Part shown: positions 1 to 64,000 of the stretch, one piece after another
How the letters are laid out: every line of letters begins with the position of its first letter
How positions within the stretch are numbered: the first letter of the stretch is position 1
Assembly (NCBI GenBank): GCA_026394495.1
Contig: JAPKYE010000028.1
Location: forward strand, 6,691-70,690
Source of the DNA: Methanobacteriota archaeon
GTDB taxonomy: Archaea > Thermoplasmatota > E2 > DHVEG-1
Length of the DNA stretch: 64,000 nucleotides
Direction: 5' to 3'
The notes under the pieces: generated by a model
Databases searched by the model: none
The model's input: the letters and a program-made list of their open reading frames with translations, nothing else
Told to the model about the DNA's origin: nothing
Position numbers and translations under genes: made by a program

Positions 1-5
1 TCTCG

Positions 6-1208
6 ATGAACATTATCTCGAACAACACTCTTTATGGCTTGTATCTCACTCAATGTACCAATAATACTATCTTTTATAACAACTTCATCAACAACACCCA
101 GAATGCCTATGATACAGGAAGCAACACATGGTACAATATCACGTTTCATGAGGGGAATTACTGGTCTAATTTTGATGAACCCTCAGAAGGTGCCTATGAC
201 AACGACAGCGACGGCATTATTGATACACCGTATACTATTGCTGGCGGGAACTACAAGGATTATTATCCATTGATCCGTCCATGGCCACAAATACCTGGTG
301 ATCTCGACCATGATGATGATATTGACCAAGATGATTTTGCAATATTCCAACAAGCGCTCGGTCACAGCTTTGACGATCCCTTGTATAACCCTGAAGCAGA
401 CTACAATAACAACGGGGTTGTAGACCTTGTTGATTATCAGATTTGGCTTTTATATTATCGTGACTTCGTTGCATCTCATACCGATATACTGATCAATGGA
501 ATCACTGCAAATTATATCACCGGTGACTCAACAAATTTTTCTGCAGAACACGACACCGCAACAAAAATAAAACTCACAGCGACCATCAAAAACAATGGAA
601 CCATTAATATCACGACACCATTCCAAGTCTCATTCTACGGTATCAACGAACAAGATGATGCACATGCTCGCCTTGTTAGGATTGGCACGGTAGAGATCAC
701 CCATCTATTAATCGGGAGAACCGCTGAGGCAACACTTTTATGGAGACCCCAACCAGAGATTCAAACCGTTCTTGCTATTGCTGACAGCAGCAGGATTATC
801 AAAGAAAACAATGAAAATAACAACGAAATGAGTATCAAACTACCAAGTTATCCCTTATGGAAATGCCTCACTGAAACCCAAGAGATATACAAGAAACTCA
901 ACGAACAATATAAAGTCCCAAGCTCAGAAAAGATCATCGCACTTACCGACGAAGCTGTCTCTTTAGAGGTATATGTCAACCCGCAAGAGTATTTGGAGGT
1001 TATGAAGGGGATTGCAGGACTTGAGTTTCAGGTTAGTGACGAACTGAAGGGACAGGTACATGATGATCTTCTCGAAAAATACCAGGAAATGGTAAAGCAA
1101 CTTCTTGATCGCATCGTAAGCAGCTCAGAGACATCATGGGATGACGCAGCAGCTGTCGCAGAACTCCAGGTTCAAATTTGTAAACATGTGAAACAGATGA
1201 TGACGTAA
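6..1208 (+). CDS. 5'-truncated secreted protein: parallel beta-helix (NosD-like) repeats + dockerin-like Asp-rich segment (DYNNNGVVDLVD) + C-terminal domain. ORF is open to the window start.
   Basis: Asn-rich repeats NNTIxxNxF typical of right-handed beta-helix; D-x-N-x-D-G-x-x-D calcium-loop-like dockerin motif; no stop upstream of the first Met. Confidence 0.55.
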   Translation: MNIISNNTLYGLYLTQCTNNTIFYNNFINNTQNAYDTGSNTWYNITFHEGNYWSNFDEPSEGAYDNDSDGIIDTPYTIAGGNYKDYYPLIRPWPQIPGDLDHDDDIDQDDFAIFQQALGHSFDDPLYNPEADYNNNGVVDLVDYQIWLLYYRDFVASHTDILINGITANYITGDSTNFSAEHDTATKIKLTATIKNNGTINITTPFQVSFYGINEQDDAHARLVRIGTVEITHLLIGRTAEATLLWRPQPEIQTVLAIADSSRIIKENNENNNEMSIKLPSYPLWKCLTETQEIYKKLNEQYKVPSSEKIIALTDEAVSLEVYVNPQEYLEVMKGIAGLEFQVSDELKGQVHDDLLEKYQEMVKQLLDRIVSSSETSWDDAAAVAELQVQICKHVKQMMT

Positions 1209-1928
1209 AAAAAACGCGTGTCTTCCATCTCCGTAGATGATACTTGATGCACATTACAGACATCCCCCATCATTCAACAAAAAAATATACATTGGAAAAA
1301 AAATTGTTTAGGCGGTACTCAAACAAAAAAAGAAACGGAAAAAATAGGGAAAGTAGGATACAAGAAAAAAATGAAAAACAATAACAGAATTTGACTATTT
1401 ACAGCTCCTTGGTAGCCACTTTCGGAAACATGGCGTTATTATGAGGTTGGATTTTTGAAGTAATTTTAGGCCATTTTAACATAAATTCTATAGTCTATAA
1501 TAAGGAGTAGAACTCATTTTATTTTGACATATCTGCATACCAATCACTAGTGAAAATTGTAGTGTAACATTTTACACCAGTTTTTTGCACTAGAACACAG
1601 GTCCATTTTTCAATCACTCGAAATGTAAGAGTACCTCATATAGAACATACAAAAAGATCTGGTGAAACAAGATGGAAATTCATAAGAAAAAATTCAACCC
1701 TTAAATGACGCCATATTTTCGGAAAACTGAGTCGGCAACAAGATTTATATACCATATCTGACATCCGCTATTTCTCTGTCCATACCAGACATGATCGGGC
1801 AATTCCTCTGAGAAACCCGGTATCAAACAACCACAAAAAGAATTTTTGGTTGTTTGTGAAATGTCACGGCTGAGACACAATAAGGAACGAAAATTCGTTC
1901 AAAAAAACAACCGACTAGAGGGTATGTT
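1209..1928 (+). promoter_or_regulatory. AT-rich leader/promoter region upstream of the ribosomal protein operon
   Basis: 720-bp non-coding AT-rich stretch immediately upstream of rpl3; TATA-like tracts present. Confidence 0.3.
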
Positions 1929-2921
1929 ATGCCGGATATACATCGTCCACAACCAGGTTCACATGGCTATTCGCCAAGGAAAAGAGCAGGACCACGAGCA
2001 CCGCGTATACGCAGTTGGTCAGAAGGCGGGGATAAACCAAAAATCCAAGGTTTCCTTGGATATAAAGCAGGGATGACCCATGCATTAATTGTTGACTATC
2101 GACCAACGTCAACGACGTCGGGGCGAGAAGTTCGAATGCCTGTTACTATAATTGAGGCGCCGCCAGTTAAAATTGCGGCAGTCCGTATTTACAAACGAAA
2201 CTGCTATGGTTTACAAACTGCTGGCGAAATCTGGGCGGAAAAACTTGATCCCGAACTTGCCAAACGAGTTACACTAATAAAGAAAAAACCAGAATATAAC
2301 TGGGATATCGCAAAAGATGCAGAAGAGCTTCGTGCGGTTGTGTACACTCAACCAAAACTCATCAGCAGCGTCCCAAAGAAAATCCCTGATGTGCGGGAGA
2401 TGAGAATCAGCGGAGGAAGCTTAGATGAGCAGATTGCATATGCAAAAACGATCCTTGGAAAAGAGATCACCATTGCGGATACAGTGAAAGAAGGAGATAT
2501 GCTTGACGTTGTTGCTATCACAAAAGGAAAAGGATTTCAAGGAGTTGTAAAAAGATTTGGTGTTAAACTATTATTTCATAAAAACTCAAAACACAGACGT
2601 ATGATTGGTACAGCAGGATCCTGGCATCCAAACTGGGTGCAATCAACTGTTCCCCAAGCAGGACAAGTCGGATACCATCAGAGAACCGAGTACAACAAAC
2701 GAGTACTGAAAATAGGGGAGAAAGGCGAAGAGGTCACACCAGCAGGAGGCTTTCCCAACTACGGTGTGGTACATAACTCTTACATTGTGTTCCATGGATC
2801 AATCCCGGGTCCAGCGAAACGACTGATTAGTATGAGAGACGCTGTACGGTACAAACGTGGTGTCGATGTGAAGAAACCAGAAATCACATATATATCTACT
2901 ATGAGCAAACAAGGTGTGTAA
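1929..2921 (+). CDS. rpl3: 50S ribosomal protein uL3
   Basis: N-terminus MPDIHRPQPGSHGYSPRKRA plus conserved L3 core; first gene of the operon. Confidence 0.92.
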   Translation: MPDIHRPQPGSHGYSPRKRAGPRAPRIRSWSEGGDKPKIQGFLGYKAGMTHALIVDYRPTSTTSGREVRMPVTIIEAPPVKIAAVRIYKRNCYGLQTAGEIWAEKLDPELAKRVTLIKKKPEYNWDIAKDAEELRAVVYTQPKLISSVPKKIPDVREMRISGGSLDEQIAYAKTILGKEITIADTVKEGDMLDVVAITKGKGFQGVVKRFGVKLLFHKNSKHRRMIGTAGSWHPNWVQSTVPQAGQVGYHQRTEYNKRVLKIGEKGEEVTPAGGFPNYGVVHNSYIVFHGSIPGPAKRLISMRDAVRYKRGVDVKKPEITYISTMSKQGV

Positions 2922-2923
2922 CC

Positions 2924-3685
2924 ATGACGAAAGTAAATGTGTATGGGCTAGATGGCTCAGTGAAAGAAAAAATCGATTTACCGCATGTGTTTCATACACC
3001 ATATCGACCAGATATCATCAGTAAAAACGTCAATGCAATTCATTCCAACAAACGACAACCCTACGGCTGTGATCCATTTGCAGGGACCAAACATTCAGTC
3101 GCCTCAGTAGGAAAAGGCAGAGGGATGTCTCGAGTCCCAAGACTTGCCCAAGGCCGTGTTGCAGCACTTGCACCATGTGTCGTTGGTGGCAGACGGGCAC
3201 ATCCACCAAAAGTTGAGCGGAACTGGCACGAAAAAATAAACAAAAAAGAAAAGAAACTCGCAAGAAACTCAGCTCTTGCCGCTACAGCAGATAAAGAGCT
3301 TGTTTCGAAACGTGGACATAAATTCGATGAAAACGTAACCCTTCCCATTATTGTTGATGATTCATTTGAGAATCTGAAAAAAACAAAGGACGTCATCGAT
3401 GTGCTCCAGAAAATCGGTATCTACGATGATGTTGTACGAGCGACGAATGGGAAACACATTCGCGCAGGACGCGGGAAGTCACGAGGGCGAAAATACCGTA
3501 TCCCTAGATCCATTTTGATTATTTCAGCAAAAAACGATATCGTAAAAAGCTCGGAGAATCTAACCGGCGTCGAATTAACCGACCCAAAAAACCTGAACGT
3601 TGAAAACCTTGCACCAGGTGGTATCGCTGGGCGGTTAACCATAATGACTCAATCTGCGCTAAAACAACTAGGGGGTGCAAAATAA
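2924..3685 (+). CDS. rpl4: 50S ribosomal protein uL4
   Basis: L4 family sequence; position after L3. Confidence 0.9.
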   Translation: MTKVNVYGLDGSVKEKIDLPHVFHTPYRPDIISKNVNAIHSNKRQPYGCDPFAGTKHSVASVGKGRGMSRVPRLAQGRVAALAPCVVGGRRAHPPKVERNWHEKINKKEKKLARNSALAATADKELVSKRGHKFDENVTLPIIVDDSFENLKKTKDVIDVLQKIGIYDDVVRATNGKHIRAGRGKSRGRKYRIPRSILIISAKNDIVKSSENLTGVELTDPKNLNVENLAPGGIAGRLTIMTQSALKQLGGAK

Positions 3686-3942
3686 TGGATCCATATGCTA
3701 TTATCATTCACCCGTTTGTCACTGAAAAAACAATGAACCAGATGGAGAAAAACAATACTCTTGAGTTCGTTGTACGACGCACCTCAAACAAAAAACAAAT
3801 AAAAAATGCTATTGAAAAAATGTTCGATGTCAAAATAAAAGACGTACGTACGAAGATTGCGAAAGATGGAAAACACGCGCTCGTCACCTTTATGCCTGAG
3901 TTTAAGGCAGAAGATGTCGGTATGCGGATAGGTATATTCTAA
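3685..3942 (+). CDS. rpl23: 50S ribosomal protein uL23
   Basis: MDPYAIIIHPFVTEKTM motif; ATGA overlap with rpl4. Confidence 0.9.
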   Translation: MDPYAIIIHPFVTEKTMNQMEKNNTLEFVVRRTSNKKQIKNAIEKMFDVKIKDVRTKIAKDGKHALVTFMPEFKAEDVGMRIGIF

Positions 3943-3952
3943 GGTGGAATCT

Positions 3953-4657
3953 ATGGGAAAGCGTTTAATCCAACAAAGACGAGGACGGTTTCAAGGACGA
4001 TTCAACGTTCCGTCTCATAAATTTAGAGGAAATGTTACATATATTAACGACCGAGAGACAAAAGGAATCGTGGAAGAACTCATTCATGATCCTGGCCGAT
4101 CGACTCCACTTGCACGAGTGAAACTCGAAAACAACAAAAAAATATTGATGCTTGCAGGCGAAGGAATGCTTGTCGGCCAAGAAATAAAATTTACGCAGAA
4201 CAAAGAAATAAACGCAGGAAACGTACTCTCAATTGGTCTTGTACCTGAAGGATACCCGATATATAATATAGAACTTGTCCCAGGCGATGGCGGTAAATTT
4301 GTTCGTGCTGCAGGAAGCAACGCATACATCGTATCCCATGAAAACAAGAAAACAACGATACGTCTTCCCTCTGGTCAGTTTAAAACAATTGATTCCTTAT
4401 GCCGTGCAACAATTGGGTTGCCTGGTGGCGGAGGACGAAAAGATAAACCATTTATGAAAGCAGGAAAGAAATACTTCCAATATCGCAGAAAAGGAAAACA
4501 ATACCCTGTGGTCCGAGGAGTCGCAATGAACCCTGTGGATCACCCCCATGGTGGAGGAAGTCATCAACATGTCGGGAAACCAAGTACGGTTTCTCGTGGT
4601 GCACCGCCTGGACGAAAAGTAGGTAACATTGCCGCGAAACGAACGGGACGGAGGTAA
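3953..4657 (+). CDS. rpl2: 50S ribosomal protein uL2
   Basis: MGKRLIQQRRGRF...HPHGGG; AAGGTGG RBS places the start at ATG 3953 rather than GTG 3944. Confidence 0.9.
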   Translation: MGKRLIQQRRGRFQGRFNVPSHKFRGNVTYINDRETKGIVEELIHDPGRSTPLARVKLENNKKILMLAGEGMLVGQEIKFTQNKEINAGNVLSIGLVPEGYPIYNIELVPGDGGKFVRAAGSNAYIVSHENKKTTIRLPSGQFKTIDSLCRATIGLPGGGGRKDKPFMKAGKKYFQYRRKGKQYPVVRGVAMNPVDHPHGGGSHQHVGKPSTVSRGAPPGRKVGNIAAKRTGRR

Positions 4658-4662
4658 AGTGC

Positions 4663-5115
4663 ATGGCTGAAGATTTCAGAGAATCCATAAAAAGCAGACG
4701 GAAACGTGAACGGAAAAAGATAGAAATCAGGAAAAAAGAGTTCCATTACCATGGCTACACATTAGAGAACCTGCAGAGCATGTCTATCGACGAACTCATA
4801 CCAATTCTGCCATCACGAGCACGACGCACATTAACGAGAGGATTAACGCAAATACAGATGAAATTCATGGAAGATATGAAAACAGCGCAGAAAGGAGACA
4901 TCATTCGAACCCATCTGCGAGATATGCTTATTCTCCCAAGTTTCGTTGGTCATAAAATTGATATTTACAACGGAAAAGAATTCCAACGGGCTGAAATTCA
5001 ACCTCAGATGATAGGACATTACCTCGGAGAATTTTCACTCACCAGAAAACGAGTAAAACACACTGGTCCTGGTGTCGGTGCAACCCGAGGATCGAAATTT
5101 ATGCCATTGAAGTGA
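4663..5115 (+). CDS. rps19: 30S ribosomal protein uS19
   Basis: Conserved S19 C-terminal core (GHKIDIYNGKEF...). Confidence 0.9.
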   Translation: MAEDFRESIKSRRKRERKKIEIRKKEFHYHGYTLENLQSMSIDELIPILPSRARRTLTRGLTQIQMKFMEDMKTAQKGDIIRTHLRDMLILPSFVGHKIDIYNGKEFQRAEIQPQMIGHYLGEFSLTRKRVKHTGPGVGATRGSKFMPLK

Positions 5116-5122
5116 TGAGACT

Positions 5123-5569
5123 ATGCGGAAATATTCAACTGAGAAAGACTCTGAAAAAAGCGCAAAAGCCTATGGGTATGAGCTGCATTGCTCACCAAAA
5201 GATTCCGTGAACCTTGCCTATGCGTTACGAGGCCTGAAGCTTGAACATGCAAAAAAATATCTTGAGGAGGTCATCGCATTGAAACGGGCGCTCCCTGCCG
5301 TATACCATAAAAAGAAGGTTCATCATCAGACAGGAATGGGCCCAGGGAGTTTTCCGAGGAAAGCAGCCGCGTATATGTTAAAAATCCTAAAAAACGCGGA
5401 GAACAACGCAGAATACAAAGGATACGATACAGAAAACATGACGATCACCCATATCTGTGCATATCGCGGCCGGGAAATCCACGCGATGATGCCACGTGCA
5501 CATGGCCGATCAACAGATAGCAACGAACAAACCACAAATGTTGAAATCATCCTTGAAGAGGCGGAATAA
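5123..5569 (+). CDS. rpl22: 50S ribosomal protein uL22
   Basis: L22 family; operon position. Confidence 0.88.
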   Translation: MRKYSTEKDSEKSAKAYGYELHCSPKDSVNLAYALRGLKLEHAKKYLEEVIALKRALPAVYHKKKVHHQTGMGPGSFPRKAAAYMLKILKNAENNAEYKGYDTENMTITHICAYRGREIHAMMPRAHGRSTDSNEQTTNVEIILEEAE

Positions 5570-6457
5570 ATGGCAAATGAACGCAAGTTTATCAGAGAGA
5601 ATTCAAAACGATCGCTCATCAAAAAATACCTTGTCAGTCAGATAGAAGGTGCTGGTTTTGGCGGGATGAGTATTCAAAGAACACCCATTGGCACCCGTAT
5701 CAACCTTCTCGTTGAACGACCAGGAATGGTTATCGGAAAAAGCGGAATAAAAATTAAGGAGCTAACAGAGAACATTAAAACTCGGTTTAACGTCGACAAC
5801 CCGCAGATAGAAATCCAAGAGGCAGGCTCAAGTGCATCATTGAATGCTCAGATCATGTCAGAGAAACTTGCGGAGGCACTCGAACGAGGATGGCATTTCA
5901 GACGAGCAGGACATTCCACAGTACGACGAATCATGCAATCAGGGGCAAAAGGATGTCAAGTTATCATCTCAGGGAAATTAACCGGCGAACGTCATCGAAC
6001 AGAAAAATTTACAGAAGGCCATGTGAAATACTGCGGTGAAACCGCGTTACAAGTCATGGATATTGGGTTCTCAGCAGCGAAACTAAAACCAGGAATCCTG
6101 GGTGTGAAAATCCGGATTATGAGACCTGATGCGAAACTTCCTGATGAGGTTATAATAAAAAAACCAGGGGAACAAGCAACAGTAACTGCTGAAACAAAAC
6201 CTGTGGAGAAAAAAGAACCTGAAAAACCAATCGAAGCAGCTATAGGTGAAGAAAAAATCACACCCATCAAAAAAATCATAGAAATCCCAGGTGTTGGACC
6301 ATCGCTTTTAAAGAAACTGGAGAAAGCAGGGATCAAATCCGTCGAAGAACTATTCGAGATGGATATGGATGATATCCTCGCAATCGAAGGCATCGGCAAG
6401 AAAACCGCAGAAAACTTGATTAAAAACGTAAAAAAAGCACTGGAAGAAGGCGAGTAA
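5570..6457 (+). CDS. rps3: 30S ribosomal protein uS3 with C-terminal Lys/Glu-rich linker and helix-hairpin-helix module
   Basis: KH-domain S3 core; C-terminus IPGVGPSLLKKLEKAGIKSVEEL...IEGIGKKTAENL is a tandem HhH pair. Confidence 0.9.
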   Translation: MANERKFIRENSKRSLIKKYLVSQIEGAGFGGMSIQRTPIGTRINLLVERPGMVIGKSGIKIKELTENIKTRFNVDNPQIEIQEAGSSASLNAQIMSEKLAEALERGWHFRRAGHSTVRRIMQSGAKGCQVIISGKLTGERHRTEKFTEGHVKYCGETALQVMDIGFSAAKLKPGILGVKIRIMRPDAKLPDEVIIKKPGEQATVTAETKPVEKKEPEKPIEAAIGEEKITPIKKIIEIPGVGPSLLKKLEKAGIKSVEELFEMDMDDILAIEGIGKKTAENLIKNVKKALEEGE

Positions 6458-6664
6458 ATGGTTCTGAAAGTAAAAGAAATCAGAGACTTTAATACTGAGG
6501 AACGAAAAACAAAACTCAGAGAATTGAAAGAAGAACTTATGCATGAGCGAGGAGTCGCAGCAATGGGTGGATCACCGCCATCACCAGGGAAGATCAGGCA
6601 GATCCGCATGGCCATAGCAAAGATCCTTACCATCATGCGGGAGAAAGGAGAACCAAATGAGTGA
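6458..6664 (+). CDS. rpl29: 50S ribosomal protein uL29
   Basis: L29 family; ATGA overlap with rps3. Confidence 0.88.
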
Positions 6665-6956
6665 AATCTGTCCGAAATGTGGTCTGCCAACGGAAATATG
6701 TGTCTGCGAAGACATCGCACGTGAACATCAGAAAATCACGATCGCGGTCGACCAGCGCCGGTACGGGAAAATGATGACTGTTGTTGACGGCATCAACCCA
6801 CATGGACTCGATATGAATGCGCTAATCAGCAATCTGAAGTCCATCTGCGCCTGTGGCGGTACAATCAAAGAAGGAAAAATAGAGCTCCAAGGAGACCACC
6901 GAACAAAAGTCAAAGAGACTCTTGAGAAAATGGGTTTCATCGTCGAATCAGGATAA
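6657..6956 (+). CDS. Translation initiation factor aSUI1 (eIF1 homolog) with N-terminal CPxCG zinc ribbon
   Basis: SUI1 domain (...[16 protein letters not shown]...), N-terminal CPKCG...CVC. Confidence 0.85.
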
Positions 6957-7015
6957 CCAAAAAGAACACTTCACCAAATCTTGTGAGGTGATGATATACG
7001 CAACATAATACACCA

Positions 7016-7264
7016 ATTGAAAAAGATGAGATCATCGGACGAAACATCATCATAATCACCTGTACCGATCCAACATGGAATGGTGTCAAAGGACTCGTCC
7101 TTGATGAGACCAAATACACCTTTCTCATCGAGAAAGGAACACAACAAAAACGCATAGCAAAAAAAACTGCAACATTTGCATTTGATCAAAACGGCGAAAC
7201 AATAACCGTTGAAGGAAAACGATTAACATATCGACCTGAAGAAAGAATTAAGAAAGCAAGGTGA
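7016..7264 (+). CDS. rnp1: RNase P protein component 1 (Rpp29/Pop4); start codon unclear (no in-frame ATG/GTG/TTG)
   Basis: Frame-2 translation ...[36 protein letters not shown]...ATFAFDQNG matches Rpp29 and sits at the canonical L29-to-S17 position; stop overlaps the rps17 GTG start. Confidence 0.6.
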
Positions 7265-7620
7265 AAAACGTGGCACAAAAGAAAGAAGCAAGAAACATAG
7301 GAGTAAATGTCGCACCTCCCACAGAGATGTGCACAGATCCATACTGTCCGTTTCATGGAACCCTTCCCGTTCGAGGACAAATCATCATTGGAACCGTTGT
7401 TTCCACGAAGATGCATAACTCGATAACGGTCAAAAAAGAGTACCTTTGGTTTGTTCCAAAATATGAGCGGTATGAGAAACGAACATCAAAATATCATGCC
7501 CATTGCCCACCCTGCATCAAAGTGAAAAGCGGGGACACCGTGAAAATTGCAGAATGCAGACCATTGAGTAAAACCATTTCTTTTGTTACGATTGAACAAG
7601 TTAAGGAGAAATTGCTATGA
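7261..7620 (+). CDS. rps17: 30S ribosomal protein uS17
   Basis: S17 family; GTG start. Confidence 0.88.
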
Positions 7621-8015
7621 AGGGGATTGCAGGCAGAGTCATGAGAGGATTGCCCATCGGTGCACGGTTAACCTGTGTTGATAACACCGGTGCGAAAATT
7701 GTTCAGATTATTATGACGCCAAACATCAGAGGACGTCATCGACGACTGCAGAGTGCAGGCGTTGGTGATCTTGTGATCATCAGTGTAAAAAAAGGTGCAA
7801 ACGAGATGCGACGGCAGATGCTGAAAGCAGTCGTTATCCGTCAGCGACGACCCTTTAGAAGACCCGATGGGACCATGGTACAGTTTGAGGATAATGCAGC
7901 GGTGATCATCACAGAAACCGGTGAGACAAAAGGAACCATGATCAAAGGACCTGTTGCACTTGAGGCAGCGGAACGATATCCAAAGATCGCGGCGTTAGCA
8001 CCAATAATCGTATAG
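7617..8015 (+). CDS. rpl14: 50S ribosomal protein uL14
   Basis: ...[12 protein letters not shown]... L14 signature. Confidence 0.92.
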
Positions 8016-8025
8016 AGTGATAATT

Positions 8026-8697
8026 ATGATAACATCAAAAAAAGCACGGAAACAACGAAAATATCTTTACAATGCGCCCCTTCATAAGAAACGGAAGTGG
8101 ATTGCATCACATCTTGAAGAAAATTTATTGTTAAAATATGATCGACGAAGCATCCCTGTCATCAAAGGAGACACGGTTAAAGTGATGCGAGGAAACTTCA
8201 AAGGGCATGAGGATAAAATCTCCCATGTGAATGTAAAGAAGCAGATCGTGGAGATCGAAGGGCTCACCATGATTAAAGCAGATGGAAAAAAGATAGCAAA
8301 ACCGATTCACCCAAGTAACGTGCTCATCATAAAATTGAATCTTACTGATTCCTGGCGAAGAGGTATTCTGGAACGAGGTCTTTCTGAAGAAGCAAAGAAA
8401 GAAATCGAACGTGAAGCAAAAGAACAAATTCGCGAACAAGAAATTGCAAAAAAGAAAGCTGAAGAAGACGCAAAGAAAGAAGAAGAACGCATAAAAGCAG
8501 AAGAATCAGAAGAAAAGAAAGAAACAGAACCCGAGACAAAAGCAACGGAACAACCATCTGCAGAGCCAGAGATACAAGAAGAAAAACCTATTGAGGAAAT
8601 CAAAACAGAACCTGCCATAGAGCCAGAAGAGAAAAAAACAAAGAAGATGCCAGCGAAAAAAACCGTTCCGAAGAAGAAAAAGGAGGCTGAACCATGA
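8026..8697 (+). CDS. rpl24: 50S ribosomal protein uL24 with ~100-aa Lys/Glu-rich C-terminal extension
   Basis: KOW-domain L24 core (MITSKKARKQRK...); tail is K/E low complexity; ATG 8026 preferred over GTG 8017. Confidence 0.85.
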   Translation: MITSKKARKQRKYLYNAPLHKKRKWIASHLEENLLLKYDRRSIPVIKGDTVKVMRGNFKGHEDKISHVNVKKQIVEIEGLTMIKADGKKIAKPIHPSNVLIIKLNLTDSWRRGILERGLSEEAKKEIEREAKEQIREQEIAKKKAEEDAKKEEERIKAEESEEKKETEPETKATEQPSAEPEIQEEKPIEEIKTEPAIEPEEKKTKKMPAKKTVPKKKKEAEP

Positions 8698-9410
8698 GTA
8701 AACACTTAAAAAGACTTGCCGCACCACGAACCGTTCGACTCCATCGAAAAGAACGCGTCTGGACGACAAAACCATCGCCAGGTCCACATACGATAGAAAA
8801 ATCCATTGCCTTGCTCACGATCGTGCGAGATTACCTGCACCTTTGTGACCTTGGAAAAGAAGCGAAACGCATCATTTCATCTGGAGAAATCATTGTAGAT
8901 GGAGCTGCTAGGAAAGATCACCACTACCCCTGCGGGTTCATGGATGTTCTCTCAATTCCCAAGATTGAAAAGAACTATCGTATCCTTTATGACCGAAAAG
9001 GAAAACTCACGCTCGTACCCATCGAAAAACAAGATGCATCGTGGAAGCTTTGCCGTGTAGAAAACAAAACCATTGTCCGAGAGAAAAAAATCCAATTGAA
9101 TCTTCATGATGGACGCAACATGCTAGTGGAAAAAAACGAGTATAACACCGGAGATGTATTGAAACTCTCATTTGCAGATAACAAGATACTAGATGTCTAC
9201 CCCTTCAGCAAAGGTACAGTTGCTATGATCATCGGCGGAAGTCACATCGGCCAAACCGCAGGTATCGAAGATGTGGAAATCATCGTCTCATCAAAACCAA
9301 ACCTTGCTAAAATGAAGGCTGAAACAGAATTTTCTACGATAAAAAACCATGTGTTCCCCATCGGGAAAAACACACCAGCAGTTCCGTTGCCTGAGGTGAA
9401 AATGTTATGA
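8694..9410 (+). CDS. rps4e: 30S ribosomal protein eS4
   Basis: MSKHLKRLAAPRT... S4e family. Confidence 0.9.
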   Translation: MSKHLKRLAAPRTVRLHRKERVWTTKPSPGPHTIEKSIALLTIVRDYLHLCDLGKEAKRIISSGEIIVDGAARKDHHYPCGFMDVLSIPKIEKNYRILYDRKGKLTLVPIEKQDASWKLCRVENKTIVREKKIQLNLHDGRNMLVEKNEYNTGDVLKLSFADNKILDVYPFSKGTVAMIIGGSHIGQTAGIEDVEIIVSSKPNLAKMKAETEFSTIKNHVFPIGKNTPAVPLPEVKML

Positions 9411-10000
9411 GTCCCGCCGCAAAAAAAACAAAGAAACCAGCCGTGAAAACAGCGACGCATCATAAAAAAATAAAAGGAAAGAAAATATCTAAGAAACCTG
9501 GATTCACACCCTATATTGAAAAAGTAACAGTGAACATCGGCGTCGGAGAATCAGGAGAAAAACTCGCGAAAGCACAAACCGTGCTCACAGGAATAGCCAA
9601 ACAAAAACCAGTCCAAACCATTTCAAAAACTACGAGCAAAGACTGGGGGCTTCGTGACGGTATGCCGATCGGCTGTAAAGTAACACTTCGTGGAAAAAAG
9701 GCCCATGATTTAATCGTCGAAGCGTTAAAAACACGAGATAACAAAATTTCAGATTACTCCTTTGACGGCCAAGGTAATTTCTCATTTGGGATCCCAGATC
9801 ATACCTCACTTAAAGATCAGAAATACGACCCGAACATCGGGATCTTTGGCATGGATATATCAGTCACCATGCAGAAACCCGGATATCGAATCAGACGACG
9901 AAGAATCGATCAGCGCAAGATCAGACAGAGCCAACACATCACTGAAGAAGAAACAAAAGAATATCTCATAAAAGAATTCCATGTGGAGGTTGTCGAATGA
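9407..10000 (+). CDS. rpl5: 50S ribosomal protein uL5
   Basis: L5 family; operon order. Confidence 0.88.
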
Positions 10001-10152
10001 GACTGAAAATACGAAAGAAGATGTACGGCCGCAAGATAGGCTGTGAACAATGCGGCAGGAAACGAGGCCTCATTCGAAGATACGGGCTTCATCTTTGCAG
10101 ACAATGTTTCCGTGACAAAGCAGTAGAAATAGGATTCAAAAAATACGACTAA
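9997..10152 (+). CDS. rps14: 30S ribosomal protein uS14 (type Z, zinc-binding), 51 aa; absent from the ORF table because it is <60 aa
   Basis: [51 protein letters not shown]; CxxC...CxxC; ATGA overlap with rpl5. Confidence 0.85.
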
Positions 10153-10167
10153 AGGAGTCAAAAAACT

Positions 10168-10557
10168 ATGTTAAACGACCCATTGGCAGATGCATTATCC
10201 CTCATAAGAAACGCTGAACAGAAAGGAAAAGGGGACTGTACGATATGTCCTTCATCCAAACTCATCGGCGGTGTGTTATCCTTACTCAAAGAAAAAGGAT
10301 ACATCGGGAGCTTTGAGCATGTAGAAGATGGCAAAGCAGGGATGTTTCACGTTCAACTCATTGGAAACATCAACGACTGCTGCGTCATTAAACCCAGATA
10401 TCCGATTAAACGAGATGAACTGGAGAAATGGGAAGCACGATACCTTCCTGCACGAGAGTTTGGGTTACTGATCATCACCACCACGAGTGGTGTTATATCC
10501 AACGCTGATGCAAAACAACTTGGAGTTGGTGGAAAACTTCTCGCATATGTGTACTAA
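10168..10557 (+). CDS. rps8: 30S ribosomal protein uS8
   Basis: MLNDPLADALSLIRNAEQ... S8 signature. Confidence 0.9.
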   Translation: MLNDPLADALSLIRNAEQKGKGDCTICPSSKLIGGVLSLLKEKGYIGSFEHVEDGKAGMFHVQLIGNINDCCVIKPRYPIKRDELEKWEARYLPAREFGLLIITTTSGVISNADAKQLGVGGKLLAYVY

Positions 10558-10570
10558 AGGTGATTAACGT

Positions 10571-11113
10571 ATGACAAAAATGACTGAGATTAAAGAAAAC
10601 GTGAAAATCCCGGGTGGCGTTGAGATTTCCATTGACAATAAAACCGTTTTGGTGAAAGGACCAAAAGGAACACTTACGCGAACATTTGATCACCCACGAA
10701 TTAATATAACAAAAAAAGAAAACATCGTTGAAGTACTCTGCACAGAGTCACCTCATAAACGAGAAAAAGCATTAGTGGGAACAGCTGCTGCGCACATCAA
10801 CAACATGATGAAAGGGGTAAGTGAAGGGTTTGAATACAAGATGAAAACCGTGTTCGCTCATTTCCCGATTAAAACAAGTGTCGAAGGAAACACATTTATT
10901 GTTCAGAATTTTCTCGGAGAACGATCCCCGCGTAAGACAACGATCCTTGATGGAGTAAAAGTCGCAATCCAAGCTGAGATCGTCACCGTATCTGGTATCG
11001 ATAAAGAAAACGTTGGGCAAACCGCAGCGAACATCGAGCGAGCAACCAAAGTAAAAAAACGAGATGTCCGGGTGTTCCAAGACGGTATTTACATCATTAG
11101 CAGAAGAGGGTAA
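10571..11113 (+). CDS. rpl6: 50S ribosomal protein uL6
   Basis: L6 family two-domain protein. Confidence 0.88.
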   Translation: MTKMTEIKENVKIPGGVEISIDNKTVLVKGPKGTLTRTFDHPRINITKKENIVEVLCTESPHKREKALVGTAAAHINNMMKGVSEGFEYKMKTVFAHFPIKTSVEGNTFIVQNFLGERSPRKTTILDGVKVAIQAEIVTVSGIDKENVGQTAANIERATKVKKRDVRVFQDGIYIISRRG

Positions 11114-11118
11114 AACAT

Positions 11119-11868
11119 ATGACAAAAAAAGATGATACGATCAAGGAATTCACCGCGTTAAAAGGAGTGGGAAAAAACAAAGCCGAGCTCCTCTACAATC
11201 ATGGGTTTAATTCATTGCAAAAACTAAAAAAAACATCAGTTGACGATCTTGTAAAGGTGAAAGGAATCACCAAGAAAAACGCCCAGGACATACTTTCACA
11301 ACTCCAAGAAAAAAAACCTGATACGAAAAAGACACAAAAGAAAACAGAAACCAAAAAAGAATCAACAAAACCCAACTTAAAAAAAGATGAAAAAGACACC
11401 GTGACAGAAACACAAACAAAACCAGAGGAAACCGTTGAAATCGTAGAACCAGAAGGTAAATACCACGTAAAAAAGAAACCAGAGCTAACGGACAAACAAA
11501 AACAACAGCTGATCCAGCGTAAACATATAAAAAGCAGAACACCCCGGTTTCTGCGTGATCAATGGTTCCGGTATAAACGCATACCGATGACCTGGCGCAG
11601 ACCTCGAGGAATAACCTCAAAATTTCGGATGAACAAAGGATACCGACCCAGTCTGGTCCGGATCGGATTCCGCGGTCCAAAAGACGTACGCGGGTTGCAT
11701 TCATCAGGGTTTGAAGAAGTCCTCGTTCATAACGTCTTAGATTTACAGAAACTAAACCCAAAAACACAAGCGGCCCGTGTCGGCGGCACAGTCGGGACAC
11801 GCAAACGCATAGATATCGCAAAGAAAGCAGCAGAACTTGACATTCGCATATTAAACATGAAGGTGTAA
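11119..11868 (+). CDS. rpl32e: 50S ribosomal protein eL32 with N-terminal HhH + Lys-rich extension
   Basis: C-terminal half matches L32e (RFLRDQWFRYKRI...); N-terminus ALKGVGKNKAELLYNHGFNSLQKL...VKGITKKNAQDIL is an HhH pair. Confidence 0.85.
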   Translation: MTKKDDTIKEFTALKGVGKNKAELLYNHGFNSLQKLKKTSVDDLVKVKGITKKNAQDILSQLQEKKPDTKKTQKKTETKKESTKPNLKKDEKDTVTETQTKPEETVEIVEPEGKYHVKKKPELTDKQKQQLIQRKHIKSRTPRFLRDQWFRYKRIPMTWRRPRGITSKFRMNKGYRPSLVRIGFRGPKDVRGLHSSGFEEVLVHNVLDLQKLNPKTQAARVGGTVGTRKRIDIAKKAAELDIRILNMKV

Positions 11869-11871
11869 TAT

Positions 11872-12333
11872 ATGACTGATTTACGAAATCAACGCCGGAT
11901 GGCTGCATCAATTCTGAAATGCGGTAGGAACCGGGTATGGATGGATCCAGACAGAATGGAAGAGATAGCGAAAGCGGTCGTCCGAAAAGACATCCGCGTG
12001 CTCATCAACGGAGGAGCAGTAAAAAGCCTCCGGATACAAGGTATTTCCAGTGGACGAAGAAAATTAAACATCATACAGAAAGAAAAAGGCAGACAACGAG
12101 GCTTTGGCTCACGAAAAGGAAAGAAACATGCACGTCTGCCAAAAAAAGACCGCTGGATGCAAACAATCCGGGCGTTACGGACGTATCTAGCCCAACTTCG
12201 AGAAGAAAAAAAACTGGATCCGACGAGTTACCGAACATACTATATGAAATCAAAAGGCGGCGAATACCGCAGTGTGAACCATTTGAAATCCCATCTGATC
12301 TCAGATGGCGTCATTAAGGAGGAGAAACAATGA
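11872..12333 (+). CDS. rpl19e: 50S ribosomal protein eL19
   Basis: MTDLRNQRRMAASILKCGRNRVWMDP... Confidence 0.9.
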   Translation: MTDLRNQRRMAASILKCGRNRVWMDPDRMEEIAKAVVRKDIRVLINGGAVKSLRIQGISSGRRKLNIIQKEKGRQRGFGSRKGKKHARLPKKDRWMQTIRALRTYLAQLREEKKLDPTSYRTYYMKSKGGEYRSVNHLKSHLISDGVIKEEKQ

Positions 12334-12845
12334 AGGCAGGGCCACGATACCATGTAAAACCAAGGCGACAACGACTTGGACGAACAGATTACCGACGACG
12401 ACTAAGTTTGCTTCGATCAAGAAAAACACGAATCGTTGTACGAAAATCCATTAAAAACACCCGTGTTCAGTTCGTGGAATACTACCAAACAGGTGATAAG
12501 ATTCTTGTCTATGCGATTTCTGATGAACTCGTGAAACAGTATCATTGGAAATATTCAGCGGCGACGACGCCTGCTGCATATCTCACAGGGCTTCTAGCGG
12601 GAATTAAAGCAAAAGAACAAGGGATTACCGAAGGCGTTCTTGACATAGGACGATATAACCCGACGAAAGGATCAAAACTGTTTGCCGTTGTAAAAGGAGT
12701 TATTGACGCAGGAATAAATTGTCCTTGCGATGAGAAGATGCTCCCCAGTGAAGATAGACTGCTGGGAAAACACCTCAACAAAGACATTGAACATCATGTT
12801 CTTGACATAAAACAAAAGATTATGGGAGCTGCAAAGAATGACTGA
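12330..12845 (+). CDS. rpl18: 50S ribosomal protein uL18
   Basis: L18 family; ATGA overlap. Confidence 0.88.
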   Translation: MKAGPRYHVKPRRQRLGRTDYRRRLSLLRSRKTRIVVRKSIKNTRVQFVEYYQTGDKILVYAISDELVKQYHWKYSAATTPAAYLTGLLAGIKAKEQGITEGVLDIGRYNPTKGSKLFAVVKGVIDAGINCPCDEKMLPSEDRLLGKHLNKDIEHHVLDIKQKIMGAAKND

Positions 12846-13602
12846 AAGACGATCAAGACCAGCAGGACGAAGAAGACGAGTAGATCTTGATGGTGCACAA
12901 CCGTTAATTGAATGGGCACCAAAGACACAACTTGGAAAACTTGTGAAAAGTGGTGCGATCACCACCATGAGTGATGCATTGAAAACAGGTCTTCCACTCA
13001 GAGAAGCCCAAGTCGTTGACGTATTAGTCCCTGGCATCGAAGATGAGGTTATCGACGTGAACATGGTGCAGCGGATGACAGATTCCGGCAGACGGGTAAG
13101 GTTCGTGATCACGGTTGCCGTCGGCAATAACGACGGATTCATTGGTCTTGGCCAATCAAAAGGCAGAGAAGTCGGCTCCAGCATTAAACGAGCAATTGAT
13201 AATGCTAAACTTAATCTTATTGAAATTCGACGTGGCTGCGGATCATGGGAATGCGGATGTAGAAAACCACATACGGTCCCGTTTGCAGTAACGGGAAAAA
13301 GCGGATCAGTTGAAGTCACGTTTAAACCAGCACCCCATGGTATTGGTCTAGCGACTGGTGATGTCGCAAAAAAGATCCTAAAGCTAGCAGGCGTTTCAGA
13401 CTGCTGGGCATTCACCCGGGGAAAAACCAAAACCACGGTTAACTATGCAAAAGCAGTGTACAATGCACTTGAACGAAATGCTGAAATTCGCGTTACTCCT
13501 CAGGAGAAAACAAACCTGGGGATTCTCTTTGGAAAGGTAGTTCTTCCTTCATCTGAAGAAAAAATAGTGCCTGATCAACCACCAAAACAACCGGAGGCAT
13601 AG
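12838..13602 (+). CDS. rps5: 30S ribosomal protein uS5
   Basis: S5 dsRBD + C-terminal domain (…GCGSWECGCRKPH…). Confidence 0.9.
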   Translation: MTERRSRPAGRRRRVDLDGAQPLIEWAPKTQLGKLVKSGAITTMSDALKTGLPLREAQVVDVLVPGIEDEVIDVNMVQRMTDSGRRVRFVITVAVGNNDGFIGLGQSKGREVGSSIKRAIDNAKLNLIEIRRGCGSWECGCRKPHTVPFAVTGKSGSVEVTFKPAPHGIGLATGDVAKKILKLAGVSDCWAFTRGKTKTTVNYAKAVYNALERNAEIRVTPQEKTNLGILFGKVVLPSSEEKIVPDQPPKQPEA

Positions 13603-13606
13603 AATC

Positions 13607-14071
13607 ATGGTGTATGCAGTTGTACGAGTACGAGGAACAATAAAAATCAAACCCGATATCAAAAAAACGTTACGATTTCTACGGTTAAACAAAGTGAACC
13701 ATTGTGTGTTAATAGCGGAAAACGATGTTTACAAGGGCATGCTGCAGACAGCAAAGGATTATGTCACCTGGGGAGAACTCTCCAAGGACATGGTATCTAA
13801 ACTCATCACCGCACGTGGGATGCTCAGCGGGGATAAACCCGTAACAGAAGACCATGTGAAAACATCGACATCCTACAAGACCATAGAGACATTATCCGAG
13901 GCGATCACCAGTGGGAAATTCGCATACAAAGAAATCCCTGAGATAAAACCTGTGTTCCGATTACATCCACCGAAAAACGGGTACGAAGGCATCAAACGGT
14001 CATATCCCAATGGCGGAGCACTTGGATACCGCGGGAAAGAAATAAACAAGCTCATCGAACGCATGCTTTAA
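13607..14071 (+). CDS. rpl30: 50S ribosomal protein uL30
   Basis: MVYAVVRVRGTIKIKPDIKKTLRFLRLNK... Confidence 0.9.
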   Translation: MVYAVVRVRGTIKIKPDIKKTLRFLRLNKVNHCVLIAENDVYKGMLQTAKDYVTWGELSKDMVSKLITARGMLSGDKPVTEDHVKTSTSYKTIETLSEAITSGKFAYKEIPEIKPVFRLHPPKNGYEGIKRSYPNGGALGYRGKEINKLIERML

Positions 14072-14141
14072 ATACTCACCCCAAAAAAATTCAAAAGATT
14101 TTTATATAACTTCCTTTATTGTACACGCTGAGAGGGATAGT

Positions 14142-14351
14142 ATGGAGGAAGTATTATACAATATCGAAATCCATAAGGATGAGGATAGGTATCTGGGAAA
14201 AATCTACTCCGATATCGATGGGATGAAAGAATTTGAAAACCAAAAAATTTATGATCTCTTACGAGACATAACGTTTGATATCGAGCTTGCACTCGAGGAG
14301 TTCTCAAGTCGATCTGAGGATATCCTTGAACCACAAGAAGAAGTAAAATAA
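14142..14351 (+). CDS. Small acidic hypothetical protein (69 aa)
   Basis: ORF only; highly acidic (D/E-rich); occupies the slot where L15/secY normally follow L30. Confidence 0.35.
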   Translation: MEEVLYNIEIHKDEDRYLGKIYSDIDGMKEFENQKIYDLLRDITFDIELALEEFSSRSEDILEPQEEVK

Positions 14352-14466
14352 CTGATTTCACCCAGGAAACCTATATAAACCTGTGACGTAAGGCCTGTAG
14401 GGTAACCTTTTTAAATACTTCTGGTATTTGGAGGTCCTACCATCCTTATGTATTGGAGGAATTATA

Positions 14467-14652
14467 GTGGAATATACACGGTTTGAAAAAGCACGAATCA
14501 TCGGTGCACGAGCATTACAAATATCAATGGGTGCACCATCAACTCTTGCAAAGATTCCAAAAGGTGTTTATGACCCTATTGAAATCGCAATGGTAGAATT
14601 CAAAGAAGATGCAATACCGATCACAGTAAAACGAAATACAACTACTAATTAG
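14467..14652 (+). CDS. rpoK: DNA-directed RNA polymerase subunit Rpo6 (RpoK/omega-like)
   Basis: [23 protein letters not shown] matches Rpo6/Rpb6; GGAGGA RBS 7 nt upstream of GTG 14467 (the table TTG 14428 is probably an over-extension). Confidence 0.8.
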
Positions 14653-14675
14653 ACAAAAAAGAAGGAAAAAAACAT

Positions 14676-15308
14676 ATGACAGAAGAAAACGAACAAACAG
14701 CAAAAACCGAAAACGACGACATGATGGTTTCTGAAGAAACCTACATGACATCAGGAGTCCATATCGGAACCAGACAGAAAACAGCAGACATCAAAGATTT
14801 CATCTACAAAGTCAGAAATGATGGATTATACATCATCGATGTAAAACAAACCGATAAAAAAATAAAGATTGCTGCGAAGCTTCTCGCGAAATATGACCCT
14901 TCAAAAATCTTGGCGGTATCAGTACGGCAATACGGGCAGAAACCCATCCGTAAACTAGGGGAACACACCGGTATCACTGTTTTTGATGGAAGATTCAGAC
15001 CAGGGACGTTAACAAACCCTAATTCCGATAATTTTTTTGAGCCAGAGGTCATTATCTTAACAGATCCCCTCGCTGACATGCAGGCGCTTCATGAGGCACA
15101 AAACATAGGGATACCTGTGATTGCTCTTTGCGATACCAACAACGAAACCAAATACGTCGATATCGCGATTCCCACCAACAACAAAGGACGACGGGCACTT
15201 GCTTTAGTGTACTGGCTGCTCGCCCGCGAGATGCAAAAAGCACAGGGAAAAATAAAATCAGATGAAGAATTCGCTGTGACCGTGGAAGATTTCGAAGCTG
15301 AAATCTAA
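14676..15308 (+). CDS. rps2: 30S ribosomal protein uS2
   Basis: ...[11 protein letters not shown]...LYIIDV...[11 protein letters not shown]... S2 family. Confidence 0.88.
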
Positions 15309-15367
15309 AACAGGCAACAGGTTTTTGAATAGGGTTATGCATTCTATTTACTACTAAAGAGCAGGAG

Positions 15368-16552
15368 ATGCACCCATTGCACATCACCATTAATGATCGT
15401 ATTATTCTTGTGGGAACAGCCCATATTTCTCAAGAGAGCGTTGACGAGGTACGAACAGTTATTGAAACAACTCAACCCGATATTGTTGCTGTGGAACTCT
15501 GCGAACGGCGATACAAGGCGCTCACTGAGAAAACAAAATGGGAGAACACACCAATCACTGCTTTACTCAAATCAAATATGGCGTATCTTATTCTTGCACA
15601 GACGTTTCTTTCTGCGATCCAGCGGAAACTAGGCAAAGAACACGGCATTGAACCTGGCTCAGAAATGATCGCAGCTATTGACGAAGCAAAAAAACAACAA
15701 AAAACTATTGCGTTAATCGACCGTGACATCACCATTACCTTGAAACGAGCATGGCGGAAGATGGGAATCCGCGAGAAAACCCGGCTTGCTTGGGAGTTCA
15801 TGAAAGCATTGTTTGGATATGATGACGAAGAACTCGAAGAGCTTGACCTCAAAGAACTCATGAAACAAGATGTGATCTCTGCGATGATGGAAGAATTCAA
15901 AGACATCGCACCAAGCGCCGCCGAAGTACTCATTTATGAGCGAGATGCATACATCGCCAAAAAAATTTTTGAGGAAAGCAAAAAAGGAAAAGTCGTTGCG
16001 GTCGTTGGCGCAGGACATATCGAAGGCATCAAGCATCATCTCGAAGAAAAAGAACTCAACGTTGACTTAGAGAAACTTGAACAAATACCAAAAAAACGCA
16101 TCAGTGTCGGAAAAGTAGCTGCTGTTGCAGTTCCAGTGATTTTTGCAGCGGTTGTGTTTTGGCTTATTTTCTCACAAGGATTCAATCAGGCATCCTGGGA
16201 CAAAATCAAAGATATATTCCTGATATGGTTCCTAGTACACGGCTGTCTCTCAGGCCTTGGCGTTTTGATTGCTAGGGGGCATCCTCTCGCAATTCTCACC
16301 GCGTTTGTTGCAGCTCCGTTTACCTCACTTGAACCGTTTTTTGCCCCGGGTTGGTTTGCTGGTGTCGTAGAAGCAAAATTCCGGATGCCTGTGGTAAAAG
16401 ATTTCCAAGGACTGAGCAACATCGAAAGCATGAAGGATTTTTTTAACAATAAAGTCATCCGCCTCATCATGGTTGTCGCACTCGCAAACCTGGGAAGCAT
16501 CATTGGTACAATTATTGCGCTTCCCTGGATTCTAAGCCTAGGGGTTGGATAA
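15368..16552 (+). CDS. TraB/GumN family protein with C-terminal transmembrane segments
   Basis: N-terminal ILVGTAHISQES...VAVELCERR TraB signature; hydrophobic C-terminus. Confidence 0.7.
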   Translation: MHPLHITINDRIILVGTAHISQESVDEVRTVIETTQPDIVAVELCERRYKALTEKTKWENTPITALLKSNMAYLILAQTFLSAIQRKLGKEHGIEPGSEMIAAIDEAKKQQKTIALIDRDITITLKRAWRKMGIREKTRLAWEFMKALFGYDDEELEELDLKELMKQDVISAMMEEFKDIAPSAAEVLIYERDAYIAKKIFEESKKGKVVAVVGAGHIEGIKHHLEEKELNVDLEKLEQIPKKRISVGKVAAVAVPVIFAAVVFWLIFSQGFNQASWDKIKDIFLIWFLVHGCLSGLGVLIARGHPLAILTAFVAAPFTSLEPFFAPGWFAGVVEAKFRMPVVKDFQGLSNIESMKDFFNNKVIRLIMVVALANLGSIIGTIIALPWILSLGVG

Positions 16553-16602
16553 ATAAATAGGGGCACAAAACATTCATAAGCCCTTTTTTTATAAGATGTG
16601 AC

Positions 16603-17325
16603 GTGGCTGAGCAGAAAAAAATCCGTCAATCACTTCACGATATACCACCTAGAGAATACATGTATTTTCCGAAGGGAACACTTGATCTGGGGAAACCAGG
16701 GCAGTTCAGCAGAATGGAAATCAGCCATATCTTAATCGCGATGACAGTCCTCACCGTTGCGTTTGCGTTTCCGCTTTCGCAAAGTAGTCTTCTTTCCGGT
16801 AACATTTCTTTTAATGATTTGGTGTCCGTGCTGCCTATTTCGTTTCTCGCGTTGTTTACCGCGTTTTTTGTCCATGAGCTTTCGCATAAGTTTATGGCAC
16901 AGAGATATGGGTTGTGGTCTGAGTTTCGGATGTCTCTTGGCGGGCTAGTGTTTTCCATTATTCTTGCAGTGTTCACAGGTATAGTTTTTGCCGCGCCAGG
17001 GGCCGTAATGTTTCGTGGGGAGATACGCAGGTTTGAGATGGGTCGTATCGCGGTTGCAGGGGCTTTAGCAAATATTGTTATTGCAGGGGTTACTCTTCCC
17101 GCATATCTTTTTGTGTTTGCAGATGCCGGGTTTATTGGGAGGCTTGTTGGATTTGTATGTTTTGTAAATGCTCTACTTGCCACCTTTAACCTTATCCCCG
17201 TTGGTCAGCTTGATGGAGCAAAGGTTCTTTCATGGAATGAACTGGTCTGGGGACTACTATTTATTGTTGCGATCGTGATTACGATTCTGATTGTAAGTCG
17301 CCTGCCTTCTTTCTGGTTTGGATAA
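16603..17325 (+). CDS. Site-2 protease family (M50) intramembrane zinc metalloprotease
   Basis: HELSHKFMAQRYG (HExxH) within a polytopic membrane protein. Confidence 0.7.
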   Translation: MAEQKKIRQSLHDIPPREYMYFPKGTLDLGKPGQFSRMEISHILIAMTVLTVAFAFPLSQSSLLSGNISFNDLVSVLPISFLALFTAFFVHELSHKFMAQRYGLWSEFRMSLGGLVFSIILAVFTGIVFAAPGAVMFRGEIRRFEMGRIAVAGALANIVIAGVTLPAYLFVFADAGFIGRLVGFVCFVNALLATFNLIPVGQLDGAKVLSWNELVWGLLFIVAIVITILIVSRLPSFWFG

Positions 17326-17415
17326 ACATATAAATTATGAAAAGAACTCAAAACACACGTGGTTTGGGTGCTTGCAGGTCCACCACTATTTTTATAACAT
17401 ATTTTATTATAAAAA

Positions 17416-17874
17416 TTACAAGTTTTGTACCGGATAACCAGCTTCTTTCCAAGCTTCTATTCCACCAATTAAATTATATACATGGTCATCTTCCCACGTT
17501 GAATACTTTGATACTACGTAAGCAATAAATTCACTCGTTTTACCAATGTTACAATAGAGGATGACATTTTTATTTTTTAACATAACACCAAAAATATCAA
17601 TTATGCTACTCCTATCCGGGTTGCCAGGGATCGGATCTTTATAACGAAAAATAAGATAATATGGGATGCACTTCACTTTATCTGGCATTTGTATTCTTTC
17701 TTTTAAAAATGATTTATATTCTCTAATGTCTATAAATATTATATCTTTATTTGAAATACCCATCTTATATGCTTCTTCTGCAGTAATATTCGTATAGTGG
17801 GGTACTGATGTGACTATAGGGCATATTAAAAGGAATAGAATTACAAATGTTGGTATGATGCTATATTTATTCAC
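17416..17874 (-). CDS. Rhodanese-like sulfurtransferase domain protein with N-terminal signal/TM
   Basis: Active-site Cys loop YCNIGKTS and C-terminal LIGGIEAWKEAGYPV typical of rhodanese. Confidence 0.65.
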   Translation of the reverse strand: MNKYSIIPTFVILFLLICPIVTSVPHYTNITAEEAYKMGISNKDIIFIDIREYKSFLKERIQMPDKVKCIPYYLIFRYKDPIPGNPDRSSIIDIFGVMLKNKNVILYCNIGKTSEFIAYVVSKYSTWEDDHVYNLIGGIEAWKEAGYPVQNL

Positions 17875-18001
17875 AATATATTATTTATAATTACAAATAT
17901 ATAAATGTTTCTGATATATCGGCAGATCTGCTGTCGCCATTAATATTGTTTTAATTGACGAGGCAAACGTATATATTCCCACTTGTTGATATTTTCTACA
18001 G

Positions 18002-18772
18002 ATGAAAACACTCGGGGTTTACACCAAGGATTTTTCACTGTACCATGATCTGTTAAAAGTGTTAAAAAGACGAAAAATTGCGTATGTTTCATTGTTTTCA
18101 CCACAAGATATTCCCCAGCGCATAGGCATCATTCTCACCGCACATGCTGAGTTCCACGACATAAAACATAAAGAAGCGGTGGCTGCAGATGCATACGACT
18201 CACTGGATCATGCCGTAGATGTCGCCCTTCGCCTTCTACATGGCAAAGAGATGTACGCAAAGGTTTTTATTGGAATTGACCCCGGTGAATCACCAGGTGT
18301 TGCAATTGTCGGAGATGATGTTCTTTTGCATAAAACCCAGGTTGAATCACCAGAAAAAATTGTTTCCTTGGTCAAACAATACCTGCGAGAATACCCCTCG
18401 ATAGAAACCATGATTCGAATTGGACATGGTGCAATTATTATCAGAAACCGGATCATCAACTCCCTTATTCCGCTTCATATTCCAATCGAGATCGTCGACG
18501 AAACAAAAACAACACCATCCAAACAAATAAGCCGATGTGAAAAAGACAGCGAGGCAGCAGCAGCAATCGCATTACGCTCTGGGGGAAAGGTTCAGATGAA
18601 ACTCCCGCTTAAACCTACAAGAGGTGCGATAAAAGACATCCAACGACACAGCAGACAGTTCACCGATGGAACATTTACAATATCTGAGAAAACCGCTGAG
18701 GATGTGCTTAAAGGTGTTCTGAGTTTGAAAGAAGCAGTGGAAAAAGAAAAAAAACCTTCGAAACGTTTATGA
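18002..18772 (+). CDS. RNase H-fold nuclease, RuvC/YqgF-like (COG2433-like), with an extra N-terminal domain
   Basis: FIGIDPGESPGVAIV (D-x-G motif) and downstream IVDETKTT (DExxTT) resemble YqgF/RuvC catalytic motifs. Confidence 0.5.
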   Translation: MKTLGVYTKDFSLYHDLLKVLKRRKIAYVSLFSPQDIPQRIGIILTAHAEFHDIKHKEAVAADAYDSLDHAVDVALRLLHGKEMYAKVFIGIDPGESPGVAIVGDDVLLHKTQVESPEKIVSLVKQYLREYPSIETMIRIGHGAIIIRNRIINSLIPLHIPIEIVDETKTTPSKQISRCEKDSEAAAAIALRSGGKVQMKLPLKPTRGAIKDIQRHSRQFTDGTFTISEKTAEDVLKGVLSLKEAVEKEKKPSKRL

Positions 18773-18803
18773 GCCGGGTATTTATGTTCGTTGGGTAAGA
18801 GTA

Positions 18804-20354
18804 ATGGAATTGAAACGTGCGCTAATCAGTGTTTCTGATAAGACAGGTCTTGTTGAATTAGCAACCGTGTTTTCTAAAGCAGGTATTGAGATTATCTCCA
18901 CAGGTGGCACTGCATCGGTGTTACAGAAAGCTGGGATTTCTTTTATAGATATTTCTGATGTCACTGGTTTTCCTGAGATGCTTGATGGCCGGGTGAAAAC
19001 CCTTCATCCAGTTGTTCATGCAGGGATTCTTGCAGAGCGAAAGAAAAAAGAACATATGGCTACGTTACAAAAACACAAGATACAACCTGTTGATATCGTG
19101 GTATGTAACCTGTATCCTTTTGAGCAGACGATTAAAAAACCAGATGTGAAAATCGAAGAAGTCATTGAAAATATTGATATCGGCGGGCCGACGTTGATAC
19201 GGGCAGCAGCAAAAAACTATCAGGATGTCATTGTGGTCACAAATCCACAACAGTACCCGGAGATCATCAAAGGTATCACATCAAAAAAAGGATTTACTGA
19301 GGAACAACACAGAAGATTAGCTCTTGAAGCATACACACATACAGCGCAATACGACAGCATTATTTCCCAGTATCTTCACAGTAAGTGGACCACAGAGGTA
19401 TTACCTGAGAACCCGTCGTTTACCATGCGTAAGATAGAGGAAATGCGCTACGGGGAGAATCCGCATCAGAAAGGTGCATTTTATCAAAAACTTCCCGAGG
19501 TTACAGAACCATGTATTACTACTTCAAAACAACTTCAAGGAAAGGAACTATCGTTTAACAACATCCTTGATGGGAACTGCGCGATTGAATGCATAAAAGA
19601 GTTTTCTGAGCCGTCCTGCGTCATCATCAAACATGCAACGCCCTGCGGGGTTGCAAGTGCAAAAACATTGCTGCAGGCATGGAAAGATGCCTATGCCACA
19701 GACGTCTTTTCTCCTTATGGCGGTATTGTCGCGTTTAACCAAGAAGTAGATCGCGGCGTTGCTGAAGAGCTGTCCCCCTATTTTCTTGAAGTGATTATCG
19801 CCCCTCATTTTAGTAAAGATGCTTTTTCTGTGTTCGGAAAAAAGAAAAACCTCAGACTGCTTGAATGCACAAGTCTAGGAACAGATATTGAACGCAAAGG
19901 ACTTGATATCCGCAGCGTCGTCGGAGGATTTCTCATCCAAGAACGAGACATATGGTTTTCACCAAAGGAAAACTGGAAGGTTGTCACTACAAAGAAACCG
20001 TCTATTGAGGATCTTGCATCGATGGAGTTTGCAGTACGCTGTGTAAAACACGTGAAATCAAACTCAGTGCTGTTTGTGAAAGGAACACAGACTGTTGCTA
20101 TCGGCGGCGGACAAACCTCCCGGGTGGATGCCACATGGATTGCAACCCATAAAGGAAAAGATAACATAAAAGGATCAATCATGGCAAGCGATGCGTTTTT
20201 CCCATTTCGAGATGGAGTCGATGTCGCTGCACAAGCCGGAGTAAAAGCAATCATTCAACCCGGTGGAAGCATCCGCGATGAAGAAGTAATCCAGGCGGCA
20301 AACGAACATGGGATTTCGATGGTGTTTTCCGGGCAGCGATACTTTAGACATTGA
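18804..20354 (+). CDS. purH: Bifunctional AICAR transformylase / IMP cyclohydrolase
   Basis: MELKRALISVSDKTGL (MGS-like domain) followed by the AICARFT domain; 516 aa. Confidence 0.9.
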   Translation: MELKRALISVSDKTGLVELATVFSKAGIEIISTGGTASVLQKAGISFIDISDVTGFPEMLDGRVKTLHPVVHAGILAERKKKEHMATLQKHKIQPVDIVVCNLYPFEQTIKKPDVKIEEVIENIDIGGPTLIRAAAKNYQDVIVVTNPQQYPEIIKGITSKKGFTEEQHRRLALEAYTHTAQYDSIISQYLHSKWTTEVLPENPSFTMRKIEEMRYGENPHQKGAFYQKLPEVTEPCITTSKQLQGKELSFNNILDGNCAIECIKEFSEPSCVIIKHATPCGVASAKTLLQAWKDAYATDVFSPYGGIVAFNQEVDRGVAEELSPYFLEVIIAPHFSKDAFSVFGKKKNLRLLECTSLGTDIERKGLDIRSVVGGFLIQERDIWFSPKENWKVVTTKKPSIEDLASMEFAVRCVKHVKSNSVLFVKGTQTVAIGGGQTSRVDATWIATHKGKDNIKGSIMASDAFFPFRDGVDVAAQAGVKAIIQPGGSIRDEEVIQAANEHGISMVFSGQRYFRH

Positions 20355-20840
20355 TATACCTCTAATTTTTGATAGCGTGCTTTCACCGGTTTGTTTTTTG
20401 TAAATTTATTTTACACATAAAAAGAATCGCTTTGGTGTGTTGATTGGTTGTTTACAGGTGATGTATAATTATTATCTTAGGCTTGAGAACTCATTTTTTC
20501 CTCTATGAAACTATAGAATTAATCAGCAATAATATTTTATTTTGAAAGATAGAGGAACTTTGCTTTTTTTTGCTTTATAAGTATTTCTCTAAAAATTGCG
20601 ACATATTTATATAATAGCAGTGATAAATATATACACGTGCATGACATTGCCACGCATTGAAGGTGGCATGGTTGTCAAGACGAAAATAAAATATATATGG
20701 AAAAGGGGGAAAAAAAGAAAAAAATCAAAAATTTTGTTTGGGAAAAGGCTGTAGTTTTCTTAATGGAGAAAATGACGACCAGGACGTAACCGTTAGAAGT
20801 CCTTATCCTGGAAGGCAAAAAAATATTAAAAAAAAACTGT

Positions 20841-21695
20841 ATGAAAAAGGAGAAAAAGAAAAACATGAAAAATACTAAAATTTTTGGGATAGGAATAGCA
20901 GCGTTTATGATTTTAGCTGTATTTACAGTAATGATGGCCACGCCTGTACTGGCTGACGGTGATCCTTATGATGGCGCAAATGGAACCGCAGACCATCCTG
21001 ATGGACATCCTGGTCTACCTGGAGATGCAAGTCATCCAAATGGTGGTAACGGCGGGCATGCGTACCCAGGTAGTACCGGTAATGGTGGAAAAGGTGGCGA
21101 TGGAGCCTACCAAAATCCTGGTGATGGTGGCAAAGGAGGAAATGGTGGACAAAGTGCTGGTAATGGGAATGGCGGGGATGGCGGCAAAGGCGGAGGCAGC
21201 GGATCTGGTAAAGGTGGCGATGGTGGAGACGCGGGAAACTCTGGTCCCGGCAGTGGTAATGGTGGCAAGGGTGGAGAAGCAGGAGGCAGCAGTACTGGTG
21301 AGGGTGGCGAGGGTGGACACGGTGGAAACGCTGGTGGAACTGGTAATGCTGGCGAAGGTGGAGACGGCGGAGACAGCGGTACTGATAATGGCGGAGATGC
21401 AGGAGATGGGGGAAACAGTGTTGGTGGTGGTGGTGGAGACGGCGGAGACGGCGGTGATAGCGGTGGTGGTTTAACTAAACATGCCGGTGATGGCGGTGAT
21501 GGTGGAAATGGAAATCCTCCTGGAGAAGGGGGACATCATGGGACATGTGGAGGTGGGTGGCAAGGCTGGGATGGAGATGACGGCGATGTCCCACCAATAC
21601 CAGGGGAGAAAGGGAAATTTGAAAAGGTCATAAAAGGGATTGAAACAGGTGTGGAAGTAGGGAAAGTAATAGCACCCCTAATAAAAGTAAAGTAA
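20841..21695 (+). CDS. Secreted Gly/Asp/Asn-rich tandem-repeat protein (GNGGKGGDG-type repeats) with signal peptide and basic amphipathic C-terminal tail
   Basis: N-terminal KNTKIFGIGIAAFMILAVFTVMMATPVLA signal; ~200 aa of degenerate GGxGGxG repeats; coding strand G-rich, giving spurious ORFs in other frames. Confidence 0.6.
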   Translation: MKKEKKKNMKNTKIFGIGIAAFMILAVFTVMMATPVLADGDPYDGANGTADHPDGHPGLPGDASHPNGGNGGHAYPGSTGNGGKGGDGAYQNPGDGGKGGNGGQSAGNGNGGDGGKGGGSGSGKGGDGGDAGNSGPGSGNGGKGGEAGGSSTGEGGEGGHGGNAGGTGNAGEGGDGGDSGTDNGGDAGDGGNSVGGGGGDGGDGGDSGGGLTKHAGDGGDGGNGNPPGEGGHHGTCGGGWQGWDGDDGDVPPIPGEKGKFEKVIKGIETGVEVGKVIAPLIKVK

Positions 21696-21760
21696 CTCCC
21701 TTTTTTCCTTTTTTTTCTTTCTCTTTTTTTTCTTTCAGCCTAAGACCTGCTTTTTTTGAC
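21696..21760 (+). terminator. Pyrimidine/T-rich tract downstream of the Gly-rich gene (candidate archaeal oligo-T terminator)
   Basis: ctcccttttttccttttttttctttctcttttttttcttt immediately after the stop codon. Confidence 0.35.
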
Positions 21761-21791
21761 AAAAACCAGACATTCTTTGTCGGAAACCCGA

Positions 21792-22050
21792 TAATTCCCA
21801 TAGGCATGACCTACAACCCCTTTCGTTGACCTGTTTTCAGAAGCTCTAATTACTCAGTAAAAACCAGGAGAAAAACACTTCCTATCTGTGTGACATTTTC
21901 ATTTCCCATCGGCGTCACCCAAAAACACCCTCGTTGACCCAGCCTCCTCCGGGAGAAATTTCCCATCCGCATGACCTGAAGTTTTTCCCATCGGCGTGAC
22001 ATTGCATTTCCCATCTCTGTAACATTTCATTTCCAGTCATTGTGACAACG
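21792..22050 (+). repeat. Array of 7 same-orientation repeats, consensus (A)TTTCCCATCGGCGTGACATT; two ~40-bp long copies and a final block of 4 contiguous 22-25-bp tandem units
   Basis: Copies start at ~21795, 21879, 21904, 21961, 21986, 22008, 22031; copies 1 and 3 extend to ...ACC-N7-ACCC-TTCGTTGACC. Confidence 0.7.
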
Positions 22051-22163
22051 TGCTCCCAATTTTTATCACATAATGTCTTCTGTCAGTCATTTTACTCATT
22101 CATTGCTACAATCCTTTAAAAAATGCTAACCTTCTTTAAAGAGGAGAGCATATCTTTTATCCA

Positions 22164-24008
22164 ATGCAATTTACTGTAAAAAAACGCGATGGCCCTGCAC
22201 GAATCGGCGAGCTTACTATTGACCAATCCATAGTTACTACCCCTACGATTCTCTATGTTCACACCACACGATGTACTGCACCAGATTTTGCGGATATGCT
22301 TTTAACAAATAATATAGCGAAAACACAGAAACCTGCTTTGAAAGTTCTTGGGAGTATTTTTTCAAAAGAGAATGTTACGGCAAATGAACTGACTCTATCT
22401 GATTATTTGTTGTATCCAAAAGATGTCCCAACGCAATTACATAAAGATGCATTCAAACATATAGATAAAAAGAACGCAGGATGTGTCATTGTTCCCGCGG
22501 ATCCATTGCTAATCCCTGATATAACACAAGACTCCACTGCAACCATATTTATTGTTGCGAATGCTGCTCAACTCTTCTCTCAGCAGTCCGCATTCATTAG
22601 TTTCATTATTCAATTACGAGAGCACATCGGCTATCAGAAAACAATCTATCTTCCTTGCCTTGGTGATCCGACGAATCTTGCGGTTTTTACCTATATGGGT
22701 ATTGATCTCTTTGACTCGATGGCAGCGGTTCTTGCTGCACGAAACAATATTTTCTTATTTTCGACGGGTCCCTATCAAAAAAACGATCTGAGTGAACTTC
22801 CCTGCAGCTGCCCTGCTTGTACTAATGCAGGAAATGATCCATCGAAAATGGGTTACCCTGAGATCCTTCAGCACAACAACCATGGTCTTTACAACGAGTT
22901 GAAACAAATCAGAAATGCGATCACTCAAGGACAACTCAGAGAACTTGTGGAAATCAGGGTGCGAGCACATCCTGAACTCACCGCAGTTCTTCGACATCTT
23001 GATTCTGATCATTACCCTTTTCTTGAAGAAAGAACTTCTCTAATACGAAAACATCCGTTGATTGCGACAACAAAGGAAGCACTCACCCGTCCGGAGGTAC
23101 GACGATTTCAAGAACGAGTAATTCATCGTTACAAAAAACCAAAAAACGCAAAAATTTTACTTTTGCTACCTTGCTCATCAAAGAAACCGTATTCGTTTTC
23201 AAAATCACATAACCTCTTCCAACAACGGCTTTTTGGTGCGAAAAACCCGTCTGTCGTCCATGAACTCATCATCACCTCCCCTCTTGGCGTTGTCCCAAGA
23301 GAACTCGAACTTATCCCTCCTGCTTCATCCTATGATATCTCTGTCACTGGCCACTGGGATGAAGATGAAAAACACATGATTCGCACACTTCTTCAGACAT
23401 ACCTCAAAAAAAACAAGTACGAAACAGTGATCATACATCTCCCGTTAGGTCTTGCAGAGTTTGTCACTGATCTTTTTGTGGACCCAATCATCACCTGTAC
23501 CGATAAACCAACATCAGAGGAATCCTTACACAACCTTTCTCTAGCCTTAGAAAAAACCACAGTATCCTACGACAACATCCCTGTTTCAATACGTGTAAAA
23601 GAAAACATGAAAGCAATAGCCAACTTTCAATTCGACGAAAAAGCTGCAGACATCCTTTTCAACGAAAGCGAAGTACGAGGAAAATACCCGTACTGGAAAC
23701 TTCTCTCAAATAAAAAACAAATAGGGATGATCACCCAGGAACGCGGATTTCTATCACTCACACTTGATGGGGCAGAACGATTGAAACAATCAGGAACATA
23801 TTGGGTAGACATCGCTGATGATTTCATCTTGAAAGGATCGTTGTTTGCCCCAGGCGTCAAAGATGCAGACTCACTGATTCGAATTGGCGATGAAGTTGTC
23901 GTAACGAGGAATAAATTAGTCTGTGGCGTTGGTGTCGCCCAGATGAACGGTACAGAAATGAAAGAATCTACAAAAGGGGAAGCAGTGAAACTGAGACATA
24001 TCGCGTAA
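22164..24008 (+). CDS. arcS: Archaeosine synthase ArcS (TGT-like domain + Zn-binding CxCxxC + PUA), alpha subunit of the ArcS/RaSEA system
   Basis: N-terminal KKRDGPARIGEL TGT-like fold; CSCPAC zinc motif; ArcS signature PC-x3-KPY-x2-S-x2-H present as LLPCSSKKPYSFSKSH; C-terminal PUA-like domain. Confidence 0.75.
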   Translation: MQFTVKKRDGPARIGELTIDQSIVTTPTILYVHTTRCTAPDFADMLLTNNIAKTQKPALKVLGSIFSKENVTANELTLSDYLLYPKDVPTQLHKDAFKHIDKKNAGCVIVPADPLLIPDITQDSTATIFIVANAAQLFSQQSAFISFIIQLREHIGYQKTIYLPCLGDPTNLAVFTYMGIDLFDSMAAVLAARNNIFLFSTGPYQKNDLSELPCSCPACTNAGNDPSKMGYPEILQHNNHGLYNELKQIRNAITQGQLRELVEIRVRAHPELTAVLRHLDSDHYPFLEERTSLIRKHPLIATTKEALTRPEVRRFQERVIHRYKKPKNAKILLLLPCSSKKPYSFSKSHNLFQQRLFGAKNPSVVHELIITSPLGVVPRELELIPPASSYDISVTGHWDEDEKHMIRTLLQTYLKKNKYETVIIHLPLGLAEFVTDLFVDPIITCTDKPTSEESLHNLSLALEKTTVSYDNIPVSIRVKENMKAIANFQFDEKAADILFNESEVRGKYPYWKLLSNKKQIGMITQERGFLSLTLDGAERLKQSGTYWVDIADDFILKGSLFAPGVKDADSLIRIGDEVVVTRNKLVCGVGVAQMNGTEMKESTKGEAVKLRHIA

Positions 24009-24013
24009 TGTGT

Positions 24014-25750
24014 TTATTTATGGGCAAAAATCCCAATCAATGACCCAGCTTTGTCTTTCTCAATTCTTACGATACCAAATCGTTCAAACTGCACGATTTC
24101 ACCGTTTTTCACCGCAGATAATGTATCCTCCACGACACCATCTACTTGGGTGAGGCTTTTAGGGTTGAATTCTTCGTTGTTATCAACAAGAAGACCCGAA
24201 ACAAGAATTTTTATAGCAATGTTTTTTTCTGTCGTCCACTGGATTTTCGCGGTCCCAGGAAGCACCGCATCCCCTGCATGTTCACCAGTTATTTCGTCCC
24301 CAATTTTTTTGATTTTCACATTCATGAGGTCTTTCAGCCGGAAGATGTCTCCTTCATTCATTTTCATGATGTCGTCTCTGGGAACAAAAAAAACATTATG
24401 CGTATCCAGTGTTCGTTCTCCAAGATCAACATTAGGATGAAACTTCAGATGAACCGTACGTTTTGATGCGTTTTTAACAAAGAGTTTCATAGGGTTTGGA
24501 ACAAAGAAATACCGTTTCACAACAGGATCAAGAATCTTCCGATTGCATGCTTCGACAAGGCTGAACGTCACCTGGGATTCAACCTTAGAAATCCCCTGAG
24601 AAAACACAAACTGTTTGATTGCCTCAGGAAGAATCCCTCGACGATGCAACCCTCGCAATGTCGGTAAACGCGGGTCATCATATCCTGAAACCAGCCCTTG
24701 TTCAATCAAAGGTTTGATCTTTCGTTTTGATACAGGCATCCCCTCAATAGAAAGCCTGGCAAACTCCATCAGATGCGGTTTTCGCAACTTCAACAACGAC
24801 AAAATATGAAAATACACCTCATCACGAAGCTCATATTCTTTTGTTCGAAACGGATGCGTAACCCCACTGATGCTGTCTTCTATTGCCCCTGCGAAATCAT
24901 ACGTCGGCCACATCCGATATTTTGTTCCTTTCAACGGATGAGCAGCATCAATAATCCTAAACAACGCAGGATCTCTCATCGCAGTATTCGCACTCTGCAT
25001 ATCACCGCGTAATCGTAGAATCGCACCCTGCTTACCTGATGTCACAAGGTCTCTCCACATATCTTTTGCATCACCAGGATGCGTGTTTTTACAGCTGCAG
25101 GATTTCGAATGAAACCGAGATTCTTTCATCATTTCAGGCGGGCATCGGCAGATATACGCATCACCCTGATCTATAAGCTGCTCAGCAAGTTTATAATGAG
25201 TCTCCAGATGATCAGACGTGTTATATTCCTGGTCCCATTTTATTCCAAGCCATAACAGATCCTGTTTCTGAGCATCATAAAACTCAAGCGAAGCATGCTC
25301 AGGGTTTGTATCATCAAAACGAAGGATGAATTTTCCGTTATACATCCGCGCATATTCAAAATCAACGATCGCCGCCTTAGCATGCCCGATATGCAGATAT
25401 CCGTTTGGCTCCGGTGGAAAACGAGTAATAACCTTTCCCATCTCAGCAAAGGGAAGATTCGGCAACGTAAAATCCCGTTCTTTTTTCTCTTTCAATAAGA
25501 GTTCAGGTGCGAGTTTTTCCAGCTCAGAACGCTGTTTATCAAGTGAGATGCGGTTAACCTCTTCGACAACCTTGCTTGCAACCGGAAAAATATCCTTCGG
25601 ACCAACACCAGTATCTTTCAATGCAGCAATGACTTTCCCAACGACTGCCTTAAGATTCGCCTTCCCATTAAATTGTACTGCGTTCTGCAATGCGTAGATC
25701 CGCGCAGTCTTTTGTATTTTCTCAGTCACCATACTATTTTTCTCTCTCAA
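24014..25750 (-). CDS. gltX: Glutamyl-tRNA synthetase, archaeal/eukaryotic type
   Basis: Class I HIGH motif PEPNGYLHIGHAKAA; 578 aa GluRS/GlnRS-family architecture. Confidence 0.88.
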   Translation of the reverse strand: MREKNSMVTEKIQKTARIYALQNAVQFNGKANLKAVVGKVIAALKDTGVGPKDIFPVASKVVEEVNRISLDKQRSELEKLAPELLLKEKKERDFTLPNLPFAEMGKVITRFPPEPNGYLHIGHAKAAIVDFEYARMYNGKFILRFDDTNPEHASLEFYDAQKQDLLWLGIKWDQEYNTSDHLETHYKLAEQLIDQGDAYICRCPPEMMKESRFHSKSCSCKNTHPGDAKDMWRDLVTSGKQGAILRLRGDMQSANTAMRDPALFRIIDAAHPLKGTKYRMWPTYDFAGAIEDSISGVTHPFRTKEYELRDEVYFHILSLLKLRKPHLMEFARLSIEGMPVSKRKIKPLIEQGLVSGYDDPRLPTLRGLHRRGILPEAIKQFVFSQGISKVESQVTFSLVEACNRKILDPVVKRYFFVPNPMKLFVKNASKRTVHLKFHPNVDLGERTLDTHNVFFVPRDDIMKMNEGDIFRLKDLMNVKIKKIGDEITGEHAGDAVLPGTAKIQWTTEKNIAIKILVSGLLVDNNEEFNPKSLTQVDGVVEDTLSAVKNGEIVQFERFGIVRIEKDKAGSLIGIFAHK

Positions 25751-26717
25751 TGGAATAATCAGCGAACGCGTTCAAAATATCTTTTACCTGCGAATCTCGA
25801 AGCACCTCAAGAACTTTCTTTGCTTTCTTGCAGTATTTCATCGAGGTTTGTTTCGCGTAATCAATCGATCCATTCTCACGAAATACCGTAAGAATCTGTT
25901 TGATATCAGTTTCTTTTGCATCAGGGTTCCCAAAAATCTTTTCAAGCAATTTTTTACCGTTTTTATCTGCATGTTCAAGTGCATGAACTGCGATCAAGGT
26001 TTTTTTTCCGTTGCGAATATCGTTACCGATATCCTTTCCTAGAACTGTTTCACTACTGCTTAAATCAAGGTAATCATCCCATATCTGAAATGCAAGACCT
26101 AAAAACAATCCGAAATCAGCAAGCGCTTTAACTTCCTCAACAGTCCCATGGCCGATGAGACATCCGCCTTTTGCAGCACAGGAGAACAACACCGCGGTTT
26201 TTTTATGAATCATATCAAAATACTCGTCTTCCGAAACAAGTTTTCTTTTCTCAAACTCCATATCAAGCTGCTGCCCTTCGCAGATATCCTCAATACATTT
26301 TACCAAGGAATATTCTACTTCTTTGAACACACGAAGATCCCCTGCAAGATCATGCATCGCCTCAAAGGCTTTCGCAAACAGCAGATCACCTGCCATGATT
26401 GCGGTTGGTTCCCCGTATTTCGTATGAACTGTGGGAACATTTCTTCGCAGATTCGCTTTATCCATGATGTCATCATGAACCAATGTGAAATTATGTACAA
26501 GCTCAAGTGCCACAGCAAACGGCATCACCACATCTACATCATCAGAAACACTCTCACAAGATAGCATCGCAAGACACGGACGCAGACGCTTCCCACCACT
26601 GCGAGGAAGATGCCACGATGCATCATACAGCAGCTTAGGCTTCTTCTCATTCATATACGACACAAGCTGTTTGTTAAAAAGAGCGGCTCGTGTTGAAAGT
26701 TCATTTTTTAAATTCAT
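25734..26717 (-). CDS. idsA: Polyprenyl (geranylgeranyl) diphosphate synthase; start probably the internal Met (MNLKNEL), overlapping the fni stop
   Basis: FARM LVHDDIMD and second DDYLD aspartate-rich motifs. Confidence 0.85.
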   Translation of the reverse strand: MNLKNELSTRAALFNKQLVSYMNEKKPKLLYDASWHLPRSGGKRLRPCLAMLSCESVSDDVDVVMPFAVALELVHNFTLVHDDIMDKANLRRNVPTVHTKYGEPTAIMAGDLLFAKAFEAMHDLAGDLRVFKEVEYSLVKCIEDICEGQQLDMEFEKRKLVSEDEYFDMIHKKTAVLFSCAAKGGCLIGHGTVEEVKALADFGLFLGLAFQIWDDYLDLSSSETVLGKDIGNDIRNGKKTLIAVHALEHADKNGKKLLEKIFGNPDAKETDIKQILTVFRENGSIDYAKQTSMKYCKKAKKVLEVLRDSQVKDILNAFADYSIEREK

Positions 26718-27777
26718 CGTACGTGACTCCCACTGAAGAAAGCGCATCAATGTTTTCCGCTCCAACCAAAAACATCGCGGTCTGCAGCTCCCGCACAACA
26801 AGATCACAAGAAAACAGTGTTGCTCGGGAATCCTTCATAGCGGATTTCAACAAACAACGAGCAAGACCAGCTGCGTTTGCCCCAAGCACCAATGCTTTAG
26901 CAGCATCAAGACCAGACCGTACACCACCAGTGGCAATAATCGGGAGTTTCCAGTCGTTAGCCTTTCCCACTTCAAGGATAGATGTCGGCGTGGGGATCCC
27001 CCAGTCCCAAAATGTTTTCCCAAGTCGAATGTTTGCCTCTTCATTCTTCATCTGTGCTCGGTAAAATTCCACAGCAGCAAAAGAAGTACCACCTGCACCA
27101 CCAACATCAATACCTGCAACACCTGCATGATAAAGGGATTGCGCGGCATTAAAAGAGATACCAGCACCGCTTTCTTTCACAAGCACAGGTTTTTTAAACT
27201 CTTTACACAACATGGTAATCGCATCAAGGCATCCTTTTGCATGGGCTTCTCCCTCAGGTTGCACTGCTTCTTGTAAAAAATTCAGGCATATCGCAATGAC
27301 ATCCGCATCAATCATCTCTACAATCGTTTTTGCATGCTCCAACAACTCTTCTTTTTCCCAGAGGACAATCTGTGATGCACCAATGTTTGCAATCTTAAGA
27401 GGAACATCATATTCTTTGATGATACTATAGGTTTCTTTCAGCTTTGGGTTTTCAAGAGCTGCACGCTGGGAACCAACCCCGAGGCCCACCTGGAGTTTCT
27501 CTGCAGCTGCAGCAAGATTCTCATTGATTTTTTTTCCTTCTGCATAACCACCGGTCATTCCTGCGATGATGAGAGGGGCACCAAGTTTCTTCCCAAATAA
27601 AACAGTGGACAGATCAATGTCTTCTTTGTTCAATTCGGGGAGCGCGTTATGCATAAGATGAACGTCATCCCAATAGTTATGATGCATGGAGACGTCTTCA
27701 TCAAGTGCGATTTGCACGTGTTCACGTTTTCGTTCTTCAGTCTGATTCATTTTTTCATCCCGTGAATGTAGGTGCAT
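26701..27777 (-). CDS. fni: Isopentenyl-diphosphate delta-isomerase type 2 (FMN-dependent)
   Basis: TIM-barrel IDI-2 family (…GAPLIIAGMTGG…GGTSFAAVE…ATGGVRSGLD…). Confidence 0.85.
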   Translation of the reverse strand: MHLHSRDEKMNQTEERKREHVQIALDEDVSMHHNYWDDVHLMHNALPELNKEDIDLSTVLFGKKLGAPLIIAGMTGGYAEGKKINENLAAAAEKLQVGLGVGSQRAALENPKLKETYSIIKEYDVPLKIANIGASQIVLWEKEELLEHAKTIVEMIDADVIAICLNFLQEAVQPEGEAHAKGCLDAITMLCKEFKKPVLVKESGAGISFNAAQSLYHAGVAGIDVGGAGGTSFAAVEFYRAQMKNEEANIRLGKTFWDWGIPTPTSILEVGKANDWKLPIIATGGVRSGLDAAKALVLGANAAGLARCLLKSAMKDSRATLFSCDLVVRELQTAMFLVGAENIDALSSVGVTYDEFKK

Positions 27778-28529
27778 ATGGTTTCCTCCCCGACAAGGAC
27801 CTTATAGAGTCTATTTTTTTTATTTCCATTGACGACGATGGTATCAATACCTAATTGTGCAATCATTTTTATTGTATTAATCTTTCCTTTCATGCCTTCC
27901 GTTACATCAGCATGGCCATCTACTGCTGTAGTGAGGTTCTCAAGATCGCCAACTGATGCAGATTTAAGGAGAACAGCGTCAGGGTTTTTCTTCGGGTTTG
28001 CAGAGTAAATACCGTCGACATCAACAACAAACACCGCTTTTTTTGGTTTATAATGCTTAGCAAGAACCCGCATCAGAAGGTCACCAGAGCAAATCGAAAA
28101 TGACAGAGTTTTATCTAAAGCGACATCGCCAAAAGTTACGGGGGTGAACCCTTTCTTCAGATAGTTATCTATAATTGAATAATTGATTTCATCAATGCGA
28201 TGGTCATCAAGTCTGAGGAAAGCATGCGGTGGAAGAGATATTGCAGAGATTTTTTTCTCCTGAAGAGTCGATAATACTAAAGAGTTTAACTCTTGAACTT
28301 TGGCCTGAGTAAGAGCAAAACCCTTTAGTTGATCTTTGTTATTGTATCCATCGTTCAACTGGTACTCCTTTGCAAGGATATGACCGTAGGATCCTGCACC
28401 ATGAACCAGTGCCAAAGGAATATCTGCTTTTTTGATCTCATATGCAAGCCGAGTCATGGTTTTTACATGGAAACAATACCGTTTGCTCTTATCTGTTATA
28501 ACACTTCCACCAAGTTTCACGATAAACAT
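27747..28529 (-). CDS. ipk: Isopentenyl phosphate kinase (amino-acid kinase family)
   Basis: MFIVKLGGSVITDK AAK-fold N-terminus; adjacent to fni/idsA; GGAGGA RBS supports the Met-8 start. Confidence 0.75.
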   Translation of the reverse strand: MFIVKLGGSVITDKSKRYCFHVKTMTRLAYEIKKADIPLALVHGAGSYGHILAKEYQLNDGYNNKDQLKGFALTQAKVQELNSLVLSTLQEKKISAISLPPHAFLRLDDHRIDEINYSIIDNYLKKGFTPVTFGDVALDKTLSFSICSGDLLMRVLAKHYKPKKAVFVVDVDGIYSANPKKNPDAVLLKSASVGDLENLTTAVDGHADVTEGMKGKINTIKMIAQLGIDTIVVNGNKKNRLYKVLVGEETICTYIHGMKK

Positions 28530-28651
28530 ACATCCTCCCGAATGATTCATGAGATAAAAAAGGATTGTGATATGGTAAAAAAACTGAAGACACCTGTTTT
28601 TTCTTTTATTCCTCCTGAAAAAAGAACGTCGAAACGTTAAATTATAGGATT

Positions 28652-29806
28652 ATGATACACTGTTCGATACCCATGGCAATAAAATCACCTCTTCACCACA
28701 TCCATGAGAAACTAGGTGCGCGGTTCACAGAATTTGCTGGTTTTGAGATGCCAGTGATGTTCTCCTCAATAAAAGAAGAACACCTCGCAGTTCGAACCAG
28801 TGTTGGTTTATTTGACGTCTCCCATATGAGCAATGTATGGATCTATGGGAAAGACGCAACGAAACTTCTCAGTCTCATTACCGTGGCTGATACAGCTAAG
28901 ACCGGGGCACAACAAAGCCAATACACCGAGATACTGCGAGAAGATGGAACAATCATCGATGATACGATTTTTATGAACCTTGGAGACAAATACATGATGA
29001 TCCCTAACGCAGGGATGAATACGATTGTTGTTAAATGGTTAAATGACCAGGCGAAAAAACACAAACTTTGTGTAACGATTGAGGATGTATCTAGAGAATA
29101 CGCAATCCTTGCGATTCAGGGCCCAAAATCAAGAGACACGTTACAAAAAATCTCAGATAATGATTTGAACTCTGTTCAATTTTTCGGTTGTCAATACGCA
29201 AATATCGCTGGAGTGCCCTGCATTATATCACATACCGGATACACGGGGGAACTTGGGTTTGAATTGCAGATTACCCCACCAAAAAAAGCAGAAAAAGTGT
29301 TCAATGCAATACTGGATGCTGGAAAAGAATTCAACATCAAACCTATTGGCCTTGGTGCACGTGACACCCTGCGACTTGAGAAATACCTCATGCTTGCAGG
29401 AAACGAATTTCACGGAGGACGAACACCACTTGAAGCAACATTGGGATGGACGATCAACTGGGATCATGATTTCATCGGAAAACAAGCACTGTTGAAACAA
29501 AAAGAAAAAGGGACTTTTGAGCGAATGACATGCCTTGAATGTGTCGACAAAGGTATCCCACGGCATGGCTGTGAAATCCAGAAAGATGGGAAAACAATCG
29601 GCATCGTCACAAGCGGAACACTATCACCTTGCCTGAACATCGGGATTGCGACAGGGTATGTCCATCCAGATCACCGGGCTGAAGGAACAATTCTTGACAT
29701 CATTATTCGAGATAAACCCATCAAAGCAAAGGTGATAAAACCACCATTTGTGAAAAAAGACTGGGCGCAAAACCATCATCAGTTGGAAACATTTAAGACA
29801 CAGTAG
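28652..29806 (+). CDS. gcvT: Glycine cleavage system T protein (aminomethyltransferase)
   Basis: GcvT family (…GARFTEFAGFEMPV…GLFDVSHM…). Confidence 0.88.
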   Translation: MIHCSIPMAIKSPLHHIHEKLGARFTEFAGFEMPVMFSSIKEEHLAVRTSVGLFDVSHMSNVWIYGKDATKLLSLITVADTAKTGAQQSQYTEILREDGTIIDDTIFMNLGDKYMMIPNAGMNTIVVKWLNDQAKKHKLCVTIEDVSREYAILAIQGPKSRDTLQKISDNDLNSVQFFGCQYANIAGVPCIISHTGYTGELGFELQITPPKKAEKVFNAILDAGKEFNIKPIGLGARDTLRLEKYLMLAGNEFHGGRTPLEATLGWTINWDHDFIGKQALLKQKEKGTFERMTCLECVDKGIPRHGCEIQKDGKTIGIVTSGTLSPCLNIGIATGYVHPDHRAEGTILDIIIRDKPIKAKVIKPPFVKKDWAQNHHQLETFKTQ

Positions 29807-29829
29807 AAAATACGAAAGGATGGATTGTT

Positions 29830-30213
29830 ATGACAAGTGAAATAAAAAAGGATTTAAGATACACGAAAACCCATGAATGGTTAAAAGTAAAAGGCAAAAA
29901 CGCTGTGGTTGGCATCACGGATCATGCACAGAAAGCATTAACCGACATTGTGTTTGTTGAATTACCAGCTATTGGAAAAACTGTGAAAAAAGGCGAGGAA
30001 CTCTGCGTTGTAGAATCCGTGAAATCTGTTTCAGAGATCTATGCACCAGTCAGTGGAAAAGTCGTAAGCGTCAACAAAGAACTAGAGGATTCCCCTGAGA
30101 CAATCAACACAAGTCCGTATGATGACGGATGGCTTGTTGAGCTTGAGATGAACACAAGCGCAGAAGTTACTAGCCTGATGGACTCAGAGGCATACAAGAA
30201 AATCGCTGACTAA
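29830..30213 (+). CDS. gcvH: Glycine cleavage system H protein (lipoyl carrier)
   Basis: Lipoyl-lysine motif VESVKSVSEIYAPVSG. Confidence 0.88.
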   Translation: MTSEIKKDLRYTKTHEWLKVKGKNAVVGITDHAQKALTDIVFVELPAIGKTVKKGEELCVVESVKSVSEIYAPVSGKVVSVNKELEDSPETINTSPYDDGWLVELEMNTSAEVTSLMDSEAYKKIAD

Positions 30214-30215
30214 AA

Positions 30216-30262
30216 AAAACTGTTTTTTTCTTGTTTTCTTATTTTTTCTCAATTTTTTTTGT
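30216..30262 (+). terminator. Oligo-T tract downstream of gcvH
   Basis: ctgtttttttcttgttttcttattttttctcaatttttttt. Confidence 0.3.
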
Positions 30263-30712
30263 ACATTAGTGGACAACAACCATAATTGAGGCGCCAAGAA
30301 GAATTAAACAAACAGCAAGGGTAATCTGCATGTACATTGTTTTCTTTACATTTTTGGTTTCATCCAGTGTTTGAAAACAAGAGATGCTGGTGCTATCTTT
30401 CCTGCCGATAATGATGCATGTCATAATCATCAACCCTAATTATATTTATGTTTTCTTATTTATATTGTTTTCTGTACAATTCATACCAAAAAAACCATTT
30501 TGCTTTAACCAGCCCACAAAGAAGACTTATACCGCTTTGAACAAATGGGTTATGAAATTCTATGTAAAGAACAAATATACTTTGGATTGAAAACCAATGG
30601 ATGAATCAACTACGATGATTAAAAAGGAGGTCGAAAAAGCAAAAATGAAGAAAAACGAAAAGATGCATGCGTTACGACGGCTGAACGAATTCATCCCATC
30701 TGCAAAATATGA

Positions 30713-30892
30713 TTATCTCTTATTTTTCCCAGGTTGTTTCTTAAACCCAGCATCTATAAACTCTGCATGTTGTTTTGACCACATCTTATTTGGTGTTTTT
30801 TTCAGCCATTCAACATACAGGTCAATAAATTCCAGTCGTTCCTTCGTATTTTGTTTTTTTTTCTTATTCAATTCTTTTAAATCAATATTCAT
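30713..30892 (-). CDS. 59-aa basic hypothetical protein, translationally coupled (ATGA overlap) to the upstream nucleotidyltransferase gene; hidden under the 60-aa cutoff
   Basis: ATG overlaps the stop of the 30889..31524 ORF; MNIDLKELNKKKKQNTKERLEFIDLYVEWLKKTPNKMWSKQHAEFIDAGFKKQPGKNKR. Confidence 0.35.
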   Translation of the reverse strand: MNIDLKELNKKKKQNTKERLEFIDLYVEWLKKTPNKMWSKQHAEFIDAGFKKQPGKNKR

Positions 30893-31524
30893 TGTAAACC
30901 CTTCAAATATCTCTTTACCAAGGTTTTTTTAATTCTGAACGATGCGATAAAGGTATTCAGTTTTCCCACATCAAGCTGCTCTCGTAACAGATCAAATAGA
31001 AATTTTGCATCCTCAAAATCCTTATCTGAACCAAGATACATCTTATACGCAATCTGCATTTCCAATGGAGAAATCCTCAGAGAATTGCCATTTAATACCA
31101 ATGTTTTCGCCTGAGTGATACTTATACAGTCGTCGTCCCCATGGACAAATTTGAGCTCAATATTTTGGATAAAGGAACCCTTATTCGCGAAACGTATCCC
31201 ACATCCTTCAGAGAGATACTCCACATATGCATCATTAGGGTCTGAGGTGTTTACGCAGTCATATCGTTTGATAACATCGCTCCAGAGTACATTGAAGATT
31301 GCTTGAGATGTTTTTTCAACGATAACATCAACATTTTCCGTGTTTCTGCTCCTCCCAAAAACAATAGCGACATATCCAGAGACTATCACATAATTCACAT
31401 GATGTTTATCAAGGAGTTTAACAAAATCGATTACAAAATGATCCAGCAGGGATAGTTCTCGGTTGAAAATGATTTTGTTTCCCGCAACAGTGAGTTCCAC
31501 GCAGTTCACCAATAAGATGGACAA
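30889..31524 (-). CDS. Minimal nucleotidyltransferase-fold protein (AbiEii/MNT-like)
   Basis: NTase motif SGYVAIVFGRSRNTENVDVIV (G-x-R-x-T-x-D-x-D type) and C-terminal ISPLEMQIAYKMYLGSDKDFEDAKFLFDLL helix typical of the family. Confidence 0.55.
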   Translation of the reverse strand: MSILLVNCVELTVAGNKIIFNRELSLLDHFVIDFVKLLDKHHVNYVIVSGYVAIVFGRSRNTENVDVIVEKTSQAIFNVLWSDVIKRYDCVNTSDPNDAYVEYLSEGCGIRFANKGSFIQNIELKFVHGDDDCISITQAKTLVLNGNSLRISPLEMQIAYKMYLGSDKDFEDAKFLFDLLREQLDVGKLNTFIASFRIKKTLVKRYLKGLQ

Positions 31525-31655
31525 CCCCTAAAAACCTTGGTTGTTTTCTCCATATGTACACAATAGTATAGACTCTGATAAACTTTCCGTTTGTTTTGTT
31601 TATTTTCTTGAAAACTTTTAAAAGAGGCTAGTATATCCCCTTCGCATCGCATATA

Positions 31656-32351
31656 TTGGGGGAAAGAAATATGAGTGCTTCAGAAAAAAGGAAACGAGCG
31701 GGTAATCCGCCTTCAACGCAACCAAAAAAATCTTCACGGAAATGGATTATTTCCTTATTCGTTATTTTCATCTTATGCATCGCGGCAGTAGCATTTGTTT
31801 TACTTCAGAAACCATCTTCCAACAACGGAAATACCCCAGTGCCTGAAGGGAATCCTATCGCAGTATTTAACACGAGTAAAGGAACGTTTAAAGTTAAATT
31901 ATATAAAGATAAAATGCCGATAACGACAGATAATTTCGTGAAGTTGATAAATGATAAATTCTATGATGGCCTGATTTTTCATAGAATAAGCGATAACTTT
32001 ATGATTCAAGCTGGACGGTATTTCCCAGATGGCTCACAAAAAACTAATCCTTATGCAAATATTGCGTTTGAGACAAGTGATGTGACGCATGTTGATGGGG
32101 CGATCTCAATGGCAAGCACTGGGACAAAAGTTGGAGGAGGAGCAGAATTTTTTATTTGCGATGGGGCTCGACATGGGTTGGATGGTAGTTATGCAGCATT
32201 TGGTGTAGTAACTGAAGGGATGACTGTTGTTCAAACGATTGCTGCAACTGAACACGATAGAAGTTTAGAACCAACTCCCGAAAATCCTACTCTTCCGGGT
32301 GGAGGTAAACCCCTCCAAGATATCACCATTCATTCAATTCGAATAGAATAA
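31656..32351 (+). CDS. Cyclophilin-type peptidyl-prolyl cis-trans isomerase with N-terminal membrane anchor
   Basis: TM segment then cyclophilin core (…[13 protein letters not shown]…). Confidence 0.8.
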
Positions 32352-32364
32352 GGAGAAAAAACCT

Positions 32365-32853
32365 ATGACAAATAAAATAGCAGTTTTTGAAACAAACAAA
32401 GGCAAATTTAATGTTGAACTTTTTGAAGACAAAGCACCATTGACTACCGGGAATTTCATCAAACTCGTAAATAAAGGGTTCTATAACGGATTAGTTTTTC
32501 ATCGAGTGATCCCTGATTTTATGGTACAGACCGGATGCCCCAAAGGCGTAGGCACAGGTGGACCAGGATACGCAATCAAGGATGAGTTCCATAACGACCT
32601 CAGCAACGTGCGTGGGACGCTTTCCATGGCGAACAGTGGACCAAATACCGGTGGCAGTCAGTTTTTCATTAACGTTATCGACAACACATTTCTTGATTTC
32701 AACAAACCACCGTCGTCCAGTAAACATCCGGTGTTTGGAAAAGTTGTTTCAGGGATGGATATCGTTGATACCATCTCTAAGATGAAAACCGGACAAAATG
32801 ACAAACCTGTTGAAACCATCATCATTAAAACAATTACCATAAAAAACCCGTGA
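32365..32853 (+). CDS. Cyclophilin-type peptidyl-prolyl cis-trans isomerase (cytoplasmic)
   Basis: …[22 protein letters not shown]…GSQFFI… cyclophilin signatures. Confidence 0.85.
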
Positions 32854-32857
32854 AACG

Positions 32858-33346
32858 GTGAGATGTATGAGTATTCTTTCTGACAACGACATCGAGCAGC
32901 TGATGCAAAAAGATGAACTGGGGATAGAGCCGTTCCAAGAAAAAAATCTTACGCCGAACGGATATGACCTATCAATCGAAGAAGTATATATAAAGAAAAC
33001 AGAACAGCATATCAAAGAAGGAGTAGCGGTAATCCCGCCGCTCACATGGTTTGCGATCAGCACCAAAGAATTTGTTAAAATGGGGTCGAAAATCACGTCT
33101 CAACTGTGGATTAGATCAAGCTATGCACGCAGAGGAATCATGGCAAGCTTCGGAAAAGTCGATGCAGGGTTTCATGGGACATTGACAATCAGTTGTTTTA
33201 ATGCAAATGACACTGAGGTAGAGATACCGGTTGGGGACCGGTTCTGCCAGATTGTTTTCGAGAGTCTTTTGTCTGAACCAAAAGCACTGTACAGTAAACG
33301 ATCAGGGACATATCAGAATCAAAGAGGAGTTACACTAAAACGGTGA
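32858..33346 (+). CDS. dcd: dCTP deaminase (dUTPase superfamily)
   Basis: N-terminal ILSDNDIEQL and trimeric dUTPase-like motifs. Confidence 0.8.
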   Translation: MRCMSILSDNDIEQLMQKDELGIEPFQEKNLTPNGYDLSIEEVYIKKTEQHIKEGVAVIPPLTWFAISTKEFVKMGSKITSQLWIRSSYARRGIMASFGKVDAGFHGTLTISCFNANDTEVEIPVGDRFCQIVFESLLSEPKALYSKRSGTYQNQRGVTLKR

Positions 33347-33369
33347 GTTATCTTTTCTCATCAGGTATT

Positions 33370-33663
33370 TTATACTTTTTTAATGGCAATAGTCCTTGGA
33401 TTAAAATATGAAAAATACCTACCGGATTTTGTAACTCTGTTGTCTTTTTTTGCGATACGGACTTCCATGCAAATTTTCCAAAATTCAACTGCAAAGACGG
33501 CAAAAAAAACGAGGAGACCAAATTTAAAAATAGTGATGATCCAGAAAATAATATAAAAAGATGGTATTAATCCACCTATAATAATTAAAAGAAAAAAGTA
33601 GGGGTGTATAAACATATAGAGAATTTCGTCGTCTGTTTCTTTGCGTTGAAAGAATAAATACAT
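33370..33663 (-). CDS. Small hypothetical membrane protein
   Basis: Two predicted TM helices; ORF only. Confidence 0.35.
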   Translation of the reverse strand: MYLFFQRKETDDEILYMFIHPYFFLLIIIGGLIPSFYIIFWIITIFKFGLLVFFAVFAVEFWKICMEVRIAKKDNRVTKSGRYFSYFNPRTIAIKKV

Positions 33664-33704
33664 TGTTCAAAAATATGTCATAATCCTATATAAAATTTCT
33701 TGTA

Positions 33705-34478
33705 TTATAATTGCAGTACTTTTCGTGCAAACGTAAGATACCCGGTATGCCCAAGCATATCAAAACTCGGACGCGTCCCATGCTCCGAGACAATCATCTC
33801 CCGCTGGATATTCTCCATGGTTTTTATTTCGATAAACGGTTTCTGATGCAACGCATTCACAGTCAGTTCCACTTGGCTAATCAACGGGGAATACGCACAG
33901 AAATACCCGCTGACCTTCAACGCATTCCATGCATGAGAAACAGCATCCCAAGGGTCTGGGATATCAAGGATTACTGCATCCAGGTTTTCTTCATCAATCC
34001 CTAAGGTCACATCCTTTTGTTTTGTTGTCACAAAACCATCAAGCCCAGAATGTCTGAGGTTTTCCATTGCATGCTCAATGAAATCCTCACGAAGATCATA
34101 CGAAATCACATTGCCCGTTGGTGCAACCGCTGTTGCAAGAACCGTTGTAAGCGAACCTGAACCAATGCCTGCCTCAAGGACGATCTGACCTGATTCAATA
34201 GCACAATTCATGATGATATGAGCAGCATCCCGGGGAAGAATAATCTGCGCACGACGTTTCACACAGGTGAGTTTATCTTTTAACGAAGGAGCAACAACCC
34301 AGAATAATTTATTGCCCAACTCAATTTTTTTCCCATACGTTTTTCCAACCAATGATGATGGATCCAATACGCCAACACCCCGTATTTTATCGGTTTTTCC
34401 AGAGGTATGAACAAGATATTTCCGATACGCCGAATCAATAAGAACAACAATATCCCCCATCTCCACATTTGTCTTCAT
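33705..34478 (-). CDS. trmI: tRNA (adenine57/58-N1)-methyltransferase TrmI (Gcd14 family)
   Basis: GCD14 N-terminal beta-domain + SAM-binding LEAGIGSGSLT motif. Confidence 0.8.
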   Translation of the reverse strand: MKTNVEMGDIVVLIDSAYRKYLVHTSGKTDKIRGVGVLDPSSLVGKTYGKKIELGNKLFWVVAPSLKDKLTCVKRRAQIILPRDAAHIIMNCAIESGQIVLEAGIGSGSLTTVLATAVAPTGNVISYDLREDFIEHAMENLRHSGLDGFVTTKQKDVTLGIDEENLDAVILDIPDPWDAVSHAWNALKVSGYFCAYSPLISQVELTVNALHQKPFIEIKTMENIQREMIVSEHGTRPSFDMLGHTGYLTFARKVLQL

Positions 34479-35524
34479 CGCATTTCACCTGAAAAATCAA
34501 CACAAGACCCAAAACCAAGGCTTTCAAGGTTACGCTGATCCAGCCACTGCTCTTTACAACCACAGGAGAGATCATCAAACACATGGATATCCTGAGAAAG
34601 AGAAAACATACGAATCGCGGTAAGAACACCAGTATCACAGGTTCTACAGTTATGCGCACCTCTGATGCTTCCCCCACCAGTGACATCACATTGGATTCTA
34701 ACCGTCCCAACAAGGTTTTTCGTGCTTTTCAAGATTTCCACAACACTCCACAGCCACGGCGGCCGGTATTGTCTACGTCTCCACAAATGTTCCACAACCG
34801 TACGTCGTTGAACATTCACCGGATTCAACGAAATCGTATCAGAATACGATGCAACAGCTTGAATGGTACTGATGCCATCATTGAGTGCTTCTTCTTCTGA
34901 AAGAAACGGCGGTTTCACAAGCACATAGGTTTTCACCTTGCAATGATATTTTTTAAGAAGCATTGCAGCTTTTTTGTAATCATCGAAAACAAACCCTTTG
35001 TTTATTGCATGTTCTCGTATGAAATCGTTAGATGTCTCAAGCCCGATGCCGACCTCAAGAGTCTTCTGACGAATAAGTTTAGTTACGTCCGATAACGTCT
35101 CATCAGTGATGTATTCTGGCCTTGATTCAACAACTATTTTTTGGGTCTTTTCTGCGAGATCTAAAAGAATCTTTGTACGAACCGATACAGGTATCTCACA
35201 TTCATCAAAAAAACTCCCTGACGTAAAAATTTTCACAATAGGCTGCCCGGTGTATTTCTCCATCGCAGCAGTATATTGTTTCATCAGCTCATCAGAAGAA
35301 ACACTGCTTAATGCGCTGTCGTTGAAATATCCGCACATACTGCACCCCGACTGAAGCGCCCAAGTGCATCCACGGGTCCGAAGAATCATCACAAACGCAT
35401 CAACAACAGTTCCATTCAACAAATCTTTTTCAGACCAAAAACTCACTGGTTTATCCTTATCGAACGGTTTTTTTGAATGATGTTCCTCTTTGAGGTTTTT
35501 ACAAAAACGAAACAGTTCATTCAT
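34475..35524 (-). CDS. Radical SAM protein, TIGR01210-like; candidate archaeosine synthase beta subunit (RaSEA)
   Basis: Cys cluster RTRGCTWALQSGCSMCGY near the N-terminus; ~350 aa; arcS nearby. Confidence 0.5.
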   Translation of the reverse strand: MNELFRFCKNLKEEHHSKKPFDKDKPVSFWSEKDLLNGTVVDAFVMILRTRGCTWALQSGCSMCGYFNDSALSSVSSDELMKQYTAAMEKYTGQPIVKIFTSGSFFDECEIPVSVRTKILLDLAEKTQKIVVESRPEYITDETLSDVTKLIRQKTLEVGIGLETSNDFIREHAINKGFVFDDYKKAAMLLKKYHCKVKTYVLVKPPFLSEEEALNDGISTIQAVASYSDTISLNPVNVQRRTVVEHLWRRRQYRPPWLWSVVEILKSTKNLVGTVRIQCDVTGGGSIRGAHNCRTCDTGVLTAIRMFSLSQDIHVFDDLSCGCKEQWLDQRNLESLGFGSCVDFSGEMR

Positions 35525-36651
35525 ATCGTTTTCTTTTTCCTCTTCACCACAAACAGGAACAATGCAACACCGATAGCAGAGAGAAATACGATAGCTTCAA
35601 ACCCTGGAACCGGAATTGGCCGATACTGCGGCAAAACAACAGATGGTCCTAGATCTTTTGCGATACTATCAGAGCCAACCTGGAAATAATACTGCTGCGA
35701 ATCAACGATCGTGTTGTTAAATGCTTGATCCAGATGATCAAAATAGATAATGACCTGAGCATACGCATGAACAGTCACATTCTTGTTTTTCTCCCAACCA
35801 ATGTATTTCGGATAGGACTTATAAAAATCTCCTTCTTTTGTTGCGTTGATCTCAAGGCCATCATCAACCGTGTAGTAAACCCGACTTACGTTACCTCTCA
35901 CATCAAAAGACAGTGCTGATGCATACGTAACCATGGGACCCGGGGCAATGTCTGCTCCAGCAGGATCGGGTAATCTGATGGTATCGTTATCATAGATAAA
36001 AGAGCCTTGAACGACAGTTGAATGCCCACCTCTATCCTTTGCAGTAATAGTACAATAATACGTTCCCATCATGTTTGTTGGGTTCTCATAGGTGTACGAA
36101 AGAATACTTTTTTCAAAACTGAAAACAGGAGACTGGTTTGTCCCATCAGGAAATTCAATAGTTAAGCTGATATCTTGAATGTTGACGCCGACGTTATCCG
36201 TGATTTTCGCAAGGATCTTAACAGTGCCACCAGCTTCCTGCAACTGTGGTAAACTGACTGCATTCACATTTGGTGGAACATCATCGTAAAAAGGTGGATT
36301 CACAAGTACGATAAGAAGAATAATCCACGTTAAAAAATATGTTGAATACGTCCCTAGCCAACCTTTCCTACCAAAATCAGCCAAATCAATATTCAAACGA
36401 AGGAAAAGATAACGAATCCATGCAGCATTAAAAACACCAAAAAGCAAGACAAGCTCCCATCGAAGGAAACTAGCAGAGAGAAGCGCCCAGAACCCAAAGG
36501 AAATCACAGCGACAATACAACCAAAAAGAAATGCGATGACCGTGGTTTTAATATTACGTCGTTCTCGCTTCAGAAATGCTACCTCGTCAAACTTAGGGAG
36601 TTTAAAATCAAATTCCTCTTCGTCAGACTCTTCTTTTCGTTTCTTTGCCAT
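35521..36651 (-). CDS. Membrane-anchored surface protein with N-terminal TM bundle, extracellular N-glycosylation-rich domain and PGF-CTERM archaeosortase sorting signal
   Basis: C-terminus PGFEAIVFLSAIGVALFLFVVKRKKKTI is the PGF-CTERM tripartite pattern; many N-x-S/T sequons. Confidence 0.6.
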   Translation of the reverse strand: MAKKRKEESDEEEFDFKLPKFDEVAFLKRERRNIKTTVIAFLFGCIVAVISFGFWALLSASFLRWELVLLFGVFNAAWIRYLFLRLNIDLADFGRKGWLGTYSTYFLTWIILLIVLVNPPFYDDVPPNVNAVSLPQLQEAGGTVKILAKITDNVGVNIQDISLTIEFPDGTNQSPVFSFEKSILSYTYENPTNMMGTYYCTITAKDRGGHSTVVQGSFIYDNDTIRLPDPAGADIAPGPMVTYASALSFDVRGNVSRVYYTVDDGLEINATKEGDFYKSYPKYIGWEKNKNVTVHAYAQVIIYFDHLDQAFNNTIVDSQQYYFQVGSDSIAKDLGPSVVLPQYRPIPVPGFEAIVFLSAIGVALFLFVVKRKKKTI

Positions 36652-36721
36652 AGGCCTTCAAGAGGTCGCATAAAGAGTAGTTGTTTAAAAGCATTTTCCC
36701 GTAGAAAAAAGGGTTTTTTGG

Positions 36722-36931
36722 TTATTTCATGATGATTTTAAATTCATCTATCTCTTCAAGAAGCGCTAGGTTTTTACCATTATCCCACTTAATTTTTATA
36801 AGACGATCACCAAGTTCCCCCTCGATTTCAGTGACAACACCCTGATCACCGGGTTTTAACTTTGTCAATTCATCAGTAGTGAATATTAGTTCAATTCTGT
36901 CGCCGACCTTTACCGCTGTTTTTATTCCCAT
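36722..36931 (-). CDS. DUF4314-like small protein (69 aa)
   Basis: VGDRIELIF…LKPGDQGVVTEI…IKIKWDNGKNLALL pattern typical of DUF4314. Confidence 0.5.
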   Translation of the reverse strand: MGIKTAVKVGDRIELIFTTDELTKLKPGDQGVVTEIEGELGDRLIKIKWDNGKNLALLEEIDEFKIIMK

Positions 36932-36972
36932 ATTTTATTTTCTCCTCCCTCTTTTATAAAAAATTTGAGGTA

Positions 36973-37044
36973 TGCGGGCACCGGGATTCGAACCCGGGCA
37001 AACAGCTTGGGAAGCTGCAATCATAACCACTAGATCATACCCGC
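36973..37044 (-). tRNA. tRNA-Gly (anticodon CCC)
   Basis: Reverse complement GCGGGTATGATCTAGTGGTTATGATTGCAGCTTCCCAAGCTGTTTGCCCGGGTTCGAATCCCGGTGCCCGC folds as a cloverleaf: 7-bp acceptor, D-arm, anticodon loop UUCCCAA, T-arm GGTTCGAATCC; A discriminator. Confidence 0.85.
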
Positions 37045-37047
37045 AAG
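37024..37047 (+). repeat. 24-bp direct repeat copy A (tRNA-Gly 5' end nt 1-21 + 3 nt flank), putative att core
   Basis: TAACCACTAGATCATACCCGCAAG identical to 38130-38153. Confidence 0.7.
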
Positions 37048-38129
37048 TTACATGTTCATAGCTGAAACACATGTTCGTAGCTGATTTAAACATAACCGAC
37101 AACATGTAAATCCTTTTCTTTTTTATGCAATAGGTTCATACTTTGCTTGTAGATTTCTAGGTTGATTTCTCCCTTTAAAAACCGACATAACACAGTGCTT
37201 AAACAGAATATAAAACATTTCGATAGACAATCATAACATACGTACTATCCAATGAAGTAACCAAAACTTAGTGTTGACGGTAGTGGGTTCCAATGTGTCG
37301 TCGCCTGGAAATGAATCTCAAGGGTCCCTATATGGTCACCTTCAACAGCACCTTCAGGGATGTTAATTGATATCTGCACCCATACAAAATCAGCTCTCCC
37401 TGATGATGCATTTACATCACTTTGCGAATATCTCACATGTGCAGATCCATCCCAACTCGTAGAAACAGTGACTCCGTCAGAACTCATGCTACTCACATTA
37501 CCATCACCTGTATCTAGCGTCCATGCCGTCGTACTCTTAGAATAATAACTTGTCCCGTTATTGTACATGAACACACAGCTGGCATCTTCCTCAGCCCTCT
37601 GATCGCGGTCTCCATGCAGCCACACCTGCATATAATCATTCATACCACTTGTATTTGAAACCGTTATACGTGTGATATTCACATCAAAAGGTTCCTCGTT
37701 TACGATCGCAAAAGCTGCGGTATATGTCTTGTTCATACCTGCAGACCAATCACCAAAATCAAGTCTCACTATTGCGTTGGTATTGCTGTTGCCGCTGGCG
37801 CGAAGAACACGCAACCCATCAGTTGATGAATTGTCTGATCCAATAAAGCGAATATCTGCTTTGCTTGGATGGACAACTGCACATTGGATTGGTACCTTGG
37901 CCGTGGCATACTGACTGGCAAATACTATGCTCAGTAGAATAACTAGTATACCTACTACTAAGAAACGTGCATCCAAGGGAAATCCTATCCTTTTTTTCCA
38001 AAAAATTATTTTTAATGATGTCGTATGCAGATTGATATCCTTATAAAGTAGATAAATGTAATGTATTTTAGATATAAACAATAACACCATATATTGGCAG
38101 TATAAATTAATGAAAAATAGTGGTTTTCT
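37048..38129 (+). mobile_element. 1.08-kb segment bounded by 24-bp direct repeats at a tRNA gene: putative remnant of a tRNA-targeted integrated element carrying one secreted-protein gene
   Basis: Exact 24-bp direct repeats overlapping the tRNA-Gly 5' end; no integrase within. Confidence 0.35.
37245..38090 (-). CDS. Secreted/membrane-anchored Asn/Ser/Thr-rich protein with many N-glycosylation sequons (hypothetical); true start probably internal, near the hydrophobic segment
   Basis: Signal-like KKRIGFPLDARFLVVGILVILLSIVFASQYATA; numerous NxS/T; lies inside the repeat-bounded segment. Confidence 0.45.
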   Translation of the reverse strand: MVLLFISKIHYIYLLYKDINLHTTSLKIIFWKKRIGFPLDARFLVVGILVILLSIVFASQYATAKVPIQCAVVHPSKADIRFIGSDNSSTDGLRVLRASGNSNTNAIVRLDFGDWSAGMNKTYTAAFAIVNEEPFDVNITRITVSNTSGMNDYMQVWLHGDRDQRAEEDASCVFMYNNGTSYYSKSTTAWTLDTGDGNVSSMSSDGVTVSTSWDGSAHVRYSQSDVNASSGRADFVWVQISINIPEGAVEGDHIGTLEIHFQATTHWNPLPSTLSFGYFIG

Positions 38130-38153
38130 CCTGTAGACTTAACCACTAGATCA
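38130..38153 (+). repeat. 24-bp direct repeat copy B (partial tRNA-Gly 5' fragment)
   Basis: Identical to 37024-37047. Confidence 0.7.
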
Positions 38154-38323
38154 TACCCGCAAGAGAGACTTTCTGTAGTTCATGGATAGTATTTCTATTC
38201 AAATCCTTTTCTTTGTTTACCACACAGGGCATTAACGATTTTAAAACATTAAATCTTATGCCCATTGTAGTTGTTTCTTATAAAACGAAATTAAAATAAG
38301 CTATGTATTTCTTCTGATGTATC

Positions 38324-39337
38324 ATGAAGAGTCTCATCATTGACTACATGCGACTCATGAGGATGCCGGGGATTATCGGCCTAGCCATCACACCAATCGC
38401 CGGGGCTCTCAGCGTCAACAACACATCTCTTGTAGCATTGATCCCCCTGTTTTTTATCGGTGCGATATCAAAAATCTATGGATTTGTCATGAATGATTAT
38501 TTCGATGTCGAGGTAGATAAATTAAGCCCGGATCTCTCTCAAAGAGCGCTTGTGAAAGGTACTATTACAAAAAAACATGCGCTCGCCATCATCGTTAGTT
38601 GTTTTTTTATCGGTTACATAGCGATATTTGTTTTTTTCTTCAAAAACGAGCCTTTTTTCTATATGGGTCTTTTCTGCATTGTAGTAGCAGACATCCTGGG
38701 TTTCATCTATAACAAATACGGAAAACAGTTCATCGGCTCTGATTTTCTTATCGCACTTGCGGAATCGTTGTTTTTCCTCTTCGGAGCACTCATGGTTCTT
38801 CCCAACGGGTCTCTTGGTCTTCTCACATGGATCCTGTTCATAATTCTCTTCAATGAACAACTCTATATGAACGTAATAGTAGGTGGACTAAAAGATGCGG
38901 ATCACGATCCACTCATGAACGTAAAAAACATCGCTCTTGCAAGCGGAGTAAAAGTTGGACCAGAAAACACCTTATCTGTACCTCTAAATTTTAAAATATT
39001 TGGGTTAAGCGAACGCTTCATCTCTTCTTTTCTCGTATTTGTTCCTTTTCTTTTTCTCGGGATCAAATACGAACTCTGGCAAATAGGATTATTGTTAATA
39101 ATTATCGTTTTCCTCATCTCTGAAAGCACATTTATGTTGAGCAGAAAGCGATTTAACAGAAAAGAAATACGAAGACTCATCGGCGCTCAACTAATAACAT
39201 GGCATCCGTTCATGCCAATCATACTTGTCTCAGTTGTTGGCTTCTGGTACCCATTTCTATTAGTTTTTTTAGCTTTGTTTGGATACATTTTCTTTTCATT
39301 ACTGATGGGGCAAAAACTTGATGCCCCAGCAATGTAA
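38324..39337 (+). CDS. UbiA-family prenyltransferase (DGGGP synthase-like) paralog 1
   Basis: Asp-rich motif NDYFDVEVDK; 8-9 TM helices. Confidence 0.7.
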   Translation: MKSLIIDYMRLMRMPGIIGLAITPIAGALSVNNTSLVALIPLFFIGAISKIYGFVMNDYFDVEVDKLSPDLSQRALVKGTITKKHALAIIVSCFFIGYIAIFVFFFKNEPFFYMGLFCIVVADILGFIYNKYGKQFIGSDFLIALAESLFFLFGALMVLPNGSLGLLTWILFIILFNEQLYMNVIVGGLKDADHDPLMNVKNIALASGVKVGPENTLSVPLNFKIFGLSERFISSFLVFVPFLFLGIKYELWQIGLLLIIIVFLISESTFMLSRKRFNRKEIRRLIGAQLITWHPFMPIILVSVVGFWYPFLLVFLALFGYIFFSLLMGQKLDAPAM

Positions 39338-39354
39338 AATAAAATTTGGTTTAG

Positions 39355-39690
39355 TTACGGGGTGATTACTTTTTCTGATTTCATAAGTACCGATGCGATC
39401 TCCTGCATGTCGCTGACCCGCCCAGCTGCAAGTTTTCCCTCAAGCTTATAAAAATCAACACATGTTCCACACGCGATCAGATCCACTCCTGCTTTCCCAA
39501 GAGCATCCAATGCATCGAGCACAGGGGATCCTTTTACCAACAACTGAACCGCAGAGTTATAGAAGATAATGATATCAGGTTTTTTCTCAAGACCCCAAAG
39601 CTTTCGTAAAAAATTCCCCATCATCTTCTCACCTAATTCATCGCTCCCTCTTCCAAAAATTTTACTGTTCAGAATAATAGTGGTTTTCAT
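39355..39690 (-). CDS. DsrE/DsrF-like (TusD-like) sulfur-relay family protein
   Basis: MKTTIILNS…ACGTC conserved Cys region; GAGGTGA RBS supports the Met-17 start. Confidence 0.45.
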   Translation of the reverse strand: MKTTIILNSKIFGRGSDELGEKMMGNFLRKLWGLEKKPDIIIFYNSAVQLLVKGSPVLDALDALGKAGVDLIACGTCVDFYKLEGKLAAGRVSDMQEIASVLMKSEKVITP

Positions 39691-39781
39691 GATATGTATC
39701 ACCTCAAATTGAAAATGATGAATACGTGATTTCCTCAAAAACCTTCTGCCCAGATATACGAAAAAAGAAACGTATTATTTC

Positions 39782-40471
39782 TTATCTCTTTTCAAATAGA
39801 TTTTTGTGATTAGAAATATAATTCATAGTACGAGAAAAACTAGTTCCTTTGTTTCGCTTGATGAATGCATAAATATCCTCAACAGTATCGATATCTGACC
39901 ATTCAGGGAGGATATGCACAGTTTTTTTATTGCGTTTCAGAACGGCTATAGTCTCCTGAAAAACCGCTGACGTACTCCAATGAATACCTTCAAAAAACGT
40001 TGGAGAAAAACCATCTTTTTTACATCCAAACAAATAGTATCCTCCATCGACAGACGGGCCCAGGGCAACATCATTAGTTCTCAATGCCCTTATAGCTTGT
40101 TTGATGAAATAAACCGGTAGATCAGGGGTATCGCTTCCTAGTAAAACAACAGTGTTGAATCCTTCAGCAAACGTTTGTAAAAAACTGTTTTTCATTCGTT
40201 CTCCAAGATCATTGCCTTTCTGCGGAAGATAATGATATTGTTTGCCTAGCCATGCCCTCATTTCATCATATGCTGTTTTGGGGGAAAAACAGATAAAAAA
40301 TGGAAGATGTAGCGATTCAATCAACTTAAGAGAATCCTGAACAAAATTCGTATACAACTCCCTAACCACTGTTTCATCGAGATTTGTTGCAAGACGGGTT
40401 TTTACGTTACCATTTTTTGGGTATTTTACGAAAAGAAGAATGCAGGCATCCTTGATTTCATCCATAATCAC
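39782..40471 (-). CDS. DUF2064/TIGR04282-like glycosyltransferase (partner of radical SAM/Cys-rich proteins)
   Basis: ILLFVKYPKNGNVKTRL…LGERM…VVLLGSDTPDL…DGGYYLFG matches the TIGR04282-type nucleotide-diphospho-sugar transferase fold. Confidence 0.6.
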   Translation of the reverse strand: MIMDEIKDACILLFVKYPKNGNVKTRLATNLDETVVRELYTNFVQDSLKLIESLHLPFFICFSPKTAYDEMRAWLGKQYHYLPQKGNDLGERMKNSFLQTFAEGFNTVVLLGSDTPDLPVYFIKQAIRALRTNDVALGPSVDGGYYLFGCKKDGFSPTFFEGIHWSTSAVFQETIAVLKRNKKTVHILPEWSDIDTVEDIYAFIKRNKGTSFSRTMNYISNHKNLFEKR

Positions 40472-40475
40472 ACAT

Positions 40476-41600
40476 CTATGACGATTTCTTCTGATTTTCT
40501 TTTTCCAATGCTTCCTCGAATAATTTCAGGATATCAATTACTTCAACATCGTTTTTTATTTTTACGAACTCCTCATAACAAGTCAGGCAGTCGCACACCA
40601 TGGTTTTTGCGTGTTGTTTTGCTTCGTTGAGTCGTATCATACGATTTTTTGTATTCGCAGGATCATAGTCTTGATTCCAATGATAACAACACAACGCCTG
40701 ATCACGAATATTCTGCATTTCAACAAGAGTACTAAATCGACTGATAGCCTTGCGAGTGGCATCGTCTCGTTTATACCGCCTCGTCAACCGACACGAATCA
40801 TGAAACGTCACCGCATCCCGTATTTTTAACGCTGGGAATTTCTCAACATGCTGCATCAGATATTCCACAACACTATACACCTCAAATGTACAATGATATC
40901 GTTTTTTTAACCAAAGAAGTGCTTCTAAACACTCCGCACAACCCGTGAGAACAACAGAAGGATTACATCTCTGTATTTTCTCATGCAACGCTTCCATGCA
41001 GTGATCAGCCAAATCAAACTCCCCTTGCAGTAATTGAGGAACACCACAACACGTGGTCAACCCGCCCAACACAACATACGGTGTCCCAACATGATCAAGA
41101 AGGTGTTTCGTCCGCCGTATCGTCTCAAACGAATAGATATAACAACCTGGATAAAACAAAACCGAAGCAGAAGAAGGCATTGTTTCCATATGACGCGCAA
41201 GATCAGGTGCTTTCTGCATTTTCATCGCAACATACAAACCTTGTGCAGTTTGTGCAATCGGACCAAGATCTGGTCCTCTGATCGCAAGATACCGCTTGTA
41301 CCCATACGGCTTCTCCTTGCGAAGTTTATATTTACACACAAGCATCATTTCATCCCGATGCAATCCTTCAGGACATGCGGGAACGCAGCGCCTACATTGA
41401 ACACATGAGAATGTGAAATCTTTAATTTTATCCGGAATATTTGTTTCTGCTTGCGCTGATTTGTTTAAATCCTGAACAGAAAAATCGTGTTTAAAGACAG
41501 GGCACACACTAAGACATTTACTGCATAAAATACAACCAGATAATTCCTCCGCAACCTTTGTGCATATCATTTTTGTAAAAGTTTCTTGTGTTTCTGCCAT
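40476..41600 (-). CDS. HdrD/GlpC-like iron-sulfur protein: two [4Fe-4S] ferredoxin motifs + two CCG domains
   Basis: CILCSKCLSVCP and CVQCRRCVPACP; CCG motifs TTCCGVPQ and ALCCYHW. Confidence 0.65.
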   Translation of the reverse strand: MAETQETFTKMICTKVAEELSGCILCSKCLSVCPVFKHDFSVQDLNKSAQAETNIPDKIKDFTFSCVQCRRCVPACPEGLHRDEMMLVCKYKLRKEKPYGYKRYLAIRGPDLGPIAQTAQGLYVAMKMQKAPDLARHMETMPSSASVLFYPGCYIYSFETIRRTKHLLDHVGTPYVVLGGLTTCCGVPQLLQGEFDLADHCMEALHEKIQRCNPSVVLTGCAECLEALLWLKKRYHCTFEVYSVVEYLMQHVEKFPALKIRDAVTFHDSCRLTRRYKRDDATRKAISRFSTLVEMQNIRDQALCCYHWNQDYDPANTKNRMIRLNEAKQHAKTMVCDCLTCYEEFVKIKNDVEVIDILKLFEEALEKENQKKSS

Positions 41601-41620
41601 AGACGTATGTTCAAAATATC

Positions 41621-42358
41621 TTAATGGTTTAGATTCCTAAATTTTTTCTGAGCTGCAAATACGACGATTCCAAGAAGACATACTGCAGTAATAACCACAC
41701 CAATGGACATCCATGATATTTTTCCAACAAGGACGCTTTCTGTAAAGAGATCACCAAAAACCACGACCAGGATTATCGCCGGGAGCATACATAACCAAGA
41801 CCAAAAAAGATATGTTTTAAATGATACTTTTGTTAATCCAAACGCATAGTTCAACAAATTAAAAGGAAGCAGAAAATTTAAACGCGCGAGAGCAACAATG
41901 AGAGCACCGTGTTTTTCAGTTAAATCATCGAGTTGCTGTAATCGCGTATGGCTGGACAGCCATCGCTCAGCGGAATCGCGAGCGAAATGCCGTGCAATGA
42001 TAAATGCGATGCCTGCTGAAAGAGTTGAGGAGATACTTACAAGAATAATTCCGACTACGCTACCAAAAACAGAACCAGCAATTATTCCGAGAAGTAAACC
42101 AGGTAAGGCAACAACTGTTAGAATGATATAAATCCCAATATATCCCAATGGTGCCCAGAAGCCTAGTGATTGAATCCAGTTTCTGATAGTTAAAAAAAAT
42201 TCTTTTAATTGTACGTTATACATGACACTAAAAATGAGAACAACGATAATGAGCCCAAGTAGAAAAGGAGGTTTCCAGATATCACGAATTGTTTTCTTTT
42301 TTGATTGTTGTACTTCATCATTATGTTGAATTGTCTCTTTCATTATTTTACTCACCAA
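41621..42358 (-). CDS. TVP38/TMEM64 (DedA/SNARE-associated) family membrane protein
   Basis: DedA-type multi-TM protein with conserved GxxxG…P core. Confidence 0.65.
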   Translation of the reverse strand: MVSKIMKETIQHNDEVQQSKKKTIRDIWKPPFLLGLIIVVLIFSVMYNVQLKEFFLTIRNWIQSLGFWAPLGYIGIYIILTVVALPGLLLGIIAGSVFGSVVGIILVSISSTLSAGIAFIIARHFARDSAERWLSSHTRLQQLDDLTEKHGALIVALARLNFLLPFNLLNYAFGLTKVSFKTYLFWSWLCMLPAIILVVVFGDLFTESVLVGKISWMSIGVVITAVCLLGIVVFAAQKKFRNLNH

Positions 42359-42371
42359 AGTTCATAACGTG

Positions 42372-43325
42372 CTAAACGAGTGCTCCACCGCAGGATGATC
42401 CATGACCTGCGGCGCAACCAAAACAATGAGTTCCTGTCACAATTGGTCGTGTAGATAATTTTGCTTGATTAAAATCTTTTATATGTTGTGGAACCTTTGA
42501 TGCAACATGTAGCCCTTGTGCTAGGTTAAAATCGCAATCATAGAGTGTTCCATCCCATCCAATGTTAATCTGATGACGACACATCAGTCCTTCTATTGTT
42601 TCTGGGTTAAACGATGATTTGAGGAGATCACGGTATTGTTTCTCCTGGTTATTTTGCTGCAGATCTTGTAAAAAACGTCCGATTGGCATATTTGTGATCG
42701 TGATCAAACGTGTAAAGTTGATCCCGTACTCCTCACCCAATACCTGATGATATTCCTTCTCGAGTACTAACTGCTCAGGTGGTAATACTGGATTAAGTGA
42801 ATTAAAGACAAGGATAAGTGATAACGAAGAATCTACACCGTATCCGATCGTATTTAACATTTGCAGTGATTTTATACTTTTTTCAAATACCTCTTTACCT
42901 CGTTGTAAACGCACTTCTTCTTCCAGGTAACAGGGTAATGATGCTACGAGTTGAATTTTGTTTGTTTTGAGAAAATTAATGAGTGATTTCATCTCAGGAT
43001 TTTTAAGCAGGGTAAGATTGGTTCTTACTTGTATTTGATGGCCCTGTTTATGTAAAACCTGAATAAATTGTGTTAAACACGGGTGAAGTTCAGGAGCACC
43101 GCCCGTGATATCAATGAAACACTTTGGTAATTGCTTGGTCACCTCAAGAATTGCTTGCATCGTTGACCATTCCATCATCTCAACCCTGGATGGTGACCCC
43201 TGTACATGGCAATGTCTGCATTCTTGATTACAGCGAAATCCGATGTTCACCTGCACGGTTTTTAGTGAATCGCACCGCAGATTTTTTCCGGTGACTTCTT
43301 TGATTTTTTGTTCAAATTCATTCAT
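42372..43325 (-). CDS. Radical SAM/Cys-rich domain protein (TIGR04167, ArsS-like)
   Basis: CNQECRHC (CxxxCxxC) at the N-terminus; C-terminal Cys-rich tail HCFGCAAGHGSSCGG; neighbours are the two glycosyltransferase types that co-occur with this family. Confidence 0.65.
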   Translation of the reverse strand: MNEFEQKIKEVTGKNLRCDSLKTVQVNIGFRCNQECRHCHVQGSPSRVEMMEWSTMQAILEVTKQLPKCFIDITGGAPELHPCLTQFIQVLHKQGHQIQVRTNLTLLKNPEMKSLINFLKTNKIQLVASLPCYLEEEVRLQRGKEVFEKSIKSLQMLNTIGYGVDSSLSLILVFNSLNPVLPPEQLVLEKEYHQVLGEEYGINFTRLITITNMPIGRFLQDLQQNNQEKQYRDLLKSSFNPETIEGLMCRHQINIGWDGTLYDCDFNLAQGLHVASKVPQHIKDFNQAKLSTRPIVTGTHCFGCAAGHGSSCGGALV

Positions 43326-43387
43326 TGTTTGTACCTTTGAAAAACAAGTCTTTCAATCATGGCAACCATTTAAAGATTTCTTTTTCA

Positions 43388-44110
43388 TCATTCTTTTGGA
43401 TACCGATGCCATTTCGTTAATCTCTCTGCAGAAACCCCGCAGCGATAAAGGACGAGTATCAAAATATTCAGCAGAGTTGTATAGAATGTGCCTTGTTTTT
43501 CCCATCTCCTTGGAGATGTAACAACTCGATCAGGAAGAATACAGATTTTTTCTTTTGCTTTTTTGATACGTAACATAAGTTCAAGATCCTCCATCAAAGG
43601 AAGATCCGGGTATCCGCCTAACTGCTCAAAACATGTTTTTCGAAGAAAAATAACTTGGTCCCCATAGGGGATTCGCGTCAGCTGAGATCGAGTGGTTGAT
43701 AAGGCAGCGACAACCTTTGGTAATAATTTTTTTGAGTTGATCGTAAGGGTGAATGCACCGCCAACAAAATTTTTTTGTTTTAACACTTCTTTGATACGTG
43801 CGAGGGCGTTCTGGGGCAGGAACGTGTCTGCATGAAGAAACATAAGAATCTCCCCTTTAGCTATAGCTGCGCCTGCATTCATCTGTTTAGCACGTCCTTT
43901 CATGGTTGTCAGAGTTGTTACAGTTTTATCAGTAAGCGTTTGAATGGTATCTTTCTGAGGGCTTCCGTCAACAACGATGATTTCGTAGGACTCAGTGGTT
44001 TGCGACTGATGAATATGTTCAAGCAGCATATTGATGGTCTCAGATTCATGAAGAACAGGAATAATAATGGAAAAACTACATGATGCTGGTTTTTCTGTTT
44101 TCTTTATCAT
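43388..44110 (-). CDS. Family-2 glycosyltransferase (TIGR04283-like); start at the internal Met (MIKKTEKPAS…)
   Basis: GT2 signature SIIIPVLHE…IIVVDGSPQ…; the table start is over-extended through hydrophobic junk. Confidence 0.65.
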   Translation of the reverse strand: MIKKTEKPASCSFSIIIPVLHESETINMLLEHIHQSQTTESYEIIVVDGSPQKDTIQTLTDKTVTTLTTMKGRAKQMNAGAAIAKGEILMFLHADTFLPQNALARIKEVLKQKNFVGGAFTLTINSKKLLPKVVAALSTTRSQLTRIPYGDQVIFLRKTCFEQLGGYPDLPLMEDLELMLRIKKAKEKICILPDRVVTSPRRWEKQGTFYTTLLNILILVLYRCGVSAERLTKWHRYPKE

Positions 44111-44186
44111 AGTACAATACTGTATACATAAAAGAAATGATAAAATATATGGTATCCGCTTTCCTATTTCTTGTACCGAGATCTTT

Positions 44187-45062
44187 ATGAAAAAAAATAG
44201 ATCAATACTCATAATAAGTTTGCTTTTTATTAGTATACTTATCAGATGTGTTCCGACCGGATTGTGCGAGACTTCAACTGGTTCTATTTTCAATGTAGGT
44301 GGAACCGGCGCAGGAAATTACACGAACATCCAAGATGCGATCAATGTGGCATCTGCTGGAGATACCGTGTTTGTGTTCAACGGTACATATCATGAGAACC
44401 TGATCGTAAACACAAGCATTCAGCTGATTGGCGAAGACAGGAATACTACGATTATTAACGGAAGTAGGAACGGATGCGTAATTATCCTTACTGCAGACCA
44501 GGTGACGATAACTGGATTTACCATCACCTGGGGAGGACTAATGTTTCCCGATGCAGGAATATGTGTTGAATCATCAGATAACACGATTACCAAAAACACA
44601 ATTGTGGAGAATTACTATGGGATGCATATGTCGTATTTCTCAGGAAATACTTTGATTTCTGAGAATTACATTGCAAACAATCATCAATGCGGGATTTATT
44701 TCAGCAGATCTTCAAACAACCGCCTCATCGGAAACACAGTTATGAATCAACCATCGAACGGGTTTGGGCTGTATGAATCCTCAAACAACAACACCATCAT
44801 TGGAAATACCCTAAGCCATAATGGGTTCTGCGGAGTCAACATCCGAGATTCATTTAACAATCATGTCTCCAATAATCAGTTCATCGGCAACAACATTGGT
44901 TTGCATGTGCCGCCACCTGATCATTATACCGCGGTTTGCAGTAACTTTTTTTCAGACAACCACGTTGCCTATGAAGAAGGATATGATGTCTCTGCGTTTT
45001 CTCTGGTGATCGTGATGGCCCTTATTTTCATTGTTTTTATTGTGCTAAAGAAAAAAAGTTGA
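44187..45062 (+). CDS. Secreted right-handed parallel beta-helix (NosD/pectin-lyase-fold) repeat protein with C-terminal TM anchor
   Basis: Signal peptide MKKNRSILIISLLFISIL; repeated N-rich beta-helix rungs; C-terminal hydrophobic anchor + KKKS. Confidence 0.6.
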   Translation: MKKNRSILIISLLFISILIRCVPTGLCETSTGSIFNVGGTGAGNYTNIQDAINVASAGDTVFVFNGTYHENLIVNTSIQLIGEDRNTTIINGSRNGCVIILTADQVTITGFTITWGGLMFPDAGICVESSDNTITKNTIVENYYGMHMSYFSGNTLISENYIANNHQCGIYFSRSSNNRLIGNTVMNQPSNGFGLYESSNNNTIIGNTLSHNGFCGVNIRDSFNNHVSNNQFIGNNIGLHVPPPDHYTAVCSNFFSDNHVAYEEGYDVSAFSLVIVMALIFIVFIVLKKKS

Positions 45063-45080
45063 GTGACTTGCGTCTTCTTT

Positions 45081-45569
45081 CTACAAGTATTTTTTCCAAA
45101 GAAACAGGGTTGCGATGAAAACAATAAATGCAGGGATAATCACGAAAAGCATCGAGAGAAACGCATAAGGGACATACGAGTCAAAGCAAAGGACATACAA
45201 AGGATACAAAAACATCAACGCAGACCCAGCAAGACCAGTATACCACGCATAGGATTTTGAACGGACCATTGCTAGACACGTAAGAATAAGCAATACACCA
45301 GAAATGAACAATACGCCTGCGAGAATAAAAGAGTTCAGAATATATTGCAGGGAATACTTCCACAACACAGCGACGATCGCAATGTTTGCAGTATTGACAA
45401 ACACATACCATGCGATTGCTGCTAACGAAAGATACAACGAATACGCTAATAACTTTTTTTTATCAGTGACAAAAGGGGCATCATCATTGCATTTTAGGCA
45501 TTTCACCATACTATCAAACCCATTCGCTGAGAGATATACTGATAGACTGACATTAATTTTTCCCACCAT
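45081..45569 (-). CDS. Hypothetical polytopic membrane protein
   Basis: 4 predicted TM helices; ORF only. Confidence 0.4.
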   Translation of the reverse strand: MVGKINVSLSVYLSANGFDSMVKCLKCNDDAPFVTDKKKLLAYSLYLSLAAIAWYVFVNTANIAIVAVLWKYSLQYILNSFILAGVLFISGVLLILTCLAMVRSKSYAWYTGLAGSALMFLYPLYVLCFDSYVPYAFLSMLFVIIPAFIVFIATLFLWKKYL

Positions 45570-45710
45570 TGGATTGAAACCAGTAGAACATCAATTACAG
45601 ATCATTATACAGGAGAGAAATATCCTATCTTTTCAGATGGTACGATAGTTTTAAATAAAAAAGGCTTATTATCCCAGAAATAAAAAGAATACATTTGAGG
45701 AGGAAAAAAA

Positions 45711-46271
45711 ATGATTGAATGGATAATTCTTGGAATAATAGGCCTGGCTATCATTGTCTTTGTCCTATGGCTTGTTAGCTTTTATAACAGAATCATCAGA
45801 CTAGAAAACCGAATCGATAACTCATGGGCACAAATCGATGTACAACTGAAACGACGAGCAGACCTCATCCCAAACCTCATGGAATCCGTCAAAGGATATA
45901 TGAACCATGAGCGAGGAACGCTGGAAGGCGTTACGAATGCACGTGCAGCAATCATGAGCGCAAAATCACCACAAGAAGCAAACAACGCAAACAATATGCT
46001 CACCGGCGCATTGAAAACCTTATTTGCAGTCGCTGAAAGTTACCCTGATCTGAAGGCAAACCAGAATTTTTTACAACTTCAAGATGAACTCACACACACC
46101 GAAGATAAAATCTCGTTCGCACGACAACACTTCAACGACTCAGTATTATCCTACAACAACACGATTGAAACGTTCCCGGGAAGTGTCTTTGCGCGACGAA
46201 TGAGCAAAAAAGAAAAACAAATGTTACAAATCCCAGAGGCAAACCGAGAAGTACCAAAAGTAGCCTTCTAA
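45711..46271 (+). CDS. LemA family protein
   Basis: N-terminal TM + LemA conserved core (NRIIRLENRIDNSWAQIDVQLKRRADLIPNL). Confidence 0.8.
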   Translation: MIEWIILGIIGLAIIVFVLWLVSFYNRIIRLENRIDNSWAQIDVQLKRRADLIPNLMESVKGYMNHERGTLEGVTNARAAIMSAKSPQEANNANNMLTGALKTLFAVAESYPDLKANQNFLQLQDELTHTEDKISFARQHFNDSVLSYNNTIETFPGSVFARRMSKKEKQMLQIPEANREVPKVAF

Positions 46272-46302
46272 AAAAATCAAGTAACACCCTGTTTGAGATA
46301 CC

Positions 46303-47205
46303 ATGGACAAACAACTGATGTTAGAAGATCATATACGGAAAAACAAACGAGAGACCGTATTGATCTGCATGTTCATGGTTGCTCTTCTTTTTAGTGCGAT
46401 TTTTGCGATCGGATATATCCTTGGTCTACCCCCTATTTTTGCGATGGCTATCGGGCTTCCCATCTCGCTGCTGTACCTAGGTGTGACCTATTCATTCTCC
46501 GTACAAAGCGTGATCGCTGCAGCAGGTGCACGACCAGCAAACCCACAGGTCCGTGAAGAAAAACTACTCATAAACAAGGTAGAGGAAATGTCTATCGCAG
46601 CAGGGTTACCCATGCCAAAAGTCTATGTTCAAGATTCACGCGATATCAATGCGTTTGCGACCGGGAAAAAACCAGAAGCAGCACTTATCTGTGCAACCAC
46701 TGGCGCATTACATCTCCTGGACTCCGCAGAACTCGAAGGCGTCATTGGTCATGAAATGAGCCATATCCAGAATCGTGATATCCTAGTAGCAACAGTGACG
46801 GTGGCTGTTGTTGGAACCATTGCGCTTCTTGCTGAAATAGCACTTCGATCATTATTATTTGGCGGTGGACGAGGAAACAAAAGAGATGGCGGCGGAGGGC
46901 TTCTTGTCATCATCGCGATTATTTTCATTATTCTTGCTCCGATTTTCTCCCGACTCACATATCTTGCAATCTCGCGGAAAAGAGAGTACCTTGCCGATGC
47001 AAACGGAGCGTATCTGACGAGGAATCCCGAGGGCCTTGCATTAGCATTGACAAAAATAAAAAACGATCTTCCTGATGACCCAAAAGGTTCAAAGACCGTT
47101 GCTTCGCTCTATATTGCGAATCCGTTCAAACGGGAAATACGAAATTCAATATGGTCAACACATCCGCCACTTGATGAACGCATCCGACGACTGCGATCAA
47201 TGTAA
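46303..47205 (+). CDS. htpX: HtpX-like M48 zinc metalloprotease
   Basis: GHEMSHIQNRD (HExxH) within a membrane protein; classic LemA-HtpX pair. Confidence 0.8.
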   Translation: MDKQLMLEDHIRKNKRETVLICMFMVALLFSAIFAIGYILGLPPIFAMAIGLPISLLYLGVTYSFSVQSVIAAAGARPANPQVREEKLLINKVEEMSIAAGLPMPKVYVQDSRDINAFATGKKPEAALICATTGALHLLDSAELEGVIGHEMSHIQNRDILVATVTVAVVGTIALLAEIALRSLLFGGGRGNKRDGGGGLLVIIAIIFIILAPIFSRLTYLAISRKREYLADANGAYLTRNPEGLALALTKIKNDLPDDPKGSKTVASLYIANPFKREIRNSIWSTHPPLDERIRRLRSM

Positions 47206-47213
47206 AAAAAAAT

Positions 47214-48662
47214 TTAAACGTTTTCTAAGATTTTTAACACAAATTTGTAGAATTTCGGTACAGTGCTGATATGCAGTTGTTCCTCTGGCGAATGCGGATA
47301 TTTCAACGTAGGACCAATAGAGATCATATCCATCCCAGGGAATTTTTCGCCGATGATACCGGTTTCAAGCCCCGCATGGATTGCCTCTACCTTTGCATCT
47401 TGGTTGTACATCTCTTTGAAGATTTTTTTAGAAAGCGCAAGAGTCTTTGAACCTAAATTTGGTTTCCATCCAGGATACGGCGTATGCTCTGTCACTTTCG
47501 CACCAGCAAGCAATGCAATTGAATGGATACGGTCACGCATATCCTGCAGCTCGGATTTCACTGGACTTCGAGAACTCATACCCAGTGTTACAGCATTGTC
47601 TTTGAAGGCGATCGTAGCAAGATTAGTCGATGTCTCCACCAAGGTTTTGATATCGTAATTCATTAGATGAACACCATGAGGAAGACCATACAAAAGATTC
47701 AATAGTTTCTCCTGAGATGATGCATCAAGTGTTTTTTCTTGCTTACCAGTATCTTCAACACTGATTTTCAAGTTAGGATCAATAGGTTTTATTTCTTCAA
47801 AAATGTTATGTTCCTCTGCTTTCAGATCAGTGATAAATCTGGTTTTCTCTGTTTTTTTGATCAAGAGTTTCGCATATGCTTCTCGCGGGATCGCATTGTG
47901 TTTATCTCCCCCACTGATTTCTATGATATGAAACTCATGTTGTTTTGATGCTTTCCAAAGGATACGCGCAAGGATTTTTATCGCGTTTCCACGTTGCTCA
48001 TGGATATCAACACCAGAATGCCCACCACGTAAACCCCAGACTTTTACCAACAGTCCTTGCATATCAGAAGGAACAGGCTGCATTTTTACTGGGAGCTCTA
48101 TTTTTGTGTCGCCGCCGCCAGCACAACCAACAGTGATTACACCAAAATCCTCGCTATCAAGATTCAGCAAGATTTTTCCTGCGATAAAATCCGGTTTCAT
48201 AGCAAACGCACCAGTAAGACCGGTTTCTTCATCAATGGTAAACAATGCTTCAATTGGTCCGGTTTTTATTGTTTTATCCTCAAGAATAGCTAGACTAATA
48301 GCTACACCAATACCGTTGTCTGCTCCTAGTGTTGTGCCATCTGCTGTAAGAAGATCTCCTTCGCGTTTCAGTTTTATTGGGTCTTTTGAGAAATCAAAAA
48401 CCGTGTCACTGTTTTTTTCACAGACCATATCCAGATGTCCTTGCAGGATCACGGTTGGTTTGTTTTTCATTTCTGGACTAGCAGGTTTTAAAATAACCAC
48501 GTTGCCCACATCATCGGTTTTCACGGATAAACCCTGTTTTTTCCCAAAATCAACAACGTATTTCCTGATTTTTTCCTCATGTTTTGAACAACGAGGTATT
48601 TTAGTGATTTCTTCAAAATGTTTCCAGACGAGTTTTGGTTCAAGATTTTCAAGAACAGACAT
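47214..48662 (-). CDS. pepD: Aminoacyl-histidine (Xaa-His) dipeptidase, M20C family
   Basis: PepD family (…VILQGHLDMV…); GGAGGA RBS supports the internal Met start. Confidence 0.8.
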   Translation of the reverse strand: MSVLENLEPKLVWKHFEEITKIPRCSKHEEKIRKYVVDFGKKQGLSVKTDDVGNVVILKPASPEMKNKPTVILQGHLDMVCEKNSDTVFDFSKDPIKLKREGDLLTADGTTLGADNGIGVAISLAILEDKTIKTGPIEALFTIDEETGLTGAFAMKPDFIAGKILLNLDSEDFGVITVGCAGGGDTKIELPVKMQPVPSDMQGLLVKVWGLRGGHSGVDIHEQRGNAIKILARILWKASKQHEFHIIEISGGDKHNAIPREAYAKLLIKKTEKTRFITDLKAEEHNIFEEIKPIDPNLKISVEDTGKQEKTLDASSQEKLLNLLYGLPHGVHLMNYDIKTLVETSTNLATIAFKDNAVTLGMSSRSPVKSELQDMRDRIHSIALLAGAKVTEHTPYPGWKPNLGSKTLALSKKIFKEMYNQDAKVEAIHAGLETGIIGEKFPGMDMISIGPTLKYPHSPEEQLHISTVPKFYKFVLKILENV

Positions 48663-48816
48663 ACTATTCCTCCCTTGGATATGCAGAGGTAACACAACAT
48701 GATGTAAAAAAGGTTTGCGGAGAACCAACACATGGGTTTCCATTGGTAAAAATCAAGTGAAATAATTTATATAATCCTGATACCATGTATCTGAAAAAAC
48801 AGACGGATGTAAGAGT

Positions 48817-49596
48817 ATGGATTGGGGAATGAAAAACAGACTTTCAAAAATCATTAAACCAAAAGATGGACACACCGTCATGCTTGCGGTTGATCATGGA
48901 TATTTCATGGGTCCAACTACAGGTCTTGAAAATCTTGGTGCTATGGTCAATCCGTTGTTGCGATATGCAGATACTTTGATGCTTACTCGAGGGGCGCTTC
49001 GAAATTATATCGCTCCTGAGGTCGACATCCCGATAGTTTTACGGGTTTCTGGTGGAACAAGTATCGTTGGCAAAGAACTTCTCCATGAGGGAACCGTTGT
49101 TTCCATCGAGGATGCAATTCGGTTAAATGCCTCTGGTGTCGCATATTCTATTCTTGTCGGCGCTGAGTTTGAACGAGACACCCTTCTTGGGATGACACAG
49201 TATATCGATGAGGCTGAACGCTATGGAATACCTGTACTTGCGGTAACAGCAGTTGGCAGAGACATGGTAAAAGACGCAAAATACCTAAGTCTAGCCTCGC
49301 GCATGGCAGCTGAGCTTGGTGCAACCATCGTAAAAACCTATTTCTGCCCAGGTTTTGAAAAAGTCGTTGACAGCTGCCCAGTACCGATCGTCATAGCCGG
49401 TGGAAAGAAAACACCAGAAAAAGAGGCACTACAAATGGCATATGACGCAATACAAGCAGGAGCAATCGGCGTAGATATGGGTCGAAATATTTTCCAGAGT
49501 GAAAACCCCGTTGGCATGATGAAAGCGGTGCAGGTAATAGTTCATAAGAAAGCAACAGCCAAGGAAGCGTTTGATATCTTTAACGAAAAGAAATAA
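48817..49596 (+). CDS. DhnA-type class I aldolase (fructose-bisphosphate aldolase / ADH synthase family)
   Basis: DhnA family with Schiff-base Lys region IVKTYF. Confidence 0.7.
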   Translation: MDWGMKNRLSKIIKPKDGHTVMLAVDHGYFMGPTTGLENLGAMVNPLLRYADTLMLTRGALRNYIAPEVDIPIVLRVSGGTSIVGKELLHEGTVVSIEDAIRLNASGVAYSILVGAEFERDTLLGMTQYIDEAERYGIPVLAVTAVGRDMVKDAKYLSLASRMAAELGATIVKTYFCPGFEKVVDSCPVPIVIAGGKKTPEKEALQMAYDAIQAGAIGVDMGRNIFQSENPVGMMKAVQVIVHKKATAKEAFDIFNEKK

Positions 49597-49597
49597 C

Positions 49598-50287
49598 CTA
49601 CGACAAGATATTCTTTGGAGTTGGGCTTTGAAACTTCTTTCGTTCTTTTACATGGGCTCGCAAATCAAACCCAATTTTTAAAACAATCAACAGCAGCAGC
49701 ATAACAAGTTGTTGCCCGCTAAAAAAATATAGCATTCCACCAAAAATAATAGCAATCTGCATAACGATAATCCGTGCATACGGTTGCATCATGGGCATTT
49801 GTGATGTTTTTATCTGTTTGTATTCTTCCGCTCGAATATAATTTGAATAAAACGAGTATCCATGACTAATAAACAGTAGAAGTAACCCAAACCAGATTTG
49901 TTGTAAAAATGGAGTCACCGCAGAAAGGATGTTAAATCCCACCGATGGTAATGATGTTGGTGCAAAAAATGCGAGTATGAATAAGAGATGACCAAACATA
50001 AATCCGCCAAAATGAATACAAAAAAAGGGTACCATGAATATTTTTCCGAAGATTGTTATCACACGTATGAATGGATTTGATTGATGAGTGTGTTGCGGAA
50101 TGGTAACTATAATTTTTAAGATGGAATAAAAACCAATGATTCCACTTTCTGCCCAGTAAAGGAGAAAAATACTTAAAATATTATAACCGATAAAGAGTAC
50201 CCCGAAAATAGGAAAGATATTTGTGAGAATGAGAATCCATGTAGACGAGGAATGCTGAATAGTTCTGCCAAACTCAGCGATATTCAT
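49598..50287 (-). CDS. Hypothetical polytopic membrane protein
   Basis: 6+ predicted TM helices; ORF only. Confidence 0.4.
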   Translation of the reverse strand: MNIAEFGRTIQHSSSTWILILTNIFPIFGVLFIGYNILSIFLLYWAESGIIGFYSILKIIVTIPQHTHQSNPFIRVITIFGKIFMVPFFCIHFGGFMFGHLLFILAFFAPTSLPSVGFNILSAVTPFLQQIWFGLLLLFISHGYSFYSNYIRAEEYKQIKTSQMPMMQPYARIIVMQIAIIFGGMLYFFSGQQLVMLLLLIVLKIGFDLRAHVKERKKFQSPTPKNILS

Positions 50288-50301
50288 TTTTCACACAAAA
50301 A

Positions 50302-50793
50302 CTAAGGTCTTATTGCTGTTTCAATAAACATAGTAATGTTGTTTTCTCCAGTTATAATTTTTCCTTTTTTCATCTGCAAACCAAGAAATACGTCGCTTAC
50401 CTGTACCCCCGTGGGTTCCATCCAGTTTTTCATGATTTCTTTAACATGTTCTTCAGGTTTGCCACTACAGGTGATAAACACAGATGCTTTCTTTCCTTTC
50501 GCATTTTTTACTGAGTTGAAAAATGTTTTAATGAGCGGCGCTGGTTTTCCAGCCCAGATCGGTGAGCCGACAAGAAACATATCATATGGTTGTAAATCAA
50601 CGCAAGTGTTTGTAATCGGAAGTTCTTTTTCTTTCATCCCTGCGGATCCTGCTTTAAAAAACCCTGGTTTTTTTGCTGTTTGAATCTCGATGATATCGAC
50701 ATCAACTTTTTTTTCTTTCATCTTGTTTTCCAAAAGTTGTACAACGTGTCGTGTATTGCCGGTTCTTGAATAATAGATTATCGCGGTTTTCAT
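50302..50793 (-). CDS. Flavodoxin-like protein
   Basis: MKTAIIYYSRTGNTRHV flavodoxin signature. Confidence 0.7.
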   Translation of the reverse strand: MKTAIIYYSRTGNTRHVVQLLENKMKEKKVDVDIIEIQTAKKPGFFKAGSAGMKEKELPITNTCVDLQPYDMFLVGSPIWAGKPAPLIKTFFNSVKNAKGKKASVFITCSGKPEEHVKEIMKNWMEPTGVQVSDVFLGLQMKKGKIITGENNITMFIETAIRP

Positions 50794-50829
50794 ATTACGT
50801 TTCTCTCCTTGTTTTAAAGGATTAACTCA

Positions 50830-51309
50830 TCATGTAGATGAAATCGCAATGTCCTGTGTTTTCTGAACGTCAAGCTTCAGCTGTATGTCAAGATGTGCAT
50901 GGACCATCCAACGTACCGGGCCTTGCCCCCCAGTTAACGCCATTTGACCAAGAAACGATCCAACAGCTCCCAATTTCGCCTGAAGCAACTGCTGCAATTG
51001 TTGACTGGATGAATGCATCTGAAGGATATCTGATTGTATCTTGATTTCAAACGGATACATTTCACTGAGATAATCGTTTTCTCCGTCAAGAGGAACAGTA
51101 AAATCGTAGACGACGACATCCTGGGTTTGTACATGTCCATGTGAGTCCCGATGGGTTGTTCTCACCTTTCCAAGTAACGCAACAGTGAGTTTTCGTGCAT
51201 GAGCCGGTTTTCGTAGGTTCAGGCCCACAGATCCTTTGATGACGTCCCCTGGTTTGTATTGATGTTTATCAAGCGTCACAATTATTTTATCAGGCCCAAA
51301 TAAACCCAT
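50830..51309 (-). CDS. SpoOM-like (arrestin-fold) family protein
   Basis: MGLFGPDKIIVTLDKHQYKPGDVIKGSV resembles the Spo0M N-terminus. Confidence 0.45.
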   Translation of the reverse strand: MGLFGPDKIIVTLDKHQYKPGDVIKGSVGLNLRKPAHARKLTVALLGKVRTTHRDSHGHVQTQDVVVYDFTVPLDGENDYLSEMYPFEIKIQSDILQMHSSSQQLQQLLQAKLGAVGSFLGQMALTGGQGPVRWMVHAHLDIQLKLDVQKTQDIAISST

Positions 51310-51423
51310 ATTCTCTCCTCATCACCTTTTTTTGATCTAAGGACATAATGTATAATTGGTCATAAATCTTTTTGCGATAAAATCTATTAAATATCCAGTC
51401 CATACCGTGCCCCGGGGTTCAAG

Positions 51424-52458
51424 ATGAAAACAATGAATGTTGCCATGTACTACAACAACAACGATGTAAAAATCGAAAAAATGCAGATTCCAACCATCAG
51501 CGAAAACGAACTCTTAGTAAAGGTCCAAGCAAGTGGGATATGCGGCAGCGACGTCATGGAATGGTACCGTATCAAAAAAGCACCCCTAGTCCTAGGCCAT
51601 GAGATCGCAGGAGATATCGTCGAAGTCGGGAAAAATGTGAAAAAATACAAAGTCGGTGATCGCGTATTTGTATCTCATCATGTCCCCTGCAACACCTGTC
51701 GGTTCTGTCTTAACAATCAACATACCCTCTGCCATACACTTCATTCAACGAATTTTTATCCTGGCGGATTTGCTGAATATTTAAAAGTTCCCGAGATCAA
51801 CGTGGATCGTGGCACGTTTCTTCTTCCCAAAGAGATGTCATATGATGAAGGAGTGTTTATCGAACCATTAGCATGTGTCGTACGTGGACTTAGGACCGCG
51901 GAGATGAAAGCAGGACAAAGCATCCTTATCATCGGCAGCGGCATCTCTGGGTTACTAAATATAAAACTTGCTCATGCATGGCATGCAAACCGCATTATTG
52001 CAACAGATGTCAGCGATTATCGACTTCAGATGGCAAAAAAACTTGGTGCTGATGGTGTTCTTCAGGCAAAAGATGCAAATGTTGAAAACATAAAAAAGAG
52101 TAACGATGGAAAACTCGCGGATATTGTCGTCCTCTGTACAGGAGCATCATCTGCTGTGAAACAAGCACTGCAACTCGTAGATGCTGGAGGCACTATATTG
52201 TTTTTCGCGCCGACAGAACCCGGTGTGGATATTCCTTTTCCGTTGTTTGATTTATGGAATAAAGGTGTTATGATGGTTTCAACCTACGCAGGAAGCCCAA
52301 AAGATATCGTGATGGCTATCGATCTGATCTCCTCAAAAAAGGTATTGGTTACCGATATGATCACCCATAAACTTCCGTTGTCAAAGGCCGCAGAAGGATT
52401 CAAACTTGTTGCACATGCACAAGATTCAATGAAAGTCATTCTTGAGCCACATAAATAA
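51424..52458 (+). CDS. Zinc-dependent medium-chain alcohol dehydrogenase (threonine/sorbitol dehydrogenase-like)
   Basis: GICGSDVMEW…GHEIAGDIVEVG catalytic zinc motif; Rossmann GSGISG. Confidence 0.8.
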   Translation: MKTMNVAMYYNNNDVKIEKMQIPTISENELLVKVQASGICGSDVMEWYRIKKAPLVLGHEIAGDIVEVGKNVKKYKVGDRVFVSHHVPCNTCRFCLNNQHTLCHTLHSTNFYPGGFAEYLKVPEINVDRGTFLLPKEMSYDEGVFIEPLACVVRGLRTAEMKAGQSILIIGSGISGLLNIKLAHAWHANRIIATDVSDYRLQMAKKLGADGVLQAKDANVENIKKSNDGKLADIVVLCTGASSAVKQALQLVDAGGTILFFAPTEPGVDIPFPLFDLWNKGVMMVSTYAGSPKDIVMAIDLISSKKVLVTDMITHKLPLSKAAEGFKLVAHAQDSMKVILEPHK

Positions 52459-52509
52459 ACAAAAGTAACGCTCAAAAGTTTATAAGAAATCACGTCATTC
52501 AGTTTAGCG

Positions 52510-53382
52510 ATGAGAAAAATAAAAGCCATCTGGGAGCTCATGCGACTTGAACACGGTATTATGCTTGCGCTCGCAATCCTCGTTGGTGCCCTTATCGCTC
52601 AAAGGACTCTTCCCACACTTGATAAGTTCATTTTCACGTTTTTCACTGCGTTGTTTCTTGAAGCAAGTACCTTTGCTCTTAATGATTACTATGATGTCGA
52701 GATTGACAAAAAAAACAACCGAACCGATCGACCTTTGGTCCGTGGAGATCTTTTACCAAAAACCGCGCTGTATATCTTTTTTATCTGTTTTCCTCTTGGT
52801 ATCCTTTGTTCGTATTTTGTGAATATCCCTTGTTTTGTTATTGCATTGATCACCGCGATATTCGCCATTATTTATGATATGATACTAAAAAAAATAAAGC
52901 TGCTGGGGAATTTTTTCATCGCATACATTATGGCGATCCCGTTTGTGTTCGGTGCAGCAGCTGTGATGAACAATAGCCTTGCGTTTCCCCCAGCGATATG
53001 GATCATTGCATTGATCGCGTTTCTCGCTGGTGCAGGTCGAGAAATCATGAAGGATGTGATGGATTTCAAAGGAGACAGCGAACGTGGCGTGAAATCATTT
53101 CCCAGGTATATCGGTATTCGAAAATCCAATATTGTTTCCGCATTGTTTTATTTTTTTGCTGTTGTTCTTAGTTTTATTCCTTTTCTCTTTTTTGGATATG
53201 GATTGTATTATCAAAACTATTATTATCTTTTCATCATCATACTAACTGATGTGATGTTTCTTTGGACGATACTTGCACTACTAAAAACAAAGGAAATTAA
53301 CATGAAGTTTCATCGAAGATTCACCTTGGTTGCCATCTTTATTGGTCTCCTTGGGTTTTTAATCCCTGTTTTTATTTGGTGA
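52510..53382 (+). CDS. UbiA-family prenyltransferase (DGGGP synthase-like) paralog 2
   Basis: NDYYDVEIDKKNNRTDRPL Asp-rich motif; multi-TM. Confidence 0.7.
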   Translation: MRKIKAIWELMRLEHGIMLALAILVGALIAQRTLPTLDKFIFTFFTALFLEASTFALNDYYDVEIDKKNNRTDRPLVRGDLLPKTALYIFFICFPLGILCSYFVNIPCFVIALITAIFAIIYDMILKKIKLLGNFFIAYIMAIPFVFGAAAVMNNSLAFPPAIWIIALIAFLAGAGREIMKDVMDFKGDSERGVKSFPRYIGIRKSNIVSALFYFFAVVLSFIPFLFFGYGLYYQNYYYLFIIILTDVMFLWTILALLKTKEINMKFHRRFTLVAIFIGLLGFLIPVFIW

Positions 53383-53386
53383 AATA

Positions 53387-54061
53387 ATGATTCAAAACGA
53401 TCTTCTTGGTCTTATTCTTGTGTATGGATATGTCGCGGTTCTCCTGTTTTTTACAGAAAAGATTGTGGCAAAGAAATACCCGCTCATAAGTCGTAAAATT
53501 CTTCACATCCTTGTTGGAAATATTGCGTTTTTCTTACCTGTGTTTCAGACGCGGGAGATCATGGCGTTTGCCGCCGCAGGACCATTTATCATATTTACAT
53601 TTCTTATGAGCCCATATTCACCGATTAAATCAATGCGAGGAAAAACCTCAGAGGCAGGACATGGATTTGGACTTGTCTATTATGCTATTGCATGGACGGT
53701 TCTAGCGTATTTCTTCTTTGATAACAAGGAAATCATTGCGATCGGGATTCTGGCGATGTCATATGGTGACGGGTTTGCATCATTAATAGGTATAAGGTAC
53801 GGGAAAAGGAAATACAAGGTGTTTGGCGATCAGAAAAGCTATGTAGGTTCTCTTGCGATGGCATTGTTTACGTTTGGTACGATAATTATCGCTTTGTTGT
53901 TTTATCGGATATCTTTTTCACAAACATTGGTTTTGTACATCGTCGGTATCGCTATCGTTTCTGCGATTGTCGAAGGTGTGACGCCGAAAGGATTAGATAA
54001 TCTGTCTGTTCCGTTTGTCACCGCGTTGTTGTATGGGTTGATGCAGGGTGTTGTACTGTGA
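53387..54061 (+). CDS. CTP-dependent CdsA/CarS/dolichol-kinase family membrane protein
   Basis: C-terminal YGDGFASLIGIRYGKRKY motif of the CTP-transferase 1 family; immediately downstream of UbiA. Confidence 0.55.
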   Translation: MIQNDLLGLILVYGYVAVLLFFTEKIVAKKYPLISRKILHILVGNIAFFLPVFQTREIMAFAAAGPFIIFTFLMSPYSPIKSMRGKTSEAGHGFGLVYYAIAWTVLAYFFFDNKEIIAIGILAMSYGDGFASLIGIRYGKRKYKVFGDQKSYVGSLAMALFTFGTIIIALLFYRISFSQTLVLYIVGIAIVSAIVEGVTPKGLDNLSVPFVTALLYGLMQGVVL

Positions 54062-54654
54062 AAAAAAAGATGCAGTTGATTATCGTTGATGGTCTTGACG
54101 GCGTCGGAAAAGATACACACGCGCAGCTGATAAAAAAAAGATATGAAGCAAAAGGATTACGAGTCATGGTCCGGTCGCATCCAGAATCCGATAATTTTTT
54201 TGGGAGAACCTCAAAAAAAGCATTGCTTGGGTCAGGAAAAATTAATCAATTGAAGGCATCGCTGTTTTATGCTTTGGATGTACTTCATTCACTGAAACAG
54301 TTTTATCACCGAAACAAAGAATATGATGTTCTAATATTGGTTCGGTATTTGATGGGGACTGCGTATCTGCCGTCGTCACTTGCAAAAATTGGGTACATGT
54401 TTTTTATGAAGTTTGTGCCAACATCAGACTATATGTTTTTCCTTGATGCATCACCTGATGATTTGGTCGCACGGGTGAGAACACGGTCTGAGACTGAGAT
54501 GTTTGAGACGCTAGATGAGTTTGTAAAAGTTCGGAAAAAGGCGTTGATGCTTGCAGCGCATGGTTGGTATATTATCGATACCTCCGGCTCTGTCGAAAAA
54601 ACCTTTGCATCAATTGAACCGGTATTGAGTCAGTTAGACGTACATACTGGTTAG
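54058..54654 (+). CDS. tmk: Thymidylate kinase-family P-loop kinase
   Basis: IVDGLDGVGKDT P-loop, VRYLMGTAY (DRY-like), LID region; 4-nt overlap with the upstream gene. Confidence 0.55.
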   Translation: MKKKMQLIIVDGLDGVGKDTHAQLIKKRYEAKGLRVMVRSHPESDNFFGRTSKKALLGSGKINQLKASLFYALDVLHSLKQFYHRNKEYDVLILVRYLMGTAYLPSSLAKIGYMFFMKFVPTSDYMFFLDASPDDLVARVRTRSETEMFETLDEFVKVRKKALMLAAHGWYIIDTSGSVEKTFASIEPVLSQLDVHTG

Positions 54655-54762
54655 TTAAAATATGAAATGTGTTGGAACTCTCGAAAATAAAAATAGATGA
54701 TAACTGATGAATTCGATATTGAACTATCTTACTGATGTTTGATCGTAGTAAGTATTAATTCT

Positions 54763-55158
54763 TTAATTCCACACCATTACAGCCCAAGCTATACCATGTA
54801 TTTGTCCCAATCTGCAAATACCAACGAATAATTCAATAGTTACTTTACTGAAATTTGATTGACTGAATGGAATACGTTGTGGTGACACTGGGGGACGGCC
54901 CACCCATTCTAAATCAATTCCAGATATTGAAATATCTTTTTCGTTGCAAGTTACAAGTAACAATAACGAAGAGGGAGGGAATTCTCTGTTGACTGAAGTA
55001 TATCTTCCTCGAATAAATATGAGTCCGGAATACCAAGTATTCGTACTTTCGTTTTCTTCTATTTTTGTAATATTTGATGCGGTTGTGGTTACAGATAGCA
55101 TTATTGGTAATAACAATATTGAACTAACTAAGAAAGCCCCGAATATGGTTTTTTTCAT
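54763..55158 (-). CDS. Small secreted hypothetical protein (signal peptide MKKTIFGAFLVSSILLLP)
   Basis: ORF in an AT-rich region; signal peptide shared with neighbouring small ORFs. Confidence 0.3.
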   Translation of the reverse strand: MKKTIFGAFLVSSILLLPIMLSVTTTASNITKIEENESTNTWYSGLIFIRGRYTSVNREFPPSSLLLLVTCNEKDISISGIDLEWVGRPPVSPQRIPFSQSNFSKVTIELFVGICRLGQIHGIAWAVMVWN

Positions 55159-55162
55159 TTTT

Positions 55163-55396
55163 TTACCCCCTAAACTCGATATCCATCCAATGCCAATCAA
55201 TTATGAAATTTATTAGTGAAATTATATTTTTAATTAGCCGAATGATATTTTGAATAATATGGGTACTTTGTATGTTTGTTGGTTGTTGCAGTTTATTTGT
55301 TTCTACAATGGTATTGAACCGCATTGCAGATATTGATGGTGCTAGTATCAGCAATAAACAAGCTACGAAGACCCCAAATATGTTGTTAATTTTCAT
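55163..55396 (-). CDS. Small secreted hypothetical protein (MKINNIFGVFVACLLLILAPSISA…)
   Basis: Internal Met of a longer table ORF; signal peptide; upstream part overlaps the plus-strand gene. Confidence 0.3.
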   Translation of the reverse strand: MKINNIFGVFVACLLLILAPSISAMRFNTIVETNKLQQPTNIQSTHIIQNIIRLIKNIISLINFIIDWHWMDIEFRG

Positions 55397-55490
55397 TTTC
55401 TTACTCCTTTTATCCATTAACAAATAATGAAACAAAAAGTTATATAAATACTTAATGTGATTATAATCACAAAATAATCTGGTGTTTGTG

Positions 55491-56144
55491 ATGGTGACAA
55501 TTAGCCATATCGTCCAAAAATTGATTAACGACCGAATTTTCATCCAGGAAGCGATGGATAAAAAAATAGTATCGTATGGTTCGTTGGCAGCACAATTAAA
55601 ACCTGAAGTTGAAAAAGAGTTAGGAAAAGAAGCAAAACAACATGCAATCGTCATGGCACTACGAAGATATGCAGAGACATTAAATGAAAAACACAAAAAT
55701 ATAAAGTTCGACTATTCCTCAGAGATAATCTTAAAAACAGAAATATGCGACATCTCAGTGCTACGTTCACCAACGCTATTAACCAAACTAAAAAAATTAT
55801 ATGATATCGTGAATTTTGAAAAAGGAGATATCCTGAATATCATTCATGGACGATTTGAAGCAAGTATTGTAACCAACGAACGATACCGAGAAAAATTTGA
55901 AAATTTTCTCAAAGGAGAAAAAATTTTGAATATCGAAAAAGATCTTGTATCTCTGACACTTACTTTTTCTAAAGATTTTTTTTATACACCAGGAATCATC
56001 TTCAATGTCGTACGAAATATGGCATGGGAAAACATAAACATATTTGAGATCGTTTCAACCAACACAGAATTGACCATCATACTTCGAAAAAAGGATGCAA
56101 TGAGGGCATACGAGTCATTGGATAAATTAGTTCGAAACAAATAA
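55491..56144 (+). CDS. Hypothetical cytoplasmic protein, possible ACT-like regulatory domain protein
   Basis: ORF with ATG at 55491; weak resemblance to archaeal ACT-domain regulators. Confidence 0.35.
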   Translation: MVTISHIVQKLINDRIFIQEAMDKKIVSYGSLAAQLKPEVEKELGKEAKQHAIVMALRRYAETLNEKHKNIKFDYSSEIILKTEICDISVLRSPTLLTKLKKLYDIVNFEKGDILNIIHGRFEASIVTNERYREKFENFLKGEKILNIEKDLVSLTLTFSKDFFYTPGIIFNVVRNMAWENINIFEIVSTNTELTIILRKKDAMRAYESLDKLVRNK

Positions 56145-56172
56145 TGCACAGATAACCCGTAACATCAAAAAA

Positions 56173-56586
56173 TTATGATTGTAAGAGATATTTTTGAACG
56201 ATTTCTTTAAAATGTGGGACAGTGTTGTAGGTATGGATGTCTTTGGGCTTAATCCATTGATATTCAGTGTGTTCCCAATCAATTTTGATGTTTGTTTTTG
56301 GTTTGACTTTAAAGAGAAAAGGATGGATGATCCACTCATAGGTTGTTCCTTCATGGATATCTTTAATTGATTCTGGCTGTCCTTGTTTTATAAAAATGAT
56401 TTGTGTTTGGTTCAGCCCGGTTTCTTCTTGGATTTCTTTAAGTGCGGTCTCGTAGGGTTTTTCGTATTCTTCGATGTATCCTGCGACGCCGCCCCAGAGC
56501 CCTTTGTAGGTGTTTACTTTTTGGCTTCGTTTGAGGATGAGGAGTTTGTCGTTTTGTAAAAGAAGGCAGGTAACGACCTGTGGCAT
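56173..56586 (-). CDS. NUDIX hydrolase
   Basis: Nudix box GGVAGYIEEYEKPYETALKEIQEETGL. Confidence 0.85.
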   Translation of the reverse strand: MPQVVTCLLLQNDKLLILKRSQKVNTYKGLWGGVAGYIEEYEKPYETALKEIQEETGLNQTQIIFIKQGQPESIKDIHEGTTYEWIIHPFLFKVKPKTNIKIDWEHTEYQWIKPKDIHTYNTVPHFKEIVQKYLLQS

Positions 56587-56589
56587 ATC

Positions 56590-57426
56590 TTAAAACCTTT
56601 TACTAATATAATCGACAACTGAAGTAAATATTGCCTGTCCGTCGCCTTCAGATGGCGATAAACCAGTTTGTGTCCAGTCCGGATGCTGATAGCGGTAAAA
56701 AGATCGTTCCGGGTGAGGCATCATGCCAAAGACGTTTCCGATATGGTTACAGATGCCTGCGATGTTAGACATTGATCCATTGGGATTCCATGGGTATCCT
56801 GCGTAATTACCATCAGGGTCAACGTAACGGAAGACGATCTGGTCGTTGTTTTCTAGTTTTTTAAGGTATTCGTTTTGTTTTTCCAAAGGAAACATGAGTT
56901 TTCCTTCTGCATGTGCGCTGGGGATGAGACGAATTTCATTTTTTTTGAGGTTTTTTGTAAAGACGCATTTTCCTTTGTTTTCATGTTTTAAAAGAGTTGG
57001 TCTGCATTCGTATCTGTTGGAGTCGTTGATGTTCAAACAGGCATCTGGGATTGGGCTTATGATTGTATCAATTCCCGGCAGAAGTCCTAGTTCCGTGAGA
57101 ACCTGAAAACCGTTACAGATTCCAAGAACCGGGTATTCTTGCTCGACAAAGTTCTTTAATGGTGTTTGAAGCTTGCTTTTGATTCGTGCAGCAAAGATTG
57201 CCCCTGCGCGTATGTAGTCTCCTGCTGAGAAACCACCTGGGACCATGAGGCATTGATATTGGGAAAGATCTCGTATTTCGTTTTTGTCGCAGTCGATATG
57301 TAAAAGTTGTTTCAGATGGACAAACTCAGGGTTTGCTCCAAGTCGTTTGAATGCATCGTATGATTCCTGTTCGCAGTTGGTTCCTTCTATACGAAGGATT
57401 GCGACGTTGATATCTTTTGTTTTCAT
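56590..57426 (-). CDS. purQ: Phosphoribosylformylglycinamidine synthase subunit PurQ (glutaminase)
   Basis: Class I GATase with GICNGFQVL catalytic Cys. Confidence 0.85.
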   Translation of the reverse strand: MKTKDINVAILRIEGTNCEQESYDAFKRLGANPEFVHLKQLLHIDCDKNEIRDLSQYQCLMVPGGFSAGDYIRAGAIFAARIKSKLQTPLKNFVEQEYPVLGICNGFQVLTELGLLPGIDTIISPIPDACLNINDSNRYECRPTLLKHENKGKCVFTKNLKKNEIRLIPSAHAEGKLMFPLEKQNEYLKKLENNDQIVFRYVDPDGNYAGYPWNPNGSMSNIAGICNHIGNVFGMMPHPERSFYRYQHPDWTQTGLSPSEGDGQAIFTSVVDYISKRF

Positions 57427-57531
57427 TGTTTTTCACCCTGTACAACTGAGGGGTTAATGTATCGCTAGTATTTCTTTTTTTATGACTTAAAAAATAGTCT
57501 GGATCAGAAAATCATTAGGGTCTTATGTAAA

Positions 57532-58023
57532 TTAATTATAATACAGTACTCCTGTGAGGAAAATACCTAATAATAAGTAAAAGAGAATATAGATGACTTC
57601 TCCGGGGAACCATTGTTCTTCGGTCAAATATTGAAAAAATAATTTAATTAAAACACCAGGATGCCAATATTCACTTTGAAAAAAACCATATAAGATTTTT
57701 AAAAAAATGACGGGATAGAAACAAAGGAACCATTGCTCACTTTTAACAAGATCTGCGTTCACATTAATAAAAGCTCCAATAAGAAGTGCTGCCGTCTGGA
57801 TTAACGGATATAGATTATGATCTTTGAGATATTCATACATTTTTATAAAGAAATACCCTGGAAACCAGGCATCTAGCGTATTTTCATTTAATTTTTCCTT
57901 AATATTTTGGATTTTTAGTTGGATAGATTGTTTTATGGTTTGAGCACTAATAACAGAAGTAAACGACATAAGTATGACAATAATGACTGCTCCGATGCTT
58001 CCAATGAAGATTTTCTTTTTCAT
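57532..58023 (-). CDS. Small membrane protein with signal peptide and three W-x-P-G-hydrophobic repeats
   Basis: MKKKIFIGSIGAVIIVILMSF; repeats DAWFPGYFFI / EYWHPGVLIKLFF / EQWFPGEVIYILF. Confidence 0.4.
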   Translation of the reverse strand: MKKKIFIGSIGAVIIVILMSFTSVISAQTIKQSIQLKIQNIKEKLNENTLDAWFPGYFFIKMYEYLKDHNLYPLIQTAALLIGAFINVNADLVKSEQWFLCFYPVIFLKILYGFFQSEYWHPGVLIKLFFQYLTEEQWFPGEVIYILFYLLLGIFLTGVLYYN

Positions 58024-58074
58024 TTTTCTCCCCACCCGTATTTAATATTCCATACCCTGGTATTTTTATTAATT

Positions 58075-58335
58075 TTAAGGTGGGGTGTGATGGTTAATTC
58101 CCCACCATACGATAAAATACAAGAAAATACTAAAAAGTAACGCCAGTCCAGCCCCAGGATACCACATATTTTGACTTAATACTTCTTTCCAATACATATT
58201 TTTCATTGTAACAATTTTTGATTTTGCAATTTTATTGATAGACGTTGACTGAGCGCAAACACATAACGACATTGACGCTAACACTAGTAAAAACACTGCC
58301 CCAACACTTCCACCCATGCTCAAACTTCGTTTCAT
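58075..58335 (-). CDS. Small membrane protein, paralog of 57532..58023 (signal peptide + one W-Y-P-G unit)
   Basis: MKRSLSMGGSVGAVFLLVLASMSL…NMWYPGAGLALLFSIF. Confidence 0.4.
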   Translation of the reverse strand: MKRSLSMGGSVGAVFLLVLASMSLCVCAQSTSINKIAKSKIVTMKNMYWKEVLSQNMWYPGAGLALLFSIFLYFIVWWGINHHTPP

Positions 58336-58506
58336 TTTTTTAAACTCATATTATCCATGTTTGTTCTTTTATTTAAGGCTTTTCTCCCTATTTTTAATAT
58401 TTGGAGGGTGCCTTTTTTGTCAAAATTCCGCGTAAAATTTATATACTTCTTAATTACATATAACTACAGATAGTTATTAGTAATTATAGGTAATGAGGTA
58501 AATAAT

Positions 58507-58743
58507 ATGACAGAACAAAAAGATGAAAACAAATATACGACCGTCTCCATCCCAACACAACTCGCAGAAAAAATAAAAAAACGCATCCAAGGAACAGGAT
58601 TCAACTCACTCTCATCCTACGTCACCTACGTCCTCAGAGAAGTCCTCTCAAGCAACGACGACGAAGAACGAAAAGAAGCATTCAGCAAAGAAGACGAAGA
58701 AAAAGTAAAAGACAGACTCCGAGCACTCGGCTACCTCGACTAA
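58507..58743 (+). CDS. Ribbon-helix-helix (CopG-family) transcriptional regulator
   Basis: TTVSIPTQLAEKIKKRI…SSYVTYVLREVL RHH pattern. Confidence 0.6.
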   Translation: MTEQKDENKYTTVSIPTQLAEKIKKRIQGTGFNSLSSYVTYVLREVLSSNDDEERKEAFSKEDEEKVKDRLRALGYLD

Positions 58744-58765
58744 AAAAAATTAGCTTTGTGATCTC

Positions 58766-59674
58766 ATGCAATACAACTTAAACCATCTCCAAAAACTTGA
58801 ATCAGAAGCAATCTACGTTCTCCGAGAGGTTGCTGCACAATTCGAACGACCAGTCCTTCTTTTCTCAGGAGGAAAAGACTCCATCATCATGGGACATCTT
58901 GCCAAAAAAGCGTTCCAACCCGCACCAATACCATTTCCATTCCTTCACATAGACACCGGCCATAACTTCCCAGAAACCATAGAATACCGAGACGATTTCA
59001 TAAAAAAACTTGGTGTACGACTCATCGTCGGATCAGTCCAACACTCCATCGACACCGGACGCGTACGAGAAGAAAAAGGACGATACGCAAGCAGAAACAT
59101 ACTACAAACCGTAACACTCCTAGATACGATTCATGAACAGAAATACGATGCAGCAATAGGAGGCGGAAGAAGAGACGAAGAAAAAACACGAGCAAAAGAA
59201 CGATTCTTCTCCCATCGAAACGAAATCGGACAATGGGACCCCAAAAACCAACGACCCGAACTTTGGGATCTTTACAACGGAAGAAAACACCATGGAGAAC
59301 AATTCCGCATATTTCCACTTAGTAACTGGACAGAGATGGATGTATGGCAATATATCCTAAAAGAACAGATTTCCATCCCAACAATCTATTTTTCCCACAA
59401 ACGAAAATGCATCACTAGAGACGGCGTGATTCTTGCATACTCACCATATCTAAATATTGATCCTGATGAGAAAAAAAACATACAAACAATGACTGTCCGC
59501 TGTCGAACCGTAGGAGACATGACCTGCACAGGACTTGTTGAATCCGCTGCGAAAACCGTCGAGGAAATCATCGAAGAAGTCGCTGCCTGCAGATTTTCTG
59601 AGCGTATCAGCCGCGCAGATGATCTTCGATCAGAAAACGCGATGGAAGACCGAAAAAAGGAGGGATATTTCTAA
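58766..59674 (+). CDS. cysD: Sulfate adenylyltransferase subunit 2
   Basis: PAPS-reductase-fold PP-loop LLFSGGKDS. Confidence 0.88.
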   Translation: MQYNLNHLQKLESEAIYVLREVAAQFERPVLLFSGGKDSIIMGHLAKKAFQPAPIPFPFLHIDTGHNFPETIEYRDDFIKKLGVRLIVGSVQHSIDTGRVREEKGRYASRNILQTVTLLDTIHEQKYDAAIGGGRRDEEKTRAKERFFSHRNEIGQWDPKNQRPELWDLYNGRKHHGEQFRIFPLSNWTEMDVWQYILKEQISIPTIYFSHKRKCITRDGVILAYSPYLNIDPDEKKNIQTMTVRCRTVGDMTCTGLVESAAKTVEEIIEEVAACRFSERISRADDLRSENAMEDRKKEGYF

Positions 59675-59676
59675 CC

Positions 59677-60945
59677 ATGAACCAAAAAACCTATCAAGAA
59701 ATGGAGCTCCTTCGATTCACAACCGCAGGAAGCGTCGATGATGGAAAAAGCACGCTCATCGGCAGGCTTCTCTACGACACAAAAACGATTTTTCAGGATC
59801 AACTCAGAAACCTAGAACGACTCTGCTTGCAGCGAGGCGAACAACTCAATCTTGCATTGCTCACCGATGGACTGCGCGCAGAACGAGAACAAGGAATAAC
59901 AATTGATGTCGCATATCGATATTTTGCAACACCAAACAGAAAATTCATTATAGCTGATACCCCCGGCCATATTCAATATACACGGAACATGGTGACTGGC
60001 GCATCAACAGCTAACCTTGCATTGATCCTTGTCGATGCACGAAACGGGGTGACAGAACAAACCCATCGTCATCTATTCATCGCCTCACTCTTACAGATTC
60101 CACATGTAGTGATCTGCATCAATAAAATGGATCTTATGAACTACAAACAAGAAGTTTATGAATCAATAAAAAATCAATTAAAGGATTTCATCGCAAAACT
60201 CAACATCCCAGATATTTCATTTATCCCTATCAGCGCACTACAAGGAGACAACGTGGTTGAACCATCAAAACAGATGCTATGGTACAACGGTCCAACAGTT
60301 CTTTATCATCTGGAAAACGTCCATATAGGAAGCGATGAAAACCTGATTGACTGCAGATTTCCCGTTCAATACGTGATCAGACCGCGATCCGATGAGTATC
60401 ATGATTACCGGGGATACGGCGGAAAAATAGCGAGCGGCGTATTCAAAGTAGGAGACAAAATAAAGGTTCTCCCCTCAGGTTTTACCACTACAATAACATC
60501 AATAGAATCCCCAGATGGATCCATACAAGAAGCATTTCCGCCGATGTCAGTGGTGATTCAGCTTACCGATGACCTTGATATCAGCCGCGGAGACATGCTA
60601 GTCCGGGAACATAACCAGCCGACGGTGAGTCAACATATCGATGCAATGATCTGCTGGATGAACAATTGTTCTCTTCGAGCGGAAAATAAATACATTCTGC
60701 GACATACCACAAAAGAAGTCAAATGTGTGATAAACGAAATATCGTACAAACTTGATATCAACACGTTACATCGAATAGAAAATGCTACTGAACTTGGACT
60801 AAACGACATAGGAAGAATAACCCTAAAGACAGCACAACCGATTTATTTTGATAGCTACCGCAGGAACCGCTCCACAGGCTGCTTCATTTTAATCGACGAA
60901 AAAACAAACGAAACCGTAGGAGCAGGAATGATACGAGACGTGTAA
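59677..60945 (+). CDS. cysN: Sulfate adenylyltransferase subunit 1 (GTPase)
   Basis: G1 motif GSVDDGKSTLIGRLL, DTPGH, NKMD. Confidence 0.88.
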   Translation: MNQKTYQEMELLRFTTAGSVDDGKSTLIGRLLYDTKTIFQDQLRNLERLCLQRGEQLNLALLTDGLRAEREQGITIDVAYRYFATPNRKFIIADTPGHIQYTRNMVTGASTANLALILVDARNGVTEQTHRHLFIASLLQIPHVVICINKMDLMNYKQEVYESIKNQLKDFIAKLNIPDISFIPISALQGDNVVEPSKQMLWYNGPTVLYHLENVHIGSDENLIDCRFPVQYVIRPRSDEYHDYRGYGGKIASGVFKVGDKIKVLPSGFTTTITSIESPDGSIQEAFPPMSVVIQLTDDLDISRGDMLVREHNQPTVSQHIDAMICWMNNCSLRAENKYILRHTTKEVKCVINEISYKLDINTLHRIENATELGLNDIGRITLKTAQPIYFDSYRRNRSTGCFILIDEKTNETVGAGMIRDV

Positions 60946-60949
60946 AAAT

Positions 60950-61939
60950 ATGGATGAAAAAAAAGAGTTATTTCAGAACTTGAAAGGAAAAGGGCTCATC
61001 ATTCATCACTGGGACACCGATGGCATCTGCTCCGCCCACATACTCCTGCATCATTTATCGGATAAAAAAATAGTGAATAAAACACCGATTATTGGTAACT
61101 ATTTTCTTACCGAACAAGAACTAAAATCCTATGCTAAATATGATTTCATCATCATTTTGGATATGTCACTTCCTGAATCAAACATAAAGATTCTTGCGCA
61201 AAAAGCGCAGGTGTTTATTTTTGATCATCATCTTGGATCAGTGATTCCCTATGTGTTTCACCACAACCCAGTAATCAACGGAGAAAAACCAGAGAAGTAT
61301 CCTTCAACAAGCTGGATAATAAATACATTTTTTGGGAAAGCAGTAAACATCCATGCGATCTTAGGTGTTGTCGGCGACCATGAAAACAACATCCAAAAAA
61401 ACAAAGTGTTTTCATCCGTAATCTCTGAGTTCTGCAAAACATCAAACCTAAATTTCGCTGATCTCGTGCAAATGACGTATCTGCTTGACTCGTGTTACAA
61501 AGTTGGCGACAAAACAATGGTTGAAAAACTGCCAAAACTGCTTCTCAAAGAGACAGATGGCCACAGTATTGTTCAAAATGATATATTAAAAAACAATCTT
61601 ATGCTCCTTGAACAAGAGATAACAAAACATATCATACATCACGGTGAAGAAATCAACGGAGTGCTTGTAAAAAAAATTGATACAAAATACAATATTATTT
61701 CGACGGTGACACGAAAGATCGCGTGGGACAGCAAAAAAAACACGCTTGTTATTAACACTGGTTTTTTTGCAGATAGAAATCAGATTTATGTACGAAGCAA
61801 CAAAAACATGGAACCGCTGATTGCACGAGGGAAAACACTAGGATACAACTGCGGAGGAAAAAAAGAGGTGCTAGGAGCAATTGTACCAAAAGAGGAAACA
61901 GATTCTTTTGTTCAAGAGATACTACGTTTTCTTCAATGA
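60950..61939 (+). CDS. DHH-family phosphoesterase (NrnA-like; candidate 3'-phosphoadenosine-5'-phosphate phosphatase)
   Basis: HHWDTDGICSAHIL (DxD) and FDHHLG (DHH) motifs; embedded between cysN and cysC. Confidence 0.65.
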   Translation: MDEKKELFQNLKGKGLIIHHWDTDGICSAHILLHHLSDKKIVNKTPIIGNYFLTEQELKSYAKYDFIIILDMSLPESNIKILAQKAQVFIFDHHLGSVIPYVFHHNPVINGEKPEKYPSTSWIINTFFGKAVNIHAILGVVGDHENNIQKNKVFSSVISEFCKTSNLNFADLVQMTYLLDSCYKVGDKTMVEKLPKLLLKETDGHSIVQNDILKNNLMLLEQEITKHIIHHGEEINGVLVKKIDTKYNIISTVTRKIAWDSKKNTLVINTGFFADRNQIYVRSNKNMEPLIARGKTLGYNCGGKKEVLGAIVPKEETDSFVQEILRFLQ

Positions 61940-61957
61940 AAAAAAACGAGGTTTGAT

Positions 61958-62491
61958 ATGAAGGAACAAAAAGGCTTCACCGTCTGGTTCACTGGACTTC
62001 CCTGCTGCGGGAAAACAACAATCGCTGATCAACTGGCGATCATTCTAAAAAAACAGGGATATCTTGTTGAGCGACTTGATGGGGATATCATACGAAAAGA
62101 CCTCACAAGTGATCTTGGTTTTTCCAAAGAAGATCGCGACGAAAACATCAGACGAGTAACCTTTGTTGCAAAGCTTCTCACAAGAAATGGCGTTGTGGTT
62201 CTTGCCACCTTTGTTTCGCCCTACCAGGCGCAACGAACACAAGCACACAAAGAAATTGGTGCCTTCGTTGAAGTCTATGTCCGCTGTCCAAAAGACGTAT
62301 GCATGAAACGCGATGTGAAAGGAATGTACAAAAAAGCACTTGCAGGAAAACTCAAAGGATTCACTGGTGTCGACGACCCCTATGAAGAACCACAACATCC
62401 GGAAATCATTGTTGATACAGATAAAGAAACCGTAGATGAAAGCATAGAACACATCCTATACGCATTGAAACAATTAGGATATACAAAATAA
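61958..62491 (+). CDS. cysC: Adenylylsulfate (APS) kinase
   Basis: APS-kinase fold; P-loop GLPCCGKTTIA (unusual Cys-Cys in the Walker A motif). Confidence 0.8.
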   Translation: MKEQKGFTVWFTGLPCCGKTTIADQLAIILKKQGYLVERLDGDIIRKDLTSDLGFSKEDRDENIRRVTFVAKLLTRNGVVVLATFVSPYQAQRTQAHKEIGAFVEVYVRCPKDVCMKRDVKGMYKKALAGKLKGFTGVDDPYEEPQHPEIIVDTDKETVDESIEHILYALKQLGYTK

Positions 62492-62505
62492 GGAGTGAAA
62501 ACCAA

Positions 62506-63102
62506 ATGGTTACACTTGACAAAACAAGAAATTATATTGTTTCTGGTTTGGAACGATCAGGAACAAGTCTTCTCATGCAGATGCTTCATGCAGGCAACAT
62601 CCCAACAGCATCTGATACACTGCGACCAGCTGATGAACACAACCCTAAAGGATACTTTGAGCTTGAAGGCGGAAAAATCATTAACCGACTCATGGAAAAA
62701 ACATTTTCCATGGAAAAATGCAAAGGAGTATTTATCAAAATCACTGCATATGGTTTACAGTTTCTCCCACCTGGAAAATACACCATCATTTACTCAGAAC
62801 GAAACCTTGATGAAATCATGGATTCCATGGAAAAAATGACAAAAACAAAAGATACTAACCCAAAGGAAACAAAAGAGAGTTTTAGGAAATTAAACGCTCT
62901 GATAAAAAAACAGATCGAATCACGAAACGACATACAGGTGATGTTTGTGAACTACAACGATATCATTTCTCAACCAGAACATATAAGCAAAAAAATTATT
63001 GATTTCCTTGGATGCACTGATGTTAATGTACAGGACATGTTTGCAACAGTAGATAAAAACTTGTATCGGCAGAGACAAAAAACAACAGAAAACACCCCCT
63101 AA
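62506..63102 (+). CDS. PAPS-dependent sulfotransferase family protein
   Basis: 5'-PSB-like SGLERSGTSLL motif and 3'-PB region; follows cysC. Confidence 0.65.
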   Translation: MVTLDKTRNYIVSGLERSGTSLLMQMLHAGNIPTASDTLRPADEHNPKGYFELEGGKIINRLMEKTFSMEKCKGVFIKITAYGLQFLPPGKYTIIYSERNLDEIMDSMEKMTKTKDTNPKETKESFRKLNALIKKQIESRNDIQVMFVNYNDIISQPEHISKKIIDFLGCTDVNVQDMFATVDKNLYRQRQKTTENTP

Positions 63103-63159
63103 ACAACGGTTTTTCCCCCAAGGTTAACTTTATAATATATACTTGTTTATGAACGGTTC

Positions 63160-63393
63160 GTGTGCTTAGCGATCCCTGGAAAAATCATCAAAATCGACAC
63201 AAAAAAAGAACATGCGACTGTTGATTATGGCGATGGAACGAAACGAAATGCAAACATTACTCTAGTCGACGTGAAAGTCGGTGATTACGTCTTAGTCCAT
63301 GCTGGATTTGCAATCCAATTATTAAGCAAAAAAGAAGCGCAAGAAACCCTTGCGTTGTTTCGAGAGATGCTGTCTTTTGGGGAGGGCTTATAA
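63160..63393 (+). CDS. hypC: [NiFe]-hydrogenase maturation factor HypC
   Basis: N-terminal MCLAIP signature. Confidence 0.85.
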   Translation: MCLAIPGKIIKIDTKKEHATVDYGDGTKRNANITLVDVKVGDYVLVHAGFAIQLLSKKEAQETLALFREMLSFGEGL

Positions 63394-63394
63394 G

Positions 63395-64000
63395 TGTTTT
63401 CTCTTCACGATAAAAACCTTGCAAAAGAGATTCTTTCATCAATAAAAAAATCAGATGTTCATCTAAGATTCATGCATGTCTGCGGGACCCATCAAGATAC
63501 ACTAGTAAAACATGGATTGGATGAATTATTAAAAGAATGTGGAATTGAGATTGGACAAGGACCGGGATGTCCGGTTTGTGTGACCACGCCAAAAGAAATT
63601 GAAGAGATGCTTTTACTTGCACAAAAAGGGATTACCGTTACAACGTTTGGTGACATGATCAGGGTCCCTGGAGAACACTATTCGCTGCAACATATGAAGG
63701 CAGAAGGATGTGACGTTCGCACCGTATACGGCATAGAAGACGCAGTAGCTTTTGCAGAGAAACAGAAAGATAAAGAAGTCGTGTTTATGGCTGTTGGATT
63801 TGAAACAACTGCGCCGAGTACGGCAGCGGTTCTCTTGAATAAACCGCCGAGTAATTTTTCTGTGTTGTGTTGTCATCGATTAATACCACCTGCGCTGAAG
63901 GCTCTTTTGGAGATGGGTGAGACACGTATCGATGGGTTCATTGAACCAGGTCATGTTTCAACGATCATTGGTTTGGCTCCATATGAATTTATTTCAAAAA
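63395..64000 (+). CDS. hypD: [NiFe]-hydrogenase maturation factor HypD (3'-truncated at the window end; GTG start)
   Basis: FMHVCGTHQDT (CGxH motif), …GPGCPVC…. Confidence 0.8.

Follow-up and report, generated by a model that had tools for sequence, protein, structure and literature searches.

Dedicated PAPS supply of the CysDN/CysC type, coupled to a specific sulfotransferase and serving sulfation, is known from the nodPQ-nodH genes of Sinorhizobium and the raxPQ-raxST genes of Xanthomonas, which in this respect resemble the cassette described here. Their sulfotransferases, which act on Nod factor and on a tyrosine of RaxX, are larger and not closely related to the one of this study and, to our knowledge, neither module contains an embedded PAP phosphatase or an RHH regulator. 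The archaeon Methanothermococcus thermolithotrophicus combines genes that convert sulfate to PAPS with one for a homologous DHH PAP phosphatase (PMC10322725, Jespersen et al. 2023): its ATP sulfurylase, APS kinase and PAP phosphatase genes share one genomic environment, a predicted sulfate-reduction operon, and the pathway continues through a PAPS reductase resembling APS reductases and a sulfite reductase that depends on F420, in a genome without a sulfotransferase (PMC10322725). Among archaeal proteins that sulfate glycans, only Agl30 and Agl31 of Halobacterium salinarum have been defined by genetics (PMC11980604). The sugars that they sulfate are iduronic and glucuronic acid, in an archaeal N-glycan, and thus a product of the type suggested for our operon, but they have a sulfatase/alkaline-phosphatase fold rather than that of a P-loop PAPS-sulfotransferase (PMC11980604). 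They are unrelated to our 198-aa protein. According to a recent review, archaeal sulfotransferases remain uncharacterised (PMC11625862); we found no biochemical proof of PAPS-dependent sulfation in Archaea in the literature searchable here, and nothing relevant when searching for archaeal PAPS sulfation or for reports of the present enzyme from Thermoplasmatota or Aminicenantes.

In this study, we describe a compact operon of six genes, probably self-regulated, from an uncultured sediment archaeon. It lies in a window of 64,000 nucleotides, the whole stretch of DNA that was analysed, and differs from the M. thermolithotrophicus arrangement in that a sulfotransferase is present and no reductase stands alongside. 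We consider it likely that this operon controls its own expression and serves PAPS-dependent sulfation, not sulfur assimilation. Its features are the following:

58451..58496, + strand: candidate operator repeats, with units starting at 58451, 58461, 58471 and 58481 (phasing 10 bp)
58507..58743, + strand: RHH-like protein, 78 aa (open reading frame; named CopG or Arc/MetJ regulator in source annotations)
58766..59674, + strand: predicted CysD, 302 aa (NF003587, TIGR02039, PF01507)
59677..60945, + strand: predicted CysN, 422 aa (TIGR02034; alternative start at 59701)
60950..61939, + strand: predicted DHH PAP phosphatase, 329 aa (PF01368; homology to PDB 8A8K)
61958..62491, + strand: predicted CysC, 177 aa (PF01583, TIGR00455, NF002059)
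62506..63102, + strand: putative sulfotransferase, 198 aa (PF13469, PF00685)

The preliminary description of this DNA had reported six co-directional, closely spaced genes between 58507 and 63102, and the list of open reading frames places all six there, on the + strand and separated, in order, by gaps of 22, 2, 4, 18 and 14 bp. An exact look-up of the 198-aa sulfotransferase returned a single match, a 4.9-kb copy of the cassette. The gene order, RHH-like protein, CysD, CysN, DHH phosphoesterase, CysC and sulfotransferase, recurs in related genomes. Counting the 29 species-representative archaeal loci that have at least 4.3 kb of upstream sequence, the RHH gene, the PAP phosphatase and an ATP sulfurylase (Sat in 20 loci, CysDN in 8) are each found in 28, and CysC, within 6 kb, in 27 (upstream in 25, downstream in two). 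The conserved order is RHH-(CysDN or Sat)-PAP phosphatase-CysC-sulfotransferase and, since it is shared by 28 of the 29 loci, the arrangement is not a matter of chance. Whereas the window encodes the heterodimeric, GTP-coupled CysDN, most relatives use Sat; the gene found between the RHH and phosphatase genes of most relatives, considered at one point as something new, proved to be this ordinary Sat-type ATP sulfurylase.

The enzymes for PAPS synthesis are recognized with confidence by profile searches. CysD scores 440.6 bits against NF003587 (cut-off 195) and 417.5 bits against TIGR02039 (cut-off 396.6), and also matches PF01507, which identifies it as the predicted small subunit of sulfate adenylyltransferase (ATP sulfurylase). 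CysN reaches 550.5 bits against TIGR02034 (cut-off 336.1), and its translation contains the G1, G3 and G4 motifs GSVDDGKST, DTPGH and NKMD, as expected from its assignment as the GTPase subunit of ATP sulfurylase. As its match to the 632-position CysN/CysC fusion model is confined to positions 18-431, no APS kinase is fused to CysN; a second, independent gene prediction places its start at 59701 (414 aa) instead of 59677 (422 aa). CysC scores 231 bits against TIGR00455 (cut-off 138.7), 209 bits against PF01583 and 245.4 bits against NF002059 (cut-off 244). The proposal that PAPS is made by CysDN and CysC is therefore upheld by the NCBIfam cut-offs passed, the GTPase motifs of CysN and the P-loop of CysC. 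This P-loop does read GLPCCGKTT, with the two cysteines first reported as unusual, but it is not peculiar to the gene: the CC pair is common to a subgroup of seven loci in which CysC is linked to CysDN, making it a lineage trait, and its retention across the subgroup rules out a sequencing oddity.

The gene between cysN and cysC had been described as a DHH/NrnA-like PAP phosphoesterase, an identification that can now be made firmer. Beyond the match to PF01368 (33.5 bits, cut-off 28.1), a HMMER alignment places residues 16-321 of 329 on residues 22-325 of 335 of PDB 8A8K, with 33% identity and an E-value of 1.6e-32. This entry is MtPAPP, the PAP phosphatase of M. thermolithotrophicus, characterised both biochemically and structurally (PMC10322725), whose manganese ligands are His6, Asp8, Asp10, Asp57, Asp127 and His76/His77 of the DHH motif (numbering of PMC10322725). 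All the metal ligands are identical in the alignment, in the HHWDTD motif, the Asp of the ILD(M/L)xLP loop, the DHH motif and the Asp of G(V/A)VGD, and the homology extends to the second, DHHA1-like nucleotide-binding domain, including G-x-N-x-GGK-x-EVLG with its identical GGK motif, so that the two-domain architecture is full-length. Judged by sequence, the product of 60950..61939 is an MtPAPP-type DHH PAP phosphatase.

The last gene encodes a putative PAPS-dependent sulfotransferase of minimal size. It exceeds the cut-off of PF13469 (27) with 39.6 bits and that of PF00685 (22) with 31.8 bits, and its predicted structure is a confident sulfotransferase fold. The RSGTSLL motif noted before is present in the translation, within a 5'-phosphosulfate-binding loop (S13-G-L-E-R17-S-G-T-S21, invariant in 27 family members; general form xRSGT[ST]x) that follows the first β-strand of the model (residues 9-14). 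The 3'-phosphate-binding motif, consisting of an Arg at a strand end (R99) and a Ser eight residues on (S107), is likewise invariant in the 27 members, and a profile alignment sets YSERNieeildS of our protein against YVARNAKDVVVS of a cytosolic sulfotransferase. With both PAPS-binding motifs and a confident fold model, the earlier assignment is borne out. A search of the PDB with the single sequence gave nothing below an E-value of 0.1, and a profile search gave weak matches only, to cytosolic sulfotransferases; even so, the 198-aa protein is extremely unlikely to be a P-loop kinase-like enzyme instead of a sulfotransferase, and the two Pfam matches are at odds with the assignment to a different fold by HMM search that had been named as a possible refutation. 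The best structural matches are the tyrosylprotein sulfotransferases TPST1/2 and StaL, at 19-20% identity and with sequence E-values of 0.2-0.4. The chains of these enzymes measure 240-280 aa, as compared with 198 aa here, and their acceptor-binding elaborations are therefore missing, so that the acceptor specificity of TPST1/2 or StaL is not transferable to this protein. The family is widespread and uncharacterised, and the 198-aa protein has no close homologue that has been characterised; members occur in at least 336 species representatives, drawn from Thermoplasmatota, the Asgard archaea, Aminicenantes and further anaerobes of sediments. Some distant relatives are fused to domains of the sulfatase/alkaline-phosphatase superfamily, and TPR fusions also occur.

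The 78-aa protein that opens the operon had been presented as a CopG-type regulator. Profile searches lend little to this name: the protein falls below every Pfam and NCBIfam cut-off, RHH_1 and RHH_5 each match just two of 31 family members, under the cut-off (best E-value 0.0015), and the N-terminal domain of NikR is matched weakly, with E-values of 0.0027 (NCBIfam) and 0.2 (PDB profile search). The model of the monomer, of low confidence (pLDDT 62.7), shows an extended N-terminal segment and helices at residues 17-27, 35-48 and 61-73; the RHH strand forms only in the dimer. The protein also has an acidic linker and, at its C terminus, an invariant tail, ...SKEDEEKVKDRLRALGYLD (pattern LGY[LMI][DE]-COOH). 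What supports the regulatory part of the claim is the DNA upstream of the gene. Repeats of the TAATTAnATA type cluster at one site in the window, between a TATA-like stretch (about 58433-58446) and the RHH start codon, in an array that also contains the inverted repeat TAATTACATATAACTA/TAGTTATTAGTAATTA. A phased array at about -56/-46/-36/-26 is found in 31 of 32 Thermoplasmatota loci, where the density of matches is 53 hits/kb in the array region versus a background of 0.15 hits/kb; across about 1 Mb of sequence from related loci, clusters of three or more matches occur solely upstream of RHH, and the Asgard loci show a related palindrome. A scan for sigma-70 promoters and terminators, a bacterial model ill-suited to an archaeon, stayed at background level. 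Because the phased repeats immediately precede the RHH gene and cluster nowhere else, autoregulation is supported, and the 78-aa protein is probably an RHH-like autoregulator of the operon, the pairing of operator and regulator being inferred from conservation.

The neighbourhoods of related loci help to define the module. Linkage between the RHH gene and the sulfotransferase holds for 28 of 29 loci in archaea and for 9 of 19 in bacteria, and RHH-sulfotransferase pairs exist without PAPS-synthesis genes nearby (L025, L078 and bacterial loci with the order sulfotransferase-RHH), which argues that the sulfotransferase, and not PAPS synthesis, is the core of the module. In 14 of 24 loci, the gene right behind the sulfotransferase encodes a DASS Na+/sulfate-type symporter; here the symporter is missing, and HypC stands in its place. 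The neighbours of orphan bacterial sulfotransferase genes (cytochrome bd oxidase, hydrolases, an aldo-keto reductase) were inspected by eye and set aside as uninformative, having no common theme.

Whether such an operon could instead feed assimilation depends on reductases. The preliminary description had seen neither PAPS reductase nor sulfite reductase and had read the cassette as one for sulfation, and both points are supported. Apart from CysD itself, neither the window nor any of 80 related loci contains a homologue of E. coli CysH, CysI or CysJ, and the part of the window between 16.6 and 58 kb lacks NIR_SIR, FAD_binding_2 and a second PAPS_reduct domain. Just outside the window, where cysH or a sulfite reductase gene would have changed the picture, the gene table of a near-identical contig has neither in the 5.6 kb downstream of the cassette; it lists HypC, HypD, Fur, rubrerythrin/ferritin, TusA, DsrE and cysteine desulfurase. 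It could be argued that the operon supplies PAPS to a PAPS reductase and a sulfite reductase encoded elsewhere, in an assimilation of the M. thermolithotrophicus type, and that the sulfotransferase is a side activity, since the sole characterised homologue of the DHH protein acts in an assimilatory pathway (PMC10322725) and reductase genes may lie beyond the 64 kb of genome that are visible. We regard this as unlikely: the activation genes of M. thermolithotrophicus belong to a predicted sulfate-reduction operon, whereas no CysH- or CysI-like gene is present in the window or in any of the 80 related loci, the module invariably ends with the sulfotransferase, and its pairing with RHH persists where the PAPS-synthesis genes are absent.

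This constant pairing also lends itself to another reading, in which the 78-aa protein is at once a regulator and the protein partner or substrate of the sulfotransferase, so that, for example, sulfation of the invariant tyrosine near the C terminus would feed PAPS status back to transcription. The tail shows stronger conservation than the part that binds DNA, tyrosylprotein sulfotransferases head the structural matches, and the TPR fusions mentioned above occur among distant relatives. Nevertheless, such a double role appears quite improbable, and it is more improbable still that the sulfotransferase binds or sulfates the ...LGY[LMI][DE] tail and that a transcription factor thus carries, as a covalent mark, a readout of how much PAPS is available. 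If true, it would mean an intracellular, regulatory form of protein tyrosine sulfation common to Archaea and Bacteria.

In the model that we favour, that of an operon for sulfation, sulfate would be adenylylated to APS by CysD/CysN, driven by GTP hydrolysis, and APS would be phosphorylated to PAPS by CysC. The 198-aa sulfotransferase would then pass the sulfo group of PAPS on to the acceptor, at a hydroxyl or an amino group, while the inhibitory and toxic by-product PAP would be split into AMP and phosphate by the MtPAPP-type phosphatase. Dimers of the RHH-like protein would bind, as an array, to the 10-bp-phased TAATTAnATA repeats overlapping their own promoter, thereby gating the whole operon. 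The preliminary description had suggested a glycolipid or an S-layer N-glycan as the acceptor, which stays a tentative proposal: what points towards nucleotide-sugar or glycan chemistry, in the form of UDP-HexNAc or uronic-acid glycans, is the gene content around related modules. Within the window, no acceptor-related gene, such as one for a glycosyltransferase or a nucleotide-sugar enzyme, adjoins the cassette. In related archaeal loci, the module adjoins GlmS and GlmU genes and, in bacterial ones, TviC-like, TviB/WecC-like and TuaD-like genes; for this reason, our best guess, a tentative one, is that the acceptor may be a glycan or nucleotide sugar containing HexNAc or uronic acid.

Each type of enzyme in the cassette was already known; the sulfotransferase family and its archaeal arrangement are without earlier study. 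The cassette is compact and complete, with regulator, operator, PAPS synthesis, transferase and by-product removal, and could be expressed as a unit in order to find the acceptor. The recently discovered MtPAPP phosphatase family would gain a second physiological setting, in sulfation rather than assimilation. In sulfidic sediments, where sulfate assimilation is not needed, sulfated products may represent a neglected sulfate sink and a neglected feature of the cell surface.

The six genes at 58507-63102 are likely to constitute an autoregulated operon for PAPS-dependent sulfation, with built-in removal of PAP. As had been claimed in the preliminary description, all of them are real open reading frames running in one direction, and they are densely packed, with gaps of 22, 2, 4, 18 and 14 bp. 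In library scans against curated cut-offs, the 78-residue product of the first gene stayed below every one of them, while the other five products scored above theirs.

Library matches of the cassette products (bit score, curated cut-off)
CysD: NF003587, 440.6 bits, cut-off 195
CysD: TIGR02039, 417.5 bits, cut-off 396.6
CysN: TIGR02034, 550.5 bits, cut-off 336.1
DHH phosphoesterase: PF01368, 33.5 bits, cut-off 28.1
CysC: TIGR00455, 231 bits, cut-off 138.7
Sulfotransferase: PF13469, 39.6 bits, cut-off 27
Sulfotransferase: PF00685, 31.8 bits, cut-off 22

Of the CysN/CysC fusion model, CysN spans just the first two-thirds, so that the kinase comes separately, from CysC. The double-cysteine P-loop of CysC (GLPCCGKTT), earlier singled out as unusual, is indeed present but is not peculiar to this gene: it is common to the CysDN-linked CysC subgroup (seven loci including the window), most Sat-linked CysC genes having GLSGSGKST, and is a lineage trait.

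The phosphoesterase matches PDB 8A8K, the PAP phosphatase of Methanothermococcus thermolithotrophicus (MtPAPP), along nearly its full length (residues 16-321 of 329, 33% identity, E 1.6e-32). MtPAPP shows PAP-specific activity stimulated by Mn, and its ligands are His6, Asp8, Asp10, Asp57, Asp127, His76 and His77 (PMC10322725). In the alignment, the two proteins agree at every corresponding position (HHWDTD, the Asp of the ILD loop, DHH and GD) and also in the GGK segment of their second domain. Given this match and the identity of the ligand residues, the predicted role as a DHH-type PAP phosphatase, already assigned on first inspection, is well founded.

Comparison with 80 species-representative loci, taken with 10-kb flanks, reveals a fixed archaeal module. 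Twenty-nine archaeal loci have 4.3 kb or more of upstream sequence. The RHH gene, the PAP phosphatase and an ATP sulfurylase (20 of Sat type, PF01747, and eight of CysDN type) are each found in 28 of these, and CysC lies upstream of the sulfotransferase in 25 and downstream in two more. The gene order is constant, RHH-(Sat or CysDN)-PAP phosphatase-CysC-sulfotransferase, except in Asgard archaea (PAP phosphatase-sulfotransferase-CysC). The homomeric Sat and the heterodimeric CysDN, as in the window, are thus alternatives at the same place in an otherwise fixed module, an in-place swap of analogous ATP sulfurylases. In bacteria, the arrangement is sulfotransferase-RHH with optional Sat-CysC, followed by a TviC-like epimerase, a TviB/WecC-like nucleotide-sugar dehydrogenase and a TuaD-like UDP-glucose dehydrogenase; other bacterial orthologues are solitary amid unrelated genes.

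The alternative role for such a cassette, assimilatory sulfate reduction, had been discounted for want of a PAPS or sulfite reductase, and the wider search supports sulfation. When E. coli CysH, CysI and CysJ were compared by phmmer with all stop-to-stop ORFs of the window and the 80 loci, CysD was the sole match, and Pfam scans of 16.6-58 kb of the window detected no NIR_SIR, FAD_binding_2 or second PAPS_reduct domain. By eye, the first 16.6 kb contain a ribosomal protein cluster; like it, the other genes outside the cassette are of the archaeal housekeeping kind (ArcTGT, type-2 IPP isomerase, isopentenyl phosphate kinase, UbiA prenyltransferases). The near-identical contig of P0124 has the same gene order and an RHH protein 96% identical, and continues past the window end with HypC, HypD, Fur, a flavin reductase-rubredoxin, HSP20, ferritin/rubrerythrins, TusA, DsrE and a cysteine desulfurase; thus, neither cysH nor sulfite reductase genes, which adjacent to the cassette would have spoken for assimilation, lie among these downstream genes.

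Several other features of the window were recorded. The only other sulfur-related gene seen encodes a small rhodanese-domain protein (PF00581) with an N-terminal hydrophobic segment, at 17416-17874 (-). A 284-residue ORF at 20841-21695 (+), with a signal-like N-terminus followed by long, very glycine-rich repeats (GGxGG, GDGG), lies where the GC skew of the window deviates most (+0.22); no Pfam match is recorded for it. Five co-directional genes at 39782-44293 (-) form a set that we take to resemble ArsS-type arsenosugar or unusual-lipid clusters:

39782-40471 (-), DUF2064 protein
40476-41600 (-), Fe-S/CCG-domain protein
41621-42358 (-), VTT-domain membrane protein
42372-43325 (-), radical SAM protein with DUF3641
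43388-44293 (-), GT2 glycosyltransferase

Two small proteins, predicted to be membrane-bound or secreted, are encoded immediately before the operon (57532-58035 and 58075-58335, both -). Both carry W[FY]PG motifs (DAWFPGYFF, EQWFPGEV, NMWYPGAG), and neither is conserved among the related loci.

The first gene had been described as a CopG-type regulator. Its RHH fold is weakly supported by HMMs and the monomer model is poor, although the modelled extended N-terminal segment followed by helices 17-27 and 35-48 may fit an RHH topology; the DNA repeats are the stronger evidence. Directly upstream, at 58451-58486, lies an inverted repeat, TAATTACATATAACTA-4 nt-TAGTTATTAGTAATTA, which is part of a 10-bp-phased run of TAATTAnATA units (at 58451, 58461, 58471 and 58481). 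In 31 of 32 Thermoplasmatota loci, such units occur at about -56, -46, -36 and -26 from the RHH start codon. There they reach 53 hits/kb, compared with 0.15 hits/kb elsewhere, and throughout the related loci (about 1 Mb) every cluster of at least three hits lies upstream of an RHH gene, in one case in an Asgard locus; the remaining Asgard loci have a related palindrome, CTAATTAAyTATAATTAG. Since RHH dimers that bind cooperatively (MetJ, CopG, omega) usually target short repeats in phase, the 78-residue protein is probably the autoregulator of the operon. Its C-terminal tail, [FL]SKEDEEKVKERL[KR]ALGY[LMI][DE], is more conserved than the DNA-binding part across two domains of life, with S60, E64, R70, L71, L74, G75 and Y76 invariant in 31 sequences. 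That the sulfotransferase acts on the invariant tyrosine of this tail, and hence on its own regulator, seems to us very improbable.

The related loci hint at a sugar acceptor. The 64-kb window itself gives no indication of the acceptor, and its sulfotransferase is followed after 57 bp by HypC (63160-63393). Of 24 loci whose downstream flank is long enough, 14 have a DASS Na+/anion symporter and a Usp protein after the sulfotransferase, and 16-17 have archaeal GlmU, GlmS and a second GlmU next. The window and its closest relatives have HypC instead of these genes, which occupy the position in other Thermoplasmatota, so that this lineage has had its downstream flank remodelled. Together, the related loci suggest UDP-GlcNAc-derived or uronic-acid sugars as the acceptor chemistry. 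Ten distant relatives of the sulfotransferase are multidomain proteins (P0271, P0281, P0285, P0288, P0295, P0297, P0245, P0340, P0306 and P0373): six have TPR repeats, four of them with the Phosphodiest form of an alkaline-phosphatase-superfamily domain, and one each has the Sulfatase form of that domain, a GT2 glycosyltransferase or an HD phosphohydrolase. Such fusions, which probably account for a stray annotation of one family member as 'nucleotide pyrophosphatase, partial', would suit either a glycan acceptor or a protein partner combined with removal of the nucleotide by-product.

The sulfotransferase family is large: clustering at 90% identity yields more than 3,800 clusters, and at 50% identity (E up to 0.001) there are 4,060 representatives. 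Of about 185,000 species representatives, 336 have relatives. Members from Thermoplasmatota, Asgard archaea (Borrarchaeum, Sifarchaeum), Aminicenantes, Cloacimonadota and others share 56-64% identity. In the PAPS-binding motifs, compared across 27 members, the 5'-PSB SGxERSGTS and, in the 3'-PB, R99 and S107 (RNxx[DE]xxxS) are invariant. Sequence searches found no characterised close relative. The sole archaeal proteins known to sulfate glycans, Agl30 and Agl31 of Halobacterium salinarum, have a sulfatase fold (PMC11980604), and archaeal sulfotransferases are still uncharacterised according to a review (PMC11625862).

All together, these results describe a probable sulfation operon that is new in being archaeal, in having a phosphatase of MtPAPP type, in its conserved pair of RHH protein and operator, and in its minimal, uncharacterised sulfotransferase family, modules combining PAPS synthesis with a sulfotransferase being already known from bacteria.
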